Assembly (NCBI GenBank): GCA_038534155.1
Contig: JBCAXH010000006.1
Location: 50,829 to 114,828 of the forward strand
Length of the DNA stretch: 64,000 nt
Direction of reading: 5' to 3'
DNA from: Pseudomonadota bacterium
Lineage (GTDB): Bacteria > Pseudomonadota > Alphaproteobacteria > Rhodobacterales > Rhodobacteraceae
Notes under the pieces: generated by a model
What the model was told of the DNA's origin: nothing
Databases searched by the model: none
Seen by the model: the letters and a program-made list of their open reading frames with translations, nothing else
Shown here: one piece after another, positions 1-64,000 of the stretch
How the letters are laid out: the number at the start of each line of letters is the position of its first letter
Position numbering within the stretch: the first letter of the stretch is position 1
Made by a program: the position numbers and the translations under genes

Positions 1-75
1 CCGCTTTTGCGTGAATGGCTACTAAGAGCGGCGTTGGTATTCTCTTTCTATCCTTTCGGATAATTGCGATTTGAA

Positions 76-107
76 CAAAAAAAGACCGGCGCGAAGGCCG
101 GTCTTTT
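76..107 (-). terminator. Intrinsic terminator closing the alginate-like unit
   Basis: Stem AAAAGACCGGC (80-90) / GCCGGTCTTTT (97-107), 6-nt loop, A-run at 77-83 giving a U-tract on the minus strand, just after the manC stop. Confidence 0.8.
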
Positions 108-129
108 CGATTTTATTCTTGGTTGTTGG

Positions 130-1551
130 TCAGGCGGCTTCCTCACGCGCGTAAACGTCTTCGTAGCGGACGAAATCGTCTTCACCAAGATAGGCGCCCG
201 TCTGAACCTCGATCAGGTGAAGGTCGACCTTGCCGGGGTTCTGCAACCGGTGGATCGCGCCGAGCGGGATGTAGACCGACTGGTTTTCAGAGACGAGCTT
301 CACGTCCTCATCGATGGTCACGTTCGCGGACCCCTGGACGACGATCCAGTGCTCGGAGCGATGAAAGTGGCTCTGCAGCGACAGGGCCGCGCCGGGCTTC
401 ACCACGATGCGCTTCACCTGAAAGCGGGCGCCGAGCGAAAGCGTCTCGAAATAGCCCCACGGGCGATTGTCGCGAGGGAACGACTTCGCCTGTTTGACTT
501 GTTTCGCCTTCAGCTCGGCGACCGCGTCCTTCACCTTTTCAGACTGGCTCATGTCGGCGACCAGCACCGCGTCGCCCATGGCGATCGCGGTGACGTTCTT
601 CAGACCGATGCCGACCACCTGCACGCCCTCGCTGTCCGAGCGGAGAAGGGCGTTTTCGCAGTCGATGGCGGTCGCATCGCCGTTCGTCACGACGCCGCTC
701 TCATCGGCCTCGCCGCTCTCCCAGACCGAGGACCAGGAGCCGAGATCGGACCAGCCGCAATCGGTCGGGATGACGGAGAGCGCCTCGCACCCTTCCATCA
801 CCGCGTAGTCGATGGATATGTCCTCGGCGGATTTATAGGGCGTCTCATCGAGACGCAGGAACCCGAGATCGGGCCGCGCGCCGTCGACCGCGCGGCGCAC
901 CGGCATGATCAGGCGCGGGGCGAGCACCTCATAAGCGGAGAGGATGTCGGCGACGCGGAACATGAAGATGCCCGCGTTCCAGAGATGGCGACGCCCTTCG
1001 ACGAAGGTCTTTGCGGTCTCAGCGTCGGGCTTTTCGACGAAAGCGTTCAGTTGCACGGCGCGGGGGGTGAAATCCTCCATCGCGACCGCGGTCTCGAGGT
1101 AGCCGTAGCCGGTTTCCGGGCGCGTGGGCTTCACGCCGAAAGTGATCATGTGGCCGTTCTCCGCCGCGTCGCGCCCAGCGTCGATCGCAGCGGCGAAGGC
1201 GCCGGCGTCCGCGTGGTCCGACGGCATGACGAGGAGAACGGCGTCCGGCTGATCCTCCAGATGCAGCGCGGCGGCGAGGATCGCGGGGACGGTGTTGCGG
1301 CCCTCCGGCTCGATCATGATCGTCGCGTCCGTGACGCCGACATCCGAAAGCTGTTCGGCGACGGTGAAACGGTAATCGCCGTTGGTCATTATGATGGGCG
1401 CCGCGAACCGGTCGCCGCAGGCGCGTTCGAGGGTCTGCTGGAAGAGGCTCTGGTCGCCGTTCAGGCGGGAGAACTGCTTAGGGAAACTCTTGCGGGAGAG
1501 CGGCCAGAGGCGGGTGCCGGAGCCACCGCAGAGGATGACGGGATGAATCAT
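130..1551 (-). CDS. manC: Mannose-1-phosphate guanylyltransferase / mannose-6-phosphate isomerase (AlgA/ManC-type)
   Basis: N-terminal PVILCGGSGTRLWPLSR, KQF, EPEGRNT, GYGY, FVEKP, WNAGIF, WSDLGSW; C-terminal cupin RPWG...LSLQSHFHRSEHW. Confidence 0.95.
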   Translation of the reverse strand: MIHPVILCGGSGTRLWPLSRKSFPKQFSRLNGDQSLFQQTLERACGDRFAAPIIMTNGDYRFTVAEQLSDVGVTDATIMIEPEGRNTVPAILAAALHLEDQPDAVLLVMPSDHADAGAFAAAIDAGRDAAENGHMITFGVKPTRPETGYGYLETAVAMEDFTPRAVQLNAFVEKPDAETAKTFVEGRRHLWNAGIFMFRVADILSAYEVLAPRLIMPVRRAVDGARPDLGFLRLDETPYKSAEDISIDYAVMEGCEALSVIPTDCGWSDLGSWSSVWESGEADESGVVTNGDATAIDCENALLRSDSEGVQVVGIGLKNVTAIAMGDAVLVADMSQSEKVKDAVAELKAKQVKQAKSFPRDNRPWGYFETLSLGARFQVKRIVVKPGAALSLQSHFHRSEHWIVVQGSANVTIDEDVKLVSENQSVYIPLGAIHRLQNPGKVDLHLIEVQTGAYLGEDDFVRYEDVYAREEAA

Positions 1552-1697
1552 GGTTTCGGTCCTTTGCTGTCGTTCAGGCCTTGCGCCTTGACCGAGGTGA
1601 TACCCGCCGCACCGGCGCGCCGTCGCTTGAGCAAGAGGCGAGCGCGGCCTTCGGATGGGGAGAACCCTTAGCCGAAAGGATAGTCGCCGCGCTCATC

Positions 1698-3278
1698 TCA
1701 GAAGCGCGGCGCCGGAACGACGCCGGAATAGACCGCGAGGAAAACGACGAAGGCGACGATGGCGGTCGCCAACTGAAACTTCGCGACGCCGTTCTGGACC
1801 CGCGCGGCGAGGCCGTCGCCGCCGCCCGCGCTCTGGTTCCCTCGGTTCGACCACTTCTGTTTGCTCAGGTGGAAGATCATGAAGATCTTCACCGACGCGT
1901 TGATGATCTGGTTGAAGTAGAGAATGAACGGCCAGCTGAGGTCGGTCTTCCGCGCGTAACGGAACAGGAACAGGCACAGCACCGTCCGCGACAGCACGAT
2001 CCAGATCAGACAGTGGAGGAGGTAAGCCGGCTCCACGAACAGCGTCAGGATGGCGAGTGTCGGGCTGACCATCATCGTCCACATGGCGATGCGCTGGTCG
2101 ACGATGCACCACCAGATAAACGGCTTCACCATGCGCGGGCCGAGCGCGATGGCGCGGGCGCCGTTGCGCAGCATGTTCCCCGACCAGCGGCGGAAGTTCT
2201 GCACCATGCGCCCGGTGCCGGAGCCTTCGATCTGCTCGATGGTGTAGGCGCAGGCGTCGGGCACGTAGGTCATCTTCGCGCGCCGCGTCAGCAGGTGATA
2301 CCAGGTCGACTTGTCGTCGCCGGAGAGGAACCGGAAACGCCCCCAGAGCCAGTGGTCGAGATGATCCGCCTCGATCGTGCGAATGAACTTGGCGTCGACG
2401 ATATGGCGCGCGCGAAAGACGCTCATGCGCCCGGTCAGCGTCAGCACCTTGTCGGACATCGCATGGCTCTGCATCGCGAGCCGCCGCTGGGCGAAGCGCA
2501 TCGAAAGCCAGCTTTGAATCCATTCCGGGCCGTAGCAGATCACCTCCTCATTGGTGGTCAGCGCCTGCAAGTCGGGGTCCGCGCCGAACATCGAACAGGT
2601 TTTCTCCAAGACGTCGGAGGCGTAGCAGGCGTCCCCGTCCATAAAGATCACCAGATCGTTCGGATCGACCCGCCGCCGGTTGATCGCCCGCAGGATCATG
2701 CCGATCGCCATGCGCTTGCCCGGCTGGTTCTGGCGGAGGAACACCAGTTCCGCATCCACGTCGGCGGCCTGTGCGCGCACGAAATCGGTGATGATCTCCT
2801 CGTCATAGGAGGAGCCCGTGCCGATCCAGAGGGTCGTCGGTATCCCCTCCTTCCTGATCTGGCCGATGATGGAGCCGATGACCCGGCGGGTGATCGCCGG
2901 TTCCTCGTAATACGTGGTCATCTGGATATGCAGCCGTCCGGGACGCCAACCGGATTTCCAGACCTCATCGGCGCGCCGACGCATCGGCGGCCATTTCACC
3001 CGGCTGTAGATCTCCGCCCTCACCGCATGTGTGAACCACCAGCCGAAGCGCCAGAAGCCGAGGGCGCCCAGCGTCAGCGTGACATGGAGAAGGTCCGGGT
3101 CGAAGAAGTTGTTCGGCCAGAACACCATCGCCGCGACCAGCAGGGTGAAAAGAACGCTGAATTGCGCCCAGAATTGCGGCGTCCATTTCGCAAGGCCGGT
3201 CGGCGACGGGCCGGAGAGGTCGCCGATCCAGCCGTCGAGATGCTTCTCGAACCCGTACAGCGTTTCAGGTGCCTTCAT
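1698..3278 (-). CDS. alg8: Alg8-like processive GT2 glycosyltransferase (mannuronan synthase family)
   Basis: N- and C-terminal TM helices; FMDGD (DxD), LTGRMSVFRA, DHWLWGRFRFLSGDDKSTW and RRWSGNMLR motifs resembling Pseudomonas Alg8. Confidence 0.85.
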   Translation of the reverse strand: MKAPETLYGFEKHLDGWIGDLSGPSPTGLAKWTPQFWAQFSVLFTLLVAAMVFWPNNFFDPDLLHVTLTLGALGFWRFGWWFTHAVRAEIYSRVKWPPMRRRADEVWKSGWRPGRLHIQMTTYYEEPAITRRVIGSIIGQIRKEGIPTTLWIGTGSSYDEEIITDFVRAQAADVDAELVFLRQNQPGKRMAIGMILRAINRRRVDPNDLVIFMDGDACYASDVLEKTCSMFGADPDLQALTTNEEVICYGPEWIQSWLSMRFAQRRLAMQSHAMSDKVLTLTGRMSVFRARHIVDAKFIRTIEADHLDHWLWGRFRFLSGDDKSTWYHLLTRRAKMTYVPDACAYTIEQIEGSGTGRMVQNFRRWSGNMLRNGARAIALGPRMVKPFIWWCIVDQRIAMWTMMVSPTLAILTLFVEPAYLLHCLIWIVLSRTVLCLFLFRYARKTDLSWPFILYFNQIINASVKIFMIFHLSKQKWSNRGNQSAGGGDGLAARVQNGVAKFQLATAIVAFVVFLAVYSGVVPAPRF

Positions 3279-4692
3279 CGTCCGCCTCCGGCCAGAGACG
3301 CGCGAGCCAGTCGCGCTTCAGCTCGATCTCGGCGGGCGCGTTGGCGCGAAACCATTTGCGCGTCTTCTTAAGGCCCATACCGTCGGCCTTGATCGTCACG
3401 ACCATGCCGAACCTGTCGGGCTGCACGCTGTCGACGCCCGCCTGCAGATCGACGACTTTCCCCATCGCCCGCTTGGGCCGACCGCGGAAAGTGTAGGCGA
3501 TCTCCGCCTCCATCCCGATATGGACGCTCATCGCCATCCGATCGTCGAGCCAGCCGACGACCTGGCGCGGCGCGTCCTCCTCCACCTCGACGACCAGATC
3601 GCCGCGAGAGACGAAGTTGCGCTTCACCGTGTGAATCGCGAAGATCGTGCCGTCCGTCTTGGCGCGCACGACCATCTCATCCGCCGCCGCCTTGCGAAGC
3701 CGCAGCTCCCGCTTCCAGCGGCGATAGTCGAATTCCGCCTCCTCCAGACGATGCTGCAGAAGGATCAGCTGATCCTGATAGCCGCCGGGCGGGAGATCTT
3801 CGCCGCGATCGAAACGCAGGAGCGCCCCCCACGCCCTTTGAATATTCGGCGGATAGGCGATCGCCCGCGGCTCATGCCGCCGCCACGGGCGCCAGACCGC
3901 ATAGAACGCCTGTAGAAACTCGTCTCGATAGATCGGGCGCCGCCTCACATGCTGTTCCAGTGCGGCGCGCGCCGAGTTGAGGCGGCGTTCGGCGAGGCGC
4001 ACCTCCATCCGCACTTCGTCGACGTCGCTTTCGCGGTCGGTGTCCTCCAGCCGGATCAATGGATCGCCTGCGGAGACGACCTGACCGACCTCGACGTAGA
4101 TGCGGTCGACATGGCCGGCCTCCGGCGCCGCGTACTCGACGATCGGCGCGACGAAACGGGCGTGGTCCAGCGAAATCTCCGATAACCGCGACCAGACCTG
4201 ACCGCCGACGAACCCGATCAGGAAAAGCGCGAGAAGCGCGTAGAATGCGAGGTTCCAGATCGTTCGCAGAATGCGCGGCTTCGCTTTGGCGACGCCCTCC
4301 GCCTTCTCTTTCTCCGTCTCGCCCATGGGGACGAGGTCGACCGGCGTGTCGAGGCTGGTGATCATCTCCCCCGTGCTGGCCATCCGGCCGCTGAGGACGC
4401 CGTTGTAGAAGACGGCGAGCGTCTCGCGCTGGCGCACCGTCAGGTCCTTGAAGCGGAAGCAGCCGGGCTCCTCCGACGCCTCCAGGTGCACCGGGAACTG
4501 AACGGCGACGCCCTGGAAGGGGACGACCAGCTCCAGACCGTCGAGAGAGATTTCCTCCCCTTCCGGCAGGCGCACCTCGCCCAGCGACCAGCGCGCGACC
4601 GCGATCCGCCGCCCGTCCCGCGTTTGCAGGAAGAGCGGCGCCGTCACGAGGAACGACAGGTCTGGATGCGGACATTCATGGCGAATGTTCAT
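3265..4692 (-). CDS. alg44: Alg44-like co-polymerase (N-terminal PilZ-like domain, TM helix, HlyD/membrane-fusion domain)
   Basis: Start moved to ATG at 4692 (MNIRHE). One TM (LAFYALLALFLIGFVGG), split lipoyl-like halves (APEAGHVDRIYVEVGQVVSAGDPL / VRAKTDGTI), coiled coil; overlaps the alg8 start. Confidence 0.75.
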   Translation of the reverse strand: MNIRHECPHPDLSFLVTAPLFLQTRDGRRIAVARWSLGEVRLPEGEEISLDGLELVVPFQGVAVQFPVHLEASEEPGCFRFKDLTVRQRETLAVFYNGVLSGRMASTGEMITSLDTPVDLVPMGETEKEKAEGVAKAKPRILRTIWNLAFYALLALFLIGFVGGQVWSRLSEISLDHARFVAPIVEYAAPEAGHVDRIYVEVGQVVSAGDPLIRLEDTDRESDVDEVRMEVRLAERRLNSARAALEQHVRRRPIYRDEFLQAFYAVWRPWRRHEPRAIAYPPNIQRAWGALLRFDRGEDLPPGGYQDQLILLQHRLEEAEFDYRRWKRELRLRKAAADEMVVRAKTDGTIFAIHTVKRNFVSRGDLVVEVEEDAPRQVVGWLDDRMAMSVHIGMEAEIAYTFRGRPKRAMGKVVDLQAGVDSVQPDRFGMVVTIKADGMGLKKTRKWFRANAPAEIELKRDWLARLWPEADDEGT

Positions 4693-4856
4693 TACGGGCT
4701 CCGGCGGGGCGCCTGGGGTTCGGGCGCTTTCTGAGCCAGTGACTAACAAGCGACGGACGGCGAAGCCGCCGCCCGAGGGTCGAGTTCGATGGGATTCAGC
4801 AGAGAGCCGCTATACCGAGGTATAGCGGCCCGCTTTCTCGCAAATATGGCCGTGCT

Positions 4857-6146
4857 TCAGAGGGCGCGCATGATCGCCGTCGCCGCCTCCGCGCCTTTGA
4901 GGCGAATCTTGATGCGGTCGATTGACTGCGGATCGATCGAGCCGAGCGCGAAGGTCCAGCGATCCGATCGCCGCCCGGCCTCCACCCGCTTCGACTTTCG
5001 CAGTTTGATCCGGGTTTTCGCCCCATCGGCGCCGCGAAGTTCGACGTCGAGCTGACCGACCTCCACGCCATCGATCTCCAGCTCGATCGCGCCCTCGGCG
5101 GTGATCGCGATCTCGGGTTCGACGGTGGCCCATTCCCTGGACACGGCGATCTCCTGACCTTCGGCGCTCGCGGCGATGCGCGCGCTCTTCAGGGCGCCGA
5201 GGATCTGGCGGAGCGCGCTGAGGTTGGTGAGCGGCTCGCTATAGGGCGTCTCCCACACGACGACGTCGAACTCACCGATGCGCCCGCTGCGGATGAACGC
5301 CTCCATCGCCGAGGTCGCGCCGCCGCCGGAGATGGAGGCGTTCTCCACCGCGGCTCCGGTGTAATGGGCGATAGCGTCCGCGACCCGATAGGCGTCGCGC
5401 TTGTAGCGGTCGGAGAAGCTGGTGCCGATGAGCGCGAGCGCCGGTCCGGCGGCCGCATCGCCGAGAAGCGCGTCGGCGCCGCCCGCCTTGGCGAAATCGG
5501 GGGCGGCGACCGTCTCCGCCTCGGGCCGCGCGCCGCAAGCGGCTTCCGCGACCGCGCTCAGCGATCCTTTCTCCTCATAGCCGCCGGTCATCGCGGGGGC
5601 GGCCGCGTCGGCGCGCATCTTCAACGCATCGGCGAGCGCGGCGGCGGAGAGGGCGGCGCCCGTCGGGGTCCAGTGCGTGTCGCGTTTGAAGTAAACCGCC
5701 TCACCGCCCTCGCGGAGCGCCGCGAGCAGATCGGGCGCGGCTACGCCGACGGCGTTCAACGCTTTGACATAGGCTTGGAACTCGGCGGCCGTCGCCGCGG
5801 CGTCGTAGCCGGCCAGTCCCATCGCCGCGAGCGCTTCGCCCGGCGCGAAAAGCGGACGCGGCGGCGCGGCCACAACGGCGAGCGTCGCGCCTTGCGCCGT
5901 GAACTCCTCCCGGATCGCGGAGAGAAGCAGCGACGCCTCCGCCGACATCTCGAACCGGGCGCGCAGCTGATCGTCGCCGATGATCCAGCCGGAGGCGGCG
6001 TCCGAATGGAACGGCCCGCGCTTCTGATGCTTCGACGGAAGCGCGTCCCTGTCGCCGAGCGCGTCGCAATAGGGCGCGGCGGCGGCGCCGGTGGCGGTCA
6101 TGGTCGCGGCGAGCAGGGCCGCGGACAGTGTCATAAGCGGTTTCAT
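4857..6146 (-). CDS. algX: AlgX-like periplasmic SGNH O-acetyltransferase with C-terminal beta-rich domain
   Basis: Signal peptide, KRDTHWTP and LIGTSFS catalytic motifs, VVWETP, extra ~100-aa C-terminal domain. Confidence 0.8.
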   Translation of the reverse strand: MKPLMTLSAALLAATMTATGAAAAPYCDALGDRDALPSKHQKRGPFHSDAASGWIIGDDQLRARFEMSAEASLLLSAIREEFTAQGATLAVVAAPPRPLFAPGEALAAMGLAGYDAAATAAEFQAYVKALNAVGVAAPDLLAALREGGEAVYFKRDTHWTPTGAALSAAALADALKMRADAAAPAMTGGYEEKGSLSAVAEAACGARPEAETVAAPDFAKAGGADALLGDAAAGPALALIGTSFSDRYKRDAYRVADAIAHYTGAAVENASISGGGATSAMEAFIRSGRIGEFDVVVWETPYSEPLTNLSALRQILGALKSARIAASAEGQEIAVSREWATVEPEIAITAEGAIELEIDGVEVGQLDVELRGADGAKTRIKLRKSKRVEAGRRSDRWTFALGSIDPQSIDRIKIRLKGAEAATAIMRAL

Positions 6147-7174
6147 CAGTTCATCTCCTTCGAAACGTAGCGCACCGGGACTTCCCAGATGACGACTTTT
6201 GGGGGGGTGGTGTTGAGCTCCTCGCTCAGGAGGAAAGCGTCCATCGGCGCGAAGGGGCCCGCCCCCTCCCGCGCGAAATTGAGGATGTCGGCGCCGAGGG
6301 CCTGTTTGAGAAATCCCTCGAAATGGAAGTCGGGCTTGGCGCTGAAGCTCGTGCCGACCAGCGCAATCTCGACCGGCGCGTCGCCGAAGAGACCGCCCGC
6401 GGCCTCGACGACCGTCTCATACCGCTGGATGGAGCGGCGCGGCGGTCCGACGACGTCCCTGAACGGCCCCGTCGGAACGAAGGCGAGGAGGTCGCCGTCG
6501 AAAGCGGCGTCTTCCAGGCGGCGGGTTTCCACGCCGGTCCGCGCGTAGTCCGCATCCGCGAGCCGGAGCGCGGTCGCCATCGCGACGGCCTCCGCGCCGC
6601 GGGGGGACCAGTGCGTGTCGTCGCGCATGAACACTTCGCCATAGGCCATGTCGCCCCGCAGGGCGGCGGCCGCGCCCACGCGCTCGACGCCCATGCGATC
6701 GAGGTGACTGGCGAAGGCTGAGAGACGGTTTCCAACCGGCGATGGGCGGGCGCGCCCCAGACGGTCTTCGTAAATCTCCGCCTTGTCGGGCACAGCGACG
6801 ACGATGAGGCGAGCGCCCCGAGCGGCCAGCTCATCCCGAACGGCGGCGACGCGCCGCGCGCTGGCTTCGATGTTCGCGGCGAAGTTCGGATGAACCTCCA
6901 GCTCCTCCGCTGTGAAGAGCCAGCCGTCGCGCCCGACGATCGCGCCCTGATAGGCTTCGCCGAGCGCGGCGTAGCGGATCGACGCCAGCGCGCCGACCGC
7001 GATGTCCTTCAACGGGTTGGCGTCGAAGAACCGCTCTTCGTAGAGCGACTGGAGCGAGCCGGTCATCACGTCGCCGCTCACCGGCGCGCTGACGCCGAGA
7101 TGGCTGACAGCGCCGACGACCGCGAGCGCGGAGACGAAGCCCGTCGCAGTGAAGCTGGATGCCGAAAGGGTCAT
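6146..7174 (-). CDS. algJ: AlgJ-like membrane-anchored SGNH O-acetyltransferase
   Basis: N-terminal anchor, GRDGWLFTAEE, VPDKAEIY, RDDTHWSP, LVGTSFS, VIWEVPVRY; follows algI. Confidence 0.8.
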   Translation of the reverse strand: MTLSASSFTATGFVSALAVVGAVSHLGVSAPVSGDVMTGSLQSLYEERFFDANPLKDIAVGALASIRYAALGEAYQGAIVGRDGWLFTAEELEVHPNFAANIEASARRVAAVRDELAARGARLIVVAVPDKAEIYEDRLGRARPSPVGNRLSAFASHLDRMGVERVGAAAALRGDMAYGEVFMRDDTHWSPRGAEAVAMATALRLADADYARTGVETRRLEDAAFDGDLLAFVPTGPFRDVVGPPRRSIQRYETVVEAAGGLFGDAPVEIALVGTSFSAKPDFHFEGFLKQALGADILNFAREGAGPFAPMDAFLLSEELNTTPPKVVIWEVPVRYVSKEMN

Positions 7175-7184
7175 GGCGCGATCC

Positions 7185-8582
7185 TCAGAACTGGAAATAC
7201 AAGAAGGGGGACTGGGTCTGCGCGATCAGCGCGGCGACGGCGAAGGTCGCAAGCGCCGCATTTCCTGTGCGCCGAGCGATGGCGGGCGACGCGCCGACAG
7301 CCGCTTTCAAAGCCGGCCCCTGCGTGGCGATCAGGCCGCCGACCGCGAGCATGAGAAGCTCGGAATTCTGCAGTCGCCATGCTTGATCCGCGGACATCGC
7401 CCAGCCGTTGAGGCCGATCATGCCGCCATAGACGGCCATCGCCTGACCGATGCTCTCCGCCCGGAACAGCACCCATCCGATCAGCACGAGCGTCATCGTA
7501 ACGGGCCAGGCGATGCCGCGCGGCCAGACCGTCTCCGCCGCCTTGGCGCCCATCGCCCGCTCCACCGCGAGCCAGAAGCCGTGCCAGGCGCCCCAGGCGA
7601 GGAAGGTCCAGGCGGCGCCGTGCCAAAGCCCGCCCAACACCATGGTCAGCGACAGGTTCACGTATGTCCGCACCCGCCCGCGACGGTTCCCGCCAAGCGG
7701 CAGGTAGAGGTAATCGCGCAGCCAGTGCGACAGGCTGATATGCCAGCGGCGCCAGAACTCCGTGATCGAGCGGCTGACATAGGGGTGGTTGAAGTTCTCG
7801 ATGAAGCGGAAGCCGATCATCAGGCCGAGCCCGATCGCCATCGCCGAGTAGCCCGCGAAATCGAAGAGAAGCTGGATCGAATAGGCCAGCGCGCCCAGCC
7901 ACGCCTCCGCCGCCGTCGGATCGGGGAGCGCGAAGACGCGATCCGCCAGCGGCGCGACATTATCCGCGATCAGCAGCTTCATCGCGAGGCCCTGCGCGAA
8001 CCGCCCAATCCCCTGGACGAACTTCTCGGCCGAATGAACGCGCGTCTCGAACTGCTCCGCGAGGTCCTTGTAGCGCAGAACCGGCCCCGCGATGAGCTGC
8101 GGGAAGAGCGACCCGAAGGCGAGGAAATCGACGAGGCGCCGGGCGGGCGGCGCGTCTTTGCGCGCCACGTCGATGATGTAACTGATCGACTGGAAGGTGT
8201 GGAAGCTGATCCCGATCGGCAGGATGATCGCCGGGATGGTCACGTCGCCTCCGCCGAGTGCGGCGCTGAGGTCCGCGACGCCCGACATTACGAACATCGT
8301 GTACTTGAAATAGCCGAGTACGATCAGATCGAAGGCGACGCCGAGGCGCACGGCCCATGTCTTCAACCGCGCATCCGTCGCCTCCGACGCGATCTTCGCG
8401 GCGATGTAGCTGACGAGCGACATCCCGAAGACCACGGCGAGGTAATCCACCCGCCACCAGCCGTAGAAAGCGTAGCTGCCGAGCAGGATCACCCATGATT
8501 TCATCGCCCGCGGCGCCGCGTAGTAGACGGCGAGGAAGAGCGGCAGAAACCCGAAAACGAAGATGGCGCTGGAGAAGATCAT
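7185..8582 (-). CDS. algI: AlgI MBOAT family O-acyltransferase
   Basis: MIFSS..F..GFLP start, LPIGISFHTFQSISY, FPQLIAGP, ENFNHPY, EFWRRWHISLS, GLWHGA (catalytic His). Confidence 0.92.
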   Translation of the reverse strand: MIFSSAIFVFGFLPLFLAVYYAAPRAMKSWVILLGSYAFYGWWRVDYLAVVFGMSLVSYIAAKIASEATDARLKTWAVRLGVAFDLIVLGYFKYTMFVMSGVADLSAALGGGDVTIPAIILPIGISFHTFQSISYIIDVARKDAPPARRLVDFLAFGSLFPQLIAGPVLRYKDLAEQFETRVHSAEKFVQGIGRFAQGLAMKLLIADNVAPLADRVFALPDPTAAEAWLGALAYSIQLLFDFAGYSAMAIGLGLMIGFRFIENFNHPYVSRSITEFWRRWHISLSHWLRDYLYLPLGGNRRGRVRTYVNLSLTMVLGGLWHGAAWTFLAWGAWHGFWLAVERAMGAKAAETVWPRGIAWPVTMTLVLIGWVLFRAESIGQAMAVYGGMIGLNGWAMSADQAWRLQNSELLMLAVGGLIATQGPALKAAVGASPAIARRTGNAALATFAVAALIAQTQSPFLYFQF

Positions 8583-8592
8583 CGACCCGACC

Positions 8593-9186
8593 CTACTTCA
8601 CGACCGCGCCGAAGCGGTGCTCGACCAGGCGCACGCTGCCGGGGTCGGCGAGGACGCTCACGTTCTGACCCCGACGGAGGGAGACGTCGAAAGTCGCGAC
8701 GGGCGCGTCCTCGCCATGGCGAAAGACGCCGAGGGAGATCGCGATGGGGTTCACGGCGCGAAGGCCCGACTGCATCGGATCCACTGCGTCGATGACGGTG
8801 ACGGAGCCGTCCGCGAGCTTCAGCTCCAGCGCATCGTCCGTCGCGTTGATCAGGTAGAGGGACACCTTTGACGCGGCGGCGCGCGGCGCTTCGCTGATGA
8901 CATGCGCATCGCCAGCGTCGTTCCGGACGACGGTGAAGTACCCGCCGGGCGCGACGTTCTGGAGCGCCGCTGCGGAGACCGGGGCGTAGGCGAACATCTC
9001 GTCGGCGTTCAAAGCGAAGGTCTTGCCGGAGAACTCCGCCGTCTCGGCGCCGTCGAAGCCGACGAAGCGCACGAAGCTGGCGTCTTCTGGCGGCGCTTCG
9101 GCGTAGAGGCTCGCGTCTGTCGCGAAACCGGCGGAGGCGCTGAAGCCGAGGACGGCGATTGCGTAGAAGGGAAGGGTGCGTTTCAT
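8593..9186 (-). CDS. algF: AlgF-like periplasmic alginate O-acetylation protein
   Basis: Signal peptide followed by LYAEAPPEDASFVRFV, an AlgF-type N-terminus; directly upstream of algI. Confidence 0.8.
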   Translation of the reverse strand: MKRTLPFYAIAVLGFSASAGFATDASLYAEAPPEDASFVRFVGFDGAETAEFSGKTFALNADEMFAYAPVSAAALQNVAPGGYFTVVRNDAGDAHVISEAPRAAASKVSLYLINATDDALELKLADGSVTVIDAVDPMQSGLRAVNPIAISLGVFRHGEDAPVATFDVSLRRGQNVSVLADPGSVRLVEHRFGAVVK

Positions 9187-9210
9187 CGGATCGTCTCCTG
9201 CGATGAAGGG

Positions 9211-10461
9211 TCAGAAGTAGTAGGAGAAGCGGGCGTAGATCTGCTTCGCCGTCTCCCGGTTTTCGTAGGCGGAACCCGGCTTGAAGAGGCTAAGACCCAG
9301 CTCGGCCTTGGACTGTTTCGTCGGTCGCCAGGCGCCCACGACGCTCGCCTCGACGCCGAGGAAACGGGAACGCCCGGTGGTCTCGCCGCTCACGCGGGCT
9401 TCCTGCGTTCCGGCCATGATCTCGGTCTGCGCATAGGCGTGAGCGGTGAGGTCGAGCGAGAACATCCTGGAGGGACGCAGGCCAAGCGCGGCGGTGGCGA
9501 CGGCGATATTCGTCAGCTCGGGCTGATAGACGTAGCCAAAGCGATGGAACTGCGTCTGACCGCGGTCATAAGTTTTGTGGCTTTCGACGCCGGTCTGCTT
9601 GAAACCCTTGGAAGCGGCGGCGAGGCCGAGCGTAAGCTGCGGTTTCAGCTCGTGGTCGGAAAGCTGCTTGATCACGCGGACGTCCGCCGCGACGCCGAAC
9701 GGCTGATCGTTCGCCGCATCGCCAAGCGTGACGCCGGCGCTCATCGTGTAGGACAGCGTGTCGGAGACTTTGTCGCTCCAGTAGCCGGCGAGGTGCGCTC
9801 GTTCTTCGCCGTCGTCGCTCTCGAGAATGGCGACGCCGCCGAGCATCTCCGTCTCGGAGAACCGGGAGACATGGGCCAGCGCATAGCGGCCGTCGTCGTC
9901 ATAGGTTCCGGCGAACGCGGCGAGGTCGACTGTGAAGTCCTCCCCCTTGAAGCCGTAGTGAACGCCGTCGACGGACGCATCCGTCGACCAGCGCAGGGCG
10001 TCGGAAAACCGCATGCGGCCGGCCGATACCGTCGAGCGTTCGGAGATGCGCGCCGCCCCGACGATCTCTTTCTTGTGGATCTTGTCGATCGTGTAGCCGC
10101 TCTTGTGCGTCTCGCGTTCGGTCAGTTCGGCTTCGAGATGAGCGAACCCGACGAGCCGGTCGGTCGGCTCGATGCGCGCCGTCAGGCCGAGATAGGCGGA
10201 GTATTTGTCCGAGAAATCGTCGGCGCCGTCGTCGAGACGCAGGTTGCGCTCGCCCGAATAGCGGACGGAGGCGTAGGCGCCGAACTGCGCCCAATCGGTC
10301 AGCTCATGTTTCGTCTTCTTGCGCTTGTCGATGTCGAAGATCGGCGCGCCGAGGTATTTCGTCTTGCCTCCGGCGACCGCGTGATCGCCAAAGCCGGCGA
10401 AAGCGATGGCAAGAGCGGCGAGCGTAAGGCGCGTTGCGCTGGCGTTGGTTCGCGTCTGCAT
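9211..10461 (-). CDS. AlgE-like outer-membrane export beta-barrel
   Basis: Start moved to ATG at 10461 (MQTRTN). Signal peptide, alternating beta-strand pattern, YQPELTNI motif, C-terminal aromatic ARFSYYF; first gene of the alg unit. Confidence 0.7.
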   Translation of the reverse strand: MQTRTNASATRLTLAALAIAFAGFGDHAVAGGKTKYLGAPIFDIDKRKKTKHELTDWAQFGAYASVRYSGERNLRLDDGADDFSDKYSAYLGLTARIEPTDRLVGFAHLEAELTERETHKSGYTIDKIHKKEIVGAARISERSTVSAGRMRFSDALRWSTDASVDGVHYGFKGEDFTVDLAAFAGTYDDDGRYALAHVSRFSETEMLGGVAILESDDGEERAHLAGYWSDKVSDTLSYTMSAGVTLGDAANDQPFGVAADVRVIKQLSDHELKPQLTLGLAAASKGFKQTGVESHKTYDRGQTQFHRFGYVYQPELTNIAVATAALGLRPSRMFSLDLTAHAYAQTEIMAGTQEARVSGETTGRSRFLGVEASVVGAWRPTKQSKAELGLSLFKPGSAYENRETAKQIYARFSYYF

Positions 10462-10720
10462 GTCGGCCTCCCACGGCTCGTTTCGGTGGGAGGGTTGTCG
10501 CGAATGGGCCGCGCAGCCGCTATTTCGCAAAGGCCTAAGGCGAATGGGGAAGGGGTACCGTCGCTATCCCTTTGGGTAGTTCGCCGACAGAAGGGCTAAT
10601 CTGGGGCCCATGACCGGCGATGCAAAAGCGGGACTTCTTCGCTTTGCTGGGAAACTCCGGTGCTGACGTCGCCTCCAATGCATCGTCCGGATCGAAGCGT
10701 CGCCGTCTCGCCGCGCAACG

Positions 10721-10763
10721 AAAAGGCCGACGGCTGGAGACTTTGGTCTCCGGCCGCCGGCCT
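10721..10763 (-). terminator. Intrinsic terminator of the DUF1127 gene
   Basis: Minus strand AGGCCGGCGGCCGGAGAC-CAAA-GTCTCCAGCCGTCGGCCT-TTT. Confidence 0.75.
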
Positions 10764-10791
10764 GGTCAGGGATCGAGAAGAGGCGCGCGGT

Positions 10792-11013
10792 TCAGGCGGA
10801 GCGCTTGGTCCACCAGAACGGCTTCCACGTCTCGCGCTTCACGTCCGCGTCCGACAGGCCGAGGTCGTCGAGACGGCTCAGGCCCATCTCGCGAAGCGCC
10901 CGACGCTCGCGCATGACCGCGGTCCAGACGAAGAAGCGGTTGGCCGCCGCCGCGATCAGCGCGGAGGAGGAGGGAAGCCGGCCGACGACCGGCGCGTGAG
11001 AGATATACGCCAT
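10792..11013 (-). CDS. DUF1127 family small protein (73 aa)
   Basis: RERRALREM..SRLDDLGLS..DV.RE..KPFW pattern. Confidence 0.85.
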   Translation of the reverse strand: MAYISHAPVVGRLPSSSALIAAAANRFFVWTAVMRERRALREMGLSRLDDLGLSDADVKRETWKPFWWTKRSA

Positions 11014-11109
11014 GGGTCACTCCATCAGGATATCGGATCGTTTGATCCTGTTTCATCATTCTGCTTGATTGATATGGAGGATCGTGGTCCATTCTTGAAA
11101 CGAATAGAT

Positions 11110-11122
11110 TTGATCCGATCAA
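11110..11122. promoter_or_regulatory. LysR-type T-N11-A recognition site
   Basis: Perfect dyad TTGATC-C-GATCAA between the divergent DUF1127 and LysR genes. Confidence 0.6.
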
Positions 11123-11136
11123 TCAGGGAGTGTGAT

Positions 11137-12015
11137 ATGCCGCGCAATCTCGACATCACCGCCTTGCGGAGCTTCACCGCCGTCGCGGACGAGGGGAAAG
11201 TCACCGCCGCCGCCGCCCGGCTGAACCTGACGCAGAGCGCCGTCTCCATGCAGCTCAAGCGGCTGGAGGAGGCGCTGAACCAACCGCTCTTCGATCGTTC
11301 CGGGCGCGGCATTGCGCTGACGGCGGAGGGAGAGCTGCTTCTTGGCTACGCCCGCCGGATGATCGCGCTCAACGACGAGATATGGACGCGGATGACGGAT
11401 GAGCAGTTCGAGGGGGAGCTGACCTTCGGCGTCCCGCACGACATCGTCTATCCGCATGTTCCGGTAGTTCTCCGCCGCTTCGCCCGCGAGTTTCCGCGGG
11501 TGAAAGTCACCTTGAACTCCACTTTCACCACCGCCCTGAAATCCGATCTGGAGCGAGGACGCGCGGACCTGATCCTGACGACGGAGAAAGAGACGCCGCC
11601 CGGCGCCGAGGTGCTGGAGCAATCGCAGCTCGTCTGGATCGGCGCCTTGCAGGGCGAGGCGTGGAAGAGCCGTCCGTTGAAGCTCGCCTATGAGCGGGCC
11701 TGCATCTTCCGCCCCATCGTGCAGTCGGCGCTGGATGACGCGGGAATCCCGTGGGAGATGGCGGTGGATTCCGAGATGACCCGCTCCGTGGAGGCGACTG
11801 TCTCCGCCGATCTCGCCATTCACAGCCAGATCGAAGCGGCGGTGCCGCCTTATTTCGAGGTGATCGACCATGGCGGCGCGCTGCCGTCGCTTTCCGCGAT
11901 CCGGATCAACATGTATCTGGCCGACGGCCCGAAGCGGCCGATGATCGAACGGCTCGCCACACTCGTGCGGGAGGCTTACGGGGTCAGCGGCGGGATGAAG
12001 CTGGCGGCTGAATAG
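11137..12015 (+). CDS. LysR family transcriptional regulator
   Basis: Start moved to ATG at 11137 (MPRNLD), RBS GGGAG; HTH AAAARLNLTQSAVSMQLKRLEE, LFDRSGRG. Confidence 0.95.
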   Translation: MPRNLDITALRSFTAVADEGKVTAAAARLNLTQSAVSMQLKRLEEALNQPLFDRSGRGIALTAEGELLLGYARRMIALNDEIWTRMTDEQFEGELTFGVPHDIVYPHVPVVLRRFAREFPRVKVTLNSTFTTALKSDLERGRADLILTTEKETPPGAEVLEQSQLVWIGALQGEAWKSRPLKLAYERACIFRPIVQSALDDAGIPWEMAVDSEMTRSVEATVSADLAIHSQIEAAVPPYFEVIDHGGALPSLSAIRINMYLADGPKRPMIERLATLVREAYGVSGGMKLAAE

Positions 12016-12054
12016 ACGCTCCGTTCGGGGTTCGAAGCTGGGGCCGGGCCTTAC

Positions 12055-12597
12055 TCACCCCTTCTTCTTTTTAGGCTTCTTCTTCTGCGTCAGAAAATCC
12101 GAAATCCCGGCGCCGAGCTTGAAGAGCGACTTCCACGGACCGCGGGGCAAAGTCTTCATCTGCTCCGCCCAGTCATGGCCCGCCGTGGCGAGGTCGGCGT
12201 AGGCCGCGACGCGATTTCGCCCCGGCCCCTTCGGCAGCGACTTGGAGGCGTCGACGAGCGCGTGCATCGCCCGGTCGTATTCCCGCGCCTTCCGCTCGAT
12301 GGCGATGGCGGTCGCGGCCTCCCACGGGTCTTCGATCGCTTCGAAGTATTCTTTCCGATCACCCGGTTTCGGCGCCGTCCGCACCACCCCGAATGCGCCG
12401 AGCGCGCGAATGGACGTGGAGACGTTGGATCGCGCGATGCCGAGGCTCGACGCGATCTCATCGGCGTTCATGGGCTTGTCCGAACAAAGCAGGAGCGCAT
12501 GGATCTGCGCGGCGCCGCGCGGCAGGCCCCAGTACTTCCCAAACTCGCCCCAACGGGCGATGAAGGCGGCGGTGGCGGGTTCGATCTCGTCGCTCAT
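12055..12597 (-). CDS. GbsR/MarR family transcriptional regulator
   Basis: FIARWGEFGKYWGLPR, ADEIASSLGIARSNVSTSIRAL, GDRKEYFEA. Confidence 0.85.
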   Translation of the reverse strand: MSDEIEPATAAFIARWGEFGKYWGLPRGAAQIHALLLCSDKPMNADEIASSLGIARSNVSTSIRALGAFGVVRTAPKPGDRKEYFEAIEDPWEAATAIAIERKAREYDRAMHALVDASKSLPKGPGRNRVAAYADLATAGHDWAEQMKTLPRGPWKSLFKLGAGISDFLTQKKKPKKKKG

Positions 12598-12816
12598 GGG
12601 CGGGAGGCTAGCCAGCGAGCGCCGTCATGAAAACCCGCTTGCGCCAGGAACCCGCCGGTCGCGACGTTTGTTCCCGGTCGGAAACAGCCCGCGCCTAACG
12701 GAAATGCGAAGCGGCGTTTTTGGGACAGGCCGCGTCGATTCCGGACCTCGCCGCGCGCCGCGCCCGCGTTACGCCGCGTTGAATACCGTCGCATGCGATC
12801 TGGGGAGGAGCCGAAC

Positions 12817-14493
12817 GTGGCGCATAAAACAGACATCGAAATCGCCCGCGAAGCGAACAAGAAGCCGATCCAGGAGATCGGCGACAGGCTCGGCATTCCG
12901 ACCGAGCACCTGCTGCCCTACGGCCACGACAAGGCGAAAGTCTCCGCCGAGTTCATCAAGGCGCAGAAATCGAAGGACGACGGGAACCTGATCCTGGTGA
13001 CCGCGATCAACCCGACCCCTGCGGGCGAGGGGAAGACGACGACGACGGTCGGTCTCGGCGACGGTTTGAACCGCATCGGCAAGAACGCGATGGTCTGCAT
13101 CCGCGAAGCCTCCCTCGGCCCGAACTTCGGGATGAAGGGCGGCGCGGCGGGCGGCGGCTACGCCCAGGTCGTCCCGATGGAGGAGATGAACCTCCACTTC
13201 ACCGGCGACTTCCACGCGATCACCTCGGCGCACTCGCTGCTCTCCGCGATGATCGACAACCACATCTACTGGGGCAACGCGGCTGAGATCGACACCCGCC
13301 GCGTCGTCTGGCGCCGGGTCGTCGACATGAACGACCGCGCGCTCCGTCAGATCACCGCCTCGCTCGGCGGCGTCTCCAACGGCTTCCCGCGGGAGACCGG
13401 CTTCGACATCACCGTGGCCTCCGAGGTTATGGCGATCCTCTGCCTCGCGGACGATCTGGCCGATCTTGAAAAGCGCCTCGGAGACATCATCGTCGCCTAC
13501 CGCCGCGACCGCTCGCCGGTCTATTGCCGCGACATCAAGGCCGAAGGCGCGATGGCCGTTCTCCTGAAGGACGCGATGCAGCCGAACCTCGTGCAGACGC
13601 TGGAGAACAACCCCGCCTTCGTCCATGGCGGCCCGTTCGCCAACATCGCCCACGGCTGCAACTCCGTCGTCGCCACCAAAACGGCGCTGAAGCTCGCCGA
13701 CTACGTGGTGACGGAGGCCGGCTTCGGCGCCGACCTCGGCGCGGAGAAGTTCCTCAACATCAAATGCCGCAAGGCGGGCATCGCGCCCAAAGCGGTCGTC
13801 ATCGTCGCCACCGTGCGCGCGATGAAGATGAACGGCGGGGTGGCGAAAGCCGATCTCGGGAACGAGAACGTGGACGCCGTCAAATCCGGCTGCGCCAACC
13901 TCGGCCGCCACATCGAGAACATCGCCAAGTTCGGCGTCCCCGCCGTCGTCGCGATCAACCACTTCGTCACCGACACCGACGCCGAAGTGCAGGCGGTGAA
14001 GGACTACGTCGCCTCCATGGGCGCCGAAGCCGTGCTCTGCCAGCACTGGGCGAAGGGCGGCGAGGGCACCGAAGAACTCGCGAACAAGGTCGTCGAGATC
14101 ATCGACAGCGGGAAGGCCGCCTACAAGCCGCTCTACCCGGACGAGATGGGCCTCGCCGCCAAGATCGAGACGATCGCGAAAGAGATCTACCGCGCCGAAG
14201 ACGTCGCGATGGACAAGAAGGTGCTCGACCAGCTCAAGCAGTGGGAAGACGCGGGCTACGGCGATCTGCCGGTCTGCATGGCGAAGACGCAGTACTCTTT
14301 CTCCACCGACCCGAACGAGCGGGGCGCGCCCACCGGCCATTCGATCCCGGTGCGCGAAGTGCGTCTCTCCGCCGGCGCCGGCTTCATCGTCGCGATCTGC
14401 GGAGAGATCATGACCATGCCGGGCCTGCCCCGCACCCCGGCGGCGGAGAGCATCCGCCTCAACGAAGAAGGCGAGATCGAAGGCTTGTTCTGA
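12817..14493 (+). CDS. fhs: Formate--tetrahydrofolate ligase
   Basis: GTG start after GGAGGAG; [60 protein letters not shown]. Confidence 0.97.
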
Positions 14494-14574
14494 CGATCAC
14501 GTTTCGCGGCGCCGCGCTTCCCTCACCGCGCGGCGCCGCTTAGCGTGCTCTCGTTTTCAACAGGGAGCCTATCC

Positions 14575-15051
14575 ATGCGTCTTCTCGCGATCCTCGCCGC
14601 CGTCCTGATCTCCGTCTCCGCCGCCCGCGCGAGCGACGATCATATCGGCTATTATCACCCCGAGATCACCTCGGAGGAGACGTTCGCCCGCGTCATCGCC
14701 GCTGCGCCTCCCGCCAACGCCGCGATCCGCTCCGGCTTCGTCACCTCGATCACCAAGGCGCAGCTCGCCGCCCCCGAAAGCCCGCGTTTCGTGCTGACTG
14801 AGAAGGGCGACGCTTCCGACAAGCTGATCATCGTGGCGCTCGACGACGACGTCTTCTCCACGCTCTACCGCGCCCGCGCCGTCTTGAGCCAGCTCAGCTC
14901 CAACTTCCGCGGCACCGACTTTTTCATCCAGCAGGACCTGCAGGTCGAAGGCACCTTTTTCGACATGCTCCAGATCATGCAGTTCAAGTCCCTCGTCATC
15001 ACCGACGGGGAGACCTGGGCGCACCGCGTCAACTTCGCGCCGGAGGGGTAG
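14575..15051 (+). CDS. Secreted hypothetical protein
   Basis: RBS GGGAG then ATG 14575; cleavable signal peptide, HIGYYHPE, C-terminal SDG-like ITDGETWAHRV; strong GC3 bias. Confidence 0.7.
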   Translation: MRLLAILAAVLISVSAARASDDHIGYYHPEITSEETFARVIAAAPPANAAIRSGFVTSITKAQLAAPESPRFVLTEKGDASDKLIIVALDDDVFSTLYRARAVLSQLSSNFRGTDFFIQQDLQVEGTFFDMLQIMQFKSLVITDGETWAHRVNFAPEG

Positions 15052-15059
15052 AGCGCGAG

Positions 15060-15521
15060 ATGACGCATGAGGCCTGGGTCGACTGGACGCTGGATGCGGG
15101 CGCCGATATGCCCGCGGGGCGCTACTCGCGCGTCCACCGCATCCGCTTCGACGGCGGCGCTGAGGTGGCGGGCGCGCCGTCCCCGTCCATCGTGCCGCCG
15201 CCCTGGTCCGACCCCGCCGCAGTGGACCCGGAGGAGGCCTTCGTCGCGTCCGTCTCCGCCTGCCACATGCTCTGGTTCCTCGACCTCGCCCGCTGCGGCG
15301 GGCTGACCGTCGCCGCTTATCGCGATCACGCGGTTGGCGAGATGGCGAAAAACGAGGCGGGAGAGCTGTGGGTCGCCCGTATCGCCCTTCGCCCCGAGAT
15401 CGGCTGGCCCGAAGGCGCCGCGCCGGCGCCGGGCGAGGTCGCGGCGCTGCATGACCGCGCCCACGCCAAGTGCTTCATCGCCAATTCGGTGAAAACCGAG
15501 ATCACCATCGCCCCCGCCTGA
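15060..15521 (+). CDS. OsmC/Ohr family protein
   Basis: [20 protein letters not shown] and [12 protein letters not shown] with the two conserved Cys. Confidence 0.9.
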
Positions 15522-15546
15522 CCGCGACCGCCTGAAAGGACATCCG

Positions 15547-16449
15547 ATGACCGCCCACCTGATCGACGGCAAAGCCTTCGCCGCCACCGTCCGCGAGAAA
15601 GTCGCCGCCGAGGTGGCCAAGCTCAAAGCGGATCACGGGATCACCCCCGGCCTTGCGGTCGTCCTCGTCGGCGAAGACCCGGCGAGCCAGGTCTACGTGC
15701 GCAACAAGGGCAAGCAGACCGTCGAGGTCGGCATGAACTCCTATGAGCACCGGCTCGACGCGACGACGGGCCAAGCGGAGCTAATGACCCTGATCGACGC
15801 GCTGAACCACGACCCCTCCGTCCACGGCATCCTCGTGCAGCTCCCGCTCCCCGGCCATCTGGACGAGGACGCGGTGATCAACGCCATCTCCCCGGCGAAG
15901 GACGCGGACGGCTTCCATATCTCCAATGTCGGACTCCTCGGCACCGGGCAGAAGTCCATGGTCCCCTGCACCCCGCTCGGCTGCCTGATGATGCTGCGCG
16001 ACCATCACGGGAGCCTCTCGGGCCTGAACGCCGTCGTCGTCGGGCGCTCCAACATCGTCGGCAAGCCGATGGCGAACCTCCTGCTGAAGGACAGCTGCAC
16101 CGTCACCATCGCCCACAGCCGCACCAAGGATATCGAAGCGGTTTGCCGTCAGGCCGACATCGTCGTCGCCGCCGTCGGGCGCCCCGAAATGGTGACCGGC
16201 GACTGGATCAAGCCGGGCGCCACGGTCATCGACGTCGGCATCAACCGCGTCCCCGCGCCCGAGAAGGGGGAGGGCAAGATGAAGCTCGTCGGCGACGTCG
16301 ACTTCGCCTCCGCCGCCGAGGTCGCCGGCGCGATCACGCCGGTCCCCGGCGGCGTCGGCCCGATGACCATCGCCTGCCTCCTCGCCAACACCCTCACCGC
16401 CTGTTGCCGGGCGAATGGATTGGCGGAGCCGGAGGGACTGACCGTCTGA
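15547..16449 (+). CDS. folD: Bifunctional methylenetetrahydrofolate dehydrogenase/cyclohydrolase
   Basis: [62 protein letters not shown]. Confidence 0.97.
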
Positions 16450-16480
16450 CTTCCTCTGACGGGCATGGTTAGCTGATCCC

Positions 16481-18136
16481 ATGTCCGTGCAGATCCTGAC
16501 CGCTGAAGCCTCCGCCCCCGTCCGCGCCTGCGCGGAGGGGCTGAGCTTCTGGGGCGGTGTCGATCCGGCGAGCGGAGAGATCATCGACACCCATCACCCG
16601 GATTGCGGCGCCAGCGTCGCGGGCCGCATCCTCCTCATGCCCACCTCGCGCGGCTCCTGCTCAGGCAGCGGCGTCCTTCTGGAACTGGCGCTGAACGGGC
16701 GCGCCCCCGCCGCCCTGATCTTCCGCGAAGCCGAAAGCGTCCTCACCCTCGGCGCCCTGATCGCGGCGGAGATGTTCGCTCGCCCGATCCCCGTCGCCCG
16801 CCTGTCGCCCGCCGACTTCGCCGCCCTCGCCTCCGCGCCCGAAGCGAGTATCGCGAAGGGCCGGATCGAAGCGCCCGGCCTCTCCATTCCGCTCGCTGCG
16901 CCCGAAGACGCGCTGCATCTCACCCCCGCCGACCGGGCCCTGCTCGCGGGCGACGACGGCGAGGCCGCCCAACTCGCCATGCGGGTCATTGCGGGCATGG
17001 CGCGGGCGGAGGGCGCGGCGCGTCTCACCGACGTCACCCGCGCCCATGTGGACGGCTGTATCCTCGCCAACGACGCCAACCTGATCTTCGCCGAAACCAT
17101 GCGGGAGCGCGGCGCGAAGCCCCGCGTCCCCACCACGATCAACGCGATCTCGGTGGACCGGGAGCGCTGGCGCGCGCAGGGAACCCCGCCGGATTTCGGC
17201 CTGAAGGCGCAGCGCCTCGCGGACGCCTACGTGGCGATGGGCGCCCGCCCCACCTTCACCTGCGCCCCCTACCAAGAGGACCCGCCCGGTTTCGGCGAAC
17301 GCATCGGCTGGTCGGAGAGCAACGCGGTAGTCTACGCTAACAGCGTCCTAGGCGCCCGCACCGCGAAACTGCCCGACTATCTCGACCTCTTCGTCGCCAT
17401 GACCGGCCGCGCGCCGGAGACCGGCCCCTACCTGACCGAAAACCGCGCGCCCCAGATCTCTCTGGAAGTCGATGCGCCGAAGGCCGCCGACGACGGCTTC
17501 TGGGGCCTCCTCGGCTGGCTCGCGGGCAAGGCCGTCCCGGACCGCATTCCCCTGATCGAAGGCGTCGCCCATCTCGCCCCGAGCGAAGACGACCTCCGCG
17601 CCCTTTGCGCCGCCTTCGGCGCAACTTCCGCCGCGTCTATGCTCCACGTCGCGGGCGCAACGCCCGAAGCCGATATGCCTCCCGCCGCCGATGCGAAGCG
17701 CATGAAAATCACCCGCGCCGATATCGCTGCGGGATGGAGCCGCCTCAATCAGGGTCCCGAAGAGATCGACCTCGTCGCCCTCGGCAGCCCCCACCTCTCC
17801 TTCGCTGAACTCCGGGCCTTCGCAGACCACCTCGCCGCCCCCGTCCAAACTGCCGTCATCGTCACCCTAAGCCGCGCCACCCGCGAGCGGGCGGCGAGCG
17901 AGGGCCTGATTGACCACCTTACGGCGCGCGGCGTCCGCTTCGCCGCCGATATCTGCTGGTGCTCGATCACCGAACCCGTTTTCCCGCCCGATGCCCGAAC
18001 GCTCATCACCAATTCCGGCAAATACGCCCACTACGCCCCCGGCCTTTCGGGCCGCGCCGTCCGCTACGGAAGCCTCGCCGCCTGCGCCGAAGCCGCCATG
18101 ACCGGCCTGGCGCCTAGCCCGCCCGCCTGGCTCTGA
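16481..18136 (+). CDS. Fused aconitase X (DUF126+DUF521), cis-3-hydroxy-L-proline dehydratase family
   Basis: LSFWGGVDP.SGEIID.HHP, GSCSGS, PTFTCAPY, WSESNAVVYANSVLGART, LGSPHLS, DICWC, ITNSGKYAHYAPG. Confidence 0.88.
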   Translation: MSVQILTAEASAPVRACAEGLSFWGGVDPASGEIIDTHHPDCGASVAGRILLMPTSRGSCSGSGVLLELALNGRAPAALIFREAESVLTLGALIAAEMFARPIPVARLSPADFAALASAPEASIAKGRIEAPGLSIPLAAPEDALHLTPADRALLAGDDGEAAQLAMRVIAGMARAEGAARLTDVTRAHVDGCILANDANLIFAETMRERGAKPRVPTTINAISVDRERWRAQGTPPDFGLKAQRLADAYVAMGARPTFTCAPYQEDPPGFGERIGWSESNAVVYANSVLGARTAKLPDYLDLFVAMTGRAPETGPYLTENRAPQISLEVDAPKAADDGFWGLLGWLAGKAVPDRIPLIEGVAHLAPSEDDLRALCAAFGATSAASMLHVAGATPEADMPPAADAKRMKITRADIAAGWSRLNQGPEEIDLVALGSPHLSFAELRAFADHLAAPVQTAVIVTLSRATRERAASEGLIDHLTARGVRFAADICWCSITEPVFPPDARTLITNSGKYAHYAPGLSGRAVRYGSLAACAEAAMTGLAPSPPAWL

Positions 18137-18142
18137 CCACCA

Positions 18143-18165
18143 CCTTCACGCTTCCCCAAATACTC
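18143..18165 (+). repeat. Dispersed intergenic repeat, copy 1
   Basis: CCTTCACGCTTCCCCAAATACTC; 19/23 identical to the reverse complement of 41355-41377. Confidence 0.65.
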
Positions 18166-18272
18166 AAAAAGCCGCGCAGCGGCTCCGTTTTTCGGCATAG
18201 CCGGAAAACGCCGGGCCCAACCAAGGCGATCGAAGATCGCCGCGGGCGGGAGACCTTGCTTTCCGCCGGGCG

Positions 18273-18623
18273 CTATCCTTTGGGCGCGATCCCCTTGTTC
18301 GCCGTCACCGCGAACGGGTTCTGGTAAAGCTGATCGTGGCTCTCGACGCCCACGTCGATCACGCAGTCCTCCGTGGGGCGCGCCACGCATAGAAGAATAT
18401 ACCCCGCCTGAGACTGCCGCTTGTTCAACGCCGTCCCCTTCGGCTGGCGCACCTTGCCGGAGATCATCTTCGCCGCGCAGGTGATGCAGCCGCCATAAGC
18501 GCAGGCGATGGGCAATTGCTCTCCCGCCGCCAGCGCCGCGTCGTAGATCGGCTCGTCCTCGGCGACGGAAAGGGCGACCCCCCGATTGCGGAGGGTCACC
18601 TGATGTCGCTTCGCGTCGTTCAC
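18273..18623 (-). CDS. Plant-type 2Fe-2S ferredoxin
   Basis: C-X4-C-X2-C (ACAYGGCITC) plus distal LLCVA; GTG start. Confidence 0.9.
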   Translation of the reverse strand: MNDAKRHQVTLRNRGVALSVAEDEPIYDAALAAGEQLPIACAYGGCITCAAKMISGKVRQPKGTALNKRQSQAGYILLCVARPTEDCVIDVGVESHDQLYQNPFAVTANKGIAPKG

Positions 18624-18748
18624 CGCCGGGCGAACCAGCGCGCGACGAGAGAGGCCCAGAATCCGCCTCCGGTTCGGGGCCGCCCCTCCCGCGCCTTGGC
18701 GACCTCAGCGGCCATCCGCGCGAGGTCGCCGCCATTGCAGCAGCTCAC
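18620..18748 (-). CDS. Putative 42-aa microprotein with N-terminal Cys-Cys (absent from the ORF track)
   Basis: Manual translation (M)SCCNGGDLARMAAEVAKAREGRPRTGGGFWASLVARWFARR*; GTG 3 nt after the SBP56 stop; TGA overlaps the ferredoxin GTG (GTGA). Confidence 0.55.
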   Translation of the reverse strand: MSCCNGGDLARMAAEVAKAREGRPRTGGGFWASLVARWFARR

Positions 18749-18751
18749 GCC

Positions 18752-20104
18752 TCACATCCAGATGTCGGATGTGACGTCGCCGCCCGGATAGCGCATCTCG
18801 TGGCAGCGGGAGGGCCCGTTCGGCTCGTTCCCGAAATCCACCACGAAGTCCGGATTGATCGACATGCCGCCGTTCTCCGTGTCGCAGTCGATCATGAACA
18901 TCTGCGCCCCCTTGTCCTTCATGTCCGGATAGAACTGGTTGTCCCAGGACGAGAAGAGCGAGGTCGTGGCGTAGAGCCGTTTGCCGTCCAGCGAGAGCTG
19001 GATCATCTGCGGCGCGCCCTGCACGGTCACCCCGTTCACCACCGGCGCCTTGCCGAGAAGCCCGCCGATCCAGACCTGCCCGGTCAGTTTCGGGTTCGCG
19101 GGGTCGGAGATGTCGTACTGCCTCAGATCGCCATGGAGCCAGTTGGCGAAATAAAGGAAGCGGTCGTCCATCGAGATCAGGATGTCTGTGATCAGCGACG
19201 GCATCGGCACGGGGAAGCTCTCGACCTCGATCGCCGGGATGTCGATCACCTTCTCGATCTCGAAATCCCCGTCATCCGTCTTCCACCAGCGGAAGACGTT
19301 GGACGACAGCGTCGCCGCGAACATGCCTTCGTTCGATTCCGGATCGTGCATGCCGCGGACTTCGAGCGGGATCATCCCCTCCGCGCCCATGTCGATCGAC
19401 TTGACGATTTTCTTGCCTTCGAAGTCCCAGAAATGGATCGACTGGCCGTATTTGCCCTTGCCGACGTCCTCGAGATCGAAGCCCGGCATGAACGTGTTCG
19501 GCGCGCCCCATTCGGAGGAGACCATCATGTTGTGCCGCGGCTGGTACCAGAAGTCGTAATTGTAGTTCATGCCGGTGATGTCGTTCTCCCACCTGCCGAC
19601 GATCTCGAACTCCTCGTTCACATGCAGGAACCCGCCCGGCGCATTTCCGTCGGCGTCGCCGAGCATGGAGATGATGATGTCCGGCCCGAGGCAATGCACC
19701 GTGTGCGGGGCGGAGAGATTGGTCTTCGCCTTGATCTCGTCGCCCGAGATCACCTTGTGAAGCTTGGGATTTTTCGCGTCCGACGTGTCGATGATGTTGA
19801 GGTTCGACGTCCGGACCCCCGGCATGATCAGATACTTCCGCTCCTTCGTCGCGTCCTGATGGCAGGAGGAGCAGGCGTTCCAGCCGGAATGGTGCAGCTC
19901 ATCCCCGATCTGGGGCATCTCGGTGCGCGCGACGACGCTGGAATAGGTCGGGCTTTCGGGGTCCACGTCGACCGTGGCGAGATAGTCGGGCGCCTCAACG
20001 CCGGTGCCGACGTATAGCGCGACGGTGTAGAGCAGTTTCTCCCGCTCCGCCTTCATCGCGTCAGCCGGCGAGGCGTAGCCGGGGCCGCAGCAATCCAGTG
20101 ACAT
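18752..20104 (-). CDS. SBP56/SELENBP1 family protein (methanethiol oxidase homolog), no signal peptide
   Basis: CCGPGY, PDYLATVDVDP, DELHHSGWNACSSC, YDFWYQPRHN, ITDILISMDDRFLYFANWLHGD, PQMIQLSLDGKRLY, HEMRYPGGDVTSDIW; RBS GGAGG. Confidence 0.93.
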   Translation of the reverse strand: MSLDCCGPGYASPADAMKAEREKLLYTVALYVGTGVEAPDYLATVDVDPESPTYSSVVARTEMPQIGDELHHSGWNACSSCHQDATKERKYLIMPGVRTSNLNIIDTSDAKNPKLHKVISGDEIKAKTNLSAPHTVHCLGPDIIISMLGDADGNAPGGFLHVNEEFEIVGRWENDITGMNYNYDFWYQPRHNMMVSSEWGAPNTFMPGFDLEDVGKGKYGQSIHFWDFEGKKIVKSIDMGAEGMIPLEVRGMHDPESNEGMFAATLSSNVFRWWKTDDGDFEIEKVIDIPAIEVESFPVPMPSLITDILISMDDRFLYFANWLHGDLRQYDISDPANPKLTGQVWIGGLLGKAPVVNGVTVQGAPQMIQLSLDGKRLYATTSLFSSWDNQFYPDMKDKGAQMFMIDCDTENGGMSINPDFVVDFGNEPNGPSRCHEMRYPGGDVTSDIWM

Positions 20105-20123
20105 GATTTTTCCTCCCTAGTTT

Positions 20124-20134
20124 TTGTCTGACAA
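20124..20134. promoter_or_regulatory. Palindromic operator candidate upstream of the SBP56 gene (GntR/FadR-like)
   Basis: TTGTC-T-GACAA, 20 nt upstream of the start codon. Confidence 0.45.
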
Positions 20135-20267
20135 TTAGCGGTCGCCGGGCGCCGCTTTGTCCAGCAAAATTCTGTTGAATATCTTGAGTTGTTTTCACTC
20201 AAAGAGCGAAGAGCGTAAGCCAGCCTCGTTTAAGGCGGCCTGACAGCCATCAGCGCAAATATTGACC

Positions 20268-20283
20268 CTTACGTTAACGTCAA
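20268..20283. promoter_or_regulatory. LiuR-like (MerR family) operator upstream of etfBA
   Basis: CTT-ACGTTAACGT-CAA with a perfect 10-bp core, immediately downstream of a TTGACC -35-like hexamer (20262-20267). Confidence 0.6.
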
Positions 20284-20430
20284 TATAGATAGGGCCAATC
20301 TGAGGCGCGGCGATTCGCACGGGCGGAAAGTCGCTTTCAGACGATGACGGATGACATCTCCCCGCGTAGAACGACGCGGATGCGAGTCGCCCCTATCCCG
20401 GGGCGGGAGAGGAAACGGAGTGAACGCGAA

Positions 20431-21192
20431 ATGAAGGTCCTGGTGCCTGTCAAACGCGTGATCGATTATAACGTGAAGGTTCGCGTGAAAGCGGACGGCA
20501 CGGGCGTCGATCTCGCCAATGTTAAAATGTCGATGAACCCCTTTGACGAAATCGCCGTGGAAGAGGCGATCCGTCTTAAGGAAGCGGGCAAGGCCGACGA
20601 AATCGTCGCCGTCTCCATCGGCGTGAAGCAGAGCCAGGAGACGCTCCGCACCGCCCTCGCTATGGGCGCGGACCGCGCGATCCTCGTCGTCGCCTCCGAA
20701 GACGTGAACACCGACATCGAGCCGCTGTCTGTCGCCAAGATCCTCGCCAAGATCGTTGAGGAGGAGGCCCCCGGCCTCGTGCTTTGCGGCAAGCAGGCGA
20801 TCGACAACGACATGAACGCGACGGGCCAGATGCTCTCTGCGCTCCTTGGCTGGTCGCAGGGCACCTACGCCTCCGAGGTCGACATCGACGGCGACAGCGC
20901 CAAGGTGACGCGCGAAGTCGACGGCGGCCTTCAGGTCGTCGACGTGAAGATGCCGGCGATCATCTCGGTCGACCTGCGTCTGAACGAGCCGCGCTACGCA
21001 TCGCTGCCGAACATCATGAAGGCGAAGAAGAAGCCGCTGGATGAGAAGACGCCCGCCGATTACGGCGTCGACGTCTCGCCGCGCCTGACCGTCGTCTCCA
21101 CCACCGAGCCGCCTGCGCGCGCCGCCGGCGTCAAGGTCGCCGACATCAACGAGCTGGTTGCGAAACTCAAAGACGAAGCGGGGGTTATCTGA
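20431..21192 (+). CDS. etfB: Electron transfer flavoprotein beta subunit
   Basis: Start moved to ATG 20431: [56 protein letters not shown]. Confidence 0.97.
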
Positions 21193-22121
21193 TGGCCGTT
21201 CTTCTTCTCGCCGAAATCGCCGGTGGCGAGCTTTCCGTCGATCAGACCGCGAAAGCGCTGACCGCAGTGAAATCGCTGGGCGACGTCACCATCCTTTGCG
21301 CCGACGAAGGCTGCGACGGGGCCGCTCAGGCCGCCGCCAAACTCGACGGCGTCTCCAAGGTGCTGTGCGCCTCCGACGCCGGTCACGCCCACGGCATGGC
21401 CGAGGCGGTCGCGTCCACGATCGTTTCGCTCGCGGGCGATTACGAGCACATCTGCGCCCCCGCCACCGTGCAGGGCAAGAACGTGCTGCCGCGCGTCGCG
21501 GCCATGCTGGATGCGATGGTCATCACCGACATCACCGAGGTGCGCGGCGCGGACGAGTTCGAGCGTCCGATCTACGCCGGCAACGCGTTGCAGGTCGTGA
21601 AGACCTCCGACGCGAAGAAGGTCTTCTCCATTCGCACCGCCGGCTTCGACGCCGCGGGCGAGGGCGTCTCCGCTCCGGTCGAGACCGTCGCGGCTGGTGA
21701 GAACCCGGGTCTTTCCTCCTGGGTTGAGGACAAATTCGCCTCGTCGGATCGTCCTGAGCTGACCTCCGCCAAGATCGTCATCTCCGGCGGTCGCGGCATC
21801 GGCTCCGCCGAGAACTTCGCGATCATCGAGAAGGTCGCGGACAAGCTCGGCGCCGCCGTCGGCGCTTCGCGCGCCGCGGTCGACTCGGGTTACGCGCCGA
21901 ACGACTGGCAGGTCGGCCAGACCGGCAAGGTCGTCGCGCCTGAGCTCTACATCGCCGTCGGCATCTCTGGCGCCATTCAGCACCTCGCGGGCATGAAGGA
22001 CTCGAAGATCATCGTCGCGATCAACAAGGATGAGGAAGCTCCGATCTTCCAGGTCGCCGACTACGGCCTGGTCGCGGACCTCTTCACCGCCGTGCCGGAG
22101 CTGGAAGCCGCTCTCGGCTGA
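21192..22121 (+). CDS. etfA: Electron transfer flavoprotein alpha subunit
   Basis: SGGRG, GASRAAVDSG, QVGQTGKVVAPELYIAVGISGAIQHLAGM; TGATG coupling to etfB. Confidence 0.97.
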   Translation: MAVLLLAEIAGGELSVDQTAKALTAVKSLGDVTILCADEGCDGAAQAAAKLDGVSKVLCASDAGHAHGMAEAVASTIVSLAGDYEHICAPATVQGKNVLPRVAAMLDAMVITDITEVRGADEFERPIYAGNALQVVKTSDAKKVFSIRTAGFDAAGEGVSAPVETVAAGENPGLSSWVEDKFASSDRPELTSAKIVISGGRGIGSAENFAIIEKVADKLGAAVGASRAAVDSGYAPNDWQVGQTGKVVAPELYIAVGISGAIQHLAGMKDSKIIVAINKDEEAPIFQVADYGLVADLFTAVPELEAALG

Positions 22122-22142
22122 TCCTTCACGCGCGGAATTTTG

Positions 22143-22175
22143 GGGCGGCCGTTACTAACGGCCGCCCTTTTCTTT
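22143..22175 (+). terminator. Intrinsic terminator after etfA
   Basis: GGGCGGCCGTT-ACT-AACGGCCGCCC-TTTTCTTT. Confidence 0.85.
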
Positions 22176-24042
22176 ACGCGAGAAGAGACAGGATCGGCGT
22201 CGTCGCGGCGGTTGCGCCGAACGAGCCGCTGTCTCGGGTCGTGCCCAAGGCGAAAAGAGTGCGTATCTGGTCAAGCCGTTCAGGCTCCAGAAACTCGGCG
22301 ACTTCATCGGTGCCGAATGTGCGCACCGCCCGATCCTTGAAAATCTCAACCTGCTTGTCGACGTCGATCGCAGCTGAGGCGTCCGGCACCCCGAGTGCGC
22401 GGGCGACGACCGTCCGCAACGGGCCCGTTCCAAGGATCTGGAACCATCGCGCGTCATTGGAGCGAACCTGGCGGACCACGTTCTCCAGACCGGTCTGAAG
22501 GCTCAGCCCCAGCCGGAGGTCGACATTCTGCTCTCCAACGCTGATTTCGAAGGCGTTGGCGATGTAATCATCGATGATCGCCTCGGCGAAGCCCGGGGGA
22601 AACCGGTTCTCCGGCGGGGTGAATGAGAAGTTCAACGCGCTTTGAAGGGTCGCGTATCTGGTGTCGGAGATGGATCCGATGACCGATAGCGGGTCGTCAG
22701 GTTGCGCCGAAAGAACCCTTTGCGCGAACTCTAGGCCGATGACATCGCGGGGCAGGTCGAGCAAGCGGAGCGTGTTGATCGTCAGGTTCGCGTTGTCGAA
22801 GAACTCCTCCGCCGTGCTGGGTGAATTCAGGAGCGCTCCGGCGCTCTGTGCGAAAGCGGCGATCGGCGACGTGGTCGGGGCGCCGGCCTGCCCGGTGACG
22901 GGATCGAAATCGAAGGCCTTGGCGAAGGCGATCTGCCGGGCATCGCCGCTGACATTCGCCGGTGAGGCGGCGTCCGCCGTGTCGGAGAGGAGGATGTCGC
23001 GCAAGGCGCTGTCGGCGACCACGTCTTCGGTGAGACCGAAAACGGCTCGGGAGAGGCTCACCAGCTCTTCATCCGCGAGAAAGCCGTCGACGGTTTCAAA
23101 TGACGCGGGCCGCGCATCGAAGATTTCCGCGAGCCGATAGACGCTTTCCCTCTCGCCTTTGCGATTAGCGAAGTCGAAGGCCCGCGCGATTTCGAGCAGT
23201 GCGGGATCGCCGAGCGTATTCGCGAGCGAAGCGGGATCGGAGAGGTCGCTGTCGAGTACCTGGCCGACCAGAAGCGGGTTGGACGCGAACTGCTCCGCCC
23301 CGAAGGCGCGCAGCACCCGCTGGAGAAGAAGGGGGTCCTCCAGAAGATCCGACGACGTTTCAACGCTTTGGAGCCGATCAGCGACAAATTCCGAAACCCG
23401 CTCCAGAACCGCCTCGGGAGCGCCGACGCGGTTCGGCTGGAGCGCTGATGCGAATTCGACATAACGCGGATCGTCCAGCCGGTTCACCAGCGCGTTCGGG
23501 TCGGAGACGTCGGATTCCAGAACGCGTTTCAGGAAGTCGGGCTGGGAGGCGTCGCGCTGAAGGTCGAACACTTCGAGCGCGCGTTCGAGAAGAGGTTCGT
23601 TGCGCCGTGTGAAGAGCGAATCCACGTCGGGTAATCCGCGCAAGAGCGGCGCGATCGCGTCTTTCGGAGATGATTGCGGAAGCTGCGCGCCGCCATCGCC
23701 GCCGAAATTGAACGCCTGCGCGAACTCGGTATAGCGACGATCGGCGAGGCGGTTGGCGAAGGAGCTTCGGTCCGCGATGTCGGATTCGAGGATCCGTTTC
23801 AGGAAGGCGCCCTTGTCGATATCGTCCTGCAGACCGAAAGCGGTGAGCGCGACGCGAAGCAACTGCCGGTCGCCGAGCAGCTCATCCGCCGTCTCTACGC
23901 TCGTCAGGCGCGCGCGGACCGCCTCGATATCGCTGCGGGCGGAGGGATCGGCGCGCAGCCGCGCCTCCTGATCCGAGCGCGTCGTCTCCAGAAAATTCAG
24001 CGCCGAGAGGCCGGAGCCGGCGATCAGGGGCGTGAACACCAT
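22174..24042 (-). CDS. DUF1217 family protein with five internal repeats
   Basis: N-terminal GSGLSALNFLETTRSDQE; repeated LL.D..LL...L.AFGL......FL.R.L.SD..D..S.AN.L.D.RY..FA.AF.F units; C-terminal WF.ILG..PLR.V...ALG.P...A..D.DKQ. Confidence 0.75.
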   Translation of the reverse strand: MVFTPLIAGSGLSALNFLETTRSDQEARLRADPSARSDIEAVRARLTSVETADELLGDRQLLRVALTAFGLQDDIDKGAFLKRILESDIADRSSFANRLADRRYTEFAQAFNFGGDGGAQLPQSSPKDAIAPLLRGLPDVDSLFTRRNEPLLERALEVFDLQRDASQPDFLKRVLESDVSDPNALVNRLDDPRYVEFASALQPNRVGAPEAVLERVSEFVADRLQSVETSSDLLEDPLLLQRVLRAFGAEQFASNPLLVGQVLDSDLSDPASLANTLGDPALLEIARAFDFANRKGERESVYRLAEIFDARPASFETVDGFLADEELVSLSRAVFGLTEDVVADSALRDILLSDTADAASPANVSGDARQIAFAKAFDFDPVTGQAGAPTTSPIAAFAQSAGALLNSPSTAEEFFDNANLTINTLRLLDLPRDVIGLEFAQRVLSAQPDDPLSVIGSISDTRYATLQSALNFSFTPPENRFPPGFAEAIIDDYIANAFEISVGEQNVDLRLGLSLQTGLENVVRQVRSNDARWFQILGTGPLRTVVARALGVPDASAAIDVDKQVEIFKDRAVRTFGTDEVAEFLEPERLDQIRTLFALGTTRDSGSFGATAATTPILSLLA

Positions 24043-24218
24043 CGGTCGTTTCCTTCACTCGCGAGGCGGCTCGATCCACCGCCGACGCACCGACCTCCGT
24101 CGCACGCAGGTCTGAATCATGCATGAAGAGGCGACGACCTATTGCGTTCATTTCTTTGGAAATTTGCACATTGGTCGGATAAATGGCTTTGGCTTTAGGC
24201 GCTGGGAGCAAGGTGGAA

Positions 24219-24629
24219 ATGAACGTCGACCCAACCCGTGAACAGTTCACCGTCTTTAAGGACCTGCCGCGCGATCAGCCGGTGAACATGCTCAACCTCG
24301 TGAAGCTGCTCGACAAGGCGACCTACGCCGATGGGCGCGACGCCACTGGCGCGGAGGCCTACGCCGCCTATGGCCGCGAAAGCGCGCCGATCTTCCAGCG
24401 GGTTGGCGGTTCGATCCTCTGGCGCGGGGCGCCCGAATGCGTGCTCATCGGCCCGGCGGAGGAGGCGTGGGACATCGCCTTCATCGCCCGATACCCGACG
24501 GGCGGCGCGTTTCTCGAAATGGTCACTGACCCCGCCTATCAGGCCATCGTCTTTCATCGTCAGGCGGCGGTGGTCGATAGCCGCCTGATCCGCATGGCCG
24601 ACCTTCCGCAGGGGGGCGTCTTCGGGTGA
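24219..24629 (+). CDS. DUF1330 family protein
   Basis: Start moved to ATG 24219; PVNMLNLVK, GAEAYAAY, GGSILW.G, WDIAFIARYP, HRQAAV.DSRLI. Confidence 0.75.
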   Translation: MNVDPTREQFTVFKDLPRDQPVNMLNLVKLLDKATYADGRDATGAEAYAAYGRESAPIFQRVGGSILWRGAPECVLIGPAEEAWDIAFIARYPTGGAFLEMVTDPAYQAIVFHRQAAVVDSRLIRMADLPQGGVFG

Positions 24630-24743
24630 CGCTTCTGCGACAGCCGCGCTCTTTACGAAAACCGGCGCGCGGCCTAGGCTTCGCCGCAATGCAACATAAC
24701 CAAAAGACGGGTCGCGCATGACGGCCCGCGCGGGGTTCGAAAC

Positions 24744-25619
24744 ATGACGATCAAGACGGTTGGCGTCGTCGGCGCCGGTCAGATGGGCAACGGCATCGCT
24801 CATGTCTTCGCCCTCGCAGGGTACGAAGTCCTCCTGAACGACATCGACGAAGACCGCGTGACGCGCGCGATGGGCCTGATCGGCGACAATATGGGCCGCC
24901 AGGTCGCGCGCGATCTGATCGACGAAGTCGACATGAAGGCCGGCCTAGCCCGGATCAATCCCGCGAAAACCCTCGCCGATATCGGCAGGACCGACCTCGT
25001 CATCGAAGCCGCGACGGAGAAGGAAGAGGTCAAGCAGGGCATCTTCGACGCGGTGCTGCCGCATCTGAAGCCCGACACGATCCTGACCACGAACACCTCT
25101 TCGATCTCGATCACCCGCCTCGCGTCGCGCACCGACCGGCCGGAGCGGTTCATGGGCTTCCATTTCATGAACCCGGTGCCGTTGATGCAACTGGTGGAGT
25201 TGATCCGTGGTATCGCGACGGACGAGCAGACGTTCGATACGCTGAAAGGCGTAGTGGACAACCTCGGCAAGACCTCCGCCTCCGCCGAGGATTTCCCAGC
25301 CTTCATCGTCAACCGCATCCTGATGCCGATGATCAACGAGGCGATCTACACGCTCTACGAAGGCGTCGGCACAGTGGAGAGCATCGACACCTCGCTGAAA
25401 CTCGGCGCCAATCACCCGATGGGGCCGCTGCAGCTCGCCGATTTCATCGGCCTCGATATCTGCCTCGCCATCATGAACGTACTGCACGAGGGACTGGCGG
25501 ATACGAAATACCGCCCCTGTCCGCTTCTCGTGAAATATGTCGAGGCCGGCTGGCTCGGTAAGAAGTCCAAGCGCGGGTTTTATGATTACCGCGGCGATCA
25601 CCCGGTCCCCACACGTTAA
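24744..25619 (+). CDS. hbd: 3-hydroxybutyryl-CoA dehydrogenase
   Basis: VGVVGAGQMGNGIA, VIEAATE, TNTSSISIT, GFHFMNP, PAFIVNRILMPMINEA, HPMGPLQLADFIGLD. Confidence 0.93.
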   Translation: MTIKTVGVVGAGQMGNGIAHVFALAGYEVLLNDIDEDRVTRAMGLIGDNMGRQVARDLIDEVDMKAGLARINPAKTLADIGRTDLVIEAATEKEEVKQGIFDAVLPHLKPDTILTTNTSSISITRLASRTDRPERFMGFHFMNPVPLMQLVELIRGIATDEQTFDTLKGVVDNLGKTSASAEDFPAFIVNRILMPMINEAIYTLYEGVGTVESIDTSLKLGANHPMGPLQLADFIGLDICLAIMNVLHEGLADTKYRPCPLLVKYVEAGWLGKKSKRGFYDYRGDHPVPTR

Positions 25620-25717
25620 AGTAATCACGTCGAAACAATACGTTCAGCGAAAAATCATTGTAATTTCAGGCGCGACGGCCAACCTCTAGGGGCAACCAAG
25701 TCCCAGGGAGACGTCCC

Positions 25718-26293
25718 ATGTTCACACGCGCCCTCGCCGCCGTTCTCATTCCGCTTTCGCTCATTGCGTCCCCGCTCGGCGCCGCTGAATGGAAGCTCGA
25801 CAAAAGCCACGCCCACGCGACCTTCATGGCCGATCACCTCGGCTTCTCCACGGTTCAGGGCCAGTTCCGGAAGTTCGACGCCGACATTGTTTTCGACGAA
25901 GACAATATCGAAAACGCCGAGGTTAAGGTCGTCATCGACGCGACCAGTCTCGACACCGGTTGGCCGGCGCGGGACAAACATGTGAAGTCGAAGGATTTCC
26001 TCGATGTGAAAAACCATCCCGAGATCACCTTCGTCTCCAAAACCGTTCGCCTGACGGGCGAAAACACCGCCGACGTCACGGGCGATCTGACGATCCGCGG
26101 CGTCACGCGGGAGGAGGTCTTCAAGGCCAAGATGCGCCGTCTCGCGCCTTCGCCGTTCAATCCCGATCAGATCATCGCCGGGTTCGAGATCGCCGGCGAA
26201 GTTGATCGGACGAACTACGACATGACCTACGGCGCTCCGGCGATCGGCGTGATGATCCCGATCCGGATCGACGTTCAGATCGACAAGCAGTAG
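25718..26293 (+). CDS. YceI family polyisoprenoid-binding protein
   Basis: Signal peptide, WKLDKSH, HLGFS..QGQF, SLDTG...RDKH, GDLTIRGVT. Confidence 0.9.
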   Translation: MFTRALAAVLIPLSLIASPLGAAEWKLDKSHAHATFMADHLGFSTVQGQFRKFDADIVFDEDNIENAEVKVVIDATSLDTGWPARDKHVKSKDFLDVKNHPEITFVSKTVRLTGENTADVTGDLTIRGVTREEVFKAKMRRLAPSPFNPDQIIAGFEIAGEVDRTNYDMTYGAPAIGVMIPIRIDVQIDKQ

Positions 26294-26305
26294 GCGGAGA
26301 TCGTC

Positions 26306-26881
26306 ATGCCGCGCTGGATCGCGACTTTTCTGATCGCGGTCCTCGCCGCGTCGACAGCTCCTTCAACGTCAGACGCCGAGCCGCGCGAATGGCGCATCGA
26401 CCAGGCGCAATCGGCGCTCGCCATCGTTTACCTGATCGACGGGCGAGAGCAGCGGGGCGGCTTCGCCCGCTACTCCGGCGAAGCGCGGTTCGATCCCGAC
26501 GACCTCTCCACCGCGGAGCTGGAGTTGACCATCGAGACCGACAGCTTCGATGCGGGCGAGGCCTTCGCGAACGCCGTCGTCCGCAGCGTCGACTGGCTGC
26601 ATGTCGATGGGCACCCGCAAGCGCGCTATGTCCTGAAATCGCTGGAGCCGCTCGGCGGCGAGCGCTACCGCGCGACGGGGGAGTTGACGATGCGCGGGGC
26701 GACGGGCGTGGTCGTCGGCGAGATGACGCTTTCAATATCGGAGACGGCGGCGCAAGCGACCGGCGCAGTCGACTTCAATCGTAAGGAATACGGCGTCGGG
26801 GTCGGTTTCACGACCCTGTTCGTCGAGGTGGGCGCCGTCGTCGCGGTCGATTTCGATCTGACTGCGAAGCCCAAGGAGTGA
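26306..26881 (+). CDS. YceI family protein (second paralog)
   Basis: Signal peptide, WRIDQAQS, F.P.DL..A, GELTMRG, FNRKEYGVG. Confidence 0.8.
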   Translation: MPRWIATFLIAVLAASTAPSTSDAEPREWRIDQAQSALAIVYLIDGREQRGGFARYSGEARFDPDDLSTAELELTIETDSFDAGEAFANAVVRSVDWLHVDGHPQARYVLKSLEPLGGERYRATGELTMRGATGVVVGEMTLSISETAAQATGAVDFNRKEYGVGVGFTTLFVEVGAVVAVDFDLTAKPKE

Positions 26882-26884
26882 GTG

Positions 26885-27454
26885 ATGAGCGTGCGTAACA
26901 CTAAAGAAGGCTGGGGCTGGCCCGCCCGCCTGATCCACTGGAGCGTCAGCCTGATGATCCTCGGCCTGCTCGGGGTCGGTTTCTTCATGGCGAACTTCGT
27001 GGATGATATCGGCCTCCAGTTCACGCTGACCCAAATTCACAAGAGCTGGGGCTTCACCGTCTTCGTCCTCGTGCTGATCCGCATGGTCTGGCGCTTCATG
27101 AACCCGACCCCGCAGCTCCCCGCCGCCATGTCGCCGGTTGAGCGGGGCCTCGCCCATGGTGGCCACCTCGCGCTTTATGTTCTGATGCTCGCGATGCCGT
27201 TGAGCGGTTGGCTGATGTCCTCCGCTTCTCCGCTGCAGGAGCTGTATGGGATCAAGAACAAGGTCTTCAGCCTCTTCGAGATGCCGGACCCCTTCGTCCC
27301 CGGGTCGAAGGAACTGGAGGATGTCTTCGCCAACATCCACTATTTCTGCGCCATCGCGCTGTCCGTAGTCGTGCTCGCTCATGCGGCCGCCGCTCTGAAG
27401 CATCACTTCATCGAGAAAGACAACGTCTTGCGCCGCATGATCCTCGGCAGGTGA
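26885..27454 (+). CDS. Cytochrome b561 (YceJ-like)
   Basis: RLIHW, IHKSWG, HLALYVLMLAMPLSGW, HAAAALKHHFIEKDNVLRRM. Confidence 0.9.
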   Translation: MSVRNTKEGWGWPARLIHWSVSLMILGLLGVGFFMANFVDDIGLQFTLTQIHKSWGFTVFVLVLIRMVWRFMNPTPQLPAAMSPVERGLAHGGHLALYVLMLAMPLSGWLMSSASPLQELYGIKNKVFSLFEMPDPFVPGSKELEDVFANIHYFCAIALSVVVLAHAAAALKHHFIEKDNVLRRMILGR

Positions 27455-27548
27455 ACGATTAACCCCCCTCCGGCGCGGGGCGTGCGCCGGAGGAGGGACA
27501 GACGGCGCCTGAGGGGGTCGCCGCGCCGCTGTTCTGTGGCCTGGGGGA

Positions 27549-28529
27549 TCAGACGGCTTCGATCCAGCCCTCGGCGAACCCGGTCAGCGTCACTTCGGTG
27601 GCGAAGTACTGGATGACCAGATCGTCGCCGCGTACCTCTGCGCCGGTGTCGGCGCGTCCGTCCGCTTCGAGCTTGTCGAGGAAGGCTGTAAGGTCCTCTT
27701 CGCTGTCGATCAGACGCTCGCCGCGGAACTTCACGCTGTCGCCCTCGTCGAAGGAGAGGTCGGTGACGACGTCGTCGCCGTCGTTCGCCGCGAAGACGAA
27801 CCGGTCCGCGCCGTCGCCGCCCGTTTGGACGTCGTTCCCTTTCCCGCCGACCATCCGGTCGTCGCCAGCGCCGCCGTCGAGCGCGTCATCGCAGCGACCG
27901 CCCTGAAGCCGGTCCGCGCCGTCTCCGCCGAAAAGCATGTCGTCGCCGTTACCGCCGTGCAGACGATCCTCGCCCGCCTCGCCGTTCAGCACGTCGTCGC
28001 CGCCGCGACCCTTCAGCGTGTCGTCGCCGCCCGCGCCGCCGGACATGATGTTGGCGCCGCGATCGCCGAGGATGAGATCGCTGAAGAGGTTCGATCCCGT
28101 CACGTTCTCGAACCCGGTGATTTCGTTCACCTGATCGGCGGTGTTGGCGTAGCCTTTCTTCAGGTCGATCGTCAGCGGCCCGTCGATCGCGTTGAGGAGG
28201 AGCGTATCCACCCCTTCGCCGCCGTCGACGAAGTCGTCTCCATTGAAGGGATGGACAGTGTCGTCTCCGCCGCCGGCGAGGATGAACCCGTCTTCCTCCG
28301 ACCCGAAGAGGCGCTCGCCCGCATCCGTGCCGACGATGTTCTCCACATCGTTGAGCGCGAGCTCGGCCTCCCCGATCCGAACGAAGCCGATCTGGCTCGC
28401 GGGCGCATCGCCGGTCAGCGCGCCGGCGGTGGCGGCGTCGAGGTCTACGAAGACGGCTTGGTCGCCGGTCTGGAAGATATTGAGGTCGATCGTCTCGCCG
28501 TCGAAACGGCTGATATCATTGGGTCGCAT
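27549..28529 (-). CDS. RTX/hemolysin-type calcium-binding repeat protein
   Basis: Run of GGxGxDxLx nonapeptides (e.g. GGNGDDMLF, GGDGADRLQ, GGAGDDRMV, GGKGNDVQT); no N-terminal signal peptide. Confidence 0.85.
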   Translation of the reverse strand: MRPNDISRFDGETIDLNIFQTGDQAVFVDLDAATAGALTGDAPASQIGFVRIGEAELALNDVENIVGTDAGERLFGSEEDGFILAGGGDDTVHPFNGDDFVDGGEGVDTLLLNAIDGPLTIDLKKGYANTADQVNEITGFENVTGSNLFSDLILGDRGANIMSGGAGGDDTLKGRGGDDVLNGEAGEDRLHGGNGDDMLFGGDGADRLQGGRCDDALDGGAGDDRMVGGKGNDVQTGGDGADRFVFAANDGDDVVTDLSFDEGDSVKFRGERLIDSEEDLTAFLDKLEADGRADTGAEVRGDDLVIQYFATEVTLTGFAEGWIEAV

Positions 28530-28771
28530 GGGGATCCTTGCTCCGTTGGTCTTCTTTTGTCCGCTGGCCTAGCGACCCCTCGCGACCGGCGGTGACCGAT
28601 AAGTTTCGTTTTATCGGCGCTTTGGCATCCCAAGAATTGTTGCGGATGCAAATATTTCACGGCTGAAAAACTGTTGTTATTTCAATTATTTATTTGAATC
28701 ATGCGCGTGAGAGACCAAATCACCCATAGATTGTTCACGAGAAAATCGCTCGCCCAATGGTTTCGTGAGCG

Positions 28772-29368
28772 TCAGGTCGGGCGGATCATCGTCGCGACGG
28801 CGCCGAAGCCGAAGAACGGACGCATCAACGGCGTCGCTCGCCGCGCGCGGCATTCGAATCCCAATCGCAGGTAAAGCGCCTCAGCGCGGGGATTCGCATC
28901 CACGACCTCCAGCCTGAGCGCCTGCGCGCCCGCTCTCGCCGCATGGTGGGACAGCGCGTCGAGCAGCGCCTCGCCGATCCCCGCCCCCCGATGCGCGAGC
29001 GCGACGACGACGCCGTCCATCAGCATCTCACCGGGTTCCGGCGCGCGTTCGAAAAGGTCGATCAGGGGCGCGCGCCAGAGCGCGCCGGGCAGGCCGTAGG
29101 CGGCCCGCATATCGGCGAAACCGCCGCCGATGAACCCGCCCGTCTCGTCATGAAACCCGGCGAGGCCGAGCAGATCGCCTTCAGCATTCAGCGCGGCCAT
29201 CGCATTGGCCGGACGCATGACTGAGGCGAGGAACCCTTCCGCCCTTTCCCCGCGCCCGAGGATCGGGCCGAGCTTCGCGGCGAAGGCGTCGAGATAAAGC
29301 CGCGCCGCATCGGCGCGAAAGCGCTCCGGCAGGCCGACCTGAATGGCCGCGCCCGCCGGAAGGCTCAT
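28772..29368 (-). CDS. GNAT family N-acetyltransferase
   Basis: DGVVVALAHRGAGIGEALL acetyl-CoA motif, NPRAEALYLRLGF. Confidence 0.88.
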   Translation of the reverse strand: MSLPAGAAIQVGLPERFRADAARLYLDAFAAKLGPILGRGERAEGFLASVMRPANAMAALNAEGDLLGLAGFHDETGGFIGGGFADMRAAYGLPGALWRAPLIDLFERAPEPGEMLMDGVVVALAHRGAGIGEALLDALSHHAARAGAQALRLEVVDANPRAEALYLRLGFECRARRATPLMRPFFGFGAVATMIRPT

Positions 29369-29381
29369 CAGGCGGCTCCCC

Positions 29382-30482
29382 TTAAGCCGCGGCCATCTTG
29401 GCGAGGATCGCGTCGGTCATCTCGGACGTGCCGACCTTGGTGCCGCCTTCGACCGTCATCAGGTCCGGCGTGCGCAGCCCGTCGCCGAGCGCCGCATTGA
29501 CTGAGCTTTCGATCAGATCGGCCAGATCGCCCTCGTCGAAGGAGTAGCGCAGCGCCATCGCGAAGCTCAGGATGCAGGCGATCGGGTTGGCGATGCCCTG
29601 ACCTGCGATGTCGGGGGCGGAGCCGTGCACCGGCTCATAGAGCGCTTTCGGGCGCCCGTTCTCCATCGGCAGGCCGAGGGAGGCGGAGGGCAGCATCCCA
29701 AGCGAGCCGGTCAGCATCGCCGCGAGATCCGACAGCATGTCGCCGAAGAGGTTGTCGGTGACGATCACGTCGAACTGCTTGGGCCAGCGCACGAGCTGCA
29801 TGGCGCCGGCGTCGGCGTACATGTGGCTCGTCTCGACATCCGGGTATTCGGCGTCGGCGACGCGCTGCACTTCCTCGCGCCAAAGGATGCCGCTCTCCAT
29901 CACGTTGGCCTTTTCCATTGAGCAGACCTTGCCGCCCCGCTTCTTCGCCAGCTCCATCGCCGCGCGGGCGACGCGCTGGATCTCGGAGGTGGTGTAGCGC
30001 TGGGTGTTGATCCCGACCCGCTCATTACCCTCTTCGAAGATGCCGCGCGGCTCCCCGAAATAGACGCCGGAGGTCAGCTCCCGCACGATCATGATGTCGA
30101 GGCCGGAGATGATTTCGGGCTTGAGGCTGGACGCCTCCGCCAGCGCATCGAAGCACTGGGCGGGGCGCAGGTTGGCGAAGAGGTCCATCTCTTTCCGGAG
30201 GCGCAGCAGCCCGCGCTCCGGCTTCACCGAAAAGTCGAGGTTGTCGTATTTCGGTCCGCCCACGGCGCCGAGCAGAACCGCGTCCACCTCCTGCGCCTTC
30301 GCCATCGTATCGTCATGGAGCGGCGTCCCATGCGCGTCGTAGGCCGCGCCGCCCACCAGATCCTCGCTCACCTCGAACGCGACGCCTTTCTCGGCGCCGA
30401 GCCAGTCGATGACCCGGCGGACCTCCGCCATGACCTCGGGGCCGATGCCGTCGCCGGGAAGGATGAGAAGGGAATTGGTCAT
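29382..30482 (-). CDS. leuB: 3-isopropylmalate dehydrogenase
   Basis: [58 protein letters not shown]. Confidence 0.97.
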
Positions 30483-30557
30483 GGCCGTCGCTCCTGTCTT
30501 TTCGTTGGCTCGCGGGTAGCGAAGGGGCGCGGGAGCGTCAAGCGGCGCCGTCCTAGA

Positions 30558-31439
30558 TCAGACCCCCGTCTCGGCCGCGAGCAGCGCCAACGCCTCCGTC
30601 GCCGCGACGGAGTTGCCGAACCGGTCGAGCGGCGGCGACCAGGCGCAGGCGACGTAGCCTCTCGCCGGATTCACGGCGAGGATGCCGCCGCCGACCCCGG
30701 ATTTCGCCGGCAGACCCACGCGGTAGGCGAATTCCCCCGACTGGTCGTAAAGTCCGCAGGTGCGCATGATCGCGCGCAGGCGCTGCGCATGCCCAGAGGG
30801 CCCCGGAGCGTCGGGAGAAATCAGAAACCGCCCCGCCCGCGCCAGCGCCCGCGCCGACATGGCGAGGGAGCAGAAGCCGAAATACGCCTCCGTCACCGCA
30901 AGCGGATCGCCGCGAAGGTTGCCCTTCGCCTTAAGGAGAAACGCCGCCGCCCGGTTCATGTCGCCCGTGGCGATCTCCGAGAGGTGGACCTCCGCTTCAT
31001 AGTCGACGCCCGCATCGCCCGACATGTCCCGCAGCCGATCCCGCATATGCGCCGCGATCTCCGGATCATCGTCCAAGAGCGCGTCCGCCACGACGATGGC
31101 GCCGGCGTTGATGAACGGATTGCGCGGCACCCCGGCCTCCGTCTCCAGCTGAATGACGGAGTTGAAGCGCATCCCCGAAGGCTCCCGCTTCACCCGCTCC
31201 CAAAGCGGGTCGCCGACCCGCTCCATCGCGAAACAGAGCGCGAAGAGCTTGGAGATCGACTGGATGGAGAACGGCTCCTCCGCGTCGCCCACGGCGAACT
31301 CCTCGCCATCGGCGGTGACGACGGCGAGCGCGAATTTGGCGGGATCTATGGCCGCGAGCGCGGGAATATAGGCGGCGTTCGCGCCCTGGCCGGCGGAGGG
31401 CCGGGCCCGCGCGGCGATCTTGTTGAGCAATTCCCGCAA
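30558..31439 (-). CDS. glsA: Glutaminase
   Basis: YIPALA, FSIQSISK (catalytic SxxK), PRNPFINAGAI, TCGLYDQSG, PAKSGVGGGI. Confidence 0.92.
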   Translation of the reverse strand: MRELLNKIAARARPSAGQGANAAYIPALAAIDPAKFALAVVTADGEEFAVGDAEEPFSIQSISKLFALCFAMERVGDPLWERVKREPSGMRFNSVIQLETEAGVPRNPFINAGAIVVADALLDDDPEIAAHMRDRLRDMSGDAGVDYEAEVHLSEIATGDMNRAAAFLLKAKGNLRGDPLAVTEAYFGFCSLAMSARALARAGRFLISPDAPGPSGHAQRLRAIMRTCGLYDQSGEFAYRVGLPAKSGVGGGILAVNPARGYVACAWSPPLDRFGNSVAATEALALLAAETGV

Positions 31440-31515
31440 ATCGCGTCCCTTCTGCTAGACTGTTTCGACACTCGCGCGCGCGGACGAGGCGCGCAAGGCT
31501 GCGGGAGACGCTGAT

Positions 31516-31857
31516 ATGGAATGGTCGGATATCGTCGCCTTAGGCGGCGAGTTTCCCGAGATGGTCGCATCAACGTCTTATGGAACGCCCGCATTGAAAG
31601 TCGGGAAGGCGTTGGTGATCAGGCTCAGGGAAGACGGCGACGGCCTTGTTCTTTTCGACGTCCCGCATGAAGAGCGCGAACTGCTGATGGCGGCGGAACC
31701 GGAGATTTTCCACCTAACGCCCCACTACGAAGACTACGCGATCGTCTTGGCGCGGATGAGCGTCATCACGCCTGACCGCCTAAGGCTCTTCATAGAGCGC
31801 CGCTGGCGCGCCAGAGCCCCGAAACGCGCGATCAAGGCGCTGACCGCAGACCGCTAG
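31516..31857 (+). CDS. MmcQ/YjbR family protein
   Basis: TSYGTPALKV, EREL L...EPE.F..TPHY..Y..VL.R pattern. Confidence 0.75.
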   Translation: MEWSDIVALGGEFPEMVASTSYGTPALKVGKALVIRLREDGDGLVLFDVPHEERELLMAAEPEIFHLTPHYEDYAIVLARMSVITPDRLRLFIERRWRARAPKRAIKALTADR

Positions 31858-31869
31858 CCGCTCCGCTCA

Positions 31870-31903
31870 TCTTCTTCGCTCTCCAAATATCCCCGCCGGA
31901 GGC
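31870..31903 (+). repeat. Dispersed intergenic repeat, copy 2
   Basis: TCTTCTTCGCTCTCCAAATATCCCCGCCGGAGGC; 24/34 identical to the reverse complement of 41344-41377, last 12 nt identical. Confidence 0.65.
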
Positions 31904-32026
31904 GTCCGCCATCGCCAACCGGTCGGATCCGATCCAGTGACGCGCGACCGCGCCGTATAGCGCACCCGGCGAGACGGCGAGCGAAGCGAGGACGAGCCGC
32001 TGGATCGCGCCGAAGGCGTGAAATCC

Positions 32027-32677
32027 TCAGCGGTTGCGCGGCGCGCGCCAGCTTGCGGCGATCGCCTCTCGCTCGCTGCAAAACCACCTCTCGCCCCGCG
32101 CCGCGCTGATCCGGGTGCGGTTGTAGTACCGCGACCAGGGCGGATGGTGGATCTTGCCGTTGGCGGAGATATTGCCCTTGATCGCGCAGCCCTCAGGCGC
32201 TTGCTGAGCGGCGACGCGCCAGCGTTTCGCGCGGTAGTCCCATGGCGCTTCCCTCACCCCCCGCCAAACGCCGCGACGCTCAGCGCGCGCCTGCGCTTCG
32301 TGGCGCACATAGTCTTCGGCGTATTTGACGAAGGCCCAGGCCATGCCGCTTTCGACCATTGCCGCGCCGACATCCACGTCGCCCGCGAAACACTTCGCGA
32401 CGGTGCGCCCGAGGCCGTCATCTTCAAGCGGCTCGCACCTCAGGTCGCGCCCCAGTGTCAGATCCGTCAGTTTTTCCGTGGCGCGGGCGCCGCATGGCCA
32501 TTCATCGTCGCCCGCGCCGCAGCGTTGCCCGCGCTCCGGCGCGTCGATCCCGTGGATGCGATAGCGCGTGTCGCCGATGTCCAGCGTGTCGCCGTCGATC
32601 ACCCGCGCGGTCCCGGCCTGCGCCGGACTGGCCGAAAGCAGGCAAAGCAATATCAGACTGAAGAGCGTGCGCGTCAT
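32027..32677 (-). CDS. Thermonuclease (SNase-like) family protein
   Basis: Signal peptide, VIDGDT, RIHGIDAPE, D.LGR.VA, C-terminal CAIKGNIS...GERWFCSE.EA. Confidence 0.88.
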   Translation of the reverse strand: MTRTLFSLILLCLLSASPAQAGTARVIDGDTLDIGDTRYRIHGIDAPERGQRCGAGDDEWPCGARATEKLTDLTLGRDLRCEPLEDDGLGRTVAKCFAGDVDVGAAMVESGMAWAFVKYAEDYVRHEAQARAERRGVWRGVREAPWDYRAKRWRVAAQQAPEGCAIKGNISANGKIHHPPWSRYYNRTRISAARGERWFCSEREAIAASWRAPRNR

Positions 32678-32737
32678 GGCGGAGGAGATAGCCAGCCGCC
32701 GCGCTCACGTTAACCTTTATGAACAAATTAACTTACG

Positions 32738-32775
32738 AAAAATGAAAAGGCCGCCTCCCCAAAGGGAAGGCGGCC
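32738..32775 (-). terminator. Intrinsic terminator of groESL
   Basis: Minus strand GGCCGCCTTCCC-TTTG-GGGAGGCGGCC-TTTTCATTTTT. Confidence 0.8.
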
Positions 32776-32814
32776 CCTCACTGTCCCTGGACGTCTCGCC
32801 CAGAGGCGGCTGGC

Positions 32815-34482
<1,668 letters not shown>

Positions 34483-34506
34483 TCAGAGAGATCTCGACGC
34501 GGCCGA

Positions 34507-34794
34507 TCAGGCCATTTTACCGAGGATGTCGCTCTCTTTCATGATGAGCAGCTCTTCGCCGTCGACCTTGACCTCGGTGCCCGACCACTTGCCGAACAGG
34601 ATCTTGTCGCCGGCGGAGACCGCCATCGGGATCAGCTCGCCGCTGTCCTTGCGCGCGCCTTCGCCGCAAGACACGACCTCGCCCTCCTGGGGCTTCTCTT
34701 TGGCGCTGTCGGGAATGATGAGGCCGCCAGCGGTTTTCTCGTCGCCTTCGGTGCGGCGGACCAGCACGCGATCGTGCAGGGGAGTGAACGCCAT
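34507..34794 (-). CDS. groS: Co-chaperonin GroES
   Basis: Start moved to ATG 34794: [35 protein letters not shown]. Confidence 0.98.
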
Positions 34795-34848
34795 GTTAGT
34801 CGCTCCTGATGGTTCCGTTGTTTTCACTGCGGGAGGCTGATTGTCGCG

Positions 34849-34875
34849 TTAGCACTCGCCTCCCATGAGTGCTAA
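34849..34875. promoter_or_regulatory. CIRCE element (HrcA operator)
   Basis: Exact TTAGCACTC-N9-GAGTGCTAA upstream of groES. Confidence 0.97.
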
Positions 34876-34886
34876 CGACGCCGCGG

Positions 34887-34915
34887 AGGTAAGGAACGCG
34901 CGCCCCTGCGTCAAC
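34887..34915 (-). promoter_or_regulatory. Putative sigma32 (RpoH) promoter of groESL
   Basis: Minus strand GTTG-N17-CCTTACCT just upstream of CIRCE. Confidence 0.55.
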
Positions 34916-35083
34916 AGCGCCTATGCGAAAATCTGCAAAAAGACGCGCCGCCCCAGTGTGGGAGGCGGCGCTTGGCGAAGAGCCGGTCGTTCTATGTTGG
35001 CGAGCGGGATCCTCGCATCGAGGACGCCGCGAAAGACGCCCCCTCGTCGGGCGCCCTAGGCGGCGACCCTCTCTCGCGCTGAT

Positions 35084-35374
35084 CTAATGAATCGAAGCGA
35101 CGGTTCCCGCGATGCGGAATTCCGCCGGCTTGATCAGCTCGGCGCTGGCGATCTTCACGGAGTGGAGCGGGCCGTCCAGTTCGCGTTCCCAGAAGGCCAG
35201 GAACTTTTTCAGGACGGGAAAGCGCGGGGCCATGTCGTAATCCTGCCAAAGGTAGGTTTGCAGCAGGCTCTGCGCGTCGGGAAGCCGATAGGTGATTTCG
35301 GCGGTGGTGAGGGAATACCCCTCAAGCTGGCGAACGAATTCAGGATCTGCCTTACGCATATTCAGATCTCGCAT
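35084..35374 (-). CDS. usg: Usg family protein
   Basis: Start moved to ATG 35374 (RBS AAGGAG); GYSLTTAEITYRLPD...LLQTYLWQDYD.AP.FP.L.KFL.FW..ELDGPLHSV. Confidence 0.9.
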   Translation of the reverse strand: MRDLNMRKADPEFVRQLEGYSLTTAEITYRLPDAQSLLQTYLWQDYDMAPRFPVLKKFLAFWERELDGPLHSVKIASAELIKPAEFRIAGTVASIH

Positions 35375-35588
35375 GTCTCCTTCTAATGCCTCGCGCGGCC
35401 GCTCCGGCGCGTGTTCCAGCGCAGGCCCGAAGCGGCGCGGTAGGATGAGGATGGCAGAGATTCGTTTCGATTTCCTAGCTTGCGCATCGCTTTTCGCATC
35501 TGCACAATTCGCGCTCCGCTTCGCCTTGGCGCCATGGCCTTTCACGCGACGCGCCCGTAAGACGGCGCTCTAGAGGAGGCCGCCCCAC

Positions 35589-36452
35589 ATGACTGAAATC
35601 ATCAGATCCTTCGCCGATATCTCCGACCGGTACGACGCCGTGCTCTGCGATGTCTGGGGGTGCTTTCACAACGGCGTCTCTCCCTTGCCCGGCGCCGTCG
35701 CGGCGCTGCAGGCCTATCGCCGGCGGGGCGGGACGGTGGCGCTGCTGACGAATGCGCCGCGCCCCGAAACCGCCGTTCTCCTGCAACTTCAGCGCATGAA
35801 GGCCCCCGAAGACGCATGGGACCTGATCGTCTCCTCCGGCGGCGCCGCGCGGGATGCGGTTCGGCGTGGCGAGTGGGGCAAAAAGGTCTTCCATATCGGA
35901 ACGCCCGGGCGCGACGACGCCTTCTTCGACGGCGCCGAGGTAGAGCGCGTGTCGCTTGAGGAGGCGGAGAGCATCGTCTGCACTGGCCTCGTCGACGACG
36001 TGACGGAGGTTCCCTCCGACTACGAAGACCTGCTGACGGAGGCGCATCTGCGCCGCCTCCGGTTCCTCTGCGCCAATCCCGATCTCGTCGTCGATGTGGG
36101 CGATCAGCGCCGATACTGCGCCGGGTCGCTCGCCGCGATGTATCGGGAGAAGGGCGGAGAGGTGATGGAGTACGGCAAGCCCCATCCGCAGATCTACGAC
36201 TACGCCCGGATGCGGCTCGCGGAGACGATGGGGCGGGAGATCGACCCGTCGCGCCTCCTCTGCATCGGCGACGGGGTGCTGACGGATGTTCGGGGCGCCA
36301 TCGGGCAGGACCTCGATAGCCTTTTCATCACCGCCGGTCTGGCGGCGGAGGAGGTGAACGGGTCGGACGGCGCGCCCGACCCCGCGAAACTGGTCGCTTT
36401 TTCCGAACGGCACATGCTTTCGCCGCGCTGGGCGATGGGCCTGCTGGAATAG
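35589..36452 (+). CDS. HAD-IIA hydrolase (TIGR01459-like)
   Basis: CDVWGCFHNG, LTNAPRP, CANPDLVV, YGKPH..IY, IGDG..TD. Confidence 0.9.
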   Translation: MTEIIRSFADISDRYDAVLCDVWGCFHNGVSPLPGAVAALQAYRRRGGTVALLTNAPRPETAVLLQLQRMKAPEDAWDLIVSSGGAARDAVRRGEWGKKVFHIGTPGRDDAFFDGAEVERVSLEEAESIVCTGLVDDVTEVPSDYEDLLTEAHLRRLRFLCANPDLVVDVGDQRRYCAGSLAAMYREKGGEVMEYGKPHPQIYDYARMRLAETMGREIDPSRLLCIGDGVLTDVRGAIGQDLDSLFITAGLAAEEVNGSDGAPDPAKLVAFSERHMLSPRWAMGLLE

Positions 36453-36687
36453 GCTGCGCCGAGGCGTCCCCATGGGGACATGGACTTAACCCACTGAAGT
36501 ATCTAGAAAAGTCGTGAGGGCGCTGCGGGCGGCCTTGGTCCGCACGCCTCACAGAAGTTTCCTTTCCGAAATTTTCGAGTAACAAAATTAGCTATCGCCG
36601 CTTCATGTCGCAAAATTGTTGCTCTTAATTCTTGCCACGTCGCTTTGAGGGCGCTACCTCCTTCGCAGACGCAGCAAGGAGCGCGAC

Positions 36688-37146
36688 ATGTACGATTCGA
36701 ACGGTCTGGACGAAATCCAGCGCGGCACGATCTGCATCGAGGATATCGAGATCGGCATGACCCGCCATTTGCGGAAGGTCATCGACGATAGCGACATCGA
36801 GCTCTTCGGCCGCGTCTCAACCGACCGCAACCCGGTGCATTTCGACGACGAGTACGCGCGGGACACGATCTTCGGCGGGCGCATCGCCCACGGGATGCTG
36901 ACCGCCGGCCTGATCTCCGCCGTGATCGGGGAGCAGCTGCCGGGCCACGGCACGATCTACATGAAGCAGTCGCTCGCCTTCCTCGCGCCGGTCCGTCCGG
37001 GCGATGAAGTGATCGCCGAAGTCAGCGTCGTCGACATGGATTACGCCAAGCGCCGCGTCAGTCTTGCCTGCAAATGCTCCGTGGGCGATACGGTCGTCCT
37101 CAAAGGAGAGGCGCTGGTTCTGGCGCCCTCCGCCAAGTTCGACTGA
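36688..37146 (+). CDS. MaoC/PhaJ family (R)-specific enoyl-CoA hydratase
   Basis: STDRNPVHFD..YA..T.FGGRIAHGML.A.LISAV.G..LPG.GTIY. Confidence 0.88.
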   Translation: MYDSNGLDEIQRGTICIEDIEIGMTRHLRKVIDDSDIELFGRVSTDRNPVHFDDEYARDTIFGGRIAHGMLTAGLISAVIGEQLPGHGTIYMKQSLAFLAPVRPGDEVIAEVSVVDMDYAKRRVSLACKCSVGDTVVLKGEALVLAPSAKFD

Positions 37147-37184
37147 CGAGCGGCCTCGCGCCGCAAGAGGAGCGGCGAGGGGCG

Positions 37185-38123
37185 ATGCGGATCATCGAAG
37201 GCCTGGACGCGGTTCGCGAGGACGATCGCGGCGCTTCGGCGGCCATCGGCAATTTCGACGGCGTGCATCGCGGCCATCAGGCCGTTCTCGACCTCGCCCG
37301 CCGTGAAGACGCGCCGCTCGGCGTCGTCACGTTCGAACCCCACCCCCGCGAGGTTTTCGCCCCCGACGCGCCGCCCTTCCGCCTGATGCGCATCGGCGCG
37401 CGCGCCGACAGGCTGGCGGAGTTGGGGGTCGAACGGCTCTTCGTCATTCCCTTCGCCAAGGACTTCTCCTCCCTCACGGCTGAGGAATTCTGCGCCGACG
37501 TGATCGCCGGTAAGCTCGGCCTCACCCATGTCGTCGTCGGCGCCGATTTTCGCTTCGGCGCCAAACGCGCTGGCGATGTCGACTATCTGAAGGCGGCCGG
37601 CGCGCGGCTCGGCTTCGACGTCACCATCGCCGACCTGATCGCGGACCCGGAGACGGAGATCTCCTCCACCGCCATCCGCGCCGCGCTCTCTGAGGGCCGT
37701 GTGGAGGACGCGACGCGCATCCTCGGCCACCTCCACCGGATCGAGGGCGAGGTTGAGCATGGGGAGAAGCGTGGGCGCGAGTTCGGCTTCCCGACGATCA
37801 ACCAGTCGCTAGACGGGCTGATGACGCCGCGCTTCGGCGTCTACGCCGTGAAGGTCCATGTGAAGGACGGCCCCCATGCGGGCGACTATCGCGGCGTCGC
37901 CTCGCTCGGCGTGCGGCCGATGTTCGGGGAGAACAAGCCGAATTTAGAGACCTACATCCTCGACTTCGAGGGCGACCTCTACGGTGCGCGCGTCTCCATC
38001 GGGTTGGTGAAATTTCAGCGTCCCGAGCTTAAGTTCGACGGGGTGGACGCGCTGATCGCGCAAATGAACGAGGACAAGGCGGAGGCGCGCCGGATCCTCG
38101 CGAATGCTACTGGGGTGGAGTGA
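37185..38123 (+). CDS. ribF: Bifunctional riboflavin kinase / FAD synthetase
   Basis: Start moved to ATG 37185; IGNFDGVHRGH, TFEPHP, VGADFRFG, ISSTAIR, GREFGFPT, LETYILDF. Confidence 0.96.
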   Translation: MRIIEGLDAVREDDRGASAAIGNFDGVHRGHQAVLDLARREDAPLGVVTFEPHPREVFAPDAPPFRLMRIGARADRLAELGVERLFVIPFAKDFSSLTAEEFCADVIAGKLGLTHVVVGADFRFGAKRAGDVDYLKAAGARLGFDVTIADLIADPETEISSTAIRAALSEGRVEDATRILGHLHRIEGEVEHGEKRGREFGFPTINQSLDGLMTPRFGVYAVKVHVKDGPHAGDYRGVASLGVRPMFGENKPNLETYILDFEGDLYGARVSIGLVKFQRPELKFDGVDALIAQMNEDKAEARRILANATGVE

Positions 38124-38126
38124 GTC

Positions 38127-38930
38127 ATGACGGCTGTTCGCGTCGCTATCTTCAACATCGTCTTTTACGCCGTGACCTTCGTCTGGGCGATGTACATCGC
38201 CGGCGCCTGCCTGATCGTCTCCGGCGACAGCATCCGCGCCAAGATCGCCCGCTGGTGCCGCTGGACCCAGTGGTGGGTGCGGACCTTCCTCGGCGCGAAG
38301 ATCGAAGTGCGCGGGCGGGAGAACCTGCCCGACGGCCCCTACATCATCGCGCCTAAGCACCAGTCGGAACTGGATGTTGCGGTGATCTTCGGCAACCACA
38401 GCGATTGCGGCGCGGTGGTGATGAAGGAGCTTGGCGATCTCCCTTTCCTCGGCGCGCTGATCCGCAAGCTGGACCTGATCACCGTCAGCGTGGAGGGCGG
38501 GCCGCAGGGCATGACCGATATGATCAAGGCGGGCGCGGCCAAGGTCGCGGGGCAGGGACGGCCGATCCTGATCTACCCGGAAGGGGAGCTGATGGCCCTC
38601 GGCGCCCGCGAGCGGTACAAGTCGGGCGTCTATCACATGCATGTGGCGTCCGGCCTGCCCGTGATCCCGGTGGCGCAGTCGCTGGGCGCGATTTGGCCGA
38701 AACGCGAATGGATGAAGAAGCCGGGCCATACCGGCGCGATCGAATACCTCCCCGCCATGCCCGAGGGCTTGGACAAGGACGCGTTCCTGGCGGAACTGGA
38801 AGAGCGGATCGAGAACGGGGCCATGGCGCTGATCCGCGAGCACGCGACGGGCGAGGAACTCGCGTTGGCGGAAGATCGCTTCGCGAAGAAGGCGAACAAC
38901 GCCGGCGTGCCGAAGGACGAAGCGGCCTAG
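38127..38930 (+). CDS. Lysophospholipid acyltransferase (PlsC family)
   Basis: PKHQSELD (HxxxxD), LIYPEG, PVIPVA. Confidence 0.88.
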   Translation: MTAVRVAIFNIVFYAVTFVWAMYIAGACLIVSGDSIRAKIARWCRWTQWWVRTFLGAKIEVRGRENLPDGPYIIAPKHQSELDVAVIFGNHSDCGAVVMKELGDLPFLGALIRKLDLITVSVEGGPQGMTDMIKAGAAKVAGQGRPILIYPEGELMALGARERYKSGVYHMHVASGLPVIPVAQSLGAIWPKREWMKKPGHTGAIEYLPAMPEGLDKDAFLAELEERIENGAMALIREHATGEELALAEDRFAKKANNAGVPKDEAA

Positions 38931-39367
38931 AGCCTTAGCGCCCTTGCGAACATCTCTCGGTCGCCGTCGACGCTGAGCGCGGCCGCCGCGACCTCTAAAT
39001 CCATCCAGACGGGCTGATGATCGGGTTCGATCGGATCAGCGACGCGCCGCCCGGCGCGGCAGAGGTAGATGTGGCAGATCTTCTCCGCCCAGAGGTCGTA
39101 TTCCGGCATGTAGACGAAGCGCTTGTAGGTCCCGACCCGGCGGGTGATCGCGATGCGCCAGCCGGTCTCCTCCATCGCTTCGCGATGAAGCGCGCGGACC
39201 GGGGTCTCAAAAGGATCGATCCCGCCGCCGGGGAGGGCGACTTCCTCTCCCGGGCATTCGTTGAGCGCGATCAGCGCGCGGCCGCGATCATCCAGGATGA
39301 CGCCATAGGCGCCGGGGCGGCGGCGGTAGGCGATGTCGGAAAGGGGGCGTTCGCCGAAACGTCTCAT
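38927..39367 (-). CDS. NUDIX hydrolase
   Basis: LPGGGIDPFE..VRALHREAMEETGW Nudix box. Confidence 0.92.
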   Translation of the reverse strand: MRRFGERPLSDIAYRRRPGAYGVILDDRGRALIALNECPGEEVALPGGGIDPFETPVRALHREAMEETGWRIAITRRVGTYKRFVYMPEYDLWAEKICHIYLCRAGRRVADPIEPDHQPVWMDLEVAAAALSVDGDREMFARALRL

Positions 39368-39445
39368 CCCCGCCGCCTAGCATGGTTTGCGCAGCTGGGC
39401 GAACCAGTTTAGGGGGAGCGCGCAGCCAGAACCGGACGATCCGAC

Positions 39446-40435
39446 ATGACCGAAGAGACGCAAACGGCGCCGACCGGCGACGACAGCATTCTGCCTTTCC
39501 AGCTCGACCGCGCGGGGATGCGCGGGCGCGTGGCGCGGCTGGATAAGACGCTCGACAAGATCCTCGGCCAGCACGATTACCCGCCCGTGGTGGAGCAGCT
39601 GGTGTCGGAGGCGATCCTGCTGACGGCGCTGATCGGGCAGGCGGTGAAGCTGCGCTGGCGGTTCTCCATCCAGGTGCGGGGCGACGGGCCGATCCGGCTG
39701 ATCGCCACCGACTACTTCGGACCGACGGAGGAGGGCGCGCCGGCGAAGGTCCGCGCCTACGCCGGGTTCGATGCGGAAAAGCTGACCGGGGCGCCGGGGT
39801 TCGACCAGCTCGGGCGCGGGGTCTTCGGCGTGACCATCGATCAGGGGCGGGACATGACGCCGTATCAGGGCATGACGCCGCTCGCCGGCGGCTCGCTTTC
39901 GGCCTGCGCCGAGACGTATTTCGCCCAGTCCGAACAGCTCGCCACCCGGTTCGCGGTGGAGGCGGCGCTGGCCGAGGTTCCGGGCGAGGCCGCGTCCTGG
40001 CGCGGCGGGGGGATGATGATCCAGCAATTGCCGACCGAGGGCGGGGTCGCGCCCGATGCGCCCTCCGGCGAAGACGGGTTGATGAGCGCGGACGACGTCG
40101 CGCTGATGGGCGACCGGGAGGATGACTGGAACCGGGTCGCCATGCTGCTCGCCACTGTGGAGACGCATGAGCTGGTCGGGCCGCATGTCTCCCCCGACCG
40201 GCTGCTCTTGCGGCTGTTTCATGAAGAGATGCCGCGGGTTTACGCGCCGCAGGCGGCGGAGTTCGGCTGCACCTGTTCGCGGGAACGCGTTGAGGCGGCG
40301 CTGGCGCAGTATTCGACCAAGGATATCGGTCATATGACGACGGAGGACGGCCGGGTCACGGCGGACTGCCAGTTCTGCGGCGCGTTCTACGAATTCGATC
40401 CGGCGGCGCTGGGTCAGGACGCGGTGAAGGACTGA
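39446..40435 (+). CDS. hslO: Hsp33 redox-regulated chaperone
   Basis: ILPFQLD, RGRVARL, YQGMTPL, QSEQL, C-terminal CTC...CQFC zinc centre. Confidence 0.93.
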   Translation: MTEETQTAPTGDDSILPFQLDRAGMRGRVARLDKTLDKILGQHDYPPVVEQLVSEAILLTALIGQAVKLRWRFSIQVRGDGPIRLIATDYFGPTEEGAPAKVRAYAGFDAEKLTGAPGFDQLGRGVFGVTIDQGRDMTPYQGMTPLAGGSLSACAETYFAQSEQLATRFAVEAALAEVPGEAASWRGGGMMIQQLPTEGGVAPDAPSGEDGLMSADDVALMGDREDDWNRVAMLLATVETHELVGPHVSPDRLLLRLFHEEMPRVYAPQAAEFGCTCSRERVEAALAQYSTKDIGHMTTEDGRVTADCQFCGAFYEFDPAALGQDAVKD

Positions 40436-40511
40436 ACGCGCTTTCGCCCGTGCGGCGGCGCGGGCGGTAGGCTAGGGTCCGCGCGTGAGCGTTGTTAAGC
40501 GGAGTGGCGGC

Positions 40512-41252
40512 ATGCATGTGATTTTGGCGACGCCGACGGCGGGCGGCACGATGATGGCGGCCTACGCGCAGACGCTGATCAGCGCGACCCATGCGATTAC
40601 GGAGGCGGGCGGAACTTACCGCCTGCTGACCGTGGACGGGGCCGATGTGGTCATCTCCCGCAACCTGCTGGCGCATTCCTTCCTCGCGGATGAGAGCGCG
40701 ACGCATATCCTGTTCCTCGATAACGACATGGCGGTGGACGCCGCCGTCTTCCGCCACTTCATCGCGCAGGATCCGCCGATCGTCGGCGCCGCCTATACGG
40801 AGCGCCGGATGAACCTCGCCGATTTTCACGCCGCGATGAAGGAAGAGGAGAACCTGCCGCGCGCCCGCGCGCTCGCCTCCAACTACACGGTGCGGCTGAC
40901 GCCGGGGGAGAAGAAGATCCGGAGCGGGATGGTGGAGGCGACCGCCTTCGGCTTCGGTTGCGTGCTGATCAAGCGCGAGGTCTTCGCCGCGCTGATCGAG
41001 CGGAAGATCGTGGCGCCCTTCGTCTCCTCCAAACTGCGCGAGAGCGGGGTGGAGGGTGAGATCTGGGATTTCTTCGACGAGATCCGGTTGGAGAACGGCG
41101 ACTGGCTCTCCGAGGACTACGCCTTTTGCAAACGTGTGAGGGCGCTCGGCGACGTTCCCCTGATGGCCTATGTGGGGCCGGGCGTCGGGCATGTCGGGCA
41201 TTTCACATATGGCGGGCCCTATGTGGAGCGCTTGAAGAGCGGGAAACTCTGA
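40512..41252 (+). CDS. GT-A fold glycosyltransferase-like protein
   Basis: ATPTAGG, ISRNLL...FL...THILFLDND (DxD), GFGCVLIKREVF, WLSEDYAFCKR. Confidence 0.6.
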   Translation: MHVILATPTAGGTMMAAYAQTLISATHAITEAGGTYRLLTVDGADVVISRNLLAHSFLADESATHILFLDNDMAVDAAVFRHFIAQDPPIVGAAYTERRMNLADFHAAMKEEENLPRARALASNYTVRLTPGEKKIRSGMVEATAFGFGCVLIKREVFAALIERKIVAPFVSSKLRESGVEGEIWDFFDEIRLENGDWLSEDYAFCKRVRALGDVPLMAYVGPGVGHVGHFTYGGPYVERLKSGKL

Positions 41253-41343
41253 ACCTTACGGACGCGCTGCGCGCGGCTGCTTCATCTCGTCGTTGGGCTT
41301 CGCCCGCCTCCTCGGGTTGGGACGTCTCGGGGAGACGGTCTTC

Positions 41344-41377
41344 GCCTCCGGCGGGAGTATTTTTGGAAGAATGAAGG
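41344..41377 (-). repeat. Dispersed intergenic repeat, copy 3
   Basis: Minus strand CCTTCATTCTTCCAAAAATACTCCCGCCGGAGGC, beginning 2 nt after the ltaE stop codon. Confidence 0.65.
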
Positions 41378-41379
41378 GG

Positions 41380-42426
41380 TCAGGGCGCGAAGGCGGCCAG
41401 CAGTCCGTCGACGTCATTCACTTGCGTCTGGAAGGAGCACACGAGGCGGATCATGGTCTTGCCGTAGGGAGCGGCGCCGGGGGCGTCAGGCATGTCGTAG
41501 AACATCGCTCCTTTGGCGCGGGCGGCTTCGATCTTCTCGTTGGGGACGCGGGCGAACATCAGGTTGGCGTCGACGGGGTGAACGAGGTCGATGCCCTCGA
41601 TATCTCGCAGACCATTCGCCAGACGCGCCGCCATGTCGTTGGCGTGGGCGGCGAGGCGGAGCCAGAGGTCGCCCTCCATCATCGCGTCCACCTGCGCGGT
41701 GACGAAGCGCATCTTTGAGAAGAGGTGGCCGCCGCGTTTGCGGCGGAGCTGCAATTCCCAGTCCTTGGCGGGGTCGAAGACGATGATCGCTTCGGCCGCC
41801 AGCGCGCCGTTCTTGGTGAAGCCAAGGCAGAGGACGTCGACGCCCGCCTTCCACGACATCTCAGCCGGGGTCGCGCTGGTCGTCGCCAGCGCGTTGGCGA
41901 AGCGGGTGCCGTCCATGTGGACGGGGAGGTTCGCCGCTTTCGCAATGGCGGCGAGGGCGCGGACCTCATCGACTGTGTAGAGCGTTCCCGCCTCCGTCGC
42001 CTGGGTGATGGAGACTGCGGCTGGCTGGATCGAGTGGACGTCGCCCGTGGGCGCGCCTTCGATGGCGTGGGAGAGCGCCTCCGGCGACATTTTGCCGTGG
42101 TCGCCTTCGATCAGCGCGAGCTTGCCGCCGCCTATGAAGAACTCCGGTCCGCCGCATTCGTCGACCTCGACATGCGCCGCCCGCTCGCAATAGACCGCGC
42201 CCCAGGGCGGGCAGAGGCAGCCGAGGGCGAGGGAGTTGGCGCCGGTGCCCGTGGCGACGAAATGCACCGACGCCTCGGGCGCCTCGAATGCGTCGCGGAT
42301 GGCGGCGCGGGCGCGCTCCGTCCACGGATCGTTTCCGTAGGCCATGCCGTAGCCTTCCGCCGCCTTCGCCACTGCGGCCAGGACTTCAGGCGGCGCGCCG
42401 GCCGCGTTGTCGGACGTGAACCACAT
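41380..42426 (-). CDS. ltaE: Low-specificity L-threonine aldolase
   Basis: Start moved to ATG 42426: MWFTSDN, YGNDPWT, TGTGAN, AHVEVDECG, HMDGTRFANA, GFTKNG (PLP Lys). Confidence 0.9.
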   Translation of the reverse strand: MWFTSDNAAGAPPEVLAAVAKAAEGYGMAYGNDPWTERARAAIRDAFEAPEASVHFVATGTGANSLALGCLCPPWGAVYCERAAHVEVDECGGPEFFIGGGKLALIEGDHGKMSPEALSHAIEGAPTGDVHSIQPAAVSITQATEAGTLYTVDEVRALAAIAKAANLPVHMDGTRFANALATTSATPAEMSWKAGVDVLCLGFTKNGALAAEAIIVFDPAKDWELQLRRKRGGHLFSKMRFVTAQVDAMMEGDLWLRLAAHANDMAARLANGLRDIEGIDLVHPVDANLMFARVPNEKIEAARAKGAMFYDMPDAPGAAPYGKTMIRLVCSFQTQVNDVDGLLAAFAP

Positions 42427-42878
42427 CAGACGATCCCCTCGATTATGCGATCTTCCCATTCGTCTTCCGGAACATCGTATTCCGGAACCGTCGCCCCGCG
42501 CATGGATATCCCCGCCTTGTGCACGGCATCCCTGTCGCCGGAGACGAGGTAGTGCCAGTCGTAAAGCTCCTTCCCTTCCGCCAGCAGGCGATAGGCGCAG
42601 GTGGCGGGCATCCATTCCTTGTCTTCGTCGATCGTCTCCGGCGTCAGGCGCACGCAGCCCTTCACCAACTGATGGCGTAGGGCGTAGTTCCCGCACTGGC
42701 AGGTCTTGTCATCGAAGAGGCGGCAGGCGACGTCGGTATAGGCGATCTCCCCGGTGTCCTCGTCTTCGAGCTTGATGAGGCAGCACCGCCCGCAGCCGTC
42801 GCAAAGCGCCTCCCATTCCGCGCGGGTCAGGTCGGAGAGGTCGCGTCCGCGCCAGAAGCCGGGGGTGAGATCGCTCAT
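42426..42878 (-). CDS. YcgN family cysteine-cluster protein
   Basis: EWEALCDGCGRCCLIKLEDEDTG, CRLFD..TC.C.NY, WMPATCAYR. Confidence 0.92.
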   Translation of the reverse strand: MSDLTPGFWRGRDLSDLTRAEWEALCDGCGRCCLIKLEDEDTGEIAYTDVACRLFDDKTCQCGNYALRHQLVKGCVRLTPETIDEDKEWMPATCAYRLLAEGKELYDWHYLVSGDRDAVHKAGISMRGATVPEYDVPEDEWEDRIIEGIV

Positions 42879-42973
42879 CAGAACTCCGTGAGATCGGGGC
42901 GGCGGCGCCTCGTCTTTCGCGGCGAGAGGGACATAGTTCACGGAGTGAGACAAGACCGTCCGGGGGAGACGCC

Positions 42974-43549
42974 ATGCGCCTGATCGTCCTTTTCGCCGCG
43001 CTGATGATGAGCGCGGCCGCCGCTTACGCCTATGAGGTGGACAAGAACGGAACTTTCGCGACCCGGGTCGTGACGGTAGAGGGCGTCGTGCCCGCGCCGG
43101 AGACGGTGATCGACATGGCTGGGGGCGAGCGGACCTCCATCGAAGCGCATCCGGGCAAGGTGCGGCTGGTGACGATGTGGGCGACCTGGTGCCATGTCTG
43201 CGAATACGAGATGCCGGAGCTGGCGAAGCTCGCCGCCGCCTATGAGGGGACGGACCTCATGGTCATGCCGGTGAGCGTGGATCAGGCGCCTGCGATCGAC
43301 AAGGTCGAGAAACACCTGAAGAGCCATGACCTGACGATCTTCCCTGTAATGCACGACCGGAACTTCGCGCTGGCCGGGCGGGTCGGGCTGGTCGGCACGC
43401 CGACGACGATCATCGTCGACAAATTCGATCAGGTCGTCGCCGCGTTTCAGGGACAGGCCCCCTGGAGCGATCCGGATACGCGAGCCTACCTCGATGCGCT
43501 TTTGGCGGCGGGAGATGCGGAAAGCTCCCGGATGCTGCTGTCGCGGTAG
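42974..43549 (+). CDS. TlpA/ResA family thiol-disulfide oxidoreductase
   Basis: Signal peptide, WATWCHVC..EMP, GTPTT. Confidence 0.9.
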   Translation: MRLIVLFAALMMSAAAAYAYEVDKNGTFATRVVTVEGVVPAPETVIDMAGGERTSIEAHPGKVRLVTMWATWCHVCEYEMPELAKLAAAYEGTDLMVMPVSVDQAPAIDKVEKHLKSHDLTIFPVMHDRNFALAGRVGLVGTPTTIIVDKFDQVVAAFQGQAPWSDPDTRAYLDALLAAGDAESSRMLLSR

Positions 43550-43561
43550 TTCGGGCGGCGT

Positions 43562-44908
43562 TCAGCCCTCGATGCGCTTCGCGTAGCGGTAGATCACGAC
43601 CGCCGCGACGAAGCCGGTGACGCCCACGAGGGCGAACATCAGCTCGCGCGGGATGCCGATCACGCCGATCATGATCGCGGCGAGGATCGCCGAGAACACC
43701 ATGCAGAGCGCGTCGATGACGTTGGAGCAGGCGACGTACTGGCCCTTCTCCCCCTCCGGCGCCTTCACCTGATACTCGACGTTGAACGGGGTCACGTAGA
43801 GGCCCGCGCACATCGCCATCATCACGAGGGCGGCGATGACGAGCCAGCTTTCGAACCGCCCGAGAAACTCGCCGATGGTGAGAAGCTGCTCAGAGGGCTC
43901 ATAGGCCGCGCCGTAGTTGAGTACGGCCAGCCAGAAAAAGATCGCGCCGAGGCCGATCCCGGCGGCGCCCCATGGCGCGGTCATCAGCGTGACCTTACCC
44001 TTCACGATCACCGAGTAGAGCACCGCGCCGATGGCGACGCCGACGGAGAAGGAGGTGAGCAGGACGAGCGCCGCGTCTTCGGAAGCGTAGAGCGAGAATT
44101 TCGCGACCTGGAAGATCAGCGAGAGGAACGTCGCGCCCGCGAACCAGAACCATCCGAGGCCGAGCATGGCGGCGAAGGCCTGCGGCGCGGCGCGGCAGTC
44201 CGCGATGATCTTGAACATCGCACGCGGCATGACCCAGTCGACCTTGGGTTTCGGGCCGAGGGGAGGGGCAGGGGGCGCGGCGAAGCTCGCCGCCCAGCCG
44301 ATCAGCGCGATCACCACGACGGCGACGGAGACGAGAAGGACGCCGCTGTCGGTCAGCACCAGTTTGGCGCCGAAGATCTGGCCGAGCAGGATCGCGAGGA
44401 AAGTCGCGCCCTGAATGAGGCCGTTGGCGGAGGGCATCTCGTCTTCGCGCATGTATTGCGGGAGGACGCCGTATTTGATCGGCGCGAAGAAGGCCGATTG
44501 GGCGCCCATCAGGAACATCAGCGCGAAGAGGATATAGAGGTTCTGGGTGAGATACGCCGTCGCCGCGATACCCATCAGGATAATTTCAACGAATTTCACC
44601 CAGCGCATCATCTTCGCCTTGTCCATGCCGTCGGCGATCTGGCCAGCGGTGGGGGCGCAGAGCGCGAAGGGCAGGATGTAGAGCGCGGCGGAGATCTGGA
44701 CGTAGAGATCGACCTGTCCCGCCGTCAGCGCCAGCTCGTCCGCCAGCCGGTATGTCAGGAGCGCGACGAAGGCGTTCTTGAAGGTCTGGTCGTTGAAGGC
44801 GCCGAGGAACTGCACCGAAAAGAGCGGGGTAAAGCGGCGCGACTTGAAGAGCGCGAACTGGTTGGAGGCGGCCTCTGACGGCGCGCCGGCGGCGGTCTGA
44901 TCGGTCAT
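43562..44908 (-). CDS. MFS transporter (LplT/Aas-associated lysophospholipid-transporter-like)
   Basis: RRF.PLF.VQFLGAFND..FKNA, QSAFFAPIKYG.LP, ANGLI, ~12 TM helices. Confidence 0.85.
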   Translation of the reverse strand: MTDQTAAGAPSEAASNQFALFKSRRFTPLFSVQFLGAFNDQTFKNAFVALLTYRLADELALTAGQVDLYVQISAALYILPFALCAPTAGQIADGMDKAKMMRWVKFVEIILMGIAATAYLTQNLYILFALMFLMGAQSAFFAPIKYGVLPQYMREDEMPSANGLIQGATFLAILLGQIFGAKLVLTDSGVLLVSVAVVVIALIGWAASFAAPPAPPLGPKPKVDWVMPRAMFKIIADCRAAPQAFAAMLGLGWFWFAGATFLSLIFQVAKFSLYASEDAALVLLTSFSVGVAIGAVLYSVIVKGKVTLMTAPWGAAGIGLGAIFFWLAVLNYGAAYEPSEQLLTIGEFLGRFESWLVIAALVMMAMCAGLYVTPFNVEYQVKAPEGEKGQYVACSNVIDALCMVFSAILAAIMIGVIGIPRELMFALVGVTGFVAAVVIYRYAKRIEG

Positions 44909-45025
44909 CGCGCTTCCCCGGATACTGCGGGGCTCACGTTGGAGCGGATGCGTCGGGGGATCAAGCCTGCGTGGCTGGAGCGACGCGGGGGCCCGTTTCG
45001 CGATGTGACGGAACGAACAGCTGGA

Positions 45026-45997
45026 TCAGACGTTCAGGCACCAGCGCAGAATGGCTTTCTGAACGTGCAGCCGGTTCTCCGCCTCGTCGAAGATCACCGA
45101 TTGCGGGCCGTCCATCACCTCCGCCGTCGCCTCCTCGCCGCGGTGGGCGGGAAGGCAGTGCATGAAGACGGCGCCGTCGGCGGCCTCCGCCATCAGCGAT
45201 CCCGTCACCTGATAGGGCGCGAGCTGGTTGTGGCGGCTTTCGCGGGCTGAGGCCTCGTCGCCCATGGAGAACCAGGTGTCCGCGATCACCGCGTCGGCGC
45301 CGCGGGCGGCGTCTTCGGCGCTGCGGGTGTGGATGACGTTGCCGCCCGAGGCCCAGGCCCAGTCGAGATAGCGCTGGTCTGGGTCCAGCGTCTCCGGGCA
45401 GGCGAGGCGGAGCTCGAACCCGAAACGCGTCGCCGCCTCGATGAAGGAGTGAGAGACATTGTTGCCGTCCCCCGTCCAGCATAGCGCGCGTCCGGCGATG
45501 GGGCCGACATGCTCCTCGAAAGTCATGACGTCGGCCATGATCTGGCAAGGATGGCTGTCGTCCGTCAGGGCGTTGATGACGGGAACGGTGGCGTGCTCCG
45601 CCATCTCCAAGAGGTTCGCGTGATCGTCGGTGCGGATCATGATCGCGTCGACATAGCGGGAGAGGACCTTGGCGGTGTCCGCAACGCTCTCGCCTCGGCC
45701 GAGCTGCATCTCCGCGCCGGAAAGCACGATGGTCTCACCGCCGAGCTGACGCATGCCGACGTCAAAGCTGACGCGGGTGCGGGTCGACGGCTTTTCGAAG
45801 ATCATCGCGAGGATACGGCCCTGTAGCGTCGCATCCGGATCGGGCGCGCCGTGCGGCAGGCCCGCCCGCGCCGCCTTCAGGGCGCGGGCGTCGTCAATGA
45901 TCTTGCGGAGCTCTCCGGCTTCGACGGCCCGGATATCCAGAAAATGCCGCGCGCCGGAGGCGAGCGGGGGCGTGATCGCCCCGAATTCGGCGGTCAT
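45026..45997 (-). CDS. argF: Ornithine carbamoyltransferase
   Basis: Start moved to ATG 45997; [45 protein letters not shown]. Confidence 0.96.
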
Positions 45998-47172
45998 GCC
46001 GCTTTGGCTTCCAGCGACGAGCAGGCGGCGTCGATCATGTCGACTGCCTGGTCGATCTCCTCCGCCGTGACGATCAGCGGGGGGAGGATGCGCACGACGT
46101 TGTCGCCCGCCGGCACGGTCAGAAGGCCCTGATCGTAGCAGGCGTTGAGGACGTCCATGTTCGGCGCTTTGCACTTCAGGCCGATCATCAGGCCTTCGCC
46201 GCGCTCCGCCTCCAGAATATCCGGATGGGCGTCGACGAGGGCGCCGAGCTTCTGCTTGAGACGCCCCGCCATGGCGCTGACATGGTCGAGGAAGCCTTCG
46301 GAGAGGATCTCGTCCACCACAGCGCAGCCGACCGCGGTCGCCAGCGGGTTGCCGCCATAGGTGCTCCCGTGCGTGCCAGCGACCATGCCGGAAGCGGCGC
46401 GTTCGGTGGCGAGGCAGGCGCCGAGGGGGAAGCCCCCGCCGATGCCCTTGGCGATCGCCATGATGTCCGGCTCGACCCCCGACCATTCATAGGCGAAGAA
46501 CTTGCCCGTCCGGCCCGCGCCCGATTGCACCTCGTCGCAGATCAGGAGCGCGCCCGTCTCGTCGCAGATCGCGCGGAGCTCCTTCATGAAGGCGGCCTCG
46601 ACCGGAATGATCCCGCCCTCGCCCTGCACGGGTTCGATGGAGATCGCGGCGGTCATCTCATTCACCGCCGCGCGCACCGCGTCGATGTCGAGCGGGACCT
46701 GGATGAAGCCGTCGACCAGCGGGCCGAAGCCCTTCACCAGCTTCTCCGACTTCGCCGAAGAGATCGTGGCGATGGTCCGGCCGTGGAAACAGCCCTGGAA
46801 GGTGATGATCTCCGTTCGCTCCGGCGCGCCGTTCTCATAGTGGAACTTCCTCGCCATCTTAAAGGCGCACTCCATCGCCTCCGCGCCCGAATTGGTGAAG
46901 AACATCGTATCGGCGAAAGTGGCGGCGGCCAGCTTCTCCGCCAGCGCCTCCTGATTGACGACGCGGTATAGGTTCGACGTGTGCCAGAGCTGGCCCGCCT
47001 GCTCCGTCAGCGCGGCGACCAGCTTGGGGTGCGCGTGACCGAGGCAGTTCACGGCGATGCCGGCGCCGAAATCGAGATGACGTCGGCCCGCTTCGTCAAT
47101 CAGCCAGCAGCCTTCGCCTTTAACGAACGCATGTTGCGTCCGCGCGTAAGTGGGCATGACGGGGGGTATCAT
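45994..47172 (-). CDS. argD: Acetylornithine aminotransferase
   Basis: [61 protein letters not shown]. Confidence 0.96.
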
Positions 47173-47396
47173 CTCTTACCTTTCTTCGCCGGGCGCTCGG
47201 CCCGTTTCGCTTGATGAAAGCGCCGTCTCGGCGCGTTCGCGTTATCGGCGAGGGGTCGGGGGCTGTCAAACCGAGGGAGTTGAAAACCGGAGCATGCGTC
47301 GACTTCTCCGCGTCGTCGTCTTGTTTCAGCCAGTGGGAGGCTTAAAATAGGGACTTCACGACAAGGGCGCGCACGCGCCGCCAAGCGGAGAAATTC

Positions 47397-47972
47397 ATGT
47401 CCTGGACCGACGAGCGCGTTGAAAAGCTGAAAGCGATGTGGGGCGAAGGGCAGAGCGCCAGCCAGATCGCGAAAGAGCTCGGCGGCGTCACCCGCAACGC
47501 GGTGATCGGCAAGGTTCATCGCCTCGGCCTCTCCAACCGCGCGTCCTCCAAACCCGCCGCGCCCGCCGCCGACGCCAAGCCCGCCAAACCGGCGGCGCCC
47601 AAGGCCGAAGCCGCTCCAGCGCCAAAGGCGGAACCGGCGACCCCGCCGAAGCCCGTCATTCAGTCCGCCACCGCCCGACGCGAACCCCCGCCGCCGACGC
47701 CCGCGATGCTGGAGGACCAGCAGCGCACCGCCGAAGCGCTCGCCGCGATCGAGAAAAAGGCGCGGAGGCTGAACCTTCTGGAGCTGACCGAGCGGACCTG
47801 CAAATGGCCCATCGGCGATCCGGCGACGGATGATTTCTACTTCTGCGGCCTGCCCTGCGCCCCCGGCAAACCCTATTGCGAGGCGCATGTGGCGGTCGCG
47901 TTCCAGCCTATGTCATCCCGCCGGGACCGCGACCGGAACCGCAGCCGGGGCATGAGCGGCGGCTTCCGCTGA
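47397..47972 (+). CDS. gcrA: GcrA cell-cycle regulator
   Basis: MSWTDERVEKLK.MW.EG.SASQIA..LGGVTRNAVIGKVHRLGL; C-terminal LTERTCKWPIGDP...DF.FCG...PYCEAH. Confidence 0.96.
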   Translation: MSWTDERVEKLKAMWGEGQSASQIAKELGGVTRNAVIGKVHRLGLSNRASSKPAAPAADAKPAKPAAPKAEAAPAPKAEPATPPKPVIQSATARREPPPPTPAMLEDQQRTAEALAAIEKKARRLNLLELTERTCKWPIGDPATDDFYFCGLPCAPGKPYCEAHVAVAFQPMSSRRDRDRNRSRGMSGGFR

Positions 47973-48041
47973 TCATCGGCCACGGCGCGTCGCGTGCGTA
48001 GATCGATGCGATGCGCTTAGCTTCTATTCGAGAGCCGTTCG

Positions 48042-48371
48042 CTACGACGCCGCCAGCTTCGGTCGCTTCGGCGACCGCGCCGCCTCAATGCCCGATTGCA
48101 GCGATGCGAGGGTCTTCAGCACCGCGCCGCCGTCGATGTAGAGGGCGACGCGGTGGCCCTTGCGTTTCGAAATGACCAGCTTCGCCGCCTTCATGGGGCG
48201 GAGGTGATGGGTGAGCGTCGATATGGTCAGACCGGTTCGCTCCAGTAACTCTTCGAAGCTGAGCCCTTTCGCGTCTCGCTGAAGCGTCTCCAGTATCGCG
48301 ACCCGGCGCGGGTGGGACAGAGCTGTCATCGCAGTCGCGGTCCAGATGCGTTTATCCGCTTCGCCATCCAT
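48042..48371 (-). CDS. ArsR/SmtB family HTH transcriptional regulator
   Basis: ALSHPRRVAILETL, STLTHHLR.M..A.LV...RKG....Y; start at ATG 48371 preferred (48392 possible). Confidence 0.8.
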   Translation of the reverse strand: MDGEADKRIWTATAMTALSHPRRVAILETLQRDAKGLSFEELLERTGLTISTLTHHLRPMKAAKLVISKRKGHRVALYIDGGAVLKTLASLQSGIEAARSPKRPKLAAS

Positions 48372-48436
48372 AACCTTCGTCTCCCGTATCAAATCAGTCG
48401 GGCGTGATTATCCATGCTTGCGGCTAACAAACAGTG

Positions 48437-48496
48437 AAGAAACATCAGGATTCCGGCATGCTAGAATTCTAGCATGCCGGAATCCTGATGTTTCTT
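48437..48496. repeat. Perfect 60-bp palindrome, no spacer
   Basis: AAGAAACATCAGGATTCCGGCATGCTAGAA|TTCTAGCATGCCGGAATCCTGATGTTTCTT; arms checked base by base. Confidence 0.97.
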
Positions 48497-48745
48497 AGGT
48501 AACCGTTAAGGGTTCAGTTCAGGTCCCGTGTGGGATGGAGAAGCGCGGCCCGCGCCTATCTGGCCGCGGTCCCGCCGCCGCTCTCCGATTGCGAGGCGAT
48601 GTCGGCGTTCGTCGAAGATGCGAGACTTGTCAGCGACGTCTTGGGAGACAGCCGGCCTCAGTCCACCGCGCGCGAAGTTGGCTAGCGGCCCTCGCCGCAT
48701 GCCGCGCCGATTTCTTTGTTTCGCGGACCGAGACGATCGCTTTCG

Positions 48746-49531
48746 TCAGGCCGCCTCGCTCACGGCATGGGGTCGGGTGAAGACCATCCGGGTCTCGTCA
48801 GATCCGTCCGCGCGGAACCGGTATCCGTCGATGTCGAACCCGCGCAGGTCGGCGGGGTCCTCGATCCGGTTCTCCACCGCGAAGCGGGCCATCGCGCCGC
48901 GGGCGCGTTTGGCGAAGAAGCTGATAGTCTTCGCTTCGCCGTCTCGTTCTTCGAGAAACACCGGCTCGATCACCGTCAGCTTCAGCGCCTTGCGATCGAC
49001 TGCGCCGAAATATTCCTGGCTCGCGCAGTTCAGAAGCGTCGTGGCCCCGACCGCCTTCGCTTGGCGGTTCAGCGCCTTGGCGATCCTGTCGCCCCACCAG
49101 TCGTAAAGCGACCGACCCCGCTCCGTCGCGAGCCGACTGCCCATCTCCAGCCGATAGGGCTGCATCCTGTCCATCGGGCGGAGGACGCCGTAAAGGCCGG
49201 AGAGGATGCGCAGGTGGTCCTGCGCGAACTCCATCGTCGCCTCGTCGAACTCGCGCGCCTGTAGCCCGGTATAGGTGTCGCCGTCGAAGGCGAGCGCGGC
49301 GGGCTTCACCACGTCATCGTTGGGGCGGGCCATGAAGGCGCGGAACCGCTCGGCGTTCAGCTTGGCGAGCGGCTCGCTGATGCTCATTAGGGAGCGAAGC
49401 TCGGATGCGGAAAGCTCCCGCGCGACCTTGGCGAGCTTGTTCGCTTCGGTCTTCAGCTCAGGCTCCGTCGCGCTGTCGAGCGGGACCGGGGACCAGTCGA
49501 GCTTCTTGGCGGGCGAGATGACCGTGAGCAT
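48746..49531 (-). CDS. yaaA: Peroxide stress protein YaaA
   Basis: MLTVISPAKKLD, LMSISE.LA.LN, F.GDTY, ILSGLYGVLRP.D..QPYRLEMG, LLNCASQEY, FAKRARG.MAR. Confidence 0.95.
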   Translation of the reverse strand: MLTVISPAKKLDWSPVPLDSATEPELKTEANKLAKVARELSASELRSLMSISEPLAKLNAERFRAFMARPNDDVVKPAALAFDGDTYTGLQAREFDEATMEFAQDHLRILSGLYGVLRPMDRMQPYRLEMGSRLATERGRSLYDWWGDRIAKALNRQAKAVGATTLLNCASQEYFGAVDRKALKLTVIEPVFLEERDGEAKTISFFAKRARGAMARFAVENRIEDPADLRGFDIDGYRFRADGSDETRMVFTRPHAVSEAA

Positions 49532-49639
49532 GTGCGAGGCTCCAATTGCAATGACCGTTGTTGGGACTGAAACTAGGGTCGGGCGGGCGCGTTGACCATA
49601 GCCCGCCGCCGCTTTGACCGCCCGGAAAAGGAGACCCCC

Positions 49640-50488
49640 ATGCTTTGCAAGATCGGCGATGTGGAGATCTGGCGCATCCTAGAGATCAACGCGCCATTCC
49701 TGACCCCGGAGGAGCTGTTTCCCCAGGCGGGGCCGGATGTACATGCGGTGTTTGACCAATATGGTCGAGCTCAGCTCGACGTCGCCAGCGGCCGTCTGAT
49801 CCTGCCGGTGCAGGGGTTTTTGTTGAAGACGCCGAAGCACCTCATCCTCGTCGACAGCTGCGTCGGCAATCACAAGACCAACGAAGGCACGCCCGCCTGG
49901 CATCAGCGAAACGACGACCGGTTCATGGCGGCGCTGAAGGCCGCCGGGGTCGGGCCGGACGACGTCGACTACGTCCTCTGCACCCATCTCCATCCCGATC
50001 ATATCGGCTGGAACACGCAGCTGGAGGATGGGCGCTGGGTTCCGACCTTCCCGAACGCCCGCTATCTGATGCCGGCGGCGGACGAGGCGATGCTGAGCGA
50101 TCTCGGCCATGTCATGCATGCCGAGAGCGTGGCGCCGGTCATCGCGGCGGGGCAGGCGGAGCTCGTCTCCGGCGAGCATGCGCTGGGGGACGAGGTGACG
50201 TTGGTTCCGACGCCGGGGCATTCGCCCGGTCATGTCTCCGTCCTGATCCGGTCAGCGGGGGCGGAGGCGGTGATCACGGGGGATGCGCTGCACACGACGG
50301 TGCAGTGTCGGCGCCCCGATTGGGAGTTCGTCTATGATCTCGACGGGGCGATGGCGGTCGCGTCCCGCAAGAGACTTCTGGAGGATGCGTCGGAAAGCGG
50401 TCGGCGCGTGCTCGGCAGCCATTTCTCCCTGCCTTCCATAGGCCGGGTGAAAGCGGACGGCGATGTCTTCAAGTGGGAGCCGGACTGA
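49640..50488 (+). CDS. MBL-fold metallo-hydrolase
   Basis: RBS AAGGAG, ATG 49640; LVDSCVG, CTHLHPDHIGWN (HxHxDH), TPGHSPGH, TGD.LH. Confidence 0.9.
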   Translation: MLCKIGDVEIWRILEINAPFLTPEELFPQAGPDVHAVFDQYGRAQLDVASGRLILPVQGFLLKTPKHLILVDSCVGNHKTNEGTPAWHQRNDDRFMAALKAAGVGPDDVDYVLCTHLHPDHIGWNTQLEDGRWVPTFPNARYLMPAADEAMLSDLGHVMHAESVAPVIAAGQAELVSGEHALGDEVTLVPTPGHSPGHVSVLIRSAGAEAVITGDALHTTVQCRRPDWEFVYDLDGAMAVASRKRLLEDASESGRRVLGSHFSLPSIGRVKADGDVFKWEPD

Positions 50489-50492
50489 GGCG

Positions 50493-51188
50493 TCAGCCCG
50501 AATAGGTCTCGTCCAGCGAATAGCCCGCCGCGCGCACCGTGCGGATTGGGTCGCTGTCACCGCGCCTGTTGAGCGCCTTTCGAAGCCGTCCGACGTGCAC
50601 GTCCACCGTTCGCGCTTCGACATAGACGTCGCGGCCCCAGACCATGTCCAAGAGCTGCTCACGGCTGAAGACCCGGCCCGGACGGCGGAGGAGGCAGTCG
50701 AGGAGAGCGAATTCTTTCGGTCCGAGCCGCACTTCGCGCGCCCCGCGGCGCACGCGGCGGGTCTCCCGATCCAGAATGATGTCGCCGAAGGTCGCGGCGT
50801 CGCCCGCCACGCCAGGGCGCGCGCGGCGCAAGACGGCGCGGACGCGGGCGATCAGCTCCGACATGGAGAAGGGCTTCGTCAGGTAGTCGTCCGCCCCGGT
50901 GTCGAGGCCGCGGATGCGGTCGTCCTCTTCCCCGCGCGCCGTCACCATGATGATCGGCAGGTCGCGCAATTCGGCGCGGGAGCGGATGCGGCGGCAGATC
51001 TCGACGCCGGAGACGCCCGGAAGCATCCAGTCGAGCAGCATGAGGTCGGGCGCGTCTTCGTCCAGCGACACCATCGCTTCGTCGCCGTCCGCGCAGACGC
51101 GGACGTCGTATCCCTCCTGGGTCAGGTTGTATTCGAGAAGCGCGGCGAGCGCCTCTTCATCCTCGACGACTGTGATGCGCGCGACCAT
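50493..51188 (-). CDS. phoB: Phosphate regulon response regulator PhoB
   Basis: PDLMLLDWMLPGVSG.E.CRR, GADDYLTKPFS, WG....VE.RTVDVHVGRLRKAL; last gene of pst operon. Confidence 0.96.
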   Translation of the reverse strand: MVARITVVEDEEALAALLEYNLTQEGYDVRVCADGDEAMVSLDEDAPDLMLLDWMLPGVSGVEICRRIRSRAELRDLPIIMVTARGEEDDRIRGLDTGADDYLTKPFSMSELIARVRAVLRRARPGVAGDAATFGDIILDRETRRVRRGAREVRLGPKEFALLDCLLRRPGRVFSREQLLDMVWGRDVYVEARTVDVHVGRLRKALNRRGDSDPIRTVRAAGYSLDETYSG

Positions 51189-51200
51189 GATGAAGCCCTG

Positions 51201-51899
51201 TCAGTGATGTCCCAGATCAAGCGGGTCGCCTTTCGGGCGGTCGTCGCCGAGCGGCTCGCCCTTGGCGACGTAGTAGATCATCTCCGCCACATGGGTCGTG
51301 TGATCGCCGATTCGCTCCACGTTCTTGGCGATGAAGAGGAGCTGGGAGGCGAGCGAGATCGTCCGCGGATCCTCCATCATGTAGGTGACGACTTCGCGGA
51401 ACATCGCGTTGTACGCCTCGTCGATCTCCACGTCGCGGCGCCAGACGGCGACGGCGGCGTCGACGTCGCCCTTTACATAGGCGTCCAGCACCTCGGTCAG
51501 GTGGCGCTGCGCCTGACGTCCCATGCGGACGACGGATCCGGAGATGTGCAGGGGATCGCTGCCTGAGAGCGCGATGCCGCGCTTGGCGATGTTCTTCGCC
51601 AGATCGCCCACCCGCTCCAGCGTAGTGGAGAGCTTCATGGCCGAGATCGTCGCGCGGAGATCTTGCGCCATGGGCTGACGGCGGGCGATGAGCTGGGTCG
51701 CAAGCCGCTCCACCTCGAACTCCAGCGCATCGAGGCGCTTGTCCTTGGCGATAACTTCCTGCGCCAGCGTCTCGTCCCGCTTCTCGACGCTGTCGAGCGA
51801 AAGGGAGAAGAGCTGTTCGGCGAGGCCGCCCATTTCCGAGATGCGCGCGCGCAACTCTATCAGATCTTCATCGAATGATGTGACGATATGATCGCCCAT
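51201..51899 (-). CDS. phoU: Phosphate transport regulator PhoU
   Basis: HIVTSFDE.L, RQPMA.DLR, LERVGDLAKNIA, ERIGDH.T.VAE. Confidence 0.96.
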   Translation of the reverse strand: MGDHIVTSFDEDLIELRARISEMGGLAEQLFSLSLDSVEKRDETLAQEVIAKDKRLDALEFEVERLATQLIARRQPMAQDLRATISAMKLSTTLERVGDLAKNIAKRGIALSGSDPLHISGSVVRMGRQAQRHLTEVLDAYVKGDVDAAVAVWRRDVEIDEAYNAMFREVVTYMMEDPRTISLASQLLFIAKNVERIGDHTTHVAEMIYYVAKGEPLGDDRPKGDPLDLGHH

Positions 51900-51910
51900 G
51901 TATCTGTTCC

Positions 51911-52744
51911 TTACCCGAAGCGCCCGGTGATGTAGTCTTGGGTGCGCTTGTCGGAGGGGTTGGTGAAAATCACGTCCGTCGCGTCGTATTCGACCATGAT
52001 GCCAAGGTGGAAGAAGGCCGTCTTCTGGCTGACGCGCGCCGCCTGCTGCATCGAGTGCGTGACGATGACCACCGCGTAGTTGTTGCGCAGCTCGTCGATC
52101 AGCTCCTCCACCAGCGCGGTGGCGATGGGGTCGAGGGCGGAGCAGGGCTCGTCCATCAACAGCACCTCCGGCGCGGTCGCGATGGCGCGCGCGATGCAGA
52201 GACGCTGCTGCTGGCCACCTGAAAGGCCGGTGCCGGGGGCGTCGAGGCGGTCCTTCACCTCATCCCAGATCGCGGCGCGGCGGAGCGAGGTCTCGACGAT
52301 CTCGTCGAGGTCCGACTTGTTCGCTGCGAGACCGTGGATGCGCGGCCCATAGGCGACGTTGTCGTAGATCGACTTCGGAAACGGGTTCGGCTTCTGAAAG
52401 ACCATGCCGACGCGGGCGCGAAGCTGCACCGGGTCGACGTTCCGGTCGTAGATGTCGGAGCCGTCTAACTGGATATCTCCGGTCACCTTGCAGATGTCGA
52501 TCGTGTCGTTCATCCGGTTGAGGCAGCGTAGGAAGGTCGACTTGCCGCAGCCCGACGGGCCGATGAAGGCGGTGACGGCGTTGTTTTCGATATCGACGCT
52601 CACGTCTTTGATGGCGTGAGTATCGCCGTAGAAGACGTCCACGTTCTTGGTGTGGACCTTGATGTCGCCATCGACATGGGCGCGGGCGGCGTCGAGCATC
52701 TCGTCGTCTCCTGAAAGATTGGGGGTCGCGTCGTCCATCATCAT
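51911..52744 (-). CDS. pstB: Phosphate ABC transporter ATPase
   Basis: [58 protein letters not shown]. Confidence 0.97.
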
Positions 52745-52751
52745 GTCCCTC

Positions 52752-54569
52752 TCACCACCGGCGCTCGAAGCGTTTGCGCAGGATGATGGCGATTATGTTC
52801 ATGATGACGAGGAAGGCGAGCAGGACGACGATCGCCATCGCCGTTTTCGCCTCGAAGGCCCGCTCCGGGAAGTCGGACCAGCGGAAGATCTGCACCGGCA
52901 AGACGGATGCGCTGTCAGTGATCCCCTGCGGAATGTCCACGATGAAGGCGACCATGCCGATCATGATGAGCGGCGCGGTCTCCCCCAGCGCCTGCGCCAT
53001 TCCGATGATGGAGCCGGTGAGGACCCCTGGCATCGCCAGCGGCAGGACATGGTGGAAGGTGCATTGCAGCTTGGACGCCCCGACGCCGAGCGCGGCGTCG
53101 CGGATCGATGGCGGCACGGCGCGGATCGCGGCGCGGGAGGCGATGATGATCGTCGGCAGGGTCATCAGCGCCAGCACCATGCCGCCCGCGATGGGCGCGG
53201 AGCGGGGGACGAAGCCGCCGATCTCTATCGTCCGGCCCCAGATCTCGAACTCGACGCCCGCGACGAAGATCGCGAGGCCGAGAAGACCGAAGACGATGGA
53301 GGGGACTGCGGCGAGGTTGTTGATGTTCACCTCGACGAAATCGGTGAAGCGGTTCTTCGGCGCGAACTCCTCAAGATAGATCGCCGCCGCGACCCCGATG
53401 GGGAAGGCGAGGAAGAAGGTCACGAGCATAGTGAGCATCGAACCGACCATCGCGCCCCAAAGACCCGCCTGCTCCGCCTCCCGGCTGTCGCCGGAGGTGA
53501 AGAAGCGCCAGTTGAAGACCTGCTCGGTCGCCTGGCCTTCTTTCAGCATCTCCAGCCAGACGACCTGTTTGTCGGAAACTTTCCGGCCGTTCTCCGGCAG
53601 GTGCATCACGTGCAGGACCCATTCGCCCGGCGCGGCGACCGTGTCCGCGACCATCGGCGCGATCACCTCGCCGACGATGGCGTCGGGGGAAACGGAGGTC
53701 GCGCGGATCCAGCCGCCATTGGCTTCGATCAGAAGGCTCGGCGTTTCCTCATTCAGTTCTTCGTCGCCGCCGGGACGGAGGGCGCGGTTCTCCAAGTCGT
53801 CCGCCTTGGCCGTCAGCGCATCGCGCTGCACGGCGTAACCGGAGGCGGAGGCGAGGATCTGGTTCCGCTCCTCCTCCGTCAGGCTGGGCTCGCGCGCGCG
53901 CTCGGTGAAGACGACGCGGCCGTTCTCCTGCCGCGCGGCGGCTTCGCGGGTGCGCTGCGCCTCGATGAGGAGGAGCGCTTTGACCTCCTCCAATTCCGCC
54001 GTGAAGTCGTTGGCGGTGGAGAAGAGCCGAACTTCGCCGCCGACCTCCGTCGCCTCGCCTTCTATGGTGAGGGCGCCGTTCGTGGCCTCTGACGTCAGTT
54101 CGCCGAAGAAGCCCTTCAGGTATAGGTCCGCGTCGTCGGAGAGCAGCATCGGCATCGGCGCGGTGCGGCCGAGAAGCGAGCGATCGGCCTCGGTCGCGTC
54201 CTGCAGCTCGAAGGAGGCGGCGGTCGAGATCAGCCCGTAAAGCTCCCGCCGGTCGCCGCGGGATGTGACGAAGGGGAAGACCTCCTTCATCGTGTCCTTC
54301 ATCAAGCCGGAATAGTTACCGTCCGTCGGGTCCTCCTGACTGATCTTGGAGGAGGAGAAATCGACCGGGACGGTCACGTAATGCTCCGTCAGCGCGCCCG
54401 CCGCCTTGTAAAAGACTGAGGAGAGCAGCGTCACCAGCGCCAGCGCGGCGAGGACGATCGCGGCGATGCCATAGGCTTTCAGGCGCACCTCCGCCCAGCG
54501 GCGGCGCTTGACGCGGTCAGCCGAGGCGGCGGAGCCGTGGAGCGTGGTGAGGGCTGTCATATCGACCAT
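52752..54569 (-). CDS. pstA: Phosphate ABC transporter permease PstA with enlarged periplasmic domain
   Basis: [28 protein letters not shown]...[10 protein letters not shown]; 605 aa. Confidence 0.93.
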
Positions 54570-54580
54570 GATCGCCGTCC

Positions 54581-55957
54581 TCAGTCGTACATTTCGCGGT
54601 AGCGCCGCACGATGCGCAGCGCCACGAAGTTCAGGCCGAGCGTCACGCAGAAGAGCGTGAAGCCTAGGGTGAAGGCGGGGCCGGAGGCCGTCGCGGCGTC
54701 CGTATCGCCGGTGATCAGCATGACGATCTGCACCGTCACCGTCGTCACCGCCTCAAGCGGGTTCGCGGTCAGGTTCGCGCCCTGTCCCGCCGCCATGACG
54801 ACGATCATCGTCTCTCCAATGGCGCGGGAGACGCCGAGAAGGACAGCGGAGACGACGCCCGGCAATGCGGCGGGCAGGACGACCTGCCGGATCGTCTCCG
54901 CCTTCGTCGCGCCGAGGCCGTAGGAGCCGTCGCGCAAGGACTGCGGGACGGAGTTGATTACGTCGTCGGAGAGGGAGGAGATGAAGGGGATGATCATGAT
55001 CCCCATCACGATCCCGGCGGCGAGCGCGCTTTCAGAGGCGACGGTGAGCCCGATGCTCTCCCCCGCGCCGCGGATGAACGGCCCGACGGTAAGTGCGGCG
55101 AAGAAGCCGTAAACGACGGTCGGGATGCCAGCGAGGATCTCCAGCATCGGCTTCGCCACGCCGCGCACGCGGGGGGAGGCGAAGTCGGAGAGATAGATCG
55201 CGGCGAGAAGGCCGATGGGCGTCGCCACCAGCATGGCGATCAGCGTGATCATCATCGTGCCGGCGAAGAGCGGGATCGCGCCGACCTTCTCCGGGTCCAT
55301 CGAGCCCGCCTGCACGCCGGAGAGCGGGGACCAGTTCAGGCCGAAGAGATAGTCGAAGACGCGCCAGTCGATCTTGCCGAAGAAGTTCAGCGTCTCGCCG
55401 ATCAGGCTGAGGACGATGCCGATGGTCGTCAGGATCGCGATGATCGCGGAGGCGAGCAGCACGTAGACGATGATCCGCTCGGACCGGTTCCGCGCCCGCC
55501 ATTCGACGGCGATCTGCTTCTGCGTCAGCAGAAGGGCGCCAGCGGCGGCGCCGACGCCGAGGAGGAGAACGGCCCATAGCCGCATGTTCTCCATCGAAGC
55601 GTAGCGCTCGGAAAGCGATAGACGCAGCGCATCCGACTGGCTGGCGATGTCGCCGCTGGCGAGGGCGATGGCGTCGGAGAGGATCAGCTCGGCCTGAATG
55701 TTCGACAGGGTGGGTTCCGCCTCGAAGATCGCGCCCATGAGGCGGCTTTCGATCAGCGCCGCGCCTAGAAGGGCGATGACGAAGATTACGGCGAAGCCGG
55801 TCAGACCTACCCAGAGCGCGCTGTAAAGCCCGTGATAGCCGGGGCGCGAATGGAGGGAGGCGTAGTCGCCGCCAGCCGCCATCGTCGCGCGGGAACGCGC
55901 GGTCAGAAAAGCCGCCGCCGTCAGAAGAACGACGATGAGGAGCGCCATCTGGGTCAT
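54581..55957 (-). CDS. pstC: Phosphate ABC transporter permease PstC
   Basis: KPMLEILAGIPTVVYGFFA, LG.SRAIGETMIV.MAAG. Confidence 0.95.
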   Translation of the reverse strand: MTQMALLIVVLLTAAAFLTARSRATMAAGGDYASLHSRPGYHGLYSALWVGLTGFAVIFVIALLGAALIESRLMGAIFEAEPTLSNIQAELILSDAIALASGDIASQSDALRLSLSERYASMENMRLWAVLLLGVGAAAGALLLTQKQIAVEWRARNRSERIIVYVLLASAIIAILTTIGIVLSLIGETLNFFGKIDWRVFDYLFGLNWSPLSGVQAGSMDPEKVGAIPLFAGTMMITLIAMLVATPIGLLAAIYLSDFASPRVRGVAKPMLEILAGIPTVVYGFFAALTVGPFIRGAGESIGLTVASESALAAGIVMGIMIIPFISSLSDDVINSVPQSLRDGSYGLGATKAETIRQVVLPAALPGVVSAVLLGVSRAIGETMIVVMAAGQGANLTANPLEAVTTVTVQIVMLITGDTDAATASGPAFTLGFTLFCVTLGLNFVALRIVRRYREMYD

Positions 55958-56064
55958 GGGTGTCTCTTTGAAAGAGAAAAGGGCCTAAGAGCGCCGTTCG
56001 CCCGCGAAATATGCGGCGGCGGGAGGAGTGCGGCGCGCGCCGGTCAGCGCGCGCCGCCTGAACC

Positions 56065-57045
56065 TTAGTTCAGTTTCGCTTCCGTCATCGGGTCCAGCGC
56101 CATGACGTTGGTCAGGTTGGCGGAGAACTCGTCAGCCGGCAGCGGGATCAGGCCCTTGTCGACGAGGTAGCCTTCGTCGCCAGCGGCTTCGTCGGAGGAG
56201 AACTCAGCGACGTACTCCATGATGCCGGGAACGACGCCCACGTGCTCTTTCTTCACGTAGAAGTAGAGCGAGCGGGAGACCGGGTAGTCGCCGGAGGCGA
56301 TCGCGTCGAAGGACGGCTCGACGCCGTCGACCGTGGCGCCCTGCAGCTTGTCGGCGTTCTGGTCGAGGAAGGAATAGCCGAAGACGCCGAGGGCGTTCGG
56401 GTTCGCTTCGAGCTTGGAGACGATCAGGTTGTCGTTCTCACCGCTCTCGATGTAGGCGCCGTCTTCGCGGATGGAGATGCCGTCGCATTCGATGCCGGCG
56501 CCTTCGCAGCCTTCTTCCATAACGAGCTCTTCGAACGCGTCACGGGTGCCGGAGGACGGCGGCGGGCCGAGGACTTCGATCTTGATCGCGGGAAGCGACG
56601 GGTCGATGTCGGACCACATGGCCGGCTTCGGCCCCTGCTCGGCGAGCGCGGTGACGATCTGCTCGCGGGTCAGCGCGAAGGCCGGGGAGCCCTTGGCGTT
56701 GGCGACGACGATGCCGTCGAAGCCGACTTTGCTCTCGACCGGCGTCACGCCGTTCTCGGCGCAGAGCTTGATCTCTTTCGCCTTGATGCGGCGGGAGGCG
56801 TTGGTGATGTCCGGATGGTCGACGCCGACGCCCGCGCAGAAGAGCTTCAGACCGCCGCCGGAGCCGGTGCTCTCGACGACCGGGGTCTTGAACTCGGTGG
56901 TCTTGCCGAAGGTCTCGGCGACCGCGGTGGAGAACGGAAAGACGGTGGACGAACCGACGATGCGGATCTGGTCGCGGGCCTCGGCGGCGCCGGCGACGCC
57001 AATGGCCGCGGCGACGGCCGCAGCGGCGAAAATACGGGTGGTCAT
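56065..57045 (-). CDS. pstS: Phosphate ABC transporter substrate-binding protein
   Basis: Signal peptide, IRIVGSSTVFPF, ESTGSGGG, NASR, SGTRD.F, YP.SR.LYFYVK. Confidence 0.95.
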   Translation of the reverse strand: MTTRIFAAAAVAAAIGVAGAAEARDQIRIVGSSTVFPFSTAVAETFGKTTEFKTPVVESTGSGGGLKLFCAGVGVDHPDITNASRRIKAKEIKLCAENGVTPVESKVGFDGIVVANAKGSPAFALTREQIVTALAEQGPKPAMWSDIDPSLPAIKIEVLGPPPSSGTRDAFEELVMEEGCEGAGIECDGISIREDGAYIESGENDNLIVSKLEANPNALGVFGYSFLDQNADKLQGATVDGVEPSFDAIASGDYPVSRSLYFYVKKEHVGVVPGIMEYVAEFSSDEAAGDEGYLVDKGLIPLPADEFSANLTNVMALDPMTEAKLN

Positions 57046-57147
57046 GGATTCAGCTCCAGGTTGCTCGCTTGCACTCGAGACGAGGGCGGAGGCCCTTCTC
57101 TCGGGACGTTTCCTAGCCGTCGGCGAGCACGGGTCTATGAAGCGACG

Positions 57148-57165
57148 GCATCACTTTTGTGACAG
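57148..57165 (-). promoter_or_regulatory. Putative PHO box upstream of pstS
   Basis: Minus strand CTGTCAC-AAAA-GTGATGC: one strong and one weak heptamer at 11-bp spacing. Confidence 0.5.
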
Positions 57166-57235
57166 TTTATCTATCTGATTCTTTGAGAATATTTCGAATC
57201 TCGCAGCGTTTCCAGCGAAGGAATCGACCTGCTTC

Positions 57236-58480
57236 TTAACGAATCTGGCCGACTTCCGGGAACCAGACCGTGAAGGCCGACCCCTCGCCGTTAGCGGAGC
57301 GGATCGAGAGATCGCCCCGGTGGCGCTGCAGGATGTGCTTCACGATGGCGAGGCCGAGCCCGGTGCCGCCGACCATGCGGCTGCGCGCGGCGTCGACGCG
57401 GTAGAAACGTTCGGTCAGGCGGGGGAGGTGTTCGCGCGGGATGCCGGGACCGTCGTCCTTGATCGTAAGGCCGACCATGCCGGGCCATTCCGGTTGCGGC
57501 TCCGCCAGCGTCACATCCACGCGCGCGCCCTCGCCGCCGTATTTCACCGCGTTGTCCATCAGGTTGGTCAGAAGCTGCGAAAGCTGGTCCCGGTCGCCTG
57601 CGATGCGCGCGCCCGTCTCCGGGGCGGCGACATGGATCTCCGCCGCCGCCGCCCGCGCCAGCGGCTCCATCGCCGCCGCCGTTTCATGGGCGAGGGCGCA
57701 AAGGTCGACGGTTTCGCGCGGGCGCACATGGACGTTCATCTCGATCCGGTTCAGCGACATCAGATCGTCCACCAGACGGCGCATCCGGTCCGCCTGCTGC
57801 GCCATGATGCCGAGAAACTTCTCCCGCGCGCCCGCATCGTCCTTCGCGGGCCCCTGAAGCGTCTCGATGAAGCCGATGATGGAGGCGAGAGGCGTCTTAA
57901 GCTCATGGCTGGCGTTGGCGATGAACGTCTCGCGCACCGCTTCGAGGCTCCTGGCGCGGGACTGATCATCGAACTGGATCGCCGCGACCTCGCCGAAGAT
58001 CGGATGGGCCGGGACGTAGCGGATGCGGGCCAGCATCTCCCGCTCGTCCTTCGACTGGCGGTGCATGAAGGCGAGATCGTCGTCGGCGCCGGTCTCCAGC
58101 GCCCGCTCCGTCGCCTCAAGAAAGTCGGGCGAGCGGATCAGGGTCGACAGGCGCCCATCCGACCCGATGGCCCCGAAAACGGCGCGGGCCTCGTCATTGG
58201 CGACGCGCACGCGGAGCGATCTGTCGACCAGGAGCACGGGCGCGGGCAGGCGCATCAGGGCCGGCGCGTCGACCGCGCGCGTCGGCGCGGCGGGATTGGC
58301 CGGCGCATCGTCCAGCGGCGTTTGGGCGTCCCTGCGGGCGGCGAAGAACGCGCCGAGAAAGGCGCCGAGCGCGGTGGCGACGCCGAGACCGAGCGCCCCC
58401 GCGTCCGCCGCATAGGCGAGCGCTGAGGCGAGCGCCGCGGCGGCGGCGGCGAAGATCGCGGTGCGCAGGGCCTGGTCCAT
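57236..58480 (-). CDS. phoR: Phosphate sensor histidine kinase PhoR
   Basis: FIANASHELKTPL..I.GFIETL, NLMDNAVKY, G.GI..EHLPRLTERFYRVD, GGTGLGLAIVKH. Confidence 0.92.
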   Translation of the reverse strand: MDQALRTAIFAAAAAALASALAYAADAGALGLGVATALGAFLGAFFAARRDAQTPLDDAPANPAAPTRAVDAPALMRLPAPVLLVDRSLRVRVANDEARAVFGAIGSDGRLSTLIRSPDFLEATERALETGADDDLAFMHRQSKDEREMLARIRYVPAHPIFGEVAAIQFDDQSRARSLEAVRETFIANASHELKTPLASIIGFIETLQGPAKDDAGAREKFLGIMAQQADRMRRLVDDLMSLNRIEMNVHVRPRETVDLCALAHETAAAMEPLARAAAAEIHVAAPETGARIAGDRDQLSQLLTNLMDNAVKYGGEGARVDVTLAEPQPEWPGMVGLTIKDDGPGIPREHLPRLTERFYRVDAARSRMVGGTGLGLAIVKHILQRHRGDLSIRSANGEGSAFTVWFPEVGQIR

Positions 58481-58569
58481 CCGCGCCGCTTACACTAGCG
58501 GGTGCGGCGATAGAAGCAGCATTGTCTTCGTTAAAAGGTCATATATCTAAAGCGCGCGAACAGGGGCAG

Positions 58570-59034
58570 ATGATGATCCGCTACGACCTGAAGTGTTGTG
58601 AAGGCCATGTCTTCGAGGCGTGGTTCGCTTCCTCCGCCGCTTTCGACGAGCAGGCGGACCGGGGTCTTGTGACCTGCGCGATCTGCGGGACGACGAAAGT
58701 CGAAAAGGCGCTGATGGCGCCGCGCGTGCCGGCGAAGTCCAACCGCAGGGCGGCGGATGCTCCCGGGCCTGCGCCCCAATCCAATGGCCAGCCGATGATG
58801 TCGGCGCCGGTCCCGCCGGAGATGGCGGAGAAACTGTCGGAACTGCGCAAGACGGTGGAGGCGAACTCCGACTATGTCGGGAAGGATTTCGCCAGCGAAG
58901 CCCGGAAAATCCATCTGGGCGAGACCGAAGCGCGGTCGATCTACGGCGAGGCCAGCGGCGAAGAGGCGAAATCGCTGATGGAGGACGGGGTGCCCGTCGC
59001 GCCCTTGCCCTTCATGCCGAAGCGGAACGGCTGA
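58570..59034 (+). CDS. DUF1178 family protein
   Basis: MIRYDLKC..GH.FEAWF.SS..FD.Q...GLV.C..CG...V.KALMAP, YVG..FA.EAR.IH.GE...RSIYGEA. Confidence 0.9.
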   Translation: MMIRYDLKCCEGHVFEAWFASSAAFDEQADRGLVTCAICGTTKVEKALMAPRVPAKSNRRAADAPGPAPQSNGQPMMSAPVPPEMAEKLSELRKTVEANSDYVGKDFASEARKIHLGETEARSIYGEASGEEAKSLMEDGVPVAPLPFMPKRNG

Positions 59035-60562
59035 GGCCCTTACCGATCCGCCCCGCCGCCGCATCGCGCAGGAACGCGCGCGAGACCAGCGCGTAGGCGT
59101 AGACGTCGGGCGCTTTCGATACGGCGACCAGCAGCGATCCATCGCTTGCGGGGCGCACCGCGAATGCCCTTGAGGCGACCGCATCGGGCAGAGGGGTTCC
59201 GAAGACTTTCTCCGCGGCGTTCGCCAGCATCTCCCTTCCGGCCTCCGCGTCTTTCGGCCCGATGAGGAGAAGCGTCTTCTCCGCATGGTCGCGTTCCGTG
59301 AGATGCGAGACCTCCCACGCCACGCCTTCGGTCCGGTCGAGCGCCATTACGATCGCCGTCGCCTCGTCGCAAAGCCGCGCGACCGCGTCCTGCCAGTCGG
59401 CGTGGTCGAAATAGCCCCGCGCCGCGCCGTAGGGCGGCGCGGGATCGGAGGGATCGCCGAGCGCGACGAGAGGACCGGCGACCGTCCCCTCCCGCATCAA
59501 CAGGCGGTCGAGATCGGCGCGGCGGCTGCGCCCGTCGAAGAGCCATTGTTCGACGTCGAAGCGGGGCGGCGGCAGGTCCACCTGATCGTCGAGAAAGGAG
59601 CGCAGGAAGAGGATCGGCGGGCGGCGGTCGAGATGCTGCACGTCCTCCAACGACCGGCGCATGTAGCGCTCCGCCCCCCGCGCCGCCCAGCGGATCAGGA
59701 GGCGCAGCCAGAGCCCGAGTGAGAGCGCGATCGCGAAGACGAGGGCGGTGAGCGCGCCCGAAACGAGGGAGGCGGCGAACGGCCCGGCGTCCGCGAAAGA
59801 AGCGGCGATATAGCTGAAGACCGCCCACGACGCCGCCGCCAGCGACAGGACGGCGAGCACCAGCCAGTAGTTCACGAGGTTCGCGAGCCCCGCGATCAGC
59901 AGGAGGCCCGTCGTCAGCGCGCGGCGGCGGGCGTAGCGGATCGCCGGCGGGATCTGCAGGAGCCGCCGCGTCGTGCCCGCGACGTAGCCTTCATCCGGCG
60001 CGTAATCGGGGAAGTCGCGCCGCTCCTCCGCCGAGACGCCTCGCGCGACGCGCAGGCCGCGAAAAGCGATGTAGAGGAACTGGAGGTGGAGGAGGGCGAC
60101 GATGCCGAAACGGATATGCCGCGCCTCCGTCACCTCCGCATCGAAGCGGAGGGTGCGGCCGTCGATCTCCGCCACGCGCAACTCTTCGAGAAAGCCCGCT
60201 CCGGGCTGATAGATGTCATCGTGGAAAACGGCGAGGTTGAAGAGCGTCAGCGCGACCCCCAGCGCCACGATCAAGGCGTTCGCCCGGAGGCGGGAAATAT
60301 AGGCGAAGATCAGCCAAACCAGCCCGAGGAGCGCGACATCCAGCGCGCCCCGGTCATAGGTGAGGGTCTTGGAAAGGTCCGCCATCGGGCCGGGGTCGAA
60401 ATCCGCGATCGCGCCATAGACGAGGAGACCGCCGTAGGCCGCCACCTGCGTCAGCGCCGCGAGAGGGCGGAGGATGAGGTCCAGCAGCATCCAGAACGCG
60501 TACAGCTGACAGAGCCGCATCCAGTAGAGCGACGCGCGATAGCGCGCCGCGGCCGCATCCAT
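59012..60562 (-). CDS. Multi-pass membrane protein with uncharacterised C-terminal cytoplasmic domain
   Basis: Several TM helices, then RPPILFLRSFLDD...GPLVALGDP...GAARGY....WQ..V..L...GVAWE; converges on and overlaps DUF1178 by 23 nt. Confidence 0.7.
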   Translation of the reverse strand: MDAAAARYRASLYWMRLCQLYAFWMLLDLILRPLAALTQVAAYGGLLVYGAIADFDPGPMADLSKTLTYDRGALDVALLGLVWLIFAYISRLRANALIVALGVALTLFNLAVFHDDIYQPGAGFLEELRVAEIDGRTLRFDAEVTEARHIRFGIVALLHLQFLYIAFRGLRVARGVSAEERRDFPDYAPDEGYVAGTTRRLLQIPPAIRYARRRALTTGLLLIAGLANLVNYWLVLAVLSLAAASWAVFSYIAASFADAGPFAASLVSGALTALVFAIALSLGLWLRLLIRWAARGAERYMRRSLEDVQHLDRRPPILFLRSFLDDQVDLPPPRFDVEQWLFDGRSRRADLDRLLMREGTVAGPLVALGDPSDPAPPYGAARGYFDHADWQDAVARLCDEATAIVMALDRTEGVAWEVSHLTERDHAEKTLLLIGPKDAEAGREMLANAAEKVFGTPLPDAVASRAFAVRPASDGSLLVAVSKAPDVYAYALVSRAFLRDAAAGRIGKGLSRSASA

Positions 60563-60755
60563 GTCGATGATGTCGATCCGTCGCTCGCCCATGCCGCCCC
60601 CTCGGGTTGCAGCCTCGCGCCGCCTGACGCCGCGCGCAACCGTCGGAATGCACGGTCTGAACAGGCCGACGGGGGCAGGGGCGTCCTTGCCGCCCGGAGG
60701 GCGCCCCGCTATAGGGGCCGCGCCGTCGGGCTGGCGGCGTGAAGGAGCCTACCCC

Positions 60756-62000
60756 ATGCCTCGTCTCGTGATGAAATTCGGCGGCACGTCCGTCGCCGAC
60801 CTGGAGCGCATTCGCAACGCCGCGCTCAAGGTGAAACGCGAGGTGGATGCGGGTTACGAGGTTTGCGTCGTCGTCTCCGCCATGTCGGGGGTGACGAACC
60901 AGCTGGTCGGCTACGTGCGGGAGGCGTCCTCCCCCGAAGGCGCGAACGCGCCGAGCTTCTACGACGCCCGCGAATACGACAGTGTGGTGGCGAGCGGCGA
61001 GCTGGTCACCTCAGGCCTGATGGCGATCACGCTGCAGGAGATGGGCGTGCCCGCTCGCTCCTGGGCGGGCTGGCAGGTGCCGGTGAAGACGACCGCCGCC
61101 CATGGCGCGGCGCGCATCGAAGGGATCGACACGACCCGGCTAGATGAAAAGTTCGCCGAAGGCATGCACGCGGTCATCGCCGGTTTCCAGGGCATCAGCG
61201 AAGAGGGACGGGTGACGACCCTCGGGCGCGGCGGCTCCGACACCACGGCGGTCGCTTTCGCGGCGGCGCTGGGCGCGGAGCGGTGCGATATCTACACCGA
61301 CGTCGACGGGGTCTACACGACCGATCCGCGCATCGAGCGCAAGGCGAGGAAGCTCGACCGCATCTCGTTTGAAGAGATGCTGGAGCTCGCCTCGCTAGGC
61401 GCGAAGGTGCTGCAGACCCGCTCGGTTGAGCTTGCGATGAACCACAAGGTGAAGCTGATGGTGCGCTCCAGCTTCAGCGACGATCCGGGCACGCTTGTTT
61501 GCCCTGAGGAGGACATCATGGAGAAGAACGTCGTATCCGGCATCGCCGCCGAACGCGGTCAGGCCAAGGTCACGCTGATCAAGGTCGCCGACAGGCCGGG
61601 CGTCGCCGCCTCCATCTTCGGGCCGTTGGCGGACGGGGGCGTGAACGTCGACATGATCGTCCAGAATATCTCGGAAGACGGGGCGACGGACATGACGTTC
61701 TCCTGCGCGGAAGACGACGTGGCGAAAGCCAGGGCCTGTCTGGAGGCCGCGAAGGACGATATTCTCTATCAGGACATCGTCGTCGACGACGACGTCGCCA
61801 AGGTCTCTGTGGTGGGCATCGGGATGCGATCCCATTCGGGCGTGGCGCAGAAGATGTTCTCCGCGCTCGCCGCCGACGGCGTGAACATCAAGGTGATCAC
61901 GACCTCGGAGATCAAGGTCAGCGTTCTGATCGACCGCAAGTATATGGAATTGGCCGTGCAGTCGTTGCACGCCGCGTTCGGCCTCGACCAGGCGGCCTGA
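60756..62000 (+). CDS. lysC: Aspartate kinase
   Basis: Start moved to ATG 60756 (RBS AAGGAG): VMKFGGTSV, VVSAMSG, TTLGRGGSDTTAV, YTDVDGVYTTDPR, two ACT domains. Confidence 0.97.
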   Translation: MPRLVMKFGGTSVADLERIRNAALKVKREVDAGYEVCVVVSAMSGVTNQLVGYVREASSPEGANAPSFYDAREYDSVVASGELVTSGLMAITLQEMGVPARSWAGWQVPVKTTAAHGAARIEGIDTTRLDEKFAEGMHAVIAGFQGISEEGRVTTLGRGGSDTTAVAFAAALGAERCDIYTDVDGVYTTDPRIERKARKLDRISFEEMLELASLGAKVLQTRSVELAMNHKVKLMVRSSFSDDPGTLVCPEEDIMEKNVVSGIAAERGQAKVTLIKVADRPGVAASIFGPLADGGVNVDMIVQNISEDGATDMTFSCAEDDVAKARACLEAAKDDILYQDIVVDDDVAKVSVVGIGMRSHSGVAQKMFSALAADGVNIKVITTSEIKVSVLIDRKYMELAVQSLHAAFGLDQAA

Positions 62001-62037
62001 GGAGACTCTCGCCCCCGCCTCCTGATAAGGCTGCCGC

Positions 62038-64000
62038 ATGAAGCCAGCCGCAGATATCGGATCGCGCGTTCTTTTGCGCCGCCTGCGCCAGGTCATGGCG
62101 CAGGCGGGCGACGCTCAGGCGCGTCTGGACCGGATCGTTCAGGTGATCGCCACTAACATGGTTGCGGAGGTCTGCTCGATCTATCTGCGCCGCGATTCGG
62201 AGACGTTGGAGCTCTGCGCGACTGAAGGCCTCCGCGCCGAAGCGGTTCACCGCACGCGGATGAAGATCGGCCGCGGCCTCGTCGGGCGCATCGCGCAGAA
62301 GGCCGAGCCGTTCTCCACCAAGGACGCGCCCCGCGCCCCCGGCTTCGAATACCGGCCGGAGACGGGGGAGGATCTTTACAATTCCTTCTGCGGCGTGCCG
62401 ATCCAACGGCTCGGCGACGTGATGGGCGTGCTGGTCGTCCAGAACGAGGCCGAGCGCGACTACACCGAGGATGAGATCGACGCGCTCGAAGTCACCGCCA
62501 TGGTGATCGCGGAGATGGCGGACGCCGGACGGCTGATGGGCGAAGGCTTCGATCAGGCCCGCCGCGCCCCCAGATCCTACCACGCCGTCGGCGGCTCCGA
62601 AGGGTCGGCGATCGGCGTCGTCCATCTGCACGAACCCAAGCTCGCCATCGAAAACCCGTTCACCGACGACATCGAAGGGGAGCAGGCGCGGCTCGCCGAG
62701 GCGATGGACGATCTGCGGGGGGAGGTCGACAAGCTGGTGGACGCCGACCTCGCCGGCGCCTCCGCCGAGTATCGCGACGTCTTGGAAGCCTACCGGATGT
62801 TCGCCCATGACAAGGGCTGGCTCCGCCGCCTGAACGAAGCCATCGGCGCCGGCGTCATCGCCGAGGTCGCGGTGGAGCGGGTGCAGTCCGCCGCCCGCAG
62901 CCGGATGGAGCGGGCGGCCAACCCCTATCTCCGCGACCGGCTGCACGACCTTGACGACCTCGCCAACCGCCTCCTGCGGCGCCTCTCCGGCGGATCGGCG
63001 GCGGAGATGCCGACCGACGCCGTGCTGGTCGGGCGCTCCATCGGGCCGGGAGAGCTGCTCGACCACGGCAAACGCCTGAAGGCGGTGGTGCTGGAAGAGG
63101 GCGGCGTCGGCTCCCACGCCGCGATCATCGCCCGCACGCTGGCGATTCCGATGGTGATCGGCGCCGAGCGGATCGTGGCGGAGGCGGACAATGGCGACCC
63201 GATCGTGGTCGACGGCGACACGGGGGCAGCGCATGTGCGTCCGCTCGATGGCGTGCTCGACGCTTACCGGGAAAAGATCGCGGGGCAGGCGGAGGCGGAG
63301 GCGACGTTCAAGGCGCTGCGCAAGAAACCCGCGACGACGAAGGACGGCGCGGCGATTTCGCTCCAGATCAACGCCGGGCTCCTCTCCGACATGCCGCAAC
63401 TGCACGAGACCGGCGCGGACGGCGTCGGCCTCTACCGGACGGAGCTTCAGTTCCTCACCCGCCCGACGCTCCCCCGCCGGTCGGATCAGGCGGCGCTATA
63501 TGGGCGGGTGCTGGATCAGGCGCAGGGCGCGCGGGTCGCGTTCCGGACGCTCGACATCGGGTCGGACAAGGTGCTGCCCTACATGAAGCGCCCGAAGGAG
63601 GATAACCCCGCCCTCGGCTGGCGGGCGGTGCGGGTCGGCCTCGACAAGCCGATGGCGATGAAGATGCAGCTTCAGTCGCTTCTGCGCGGGGCGGGGGCCC
63701 GCCCGCTGACGGTGATGTTCCCGTTCATCGCAGATGAGAGCGAGTTCTACGCGATCCGCGAGATCCTGTTCGACACCCGCGCCAAGCTGGAGAAGCTCGG
63801 CTACACGATGCCGTCGGAGCTGACCATCGGCGCGATGCTGGAGACCCCGTCGCTCGCCTACGCCTCCGACCGGTTCTTCGCCGACGTCGATTTTCTGTCG
63901 GTGGGCGGCAACGACCTCGCGCAGTTCTTTTTCGCCGCCGACCGGGGGAATGAGCGGGTGCGCCAGCGCTACGACGTCCTAAGCGGATCGTTCCTCGCAT
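62038..64000 (+). CDS. ptsP: PEP-protein phosphotransferase EI(Ntr) with N-terminal GAF; runs off the window end
   Basis: Manual translation MKPAADIGSRVLLRRLRQVMA...MVAEVCSIYL...LELCATEGL; GSHAAIIAR phospho-His motif; GVGLYRTELQF; absent from ORF track because the stop lies outside the window. Confidence 0.95.
   Translation, partial: MKPAADIGSRVLLRRLRQVMAQAGDAQARLDRIVQVIATNMVAEVCSIYLRRDSETLELCATEGLRAEAVHRTRMKIGRGLVGRIAQKAEPFSTKDAPRAPGFEYRPETGEDLYNSFCGVPIQRLGDVMGVLVVQNEAERDYTEDEIDALEVTAMVIAEMADAGRLMGEGFDQARRAPRSYHAVGGSEGSAIGVVHLHEPKLAIENPFTDDIEGEQARLAEAMDDLRGEVDKLVDADLAGASAEYRDVLEAYRMFAHDKGWLRRLNEAIGAGVIAEVAVERVQSAARSRMERAANPYLRDRLHDLDDLANRLLRRLSGGSAAEMPTDAVLVGRSIGPGELLDHGKRLKAVVLEEGGVGSHAAIIARTLAIPMVIGAERIVAEADNGDPIVVDGDTGAAHVRPLDGVLDAYREKIAGQAEAEATFKALRKKPATTKDGAAISLQINAGLLSDMPQLHETGADGVGLYRTELQFLTRPTLPRRSDQAALYGRVLDQAQGARVAFRTLDIGSDKVLPYMKRPKEDNPALGWRAVRVGLDKPMAMKMQLQSLLRGAGARPLTVMFPFIADESEFYAIREILFDTRAKLEKLGYTMPSELTIGAMLETPSLAYASDRFFADVDFLSVGGNDLAQFFFAADRGNERVRQRYDVLSGSFLA

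Follow-up and report, generated by a model that had tools for sequence, protein, structure and literature searches.

A plant-type [2Fe-2S] ferredoxin of one distinctive subfamily is the dedicated, syntenic partner of one clade of SBP56 oxidases (clade A in our tree), and the co-occurrence of the two genes is strict in both directions. In the 64-kb stretch of DNA analyzed here (the window), the pair belongs to a minus-strand operon of three genes in the order SBP56, 42-aa ORF and ferredoxin, for which the ORF coordinates were confirmed. We found no paper on the pairing of SBP56 with a ferredoxin, and the variant of the operon that includes the microprotein is new here. The features of the region are as follows.

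18752..20104, minus strand: SBP56 gene (450 aa), predicted SELENBP1-RdMTO-type cytoplasmic copper thiol (methanethiol) oxidase
18620..18748, minus strand: 42-aa microprotein ORF with a GTG start, assigned from homologues at the same junction and a codon-position test
18273..18623, minus strand: plant-type [2Fe-2S] ferredoxin (116 aa), assigned from Pfam Fer2 and the SBP56-linked subfamily
18170..18184, plus strand: GC-rich hairpin with T-run, possible terminator, weak, from a consensus scan only

The three genes are translationally coupled, as the original prediction had it. The SBP56 stop codon TGA (18752-18754) is followed by three nucleotides (GGC) and then by the 42-aa ORF, which begins with GTG at 18748, and the stop of this ORF overlaps the GTG start of the ferredoxin gene in the sequence GTGA (18620-18623). 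The hairpin lies between the ferredoxin gene and a convergent AcnX-type gene and possibly closes both transcription units, a weak call because one site was found where 2.0 were expected in shuffled sequence. The sole match of the promoter scan, a sigma-70-like element, ends 2 nt before the start codon and is for this reason not credible as the operon promoter, and an Rfam scan of 17900-20600 gave no match at E values up to 0.1. The adjacent etfBA-hbd genes were considered as an electron supply and rejected, as they form a housekeeping cluster that is not conserved beside SBP56.

Identity and clade of the oxidase

The SBP56 protein matches Pfam family PF05694 over residues 5-450 with 691 bits (cut-off 34) and the PDB structure 2ECE with 389 bits, and it contains all of the motifs CCGPGY, ELHHSGWNACSSC, YDFWYQP and PGGDVTSDIW. 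Its open frame extends just four codons 5' of the ATG (454 vs 450 aa), which leaves no room for a signal peptide, and the protein is predicted to be cytoplasmic. It scores 145.8 bits against the NCBIfam MtoX equivalog (NF052453), for which the cut-off is 650, and falls within clade A on the tree of SBP56 proteins. These features bear out the expectation of a cytoplasmic SELENBP1-like enzyme and, as judged from sequence, place the protein in the SELENBP1/RdMTO clade and not with the periplasmic MtoX enzymes.

An accompanying claim, that the bacterial enzymes characterized so far are periplasmic, no longer holds: RdMTO of Roseobacter denitrificans, which by its published features belongs to the same clade, has been produced and tested and is active in vitro with no ferredoxin present (PMC10936201, PMC13603461). 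Human SELENBP1 also turns over methanethiol in vitro without a ferredoxin (PMC10936201, PMC13603461). From methanethiol and other short alkyl thiols, characterized members of the clade produce formaldehyde together with sulfur in a reduced or sulfane form. In the published work on these enzymes ("cluster 1") the oxidase is treated as self-sufficient, and neither the ferredoxin nor the microprotein is mentioned (PMC10936201, PMC13603461). By published features the window protein resembles RdMTO and human SELENBP1 in lacking a signal peptide, in its N-terminal CC and in sharing the motifs ELHHSGWNACSSC, HTVHC and C-terminal RYPGGDxxSDIW. It also has the six residues of the proposed copper site, given for RdMTO as His75/76, His139/142, Asp189 and Glu253 (PMC13603461); the corresponding H71, H72, H134, H137, D184 and E248 are all present in the window protein and are invariant across 89 clade-A sequences.

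The cysteine features of the window protein comprise C5-C6 at the N-terminus and a CSSC motif formed by C78/C81. Cao et al. described three conserved cysteine motifs in enzymes of the SELENBP1/RdMTO type (GWNACS, HTV(I)HC and, as the third, GGDCS(T)), of which the first two are present here (GWNACS and HTVHC) and the third reads GGDVT. The residue at position 444 is thus valine, unlike Cys448 of RdMTO and Cys466 of SELENBP1. Half of clade A shares this difference, with valine in 45 sequences and cysteine in 44, and Schlemminger et al. found the cysteine of the third motif not to be essential (PMC13603461). Loci of the window's family with RdMTO-like numbering (L134, L135) carry the ferredoxin too. 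One Cys444 subclade, and only that subclade, has a CoA_binding_2 gene (149 aa) coupled with the same oxidase clade and ferredoxin subfamily; no match to this gene was found in the window operon or in the whole Val444 subclade, and the paralog that the window genome holds on contig C14 is only 46% identical. We rejected the idea that loss of Cys444 tracks loss of the CoA-binding gene, which is missing from many Cys444 loci as well.

The operon that combines MtoX with SCO1/SenC and MauG in Hyphomicrobium sp. VS and Ruegeria pomeroyi is similar in that an SBP56-family, copper-dependent methanethiol oxidase is encoded with dedicated accessory genes (PMC5739008). However, MtoX is a periplasmic enzyme that has a signal peptide, and its partners are a copper chaperone and the di-haem MauG (PMC5739008), whereas the partner of the window oxidase is a ferredoxin. 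The identity of MtoX to the window protein is approximately 27%, and MtoX carries a TCQSPYM motif and a tyrosine at the position of H137. Neither mauG nor SCO1 was found within the 64-kb window, as first reported; elsewhere in the genome there are two SCO1/SenC genes (contigs C4 and C20) and one CCP/MauG-family gene (C21), the window being on C6. The further suggestion that the ferredoxin takes the place of mauG and SCO1, which are periplasmic maturation factors of a different clade, is undemonstrated.

Pairing of oxidase and ferredoxin across genomes

Of 86 uncut clade-A loci, which come from several phyla, 82 encode a ferredoxin of the subfamily (CRYGGC...VGVESHxxLYxNPF) directly downstream of SBP56, the other four having no ferredoxin that we could find downstream. 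Among the tree loci the subfamily follows none of the 21 SBP56 genes of clade B and none of the 12 of clade C. A search of 400 genera of the window's own family gave 29 further loci, all with the ferredoxin. Among the 80 best loci of a genome-contig search, 72 have it downstream in the same orientation, and three of the eight exceptions are truncated by a contig end. The reverse relationship was examined with a profile built from 26 sequences of the subfamily, including the window ferredoxin (which accordingly scores 182.7 bits against a profile that contains it). Across 401 alphaproteobacterial genomes, scores of 152-186 bits occurred only in the five that hold a clade-A SBP56, adjacent to it in all five, and the best non-adjacent match reached 90 bits. 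Synteny of the ferredoxin with SBP56, on which the original prediction had staked itself in advance, therefore holds in both directions (82/86 and 29/29 from the oxidase, 5/5 from the ferredoxin).

The stop-to-start distance between the two genes is mostly -10 to +50 nt, with 0-50 nt in the majority of clade A and frequent overlap. The pair ranges over the Alpha-, Beta- and Gammaproteobacteria, Actinomycetota, Acidobacteriota and Entotheonella, and its recurrence in more than 100 loci of other genomes places the arrangement far from chance. To our knowledge, eukaryotic SELENBP1 has no such ferredoxin partner. The pairwise identities of SBP56 and ferredoxin are correlated (r = 0.77), and apart from the ferredoxin no neighbor gene recurs at more than 12 of 81 loci, which indicates that the pair moves as a cassette. 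It is very improbable that such movement is the whole explanation, with the ferredoxin co-inherited in a mobile cassette and serving some other enzyme. The four loci without a ferredoxin would suit such a view, and the direct interaction of the pair is something that we infer, but the subfamily never occurs away from clade-A SBP56 in the 401 genomes, the pair persists across phyla while every other neighbor changes, and the two genes often overlap. We found neither a ferredoxin reductase nor any other source of electrons conserved in the neighborhood (none common to more than 12 of 81 loci). No fusion of SBP56 with the ferredoxin was found among the best 150 ferredoxin-profile matches in 1.84 billion representatives, none of which exceeds 432 aa; the sole fusion among these matches joins Fer2 to CoA_binding_2 (P0006).

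The window ferredoxin matches Pfam Fer2 (PF00111) with 48.7 bits, and its cluster ligands are intact in the pattern C41-x4-C46-x2-C49-x29-C79 (CX4CX2CX29C). It scores 62.1 bits against TIGR02008 (fdx_plant; cut-off 81.15) and 16.7 bits against the YfaE equivalog NF007985 (cut-off 75). The subfamily is marked by C-(R/A)-Y-G-G-C-I-T-C, by a basic loop that spans residues 55-75 and by a V-G-V-E-S-H-x-x-L-Y-x-N-P-F tail, with C41, C46, C49, C79, C87, L99, Y100, N102 and P103 invariant in alignment A1. The tail, already singled out as unusual in the window protein, is conserved throughout the subfamily in the same alignment. The best solved relatives are cyanobacterial and plant [2Fe-2S] ferredoxins (for example PDB 3p63 and 1rfk, approximately 110 bits), which share the fold family and the CX4CX2CX29C pattern. 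These proteins are strongly acidic with the loop CRAG(A/S)CS(T/S)C, whereas the window ferredoxin has a net charge near neutral and the loop CRYGGCITC, and almost none of the PDB alignments covers its ESHxxLYxNPF tail. The net charge of the ferredoxin core ranges from -7 to +6, compared with about -11 for the canonical 3p63 (aligned residues 2-90), and that of SBP56 ranges from -23 to -33. The Val444 subclade combines the most acidic oxidase with the most basic ferredoxin loop, a coincidence between two subclades only, which are not phylogenetically independent.

The 42-aa microprotein

Small ORFs homologous to that of the window fill the SBP56-ferredoxin junction in 20 loci, all within one subclade of 23 members, where they begin 3-6 nt past the SBP56 stop and end on the ferredoxin start. 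The window protein begins M-S-C-C-N-G-G-D-L-A, followed by two predicted helices, the second of which is basic and rich in Trp/Phe; an AF2 model puts the helices at residues 6-20 and 28-40 with a pLDDT of 67. Neither this protein nor four homologues that were also scanned matched any Pfam or NCBIfam family. Identities in alignment A3 are 26-49%, reflecting fast evolution, and four genera share an M-C-C-C start, an invariant Ala, an acidic position and a C-terminus that is both basic and amphipathic. Changes in the microprotein frame fall mostly at third codon positions (9/4/21 at positions 1/2/3), and in this frame 15 codons vary synonymously only while 9 change the residue, compared with 1/22 and 2/21 in the other frames. 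This pattern marks a real coding gene under purifying selection. The gene is conserved within its subclade and is young.

It is unlikely, in our assessment, that the 42-aa ORF is instead a spacer without a functional protein, serving to couple ferredoxin synthesis to SBP56 or to tune it to the supply of Cys-tRNA through the run of Cys codons. Its exact fit between the SBP56 stop and the ferredoxin start, its fast evolution, the clustering of Cys codons at its very start and its dispensability in most of the family would all be expected of a spacer. However, the third-position bias and the synonymous excess appear in the microprotein frame only, the protein features listed above are kept across four genera, and loci in which SBP56 and ferredoxin overlap directly couple perfectly well without the ORF.

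The small gene had been presented as one of three members of a single system, and this holds for the subclade, in which it is a conserved coding gene, but not for the conserved core of the operon, as most clade-A loci have a gap of 0-50 nt in its place. Being absent from most of the family, the microprotein cannot be essential to the core mechanism. Fusion of the microprotein to the ferredoxin N-terminus at spacer-less loci was considered and rejected, since the longer N-termini there lack Cys, and a search for MCCC-type small ORFs elsewhere in clade-A loci gave only matches that are scattered or in alternative frames of known genes.

Proposed roles of the partners and their implications

We give slightly better than even weight to an explanation of the operon as a copper thiol oxidase with a specialized ferredoxin partner and a lineage-restricted microprotein. 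The ferredoxin is most likely the private one-electron partner of the oxidase. Its unusually basic or neutral surface and the conserved LYxNPF tail would let it dock on the oxidase, which is very acidic, and it would hand single electrons to the copper site, where it may re-reduce Cu(II) to Cu(I) and so start or rescue catalysis, or may act at each turnover, with O2 fully reduced to water and no release of H2O2 in the cytoplasm. It is not strictly required for activity, because RdMTO and human SELENBP1 are active without it. Recombinant RdMTO and SELENBP1 contain 0.17 and 0.4 Cu per protein, respectively (PMC13603461), and the formation of H2O2 is disputed between two groups (PMC13603461 vs PMC10936201); such a disagreement would be expected if a partner was missing from the assays. 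The microprotein would be a lineage-restricted add-on, a helical hairpin whose cluster of free Cys residues at the N-terminus recalls the CC tail of the oxidase. Most likely it would handle something thiophilic for oxidase and ferredoxin, be it Cu(I) needed in metallation or the sulfane sulfur that the reaction yields.

The same co-occurrence evidence would be expected if electrons flowed the other way, with the enzyme acting in vivo as a methanethiol dehydrogenase that passes two electrons to two ferredoxins and not to O2. Such a reaction would avoid cytoplasmic H2O2 and conserve reducing power; H2O2 release would be costly given the cytoplasmic location, and in the hands of Cao et al. these enzymes gave no detectable H2O2 (PMC10936201). 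Isolated enzymes nevertheless use O2, forming H2O2 stoichiometrically in one laboratory. The potentials of plant-type [2Fe-2S] ferredoxins are usually very low (about -350 to -450 mV), which makes them poor acceptors for the oxidation of a thiol to an aldehyde, and we regard a role as acceptor as improbable.

A role in maturation only is distinctly unlikely. Here the ferredoxin would, for example, reduce Cu(II) for insertion or form or reduce a Cys feature of the oxidase (such as the pair C78/C138 or the clade-specific C81, C407 and C434), with the microprotein as Cu(I) chaperone, and the two would form a cytoplasmic analogue of SCO1/MauG, as first suggested. A comparison with clade B, the SBP56 clade without a downstream ferredoxin, lends this some substance, as C81 and C407 (both invariant), C5/C6 and C434 are clade A's own and all absent from clade B, and so do the free Cys cluster of the microprotein and the poor metallation of the enzymes made in E. 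coli (PMC13603461). The tight coupling of translation, however, implies that the proteins are made in roughly stoichiometric amounts, a pattern seen more in working partners than in assembly factors, and most loci lack the microprotein. A precedent of kind is offered by YfaE, a small [2Fe-2S] ferredoxin that is encoded in the operon of class Ia ribonucleotide reductase and maintains the cofactor of that enzyme. Serving one metalloenzyme alone, YfaE is the closest analogy for a private ferredoxin, but its target is di-iron and not copper, and the score against its equivalog given above is negligible and indicates no specific sequence relationship.

A ferredoxin that serves as private redox partner would, if true, be the first private [2Fe-2S] partner of a mononuclear copper oxygenase or oxidase. 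The sulfur gas methanethiol is a central intermediate in marine DMSP and methionine turnover and the substrate of human SELENBP1, the loss of which causes extra-oral halitosis and which is also studied in cancer. The chemistry of the clade is disputed (H2S and H2O2 vs sulfane sulfur and water), recombinant preparations are poorly metallated, and the enzymes already characterized, RdMTO and human SELENBP1, have so far been assayed without either partner. The co-inherited ferredoxin could resolve the question of stoichiometry and show by what means copper at a cytoplasmic site stays reduced. In marine sulfur-cycle genomics, the signature of this ferredoxin serves as a clean marker that distinguishes clade A from the other two SBP56 clades, and the microprotein adds another unannotated, selected small gene within a known operon. 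We suggest tentatively, as a broader view that is possible though on balance doubtful, that the bacterial SELENBP1-type enzymes are not self-contained, H2O2-releasing oxidases but ferredoxin-dependent copper enzymes that either reduce O2 to water or use the ferredoxin as acceptor, and that the MCCC microprotein founds a new class of small Cys-cluster carriers of Cu(I) or persulfide to or from the enzyme.

Operon and genomic setting

The SBP56 oxidase gene and its two small companions are encoded on the minus strand, and the sequence matched exactly the coordinates and junctions of the three-ORF layout put forward in the original prediction: the small ORF begins 3 nt after the SBP56 stop, and its own stop overlaps the ferredoxin start in a GTGA. 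The operon and its surroundings comprise the following features.

12793-16449, plus strand: one-carbon-tetrahydrofolate (THF) region, 2-6 kb from the oxidase gene, with a formate-tetrahydrofolate ligase (fhs-like, 566 aa) and a methylene-THF dehydrogenase/cyclohydrolase (folD-like, 300 aa), both named from sequence only, and between them a 168-aa ORF (signal-peptide-like, no Pfam match) and an OsmC-like protein (PF02566)
16481-18136, plus strand: fused AcnX-type protein, convergent with the ferredoxin gene
18273-18623, minus strand: [2Fe-2S] ferredoxin gene, 116 aa, GTG start
18620-18748, minus strand: microprotein ORF, 42 aa, GTG start
18752-20104, minus strand: SBP56 gene, 450 aa
22174-24042, minus strand: 622-aa ORF, no NCBIfam match

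This is the only SBP56 gene in the window genome, which the genus code of the genome collection places in one genus with a MAG labelled Pikeienuella sp. (Rhodobacterales). One-carbon-THF genes close to a formaldehyde-releasing enzyme are suggestive, but other loci do not keep these neighbours. With the NCBIfam equivalog model for cis-3-hydroxy-L-proline dehydratase the AcnX-type protein reaches 821 bits, above the cut-off of 700. The 622-aa ORF contains, by eye, several repeats of the form ...F(G/D)LQ.D...FL(K)RVLESD..D..S..N.L.D.R(Y)..FA.AF.F. Other SBP56 loci have neighbours of their own. Genes for a TRAP transporter (DctP, DctQ and DctM) lie directly upstream on the same strand in Anderseniella (L024-L034), and an enoyl-CoA hydratase gene (ECH_1) occupies the upstream position in L044 and the L040-L046 group; DmdD, the methanethiol-releasing enzyme of DMSP catabolism, is a member of the enoyl-CoA hydratase family.

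Identity and clade of the oxidase

The first protein of the operon matches the SBP56 family over its full length (PF05694, 691 bits), and its sole solved relative by sequence is 2ECE from Sulfolobus tokodaii (389 bits, PDB search). Only 4 codons of open frame precede its ATG, and residue 5 already belongs to the conserved domain, so the protein has no signal peptide and is cytoplasmic. Against the NCBI equivalog model for MtoX it reaches 146 bits, with 650 required. A tree of 122 SBP56 sequences, drawn from relatives, a class-wide sample and a scan of the genome collection, resolved three well-separated clades, and the phylogeny called for by the original prediction places the window protein in clade A, which is RdMTO-type by published features, and apart from the MtoX-type clade C. 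Members of clade A are ~450 aa long, with an N-terminal x-CC-GPGYASP and a C-terminal RYPGGD(C/V)(T/S)SDIW. Clade B (~42% identity to the window protein, 463-466 aa) has the C-terminal sequence GGDCSTDSFCYP, lacks the clade-A cysteines C5/C6, C81, C407 and C434, and by its Cys456 corresponds to RlMTO. Clade C (~27% identity), with a TCQSPYM motif and longer upstream frames, is the periplasmic MtoX type (PMC5739008).

The published features of the Roseobacter denitrificans enzyme RdMTO include Cys8/9, Cys82, Cys143 and Cys448 and a C-terminus identical to that of human SELENBP1 (PMC10936201, PMC13603461), and by these it fits clade A. All six proposed copper-site residues (PMC13603461) are present in the window protein as H71, H72, H134, H137, D184 and E248, and none of them varies within clade A. 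The window protein lacks one cysteine published as 'conserved', with Val444 at the position of RdMTO Cys448. The same substitution is found in 45 of the 89 clade-A sequences, half of the clade, in agreement with a 2026 study in which this Cys was helpful but not essential (PMC13603461). Some genomes (L071, G516, G803, G527 and G545) carry two clade-A copies.

The linked ferredoxin subfamily

The third protein has a Fer2 domain (48.7 bits, Pfam) with four invariant cluster ligands in plant-type spacing, and the solved structures that match it best are those of cyanobacterial and plant ferredoxins (~110 bits, PDB search). Among the 80 best loci of the genome collection, whose SBP56 proteins are 71-92% identical and which span Alpha-, Beta- and Gammaproteobacteria, Actinomycetota, Acidobacteriota, Chloroflexota and Entotheonella, 72 have a homologous ferredoxin gene just downstream on the same strand; of the remaining eight, three are truncated at the end of a contig. 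In the tree, the ferredoxin accompanies 82 of 86 uncut clade-A loci versus 0 of 21 in clade B and 0 of 12 in clade C, and the distance from SBP56 stop to ferredoxin start in clade-A loci is mostly -10 to +50 nt. A further 400-genus sample of the window's family contained the clade-A gene in 50 genomes, with the ferredoxin in all 29 loci fetched. The association was also examined from the ferredoxin side with a profile (A1) built from 26 of these ferredoxins and run over 401 alphaproteobacterial genomes. Five matches scored 152-186 bits, each adjoining the clade-A SBP56 gene of its own genome; the next reached 90 bits and the remainder, mostly ferredoxin domains of reductases, at most 65. The synteny that had been set as a test of the original prediction thus holds in both directions, and the ferredoxin is a dedicated partner of the clade-A oxidase. 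No other neighbour of the pair recurs in more than 12 of 81 loci, which indicates that the two genes travel as a cassette, and in pairwise comparisons the identity of one protein correlates with that of the other (r = 0.77).

The intermediate 90-bit match, a 99-aa ferredoxin (G127:C103:22817-23113) from a genome without an SBP56 protein by Pfam search, may be the nearest outgroup of the linked subfamily. One of the four clade-A loci lacking the ferredoxin (L069:6647-7756, a Chloroflexota MAG) has another gene after SBP56, the N-terminal sequence of which resembles class-III alcohol/S-(hydroxymethyl)glutathione dehydrogenase and would fit formaldehyde as the product of the oxidase.

The subfamily is characterized by the cluster loop C-R-Y-G-G-C-I-(T/S)-C and by the C-terminal V-G-V-E-S-H-x-x-L-Y-x-N-P-F, in which L99, Y100, N102 and P103 never vary and F104 hardly does. 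Hardly any of the PDB alignments extend into this segment, and the tail earlier singled out as unusual is a genuine, defining character of the subfamily. The net charge of the core ranges from -7 to +6 (mean +1.6 in the window's subclade), compared with approximately -11 over the same stretch of a canonical ferredoxin (counted on the 3p63 alignment). The oxidases are strongly acidic (net -23 to -33), and in the Val444 subclade, where they are most acidic, the ferredoxin has a basic loop (residues 55-75, +4.2 versus -0.7). This is the pattern that electrostatic docking of the two proteins would predict, although it comes from two subclades only and is not independent evidence.

Accessory genes and proposed electron transfer

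In most clade-A loci the gap between SBP56 and ferredoxin is too short for a gene. The small ORF, which has no Pfam or NCBIfam match, lies exactly at this junction in 20 loci of one 23-member subclade (support 95; Anderseniella, Neomegalonema, Pikeienuella, Pseudaestuariivita, a Rhodobacteraceae MAG and the window), starting 3-6 nt past the SBP56 stop and ending on the ferredoxin start; no similar ORF was found elsewhere in clade-A loci. The peptides (31-42 aa, alignment A3) begin M-(C/S/G)-(C/G)-C with at least two cysteines in the first five or six residues, and share an invariant Ala, a mostly acidic position and a basic C-terminal segment rich in Trp, Phe and Leu. Their opening CCG-G resembles the CCGPG with which the oxidase begins. 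AlphaFold2 on the alignment predicts, with modest confidence (pLDDT 67), two helices (residues 6-20 and 28-40) and leaves the N-terminal Cys cluster free. A rival reading of such an ORF, wedged between two genes, is that it is a non-functional coupling ORF. Across eight Anderseniella copies, variable sites number 9/4/21 at codon positions 1/2/3, much as in the opening 99 nt of the ferredoxin gene (8/4/18), and 15 codons vary only synonymously versus nine with a residue change; the corresponding counts in the other two frames are 1/22 and 2/21. Such a pattern marks a gene that is translated and under purifying selection. The microprotein is thus real, recent and accessory. In one Anderseniella genome a 259-aa gene (L028:6524-7300) with weak SMI1/KNR4 (SUKH) likeness (23.8 bits, under the 25.4-bit cut-off) is inserted between this ORF and the ferredoxin gene.

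A 149-aa CoA_binding_2 protein is encoded in the operon of one Cys444 subclade, either after the ferredoxin or between the two genes, and in 24 of the 29 loci from the window's family. Neither the window operon nor any other member of the Val444 subclade contains its gene, and the window genome has only a 46%-identical paralog elsewhere; L134 and L135, two loci with residue numbering as in RdMTO, likewise have the ferredoxin and lack the CoA-binding gene. A natural 225-aa fusion in the representative library (P0006) joins an SBP56-type ferredoxin, tail included (161 bits to A1), to a CoA_binding_2 domain, a Rosetta-stone hint that the two may act together in the three-gene variant. No SBP56-ferredoxin fusion was found among the best 150 of 1.84 billion representatives. 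In L071, an Aurantimonadaceae MAG, second CoA-binding and ferredoxin genes adjoin the first SBP56-ferredoxin pair.

The SBP56 enzyme family and its clade A have been described before. Full-text searching for ferredoxin in combination with SBP56, selenium-binding protein or SELENBP1 brought up no paper on the pairing. The Val444, CoA-less variant of the module, the conserved Cys-rich microprotein and the oxidase-ferredoxin charge covariation are new.

Copper-dependent oxidation of methanethiol and related alkyl thiols, established for characterized clade members (PMC10936201, PMC13603461), can be transferred to the window oxidase with reasonable confidence. That the enzyme is paired with a one-electron carrier strictly, in both directions and across phyla speaks for a ferredoxin that acts on this oxidase. 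It might accept electrons from the enzyme or serve in its maturation only. No electron source is conserved near the pair in the 81 loci compared. Plant-type clusters are usually strong reductants, which favours the reverse direction, in which the ferredoxin would give electrons to the oxidase copper site for reactivation or full reduction of O2, and a cytoplasmic enzyme would benefit from releasing no H2O2. Such donation is further favoured in that it would explain both why reports on H2O2 from these enzymes disagree (PMC10936201, PMC13603461) and why recombinant enzymes made alone have low activity and low copper occupancy (PMC13603461).

Follow-up and report, generated by a model that had tools for sequence, protein, structure and literature searches.

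SBP56/SELENBP1 proteins range from bacteria to humans. In the window, the whole stretch of 64,000 nucleotides of alphaproteobacterial DNA analysed here, the gene for a cytoplasmic member of this family is followed by a ferredoxin gene, and the gap between the two is filled by a small ORF. This raises the question of whether the ORF is a gene and, if so, what its product would do beside the two proteins. The features of the locus are as follows.

18752..20104, minus strand: SBP56/SELENBP1-like cytoplasmic thiol (methanethiol) oxidase homolog, 450 aa, first gene of the module (Pfam PF05694, E 9e-208)
18620..18748, minus strand: microprotein gene, GTG start, 42 codons plus TGA (ORF listing; orthologues in 21 other loci)
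18737..18742, minus strand: vicinal Cys-Cys pair, codons 3-4 of the microprotein (alignment of 20 orthologues)
18623..18661, minus strand: predicted basic Trp/Arg-rich C-terminal helix, codons 30-42 of the microprotein (AlphaFold2)
18746..18754, minus strand: upstream coupling junction, SBP56 stop TGA, 3-nt spacer, microprotein GTG (sequence)
18620..18623, minus strand: downstream coupling junction, GTGA, microprotein stop overlapping the ferredoxin start (sequence)
18273..18623, minus strand: plant-type [2Fe-2S] ferredoxin, 116 aa, last gene of the module (Pfam PF00111, E 7e-13)
20106..20134, minus strand: weak sigma-70-like promoter match just 5' of SBP56 (consensus scan only, 9 of 12 matches)

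The SBP56 protein scored 146 bits against the NCBIfam MtoX model, of which the cutoff is 650, and the ferredoxin gave a match to TIGR02008 (fdx_plant-like) below the cutoff. SELENBP1 is a Cu-dependent thiol oxidase with the ligands H137, H140, D189, and E252 (PMC10362175), and equivalents of the Cu ligands of the human protein (HxxH, YDF, PLE) were found in the SBP56 sequence of the window. The neighbours of the module (15547-18136 and 20344-22121) are folD, an AcnX-type aconitase-X gene, and the divergently transcribed etfB/etfA, none of which is conserved beside the module in other genera. Positions 18137-18272, between the ferredoxin gene and the convergent AcnX gene, are occupied by a dispersed, REP/MITE-like repeat with 28 further partial or full copies (72-100% identity) spread over many contigs of this genome; shuffled sequences fold just as stably (z 0.02).

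The original prediction had described a GTG-started 42-aa ORF that fills the gap, with mostly G/C-ending codons and a stop overlapping the next start. We found the ORF at these positions with the identical peptide, and its TGA shares a GTGA with the GTG of the ferredoxin. GC3 in the ORF frame was 0.84, as compared with 0.89 for SBP56 and 0.85 for the ferredoxin. At the composition of the window (66% GC), a given frame stays open for 42 codons by chance with P ~0.39, and the ORF is in frame with SBP56 across the TGA of SBP56. Taken singly, the ORF of the window is no more than chance, and its significance comes only from the comparison across genomes.

A DNA search that took in 40 relatives revealed that most SBP56–ferredoxin pairs are gapless, with the ferredoxin start overlapping the SBP56 stop. 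A Pikeienuella MAG (G014), which belongs to the genus of the window, has an ORF of 40-41 codons that starts with MCCC and lies in a frame relative to SBP56 different from that in the window. Later, 80 loci around SBP56 homologs were fetched (571 relatives were found). A ferredoxin gene lies directly 3' of the cytoplasmic SBP56 in ~72 of the 80, usually with a stop/start overlap, and such pairs span Pseudomonadota, Actinomycetota, Chloroflexota, Acidobacteriota, and Entotheonella. Most of these modules are devoid of the microprotein. An ORF of 31-42 codons was present in the same slot in 22 loci including the window: ten loci of Anderseniella, six of Neomegalonema, two of Pikeienuella (the window and L024), one of Pseudaestuariivita atlantica, one of an uncultured Rhodobacteraceae genome, and two further carriers with the same three-gene context, a metagenome contig (L110) and an ENA contig (L112). 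The carrier P. atlantica 22II-S11-z3 (locus L032) is a cultured strain.

The distance from the SBP56 stop to the start of the microprotein ORF ranges from -1 to +5 nt, and the end of the ORF coincides with the ferredoxin start or falls just short of it; the window, with its 3-nt spacer and GTGA overlap, has the position that is typical of the family. Among the loci, the frame of the ORF relative to SBP56 is 0, +1, or +2, and the SBP56 stop is TAA, TAG, or TGA. Where the ferredoxin start is clear (the window, Anderseniella, L032, L033, and L040), the microprotein stop overlaps it as ATGA or GTGA, and the same overlap is seen in the truncated L029. Both junctions thus have the classic geometry of coupled small intra-operon ORFs (ATGA/GTGA), but the microprotein ORF differs from a plain coupled ORF in that amino-acid-level selection and an invariant motif are added. 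The Shine-Dalgarno (SD) sequence, which had been noted as poorly spaced in the window, is wanting throughout: no good SD was found at the SBP56–microprotein junction in any of the 20 aligned loci. Since the start abuts the SBP56 stop and the stop overlaps the ferredoxin start, a geometry that would allow reinitiation, translational coupling at the microprotein start can do without a strong SD. In one Anderseniella locus (L025:3457-3640), the microprotein ORF is intact and the ferredoxin frame leaves homology after ~17 residues, which may be due to an insertion or an assembly join.

In the alignment of 20 microprotein orthologues, Met1, Cys4, and Ala10 never vary, and at least 90% of the sequences have Cys3. 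All the members end with a predicted basic helix, and conservation is poor in the middle third of the peptide. Members of the Rhodobacterales type share M-C-C-C-G-G-G-D-L-A-K-A. The window peptide, which is closest to L061, begins with M-S-C-C-N-G-G-D-L-A and contains two cysteines, as against three in most orthologues; it has the M-x-C-C start, the Ala10, and the predicted basic C-terminal helix by which the family is recognised. The three Cys codons alternate between TGC and TGT among the loci, i.e. synonymously. The original prediction had been staked on the conservation of the frame and of the Cys-Cys motif in orthologous gaps, and both are kept in those of at least four genera.

Comparison of the orthologues by pN/pS (dN/dS had been called for originally) gave the codon-level signature of purifying selection. 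Among the ten Anderseniella loci, pN/pS was 0.25 in the ORF frame versus 1.18 and 1.81 off frame, and 17, 13, and 26 variable sites fell on codon positions 1, 2, and 3. In the nine closest of the Anderseniella loci, 28 of the 45 distinct variants were synonymous and 17 nonsynonymous in the ORF frame, where 23-28% would be expected to be synonymous (binomial p 2e-8 to 2e-6); the synonymous/nonsynonymous counts off frame were 9/36 and 6/39. More distant pairs of loci gave pN/pS of 0.36-0.67, with pS near saturation. As judged from these substitution patterns, the microprotein ORF is shown to be under purifying selection at the amino-acid level, in this frame only.

We placed the ORF on a maximum-likelihood tree of 86 SBP56 sequences. 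It mapped to a single SBP56 clade of 24 rows (support 99/96), and none of 500 label shuffles was equally clustered. The ORF is carried by 22 of the 24 rows, which comprise the 20 of the aligned family, a duplicate row (L024/L002), and the divergent and ambiguous L039. The other two rows, L029 and L034, lie inside the clade and have 15-codon remnants that still bridge the SBP56 stop to the ferredoxin start; the loss in L029 is an in-frame deletion of 63 nt. Since the remnants alone remain, the full peptide is dispensable in these two lineages. Two loci lie just outside the clade. L048 has a CC-containing mini-ORF of 21 codons, and in L056 (L056:3400-3804), from a gammaproteobacterial MAG, the frame of the ferredoxin is open as far as an upstream ATG, directly after which comes Cys-Cys-Cys. 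This MCCC stretch, which is in the ferredoxin frame, resembles the N-terminal half or first helix of the family, with the C-terminal helix missing. With the family profile it obtained 11 bits, more than any of 300 shuffles. If the upstream ATG is the start used, the Cys end may have been fused naturally to the ferredoxin in L056, and this arrangement hints that the Cys end would work beside the ferredoxin. Across 17 loci, the conserved neighbours of the microprotein are SBP56 and the ferredoxin only.

The family profile matched the window at E 5e-10 in its own genome and gave no further credible match when 400 alphaproteobacterial genomes, sampled evenly, were searched. Weak matches in eight other alphaproteobacterial genomes, adjoined by neither SBP56 nor a ferredoxin, were taken as chance. 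Among called proteins, three members were found in 5.8 billion clusters and four in 1.84 billion representatives, all of them unnamed, and the window copy was absent; the other matches among the 1.84 billion representatives were rejected as repeat-driven false positives. A pattern scan of metagenomes gained one locus, along with one false positive inside a larger enzyme. The window peptide gave no Pfam match at E <= 0.01 and no NCBIfam match at <= 0.1, and when the 20 orthologues were compared with known families only two chance-level matches were obtained (E 0.09 and 0.36). Look-alikes in the ESM Atlas (best score 0.78) belonged to unnamed clusters and gave no lead. The module was not described in the papers that came up in literature searches on SBP56 together with ferredoxin or 2Fe-2S operons; as far as such searches show, the microprotein family and the SBP56–ferredoxin module are undescribed.

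The ORF is thus very probably a real, translated gene, an assessment that comes from comparing sequences. Since position, motif, selection, and the restriction to a single SBP56 subclade agree across genomes, the comparison identifies it as a previously unannotated microprotein family that is tied to one subclade of cytoplasmic SBP56–ferredoxin modules. It is a clear case of a conserved small gene missed by gene callers. Translational coupling to a plant-type ferredoxin is almost always present in cytoplasmic bacterial SBP56 genes, and in one subclade a Cys-Cys microprotein under selection has come to lie between the two. With about two dozen loci, the family is narrow and of limited general reach.

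AlphaFold2 with the family alignment predicted residues 1-5 to be free and residues 6-20 and 28-41 to form helices (mean pLDDT 67.7). The peptide has a pI of 11.3 and a net charge of +5, SBP56 a pI of 4.6 and a net charge of -32, and the ferredoxin a pI of 8.3. The original prediction had described the C-terminus as a Trp/Arg-rich amphipathic segment. It is indeed rich in Trp and Arg, but the amphipathicity of the window helix is modest, with a muH of 0.34 for residues 30-42 and 0.64 for residues 31-41. The muH of the C-terminal helix is 0.8-1.15 in Anderseniella and 0.7-1.07 in Neomegalonema, compared with 0.34-0.64 in the window, and the muH of the Anderseniella orthologues was reached by 0 to 36 of 500 shuffles. 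The helix of L024 is weakly amphipathic, as in the window. In most orthologues the net charge of the helix is +3 to +5. No hydrophobic run of transmembrane length is present in the window peptide, of which the longest uncharged run is 11 residues. For docking, AlphaFold2 was run on the natural in-frame TGA read-through fusion of SBP56 and the microprotein with an alignment of 40 rows; the SBP56 part was modelled confidently (pTM 0.83), whereas the microprotein part had a pLDDT of 34-48 and gave no docking signal.

The original prediction had proposed a metal (Cu or Fe-S) chaperone or a membrane tether, either of which the peptide may plausibly be. The best explanation overall, to which we give somewhat less than an even chance, is that the ORF is a genuine gene whose product would be a thiol accessory to SBP56 and the ferredoxin. 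The thiol-ligand mechanism itself is tentative, at slightly lower odds. Ribosomes leaving SBP56 can reinitiate on the microprotein and then on the ferredoxin, so that the three products would be made in roughly matched amounts. The working part would be the flexible N-terminus, Met-(Cys/Ser/Gly)-Cys-Cys, and its vicinal thiols may bind Cu(I) for the Cu-dependent oxidase. Alternatively, they may bind Se or sulfane sulfur as the CC arm of SBP56 does, or relay thiol/disulfide reducing equivalents between the ferredoxin and SBP56. Through its basic C-terminal helix the peptide would be docked either to the membrane surface or to a partner, for which the acidic SBP56 is the simplest candidate. A thiolate ligand site is plausible because the arm cysteines of SBP56 bind Se and SBP56 enzymes need Cu. 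The N-terminal CC of Arabidopsis SBP1 (Cys21-Cys22) and the CxxC of human SELENBP1 (Cys5-x-x-Cys8) bind Se as R-S-Se-S-R (PMC11394908, PMC10362175).

The SBP56 arm is the nearest likeness: it too has vicinal or near-vicinal cysteines on a flexible N-terminus (residues 1-8 of the window SBP56 have a pLDDT below 50), and its core CCGPG recalls the CC(G/N)GG of the microprotein. Unlike the arm, the microprotein is a separate polypeptide of 31-42 aa. The echo of the SBP56 N-terminus pointed out in the original prediction stands as far as the CC is concerned (..DCCGPGY in SBP56), but the likeness stops at CCGxG, which is common to SBP56 of all clades; beyond CCGxG it is weak (z 0.4-5.1 against shuffles) and is mostly due to the Cys pair. 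An origin of the microprotein by duplication of the 5' end of SBP56 was rejected, since the likeness is limited to CCGxG and is not significant overall. Because the arm is present in SBP56 of all clades, the microprotein is no replacement for a lost arm.

Periplasmic mtoX clusters carry the maturation genes SCO1/SenC and MauG, of which SCO1/SenC, thiol-based metallochaperones, are thought to mature the enzyme (PMC6548844). Like the microprotein gene, these are small accessory genes directly 3' of an SBP56-family oxidase. However, SCO1/SenC has a thioredoxin fold with CxxxC, whereas the microprotein has 42 aa, two predicted helices, and no Pfam match; the module described here is cytoplasmic with a 2Fe-2S ferredoxin as the partner, while the mtoX cluster is periplasmic with a haem peroxidase. 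Another group of comparators is the short peptides of the Cox17/metallothionein type, whose adjacent cysteines (CC, CCxC) provide Cu(I)-thiolate sites. The microprotein, compared with them by sequence alone, is likewise short with adjacent cysteines, but lacks the twin Cx9C hairpin and the Cx9C pairs of Cox17. It also differs from MerT/MerF, since its Cys pair is at the extreme N-terminus and not in a transmembrane helix. The module is compact, with three genes, and at least one cultured strain has it, so that the parts played by the thiol arm, the metal, and the reductant are open to direct test.

An alternative that we regard as unlikely is that the ORF is a coupling spacer only, which carries ribosomes over structured intercistronic RNA to the ferredoxin while the peptide itself is functionless. 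The positions of the start and stop are the most strictly conserved features, the 15-codon versions in L029 and L034 still reach from the SBP56 stop to the start of the ferredoxin, and outgroup clades have a plain overlap of these two codons. The mRNA across the ORF (18612-18760, minus strand) folds into long GC-rich hairpins with z of -2.2 and -2.5 versus shuffles. Elsewhere, z was -4.2 in L061, -4.0 in L035, -2.5 in L040, and -2.4 in L046, so that the hairpins beat shuffles in the window and in four Neomegalonema loci (z -2.2 to -4.2); single-sequence folds were significant in about half of the Rhodobacterales-type loci. However, the Anderseniella mRNA gave no structure signal (z ~ -0.4), and RNAalifold on the ten Anderseniella loci found covariation support to be absent (term +0.17), so that the selection signal in this genus occurs without an RNA signal. 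A spacer requires no particular amino acids, yet the variants are strongly biased to synonymous in this frame only, and the Cys pair is retained across lineages whose DNA no longer aligns. Moreover, a direct stop/start overlap couples already, without an insert of 100-130 nt. Rfam covariance models gave no match at E <= 1 in positions 18000-20500 of the window, and no terminator-like site was found in the SBP56–ferredoxin gap. Unlike an attenuator or leader peptide, the microprotein lies between two cistrons, with no terminator-like site and with selection along the peptide. Since several loci fold more stably than shuffles, some of the conservation could reflect constraints on the RNA. The hairpins may have an added role in coupling or mRNA stability, and peptide-level and RNA-level layers may both be present.

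It is improbable to a similar degree that the peptide is mainly a membrane anchor, in which the cationic amphipathic C-terminal helix would recruit SBP56 and/or the ferredoxin to the cytoplasmic membrane, with the Cys pair being secondary. MinD and FtsA have C-terminal amphipathic membrane-targeting helices. In most orthologues the microprotein has, at its extreme C-terminus, a predicted short basic Trp/Leu/Arg-rich helix of high muH and net charge that recalls these, placed by AlphaFold2 at residues 28-41; unlike these, the helix is on a free microprotein and not on an ATPase, and it is weak in the window copy. Its amphipathicity being weak in both the window and L024 argues against an anchor, as does the location of the most conserved residues, which are N-terminal and outside the helix. 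L056 has the MCCC half on the ferredoxin without the helix. No member of the module is membrane-bound, and the longest uncharged run of the peptide is too short to span a membrane.

In a more far-reaching reading, SBP56 of this subclade would have the microprotein as an obligate third subunit, by which its chemistry is altered. Either the two would share a metal or Se/S site that is completed by the N-terminal thiolates of the microprotein and wired to the ferredoxin, or SBP56 would oxidise the N-terminal cysteines in a formylglycine- or RiPP-like manner. Glu255 and Arg268 (window numbering; codons within 19301-19342) are present in all 20 SBP56 proteins that adjoin an intact microprotein ORF, whereas His was found at these positions in 61 of 62 and 62 of 62 outgroup sequences, respectively. 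L048 is intermediate, with Glu255 and His268, and L056 has both His residues. A rebuilt SBP56 site would fit because the subclade lost the His at 255 and 268. However, as read from the sequences, the association of Glu255/Arg268 with the microprotein is one evolutionary event, hence a correlation only, and from strand geometry the two positions are unlikely to form one site. We consider the third-subunit reading to be quite unlikely; if true, it would define a new peptide-dependent type of Cu thiol oxidase and offer a handle on SELENBP1-type physiology.

Less probable still is that the peptide is a substrate or cofactor precursor, of which the N-terminal cysteines would be modified by the Cu-dependent SBP56 in a RiPP-like or formylglycine-type reaction. 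The two genes are co-inherited as a module, as such a pair would be. In contrast to RiPP precursors, however, no maturase of a known class is among the conserved neighbours in the 17 loci, the peptide has neither a leader/core architecture nor a recognisable cleavage site, and most SBP56–ferredoxin modules are devoid of it. Finally, it is hardly credible that the ORF arose by chance in the GC-rich intergenic DNA or that it extends the C-terminus of SBP56 by read-through: 39% of random frames are open for 42 codons and the window ORF is in the SBP56 frame across the TGA, but chance is contradicted by the conservation and selection tests, and a read-through or selenocysteine-type extension was rejected because the frames and the SBP56 stop codons vary among the loci.

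Two further observations concern the module as a whole. The microprotein clade mixes Parvibaculaceae, Paracoccaceae, and Neomegalonemataceae, and two loci from other species of the genus of the window (L004 and L006, in G007 and G012) hold an SBP56–ferredoxin pair of a distant SBP56 clade without the microprotein. Since the clade mixes families and congeners hold pairs of a distant clade, the module appears to be horizontally mobile. In one other SBP56 clade (L082:3332-3802; L085, L094, and L095), a 157-aa CoA_binding_2 gene (PF13380, E 5e-40) is located between SBP56 and the ferredoxin, which is a different accessory gene in the same slot.

Follow-up and report, generated by a model that had tools for sequence, protein, structure and literature searches.

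What does a perfect 60-bp inverted repeat do, or record, in the gap in front of a small regulator gene? The question is raised by a palindrome at positions 48437–48496 of the window, by which we mean the whole 64,000-nt stretch of DNA analysed here (C6:50829–114828 of the genome of a marine alphaproteobacterium, 4.75 Mb in 58 contigs and 66% GC). The analyses presented here indicate that this palindrome belongs to a lineage-specific family of dyad-symmetric elements with a 'box–array–box' build, of which it is the copy at this locus. As the explanation that we favour with reasonable rather than high confidence, it is most likely a putative operator array of the ArsR/NolR-like protein whose gene starts 65 bp away.

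Structure of the palindrome

The two arms (48437–48466 and 48467–48496) are each 30 nt long, are 100% complementary and meet with 0 nt of spacer; their outer parts read AAGAAACA and TGTTTCTT, as in elements of the alpha type (see below). The perfect, spacer-less palindrome that an earlier note on this DNA had described is therefore borne out, as are its positions for GATTC (48449–48453), GAATC (48480–48484) and TTAG-N7-TTAA (48495–48509) and its distance of 65 bp from the palindrome end to the ATG (at 48371) of the ArsR-type gene. The core of the element (48445–48488) is an array of five 8-bp units, TCAG-GATT-CCGG-CATG-CTAG-AATT-CTAG-CATG-CCGG-AATC-CTGA. The cores CCGG and CTAG and most of the linkers (AATT and CATG) are self-complementary tetranucleotides, and since the only asymmetric linkers, GATT and AATC, are placed symmetrically, either strand gives the same array sequence. 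On each side of the array follow an AAGAAA-type arm and a TTAA-N7-type box. The right box (TTAG-N7-TTAA, given above) is a conserved part of the family's alpha and beta ends; the left one, CTAA-N7-TGAA (48424–48438), is its mirror and lies between the array and the regulator gene. With the mirrored boxes the dyad-symmetric element covers at least 48424–48509, i.e. at least 86 bp. The GATTC site is intrinsic to the alpha unit GGATTCC, and the GAATC site is its mirror. Folded as single-stranded DNA, the region reaches –34.6 kcal/mol (z = –11.3). The palindrome is the fourth longest perfect palindrome in the genome, after those of 68, 64 and 62 bp; no further copy of either arm was found in the rest of the 64-kb window, and 100 shuffles gave no match.

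The reality of the structure was assessed with Logan at the level of contigs and unitigs, as distinct from single spanning reads. In the probable source run a 7.1-kb contig ends exactly at 48466, a 12.9-kb contig begins at 48467 and a 45-nt unitig (48437–48481) bridges the centre, all three at 35–37×, the single-copy depth; this three-piece layout is the pattern expected of a true palindrome in a k=31 graph. A second, independent study (plastisphere metagenomes, two runs) contributed pieces covering 48316–48466 and 48452–48723, in which SNPs are confined to the flanks, the arms being free of them.

The neighbouring genes

The palindrome stands upstream of a minus-strand gene for a 109-aa, Cys-free winged-helix protein of the ArsR/SmtB family (HTH_20; 48042–48371, with an alternative TTG start at 48392), which we propose as the reader of the palindrome. 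On the other side yaaA, for a peroxide stress protein (48746–49531, minus strand), ends 250 bp before the element, and beyond yaaA lies a metallo-beta-lactamase-fold gene (49592–50488, plus strand); gcrA (47397–47972, plus strand) is a neighbour only. gcrA and yaaA are neighbours in the congener G005 as well. The interval between them (window 47973–48745) is a variable slot, which in G005 holds a gene for a 173-aa membrane protein; the ortholog of that gene lies at C7:70051–70569 in the present genome, and no remnant of it was found in the 250-bp gap.

A superfamily of tandem-unit palindromes

The earlier note had suggested a genome-wide search for other copies of the arm, which turned out not to be unique: relatives occur at dozens of loci, and the superfamily as a whole amounts to about 125 elements (96 array loci and 34 zeta loci, a few being counted in both). 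All 15 of the perfect palindromes of at least 40 bp in the genome belong to it. As judged by codon-usage gene calls the copies are strictly intergenic, none lying inside a gene. The shared build is a run of 2–10 tandem units of 8 bp, (YYRR-NATN)n, in which the cores are CCGG, CTAG or CCAG/CTGG and the linkers AATT, CATG, CATT/AATG, TATT/AATA, GATT/AATC or TTTT/AAAA.

The subtypes, with roughly 5–34 copies each genome-wide, are defined by their end modules. The alpha end reads TTAAC-N6-GTTAAGAAAnn next to CCAGGATTCCGG, the beta end TTAAC-N6-CCTAAATCCT next to CYAGTTTTCCGG, the gamma end TTCGATGATT next to CYAGTTTTCCGG (i.e. the unit of beta), and the delta end GTTAACGTTC next to CCAGAATCCCGGGATTC; epsilon is a small group, and zeta (34 loci) is a 2-unit type built on the 24-bp palindrome TGTCAGAAAWCCGGWTTTCTGACA. 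The zeta palindrome is often extended by GTTAACCCGA arms to perfect palindromes of 40–62 bp (for instance at C17:21038–21099 and C6:162785–162832). Most alpha copies have two or three units; the window copy is an alpha–alpha element with five, which makes its centre 16 bp longer than that of the usual 3-unit alpha element. End modules are also mixed, in a mosaic manner, in alpha–gamma and alpha–beta hybrids.

Copies resemble one another in their motifs only, with a mean column identity of 54% over 110 nt. In 21 aligned alpha copies the two arms co-vary at the variable linkers: there are 65 doubly changed cells vs 45.6 ± 5.4 in shuffles, none of 500 shuffles attained this level, and the scores of slid controls are much lower. 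Where the AAGAAA arm is linked to the array (alignment columns 43–47, paired with 88–92), the sequence varies between copies and is complementary within each. Such symmetry of the arms within a copy implies either a hairpin-dependent process of symmetrization or selection for the hairpin, and a protein-binding site alone is an insufficient explanation of the co-variation.

Array loci are spread like intergenic DNA in general, with 16 of 95 between convergent genes, the same as background. Zeta copies show a preference for divergent gaps (15 divergent, 17 tandem and 2 convergent). Beta and gamma ends have no orientation bias relative to gene starts, and no functional theme was found among the genes beside 39 alpha and zeta copies (rpsB, murG, purL, acnA, panB, putA, transporters and others).

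The ArsR-type protein and its subfamily

The window protein matches Pfam HTH_20 and HTH_5, and NCBIfam NF033788 at 42–56 bits against a cut-off of 55. Its AlphaFold model (pLDDT 91.7) has secondary-structure elements in the order H-H-H-H-E-E-H, in agreement with the winged helix–turn–helix order that defines the ArsR/SmtB fold (a1-a2-a3-aR-b1-b2-a5). The top Foldseek matches are SrnR, YgaV, NolR, CzrA and SmtB, and the closest solved structures in sequence comparison are those of YgaV (E = 6e-7) and NolR 4omy (E = 6.6e-6). None of the sensor residues looked for (the a3 CxC, the a5 His/Asp/Glu site and reactive Cys pairs) is present in the window protein, which has no Cys at all; a single Cys occurs in only one of the five paralogs of this genome (that at C49), and the C-terminal helix has no His cluster. 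Given the lack of both Cys and a C-terminal His cluster, the protein has no recognizable metal or thiol sensor.

The four other paralogs (45–57% identity) share with the window protein a nearly invariant signature, ALSHPRRV...STLxHHLRPMxAAxLV (its final part also as STLxHHLRPMxAAGLV), and the positions that vary between paralogs sit in and just before the recognition helix. In the ArsR superfamily, recognition-helix differences abolish cross-talk between operators (bioRxiv 10.64898/2026.05.15.721447). We infer that the invariant CCGG core and the variable 4-nt linkers of the arrays mirror the invariant and the variable residues of the helix.

The subfamily is rare. No member was found in 14 congeners, where the one weak match is an ordinary Cys-bearing ArsR protein, and none in 400 genomes sampled across the class; weak matches in G008 and G189, considered as possible members, were set aside as ordinary Cys-bearing ArsR proteins with other operators. 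A word-index search of 5.8 billion proteins gave 20 subfamily matches, and among 1.84 billion representatives about 25–45 clusters score above 90 bits.

Pairing of regulator genes with palindromic elements

Upstream of each of the five paralog genes stands a superfamily element, centred about 65–110 bp from the ATG and of a different subtype in every case: alpha at the window gene on C6, beta/gamma at C1:580478–580837, delta at C49:1120–1416, epsilon at C3:209030–209392 and zeta at C4:123476–123802. By comparison, only 2 of the 23 other HTH_5/HTH_20 genes have an element within 250 bp upstream (hypergeometric P of about 2e-4, by our own arithmetic). Downstream of the five paralogs no conserved sequence that might bound a cassette was found. 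At 240 bp from a beta-type element there is a 194-aa open frame with a weak HTH_20 match (C48:6486–6914 of the same genome, G000), which could be due to chance or could mark a sixth reader gene, more distant than the other five.

The same layout recurs outside this genome. Among the ten distinct metagenomic homologs that could be placed on contigs, nine have a CCGG-centred palindrome or an array of 8-bp period within about 150 bp upstream, in most cases then followed by a TTAA-N7-TTAG-like box; on the contig of the tenth (P0023) the box alone is visible, the contig being cut off there. Upstream of the closest homolog (57% identity) there is a 28-bp core of the alpha type; others have six or more tandem CCGGATAA units or a 44-bp five-unit palindrome, and TTTTTCCGGAAAAA stands upstream of two related homolog proteins. 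Many of these contigs begin or end inside the array, for one protein in three independent runs. More generally, short-read contigs (Logan and ENA) end exactly at the centre of, or inside, palindromic arrays, which leaves the loci fragmented and the gene family hidden in very short contigs; in practical terms, the palindromes break short-read assemblies exactly at their centres. These breaks probably explain why homologs are found mostly on very short contigs, and with it the apparent rarity of the family.

The outer box deserves a separate comment. The right box fits the CtrA box TTAA-N7-TTAA in 7 of 8 letters. Read as CTTAG-N9-AA it also fits, in all but the first base, the low-information NolR operator consensus (A/T)TTAG-N9-A(T/A) (PMC12445080).

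A putative operator array of the adjacent regulator

Taking the layout and the pairing together, we suggest that the Cys-free ArsR-type protein, as one dimer or several, would bind the dyad-symmetric array 65–110 bp before its own start codon and, so bound, repress or tune its own promoter. The predicted target may be the array, the TTAA-N7 box or both. The same autoregulation would operate at each of the four other paralogs through its own subtype, so that alpha, beta/gamma, delta, epsilon and zeta would be distributed across the five, and the subtype that each paralog reads would be set by recognition-helix residues that are predicted to contact bases and in which the paralogs differ. The other copies, about 120, would be solo sites that some copying process has spread through intergenic DNA, where they may act as extra operators or decoys or be neutral passengers. 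Additionally, the window hairpin with its T-rich tails may stop read-through from yaaA: on the minus strand the hairpin is followed by TTTCTTCAC and could also terminate the yaaA transcript.

Three sets of observations speak against the operator reading as it stands. Neither a shared theme of the neighbour genes nor a depletion of arrays between convergent genes was found, and this pattern looks more like selfish or neutral spread than like a regulon; moreover, the alpha–gamma and alpha–beta hybrids blur the pairing and so tell against a strict rule of one subtype for one paralog. The third is the co-variation of the arms, which a protein site by itself leaves unexplained. A broader and more tentative possibility, to which we give appreciably less than even chances, is a previously undescribed 'repeat plus reader' system, in which families of dispersed palindromic arrays would diversify together with dedicated ArsR-type paralogs that are non-catalytic, with one reader for each repeat subtype and five such pairs in this genome. 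The protein could keep its own repeat in check, silence it or help to copy it, and a hairpin-dependent process would keep the arms perfectly symmetric.

If the operator reading holds, one lineage would in recent times have acquired five regulators of the ArsR type and, with them, about 125 matching arrays of binding sites next to housekeeping and metabolic genes, and would represent a natural case of wholesale rewiring, or parasitizing, of intergenic DNA by a regulator–operator pair. Five protein–DNA pairs in one cell would also be a clean test set for the retuning of ArsR-family specificity through the recognition helix.

Alternative explanations

The number of the elements, their strictly intergenic position, their mosaic make-up with mixed end modules and the lack of a functional theme among their neighbours would all suit a purely selfish palindromic repeat of the REP or MITE kind with no dedicated protein partner, for which adjacency to ArsR-type genes would reflect co-mobilization or an insertion preference. 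The elements are, in addition, absent from all relatives searched, and at one locus (C29:25256) the empty orthologous site expected of a MITE is seen, six congeners with the same flanking genes having a gap that is 110–180 bp shorter and has no element. The other marks of a MITE were not found: we detected no autonomous parent element with these ends, whose pairing is restricted to elements of up to about 130 bp, and no conserved direct repeat flanking the copies as a target-site duplication. Nor does such a repeat explain the pairing of 5 of 5 paralogs with a subtype or the same layout at nine homologs elsewhere, and the copies are alike in their motifs only; together with the different repeat family that flanks the single Y1/RAYT gene (see below), this makes the selfish explanation an unlikely one, if one to be taken seriously. 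The role could instead lie mainly at the RNA level, in a bidirectional intrinsic terminator or a transcript-stabilizing hairpin between yaaA and the ArsR-type gene, which could coexist with the operator reading. The terminator scan agrees with this at the window palindrome, where a stem of at least 20 pairs is followed by TTTCTT on both strands, and so does the co-variation of the arms. It is nevertheless improbable as the main role: across the family neither the downstream sides of genes nor convergent gaps are enriched in elements, divergent gaps are favoured by zeta copies, beta and gamma ends have no T tract, and the pairing with regulator paralogs would be left unexplained.

The earlier note had also proposed a structural or regulatory site sensitive to the cell cycle. 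The regulatory part of this proposal, a site next to the ArsR-type gene, pointed in the right direction; its cell-cycle part, a site read by CtrA through the TTAA-N7-TTAA box and by CcrM and GcrA through the GANTC sites, is not supported and seems to us highly improbable. It draws on the consensus of the alpha and beta ends, in which two TTAA-like half-sites stand 11 bp apart, on the similar boxes after arrays upstream of homologs elsewhere, and on the two GANTC sites with gcrA in the neighbourhood. Across the family, however, GANTC is not conserved: both sites of the pair are symmetrically changed to GAATTC in 4 of the 21 aligned alpha copies (alpha2; pair 50/85), and GANTC is absent from the zeta core and ends and from the beta ends. 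A strict YTAR-N7-YTAR box occurs at only 22 of 154 ends, the box fits the low-information NolR consensus as well, the neighbour genes are not typical cell-cycle genes, and the relatives, which presumably have CtrA and CcrM as well, all lack the elements. The remaining suggestions of the note, namely a protelomerase (hairpin-telomere) target, a recombination or resolution site, a one-off template-switch scar and an assembly fold-back artefact, have in their favour only the size and perfection of the palindrome, and we give them hardly any credence. The protelomerase search that it had suggested gave no match to PF16684, the profile of the ResT/TelK catalytic domain, in a genome whose completeness is rated at 100%; the site lies inside the 178-kb contig C6, with two flanks that differ from each other and are partly syntenic; contigs of the source run and of the second study reach and cross the centre, the former meeting at 48466/48467 under the bridging unitig; and a one-off scar is at odds with about 125 related elements. 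That long perfect palindromes are 'usually unstable', as the note had put it, is an overstatement at 60 bp.

Comparison with known systems

The proposed operator array can be set beside three kinds of known system. With autoregulated ArsR/SmtB repressors (SmtB, CzrA and CadC, and the non-metal NolR, YgaV and HlyU) it shares a small winged-helix protein of the ArsR fold and a dyad-symmetric site 65–110 bp upstream of the protein's own gene. Classical operators of this family are 12-2-12 inverted repeats, and the 3-unit alpha core, a 28-bp 12-4-12 palindrome, comes near to that size. Unlike those repressors, the present proteins lack Cys/His sensor sites, the putative operator is an array of 8-bp period with 2–10 units and about 5–34 copies per subtype, and there are five paralogs of a rare subfamily, each with a matching subtype.

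Like REP/REPIN elements with their RAYT genes, and like the mosaic BIMEs of E. coli, the elements are intergenic palindromes, short, mosaic and lineage-specific, with copy numbers in the tens to hundreds, and one protein gene is physically paired with its own repeat type; in contrast to RAYTs, the paired gene encodes a non-catalytic DNA binder of the ArsR type and not a Y1 transposase. A link to RAYT was considered and rejected, since the only Y1_Tnp gene of the genome (C8:139831–140151) has other repeats in its flanks. The repeats in these flanks (C8:139600–140400) are those of another REP-like family, rich in GC, which has dozens of copies, some of them within the window (for instance at C6:92171–92197, window 41343–41369).

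The tandem, self-complementary 8-bp units in variable number also recall the metbox arrays of MetJ. Metboxes are tandem 8-bp palindromic boxes in 2–5 copies, and repressor dimers can tile DNA at 8-bp spacing. MetJ, however, is a ribbon–helix–helix protein, a kind not implicated here, and metboxes read AGACGTCT and are not dispersed as a repeat family.

Distribution outside this genome

The array pattern has 144 matches in this genome vs 0 in 40 relatives, 14 species of the same genus included, with 0 for the backwards control; the zeta core has 33 matches vs 0 in the same relatives. An Rfam search of 47000–50000 returned only sub-threshold mir-240 matches, which are hairpin look-alikes. Full-text literature searches for five core motifs gave no paper, and searches for mosaic repeats and for ArsR together with REP elements gave nothing that describes this system. 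In a scan of JGI metagenomes the 22-nt alpha core had 5 matches, none with alpha flanks or a homolog gene nearby.

A GTDB-wide scan with CCGGNATNCTAGNATNCCGG was likewise set aside: it returned 71 stretches, by rough arithmetic no more than expected by chance, and the recurrent matches belong to unrelated families. Among what it brought up is a dispersed repeat of the Bradyrhizobium type, GTCATTCCGGGGCG ... CCGGAATCCTAGGATTCCGG ... CCCCGGAATGAC, a separate family that has only the CCGG/CTAG core in common with the present one. Six Microvirga genomes share a 34-bp near-palindrome, CATGCCGGGATYCTAGRATCCCGGCATG, at one orthologous site next to a conserved gene start; it could be a single-copy operator. 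Finally, a contig of an uncultured Rhodobacterales bacterium (L038:250–420) carries CCGGAA/CCAGAA-type units in a row, with an exact CCGGAATTCTAGAATTCCGG in their midst, and this row may be a related array in another lineage.
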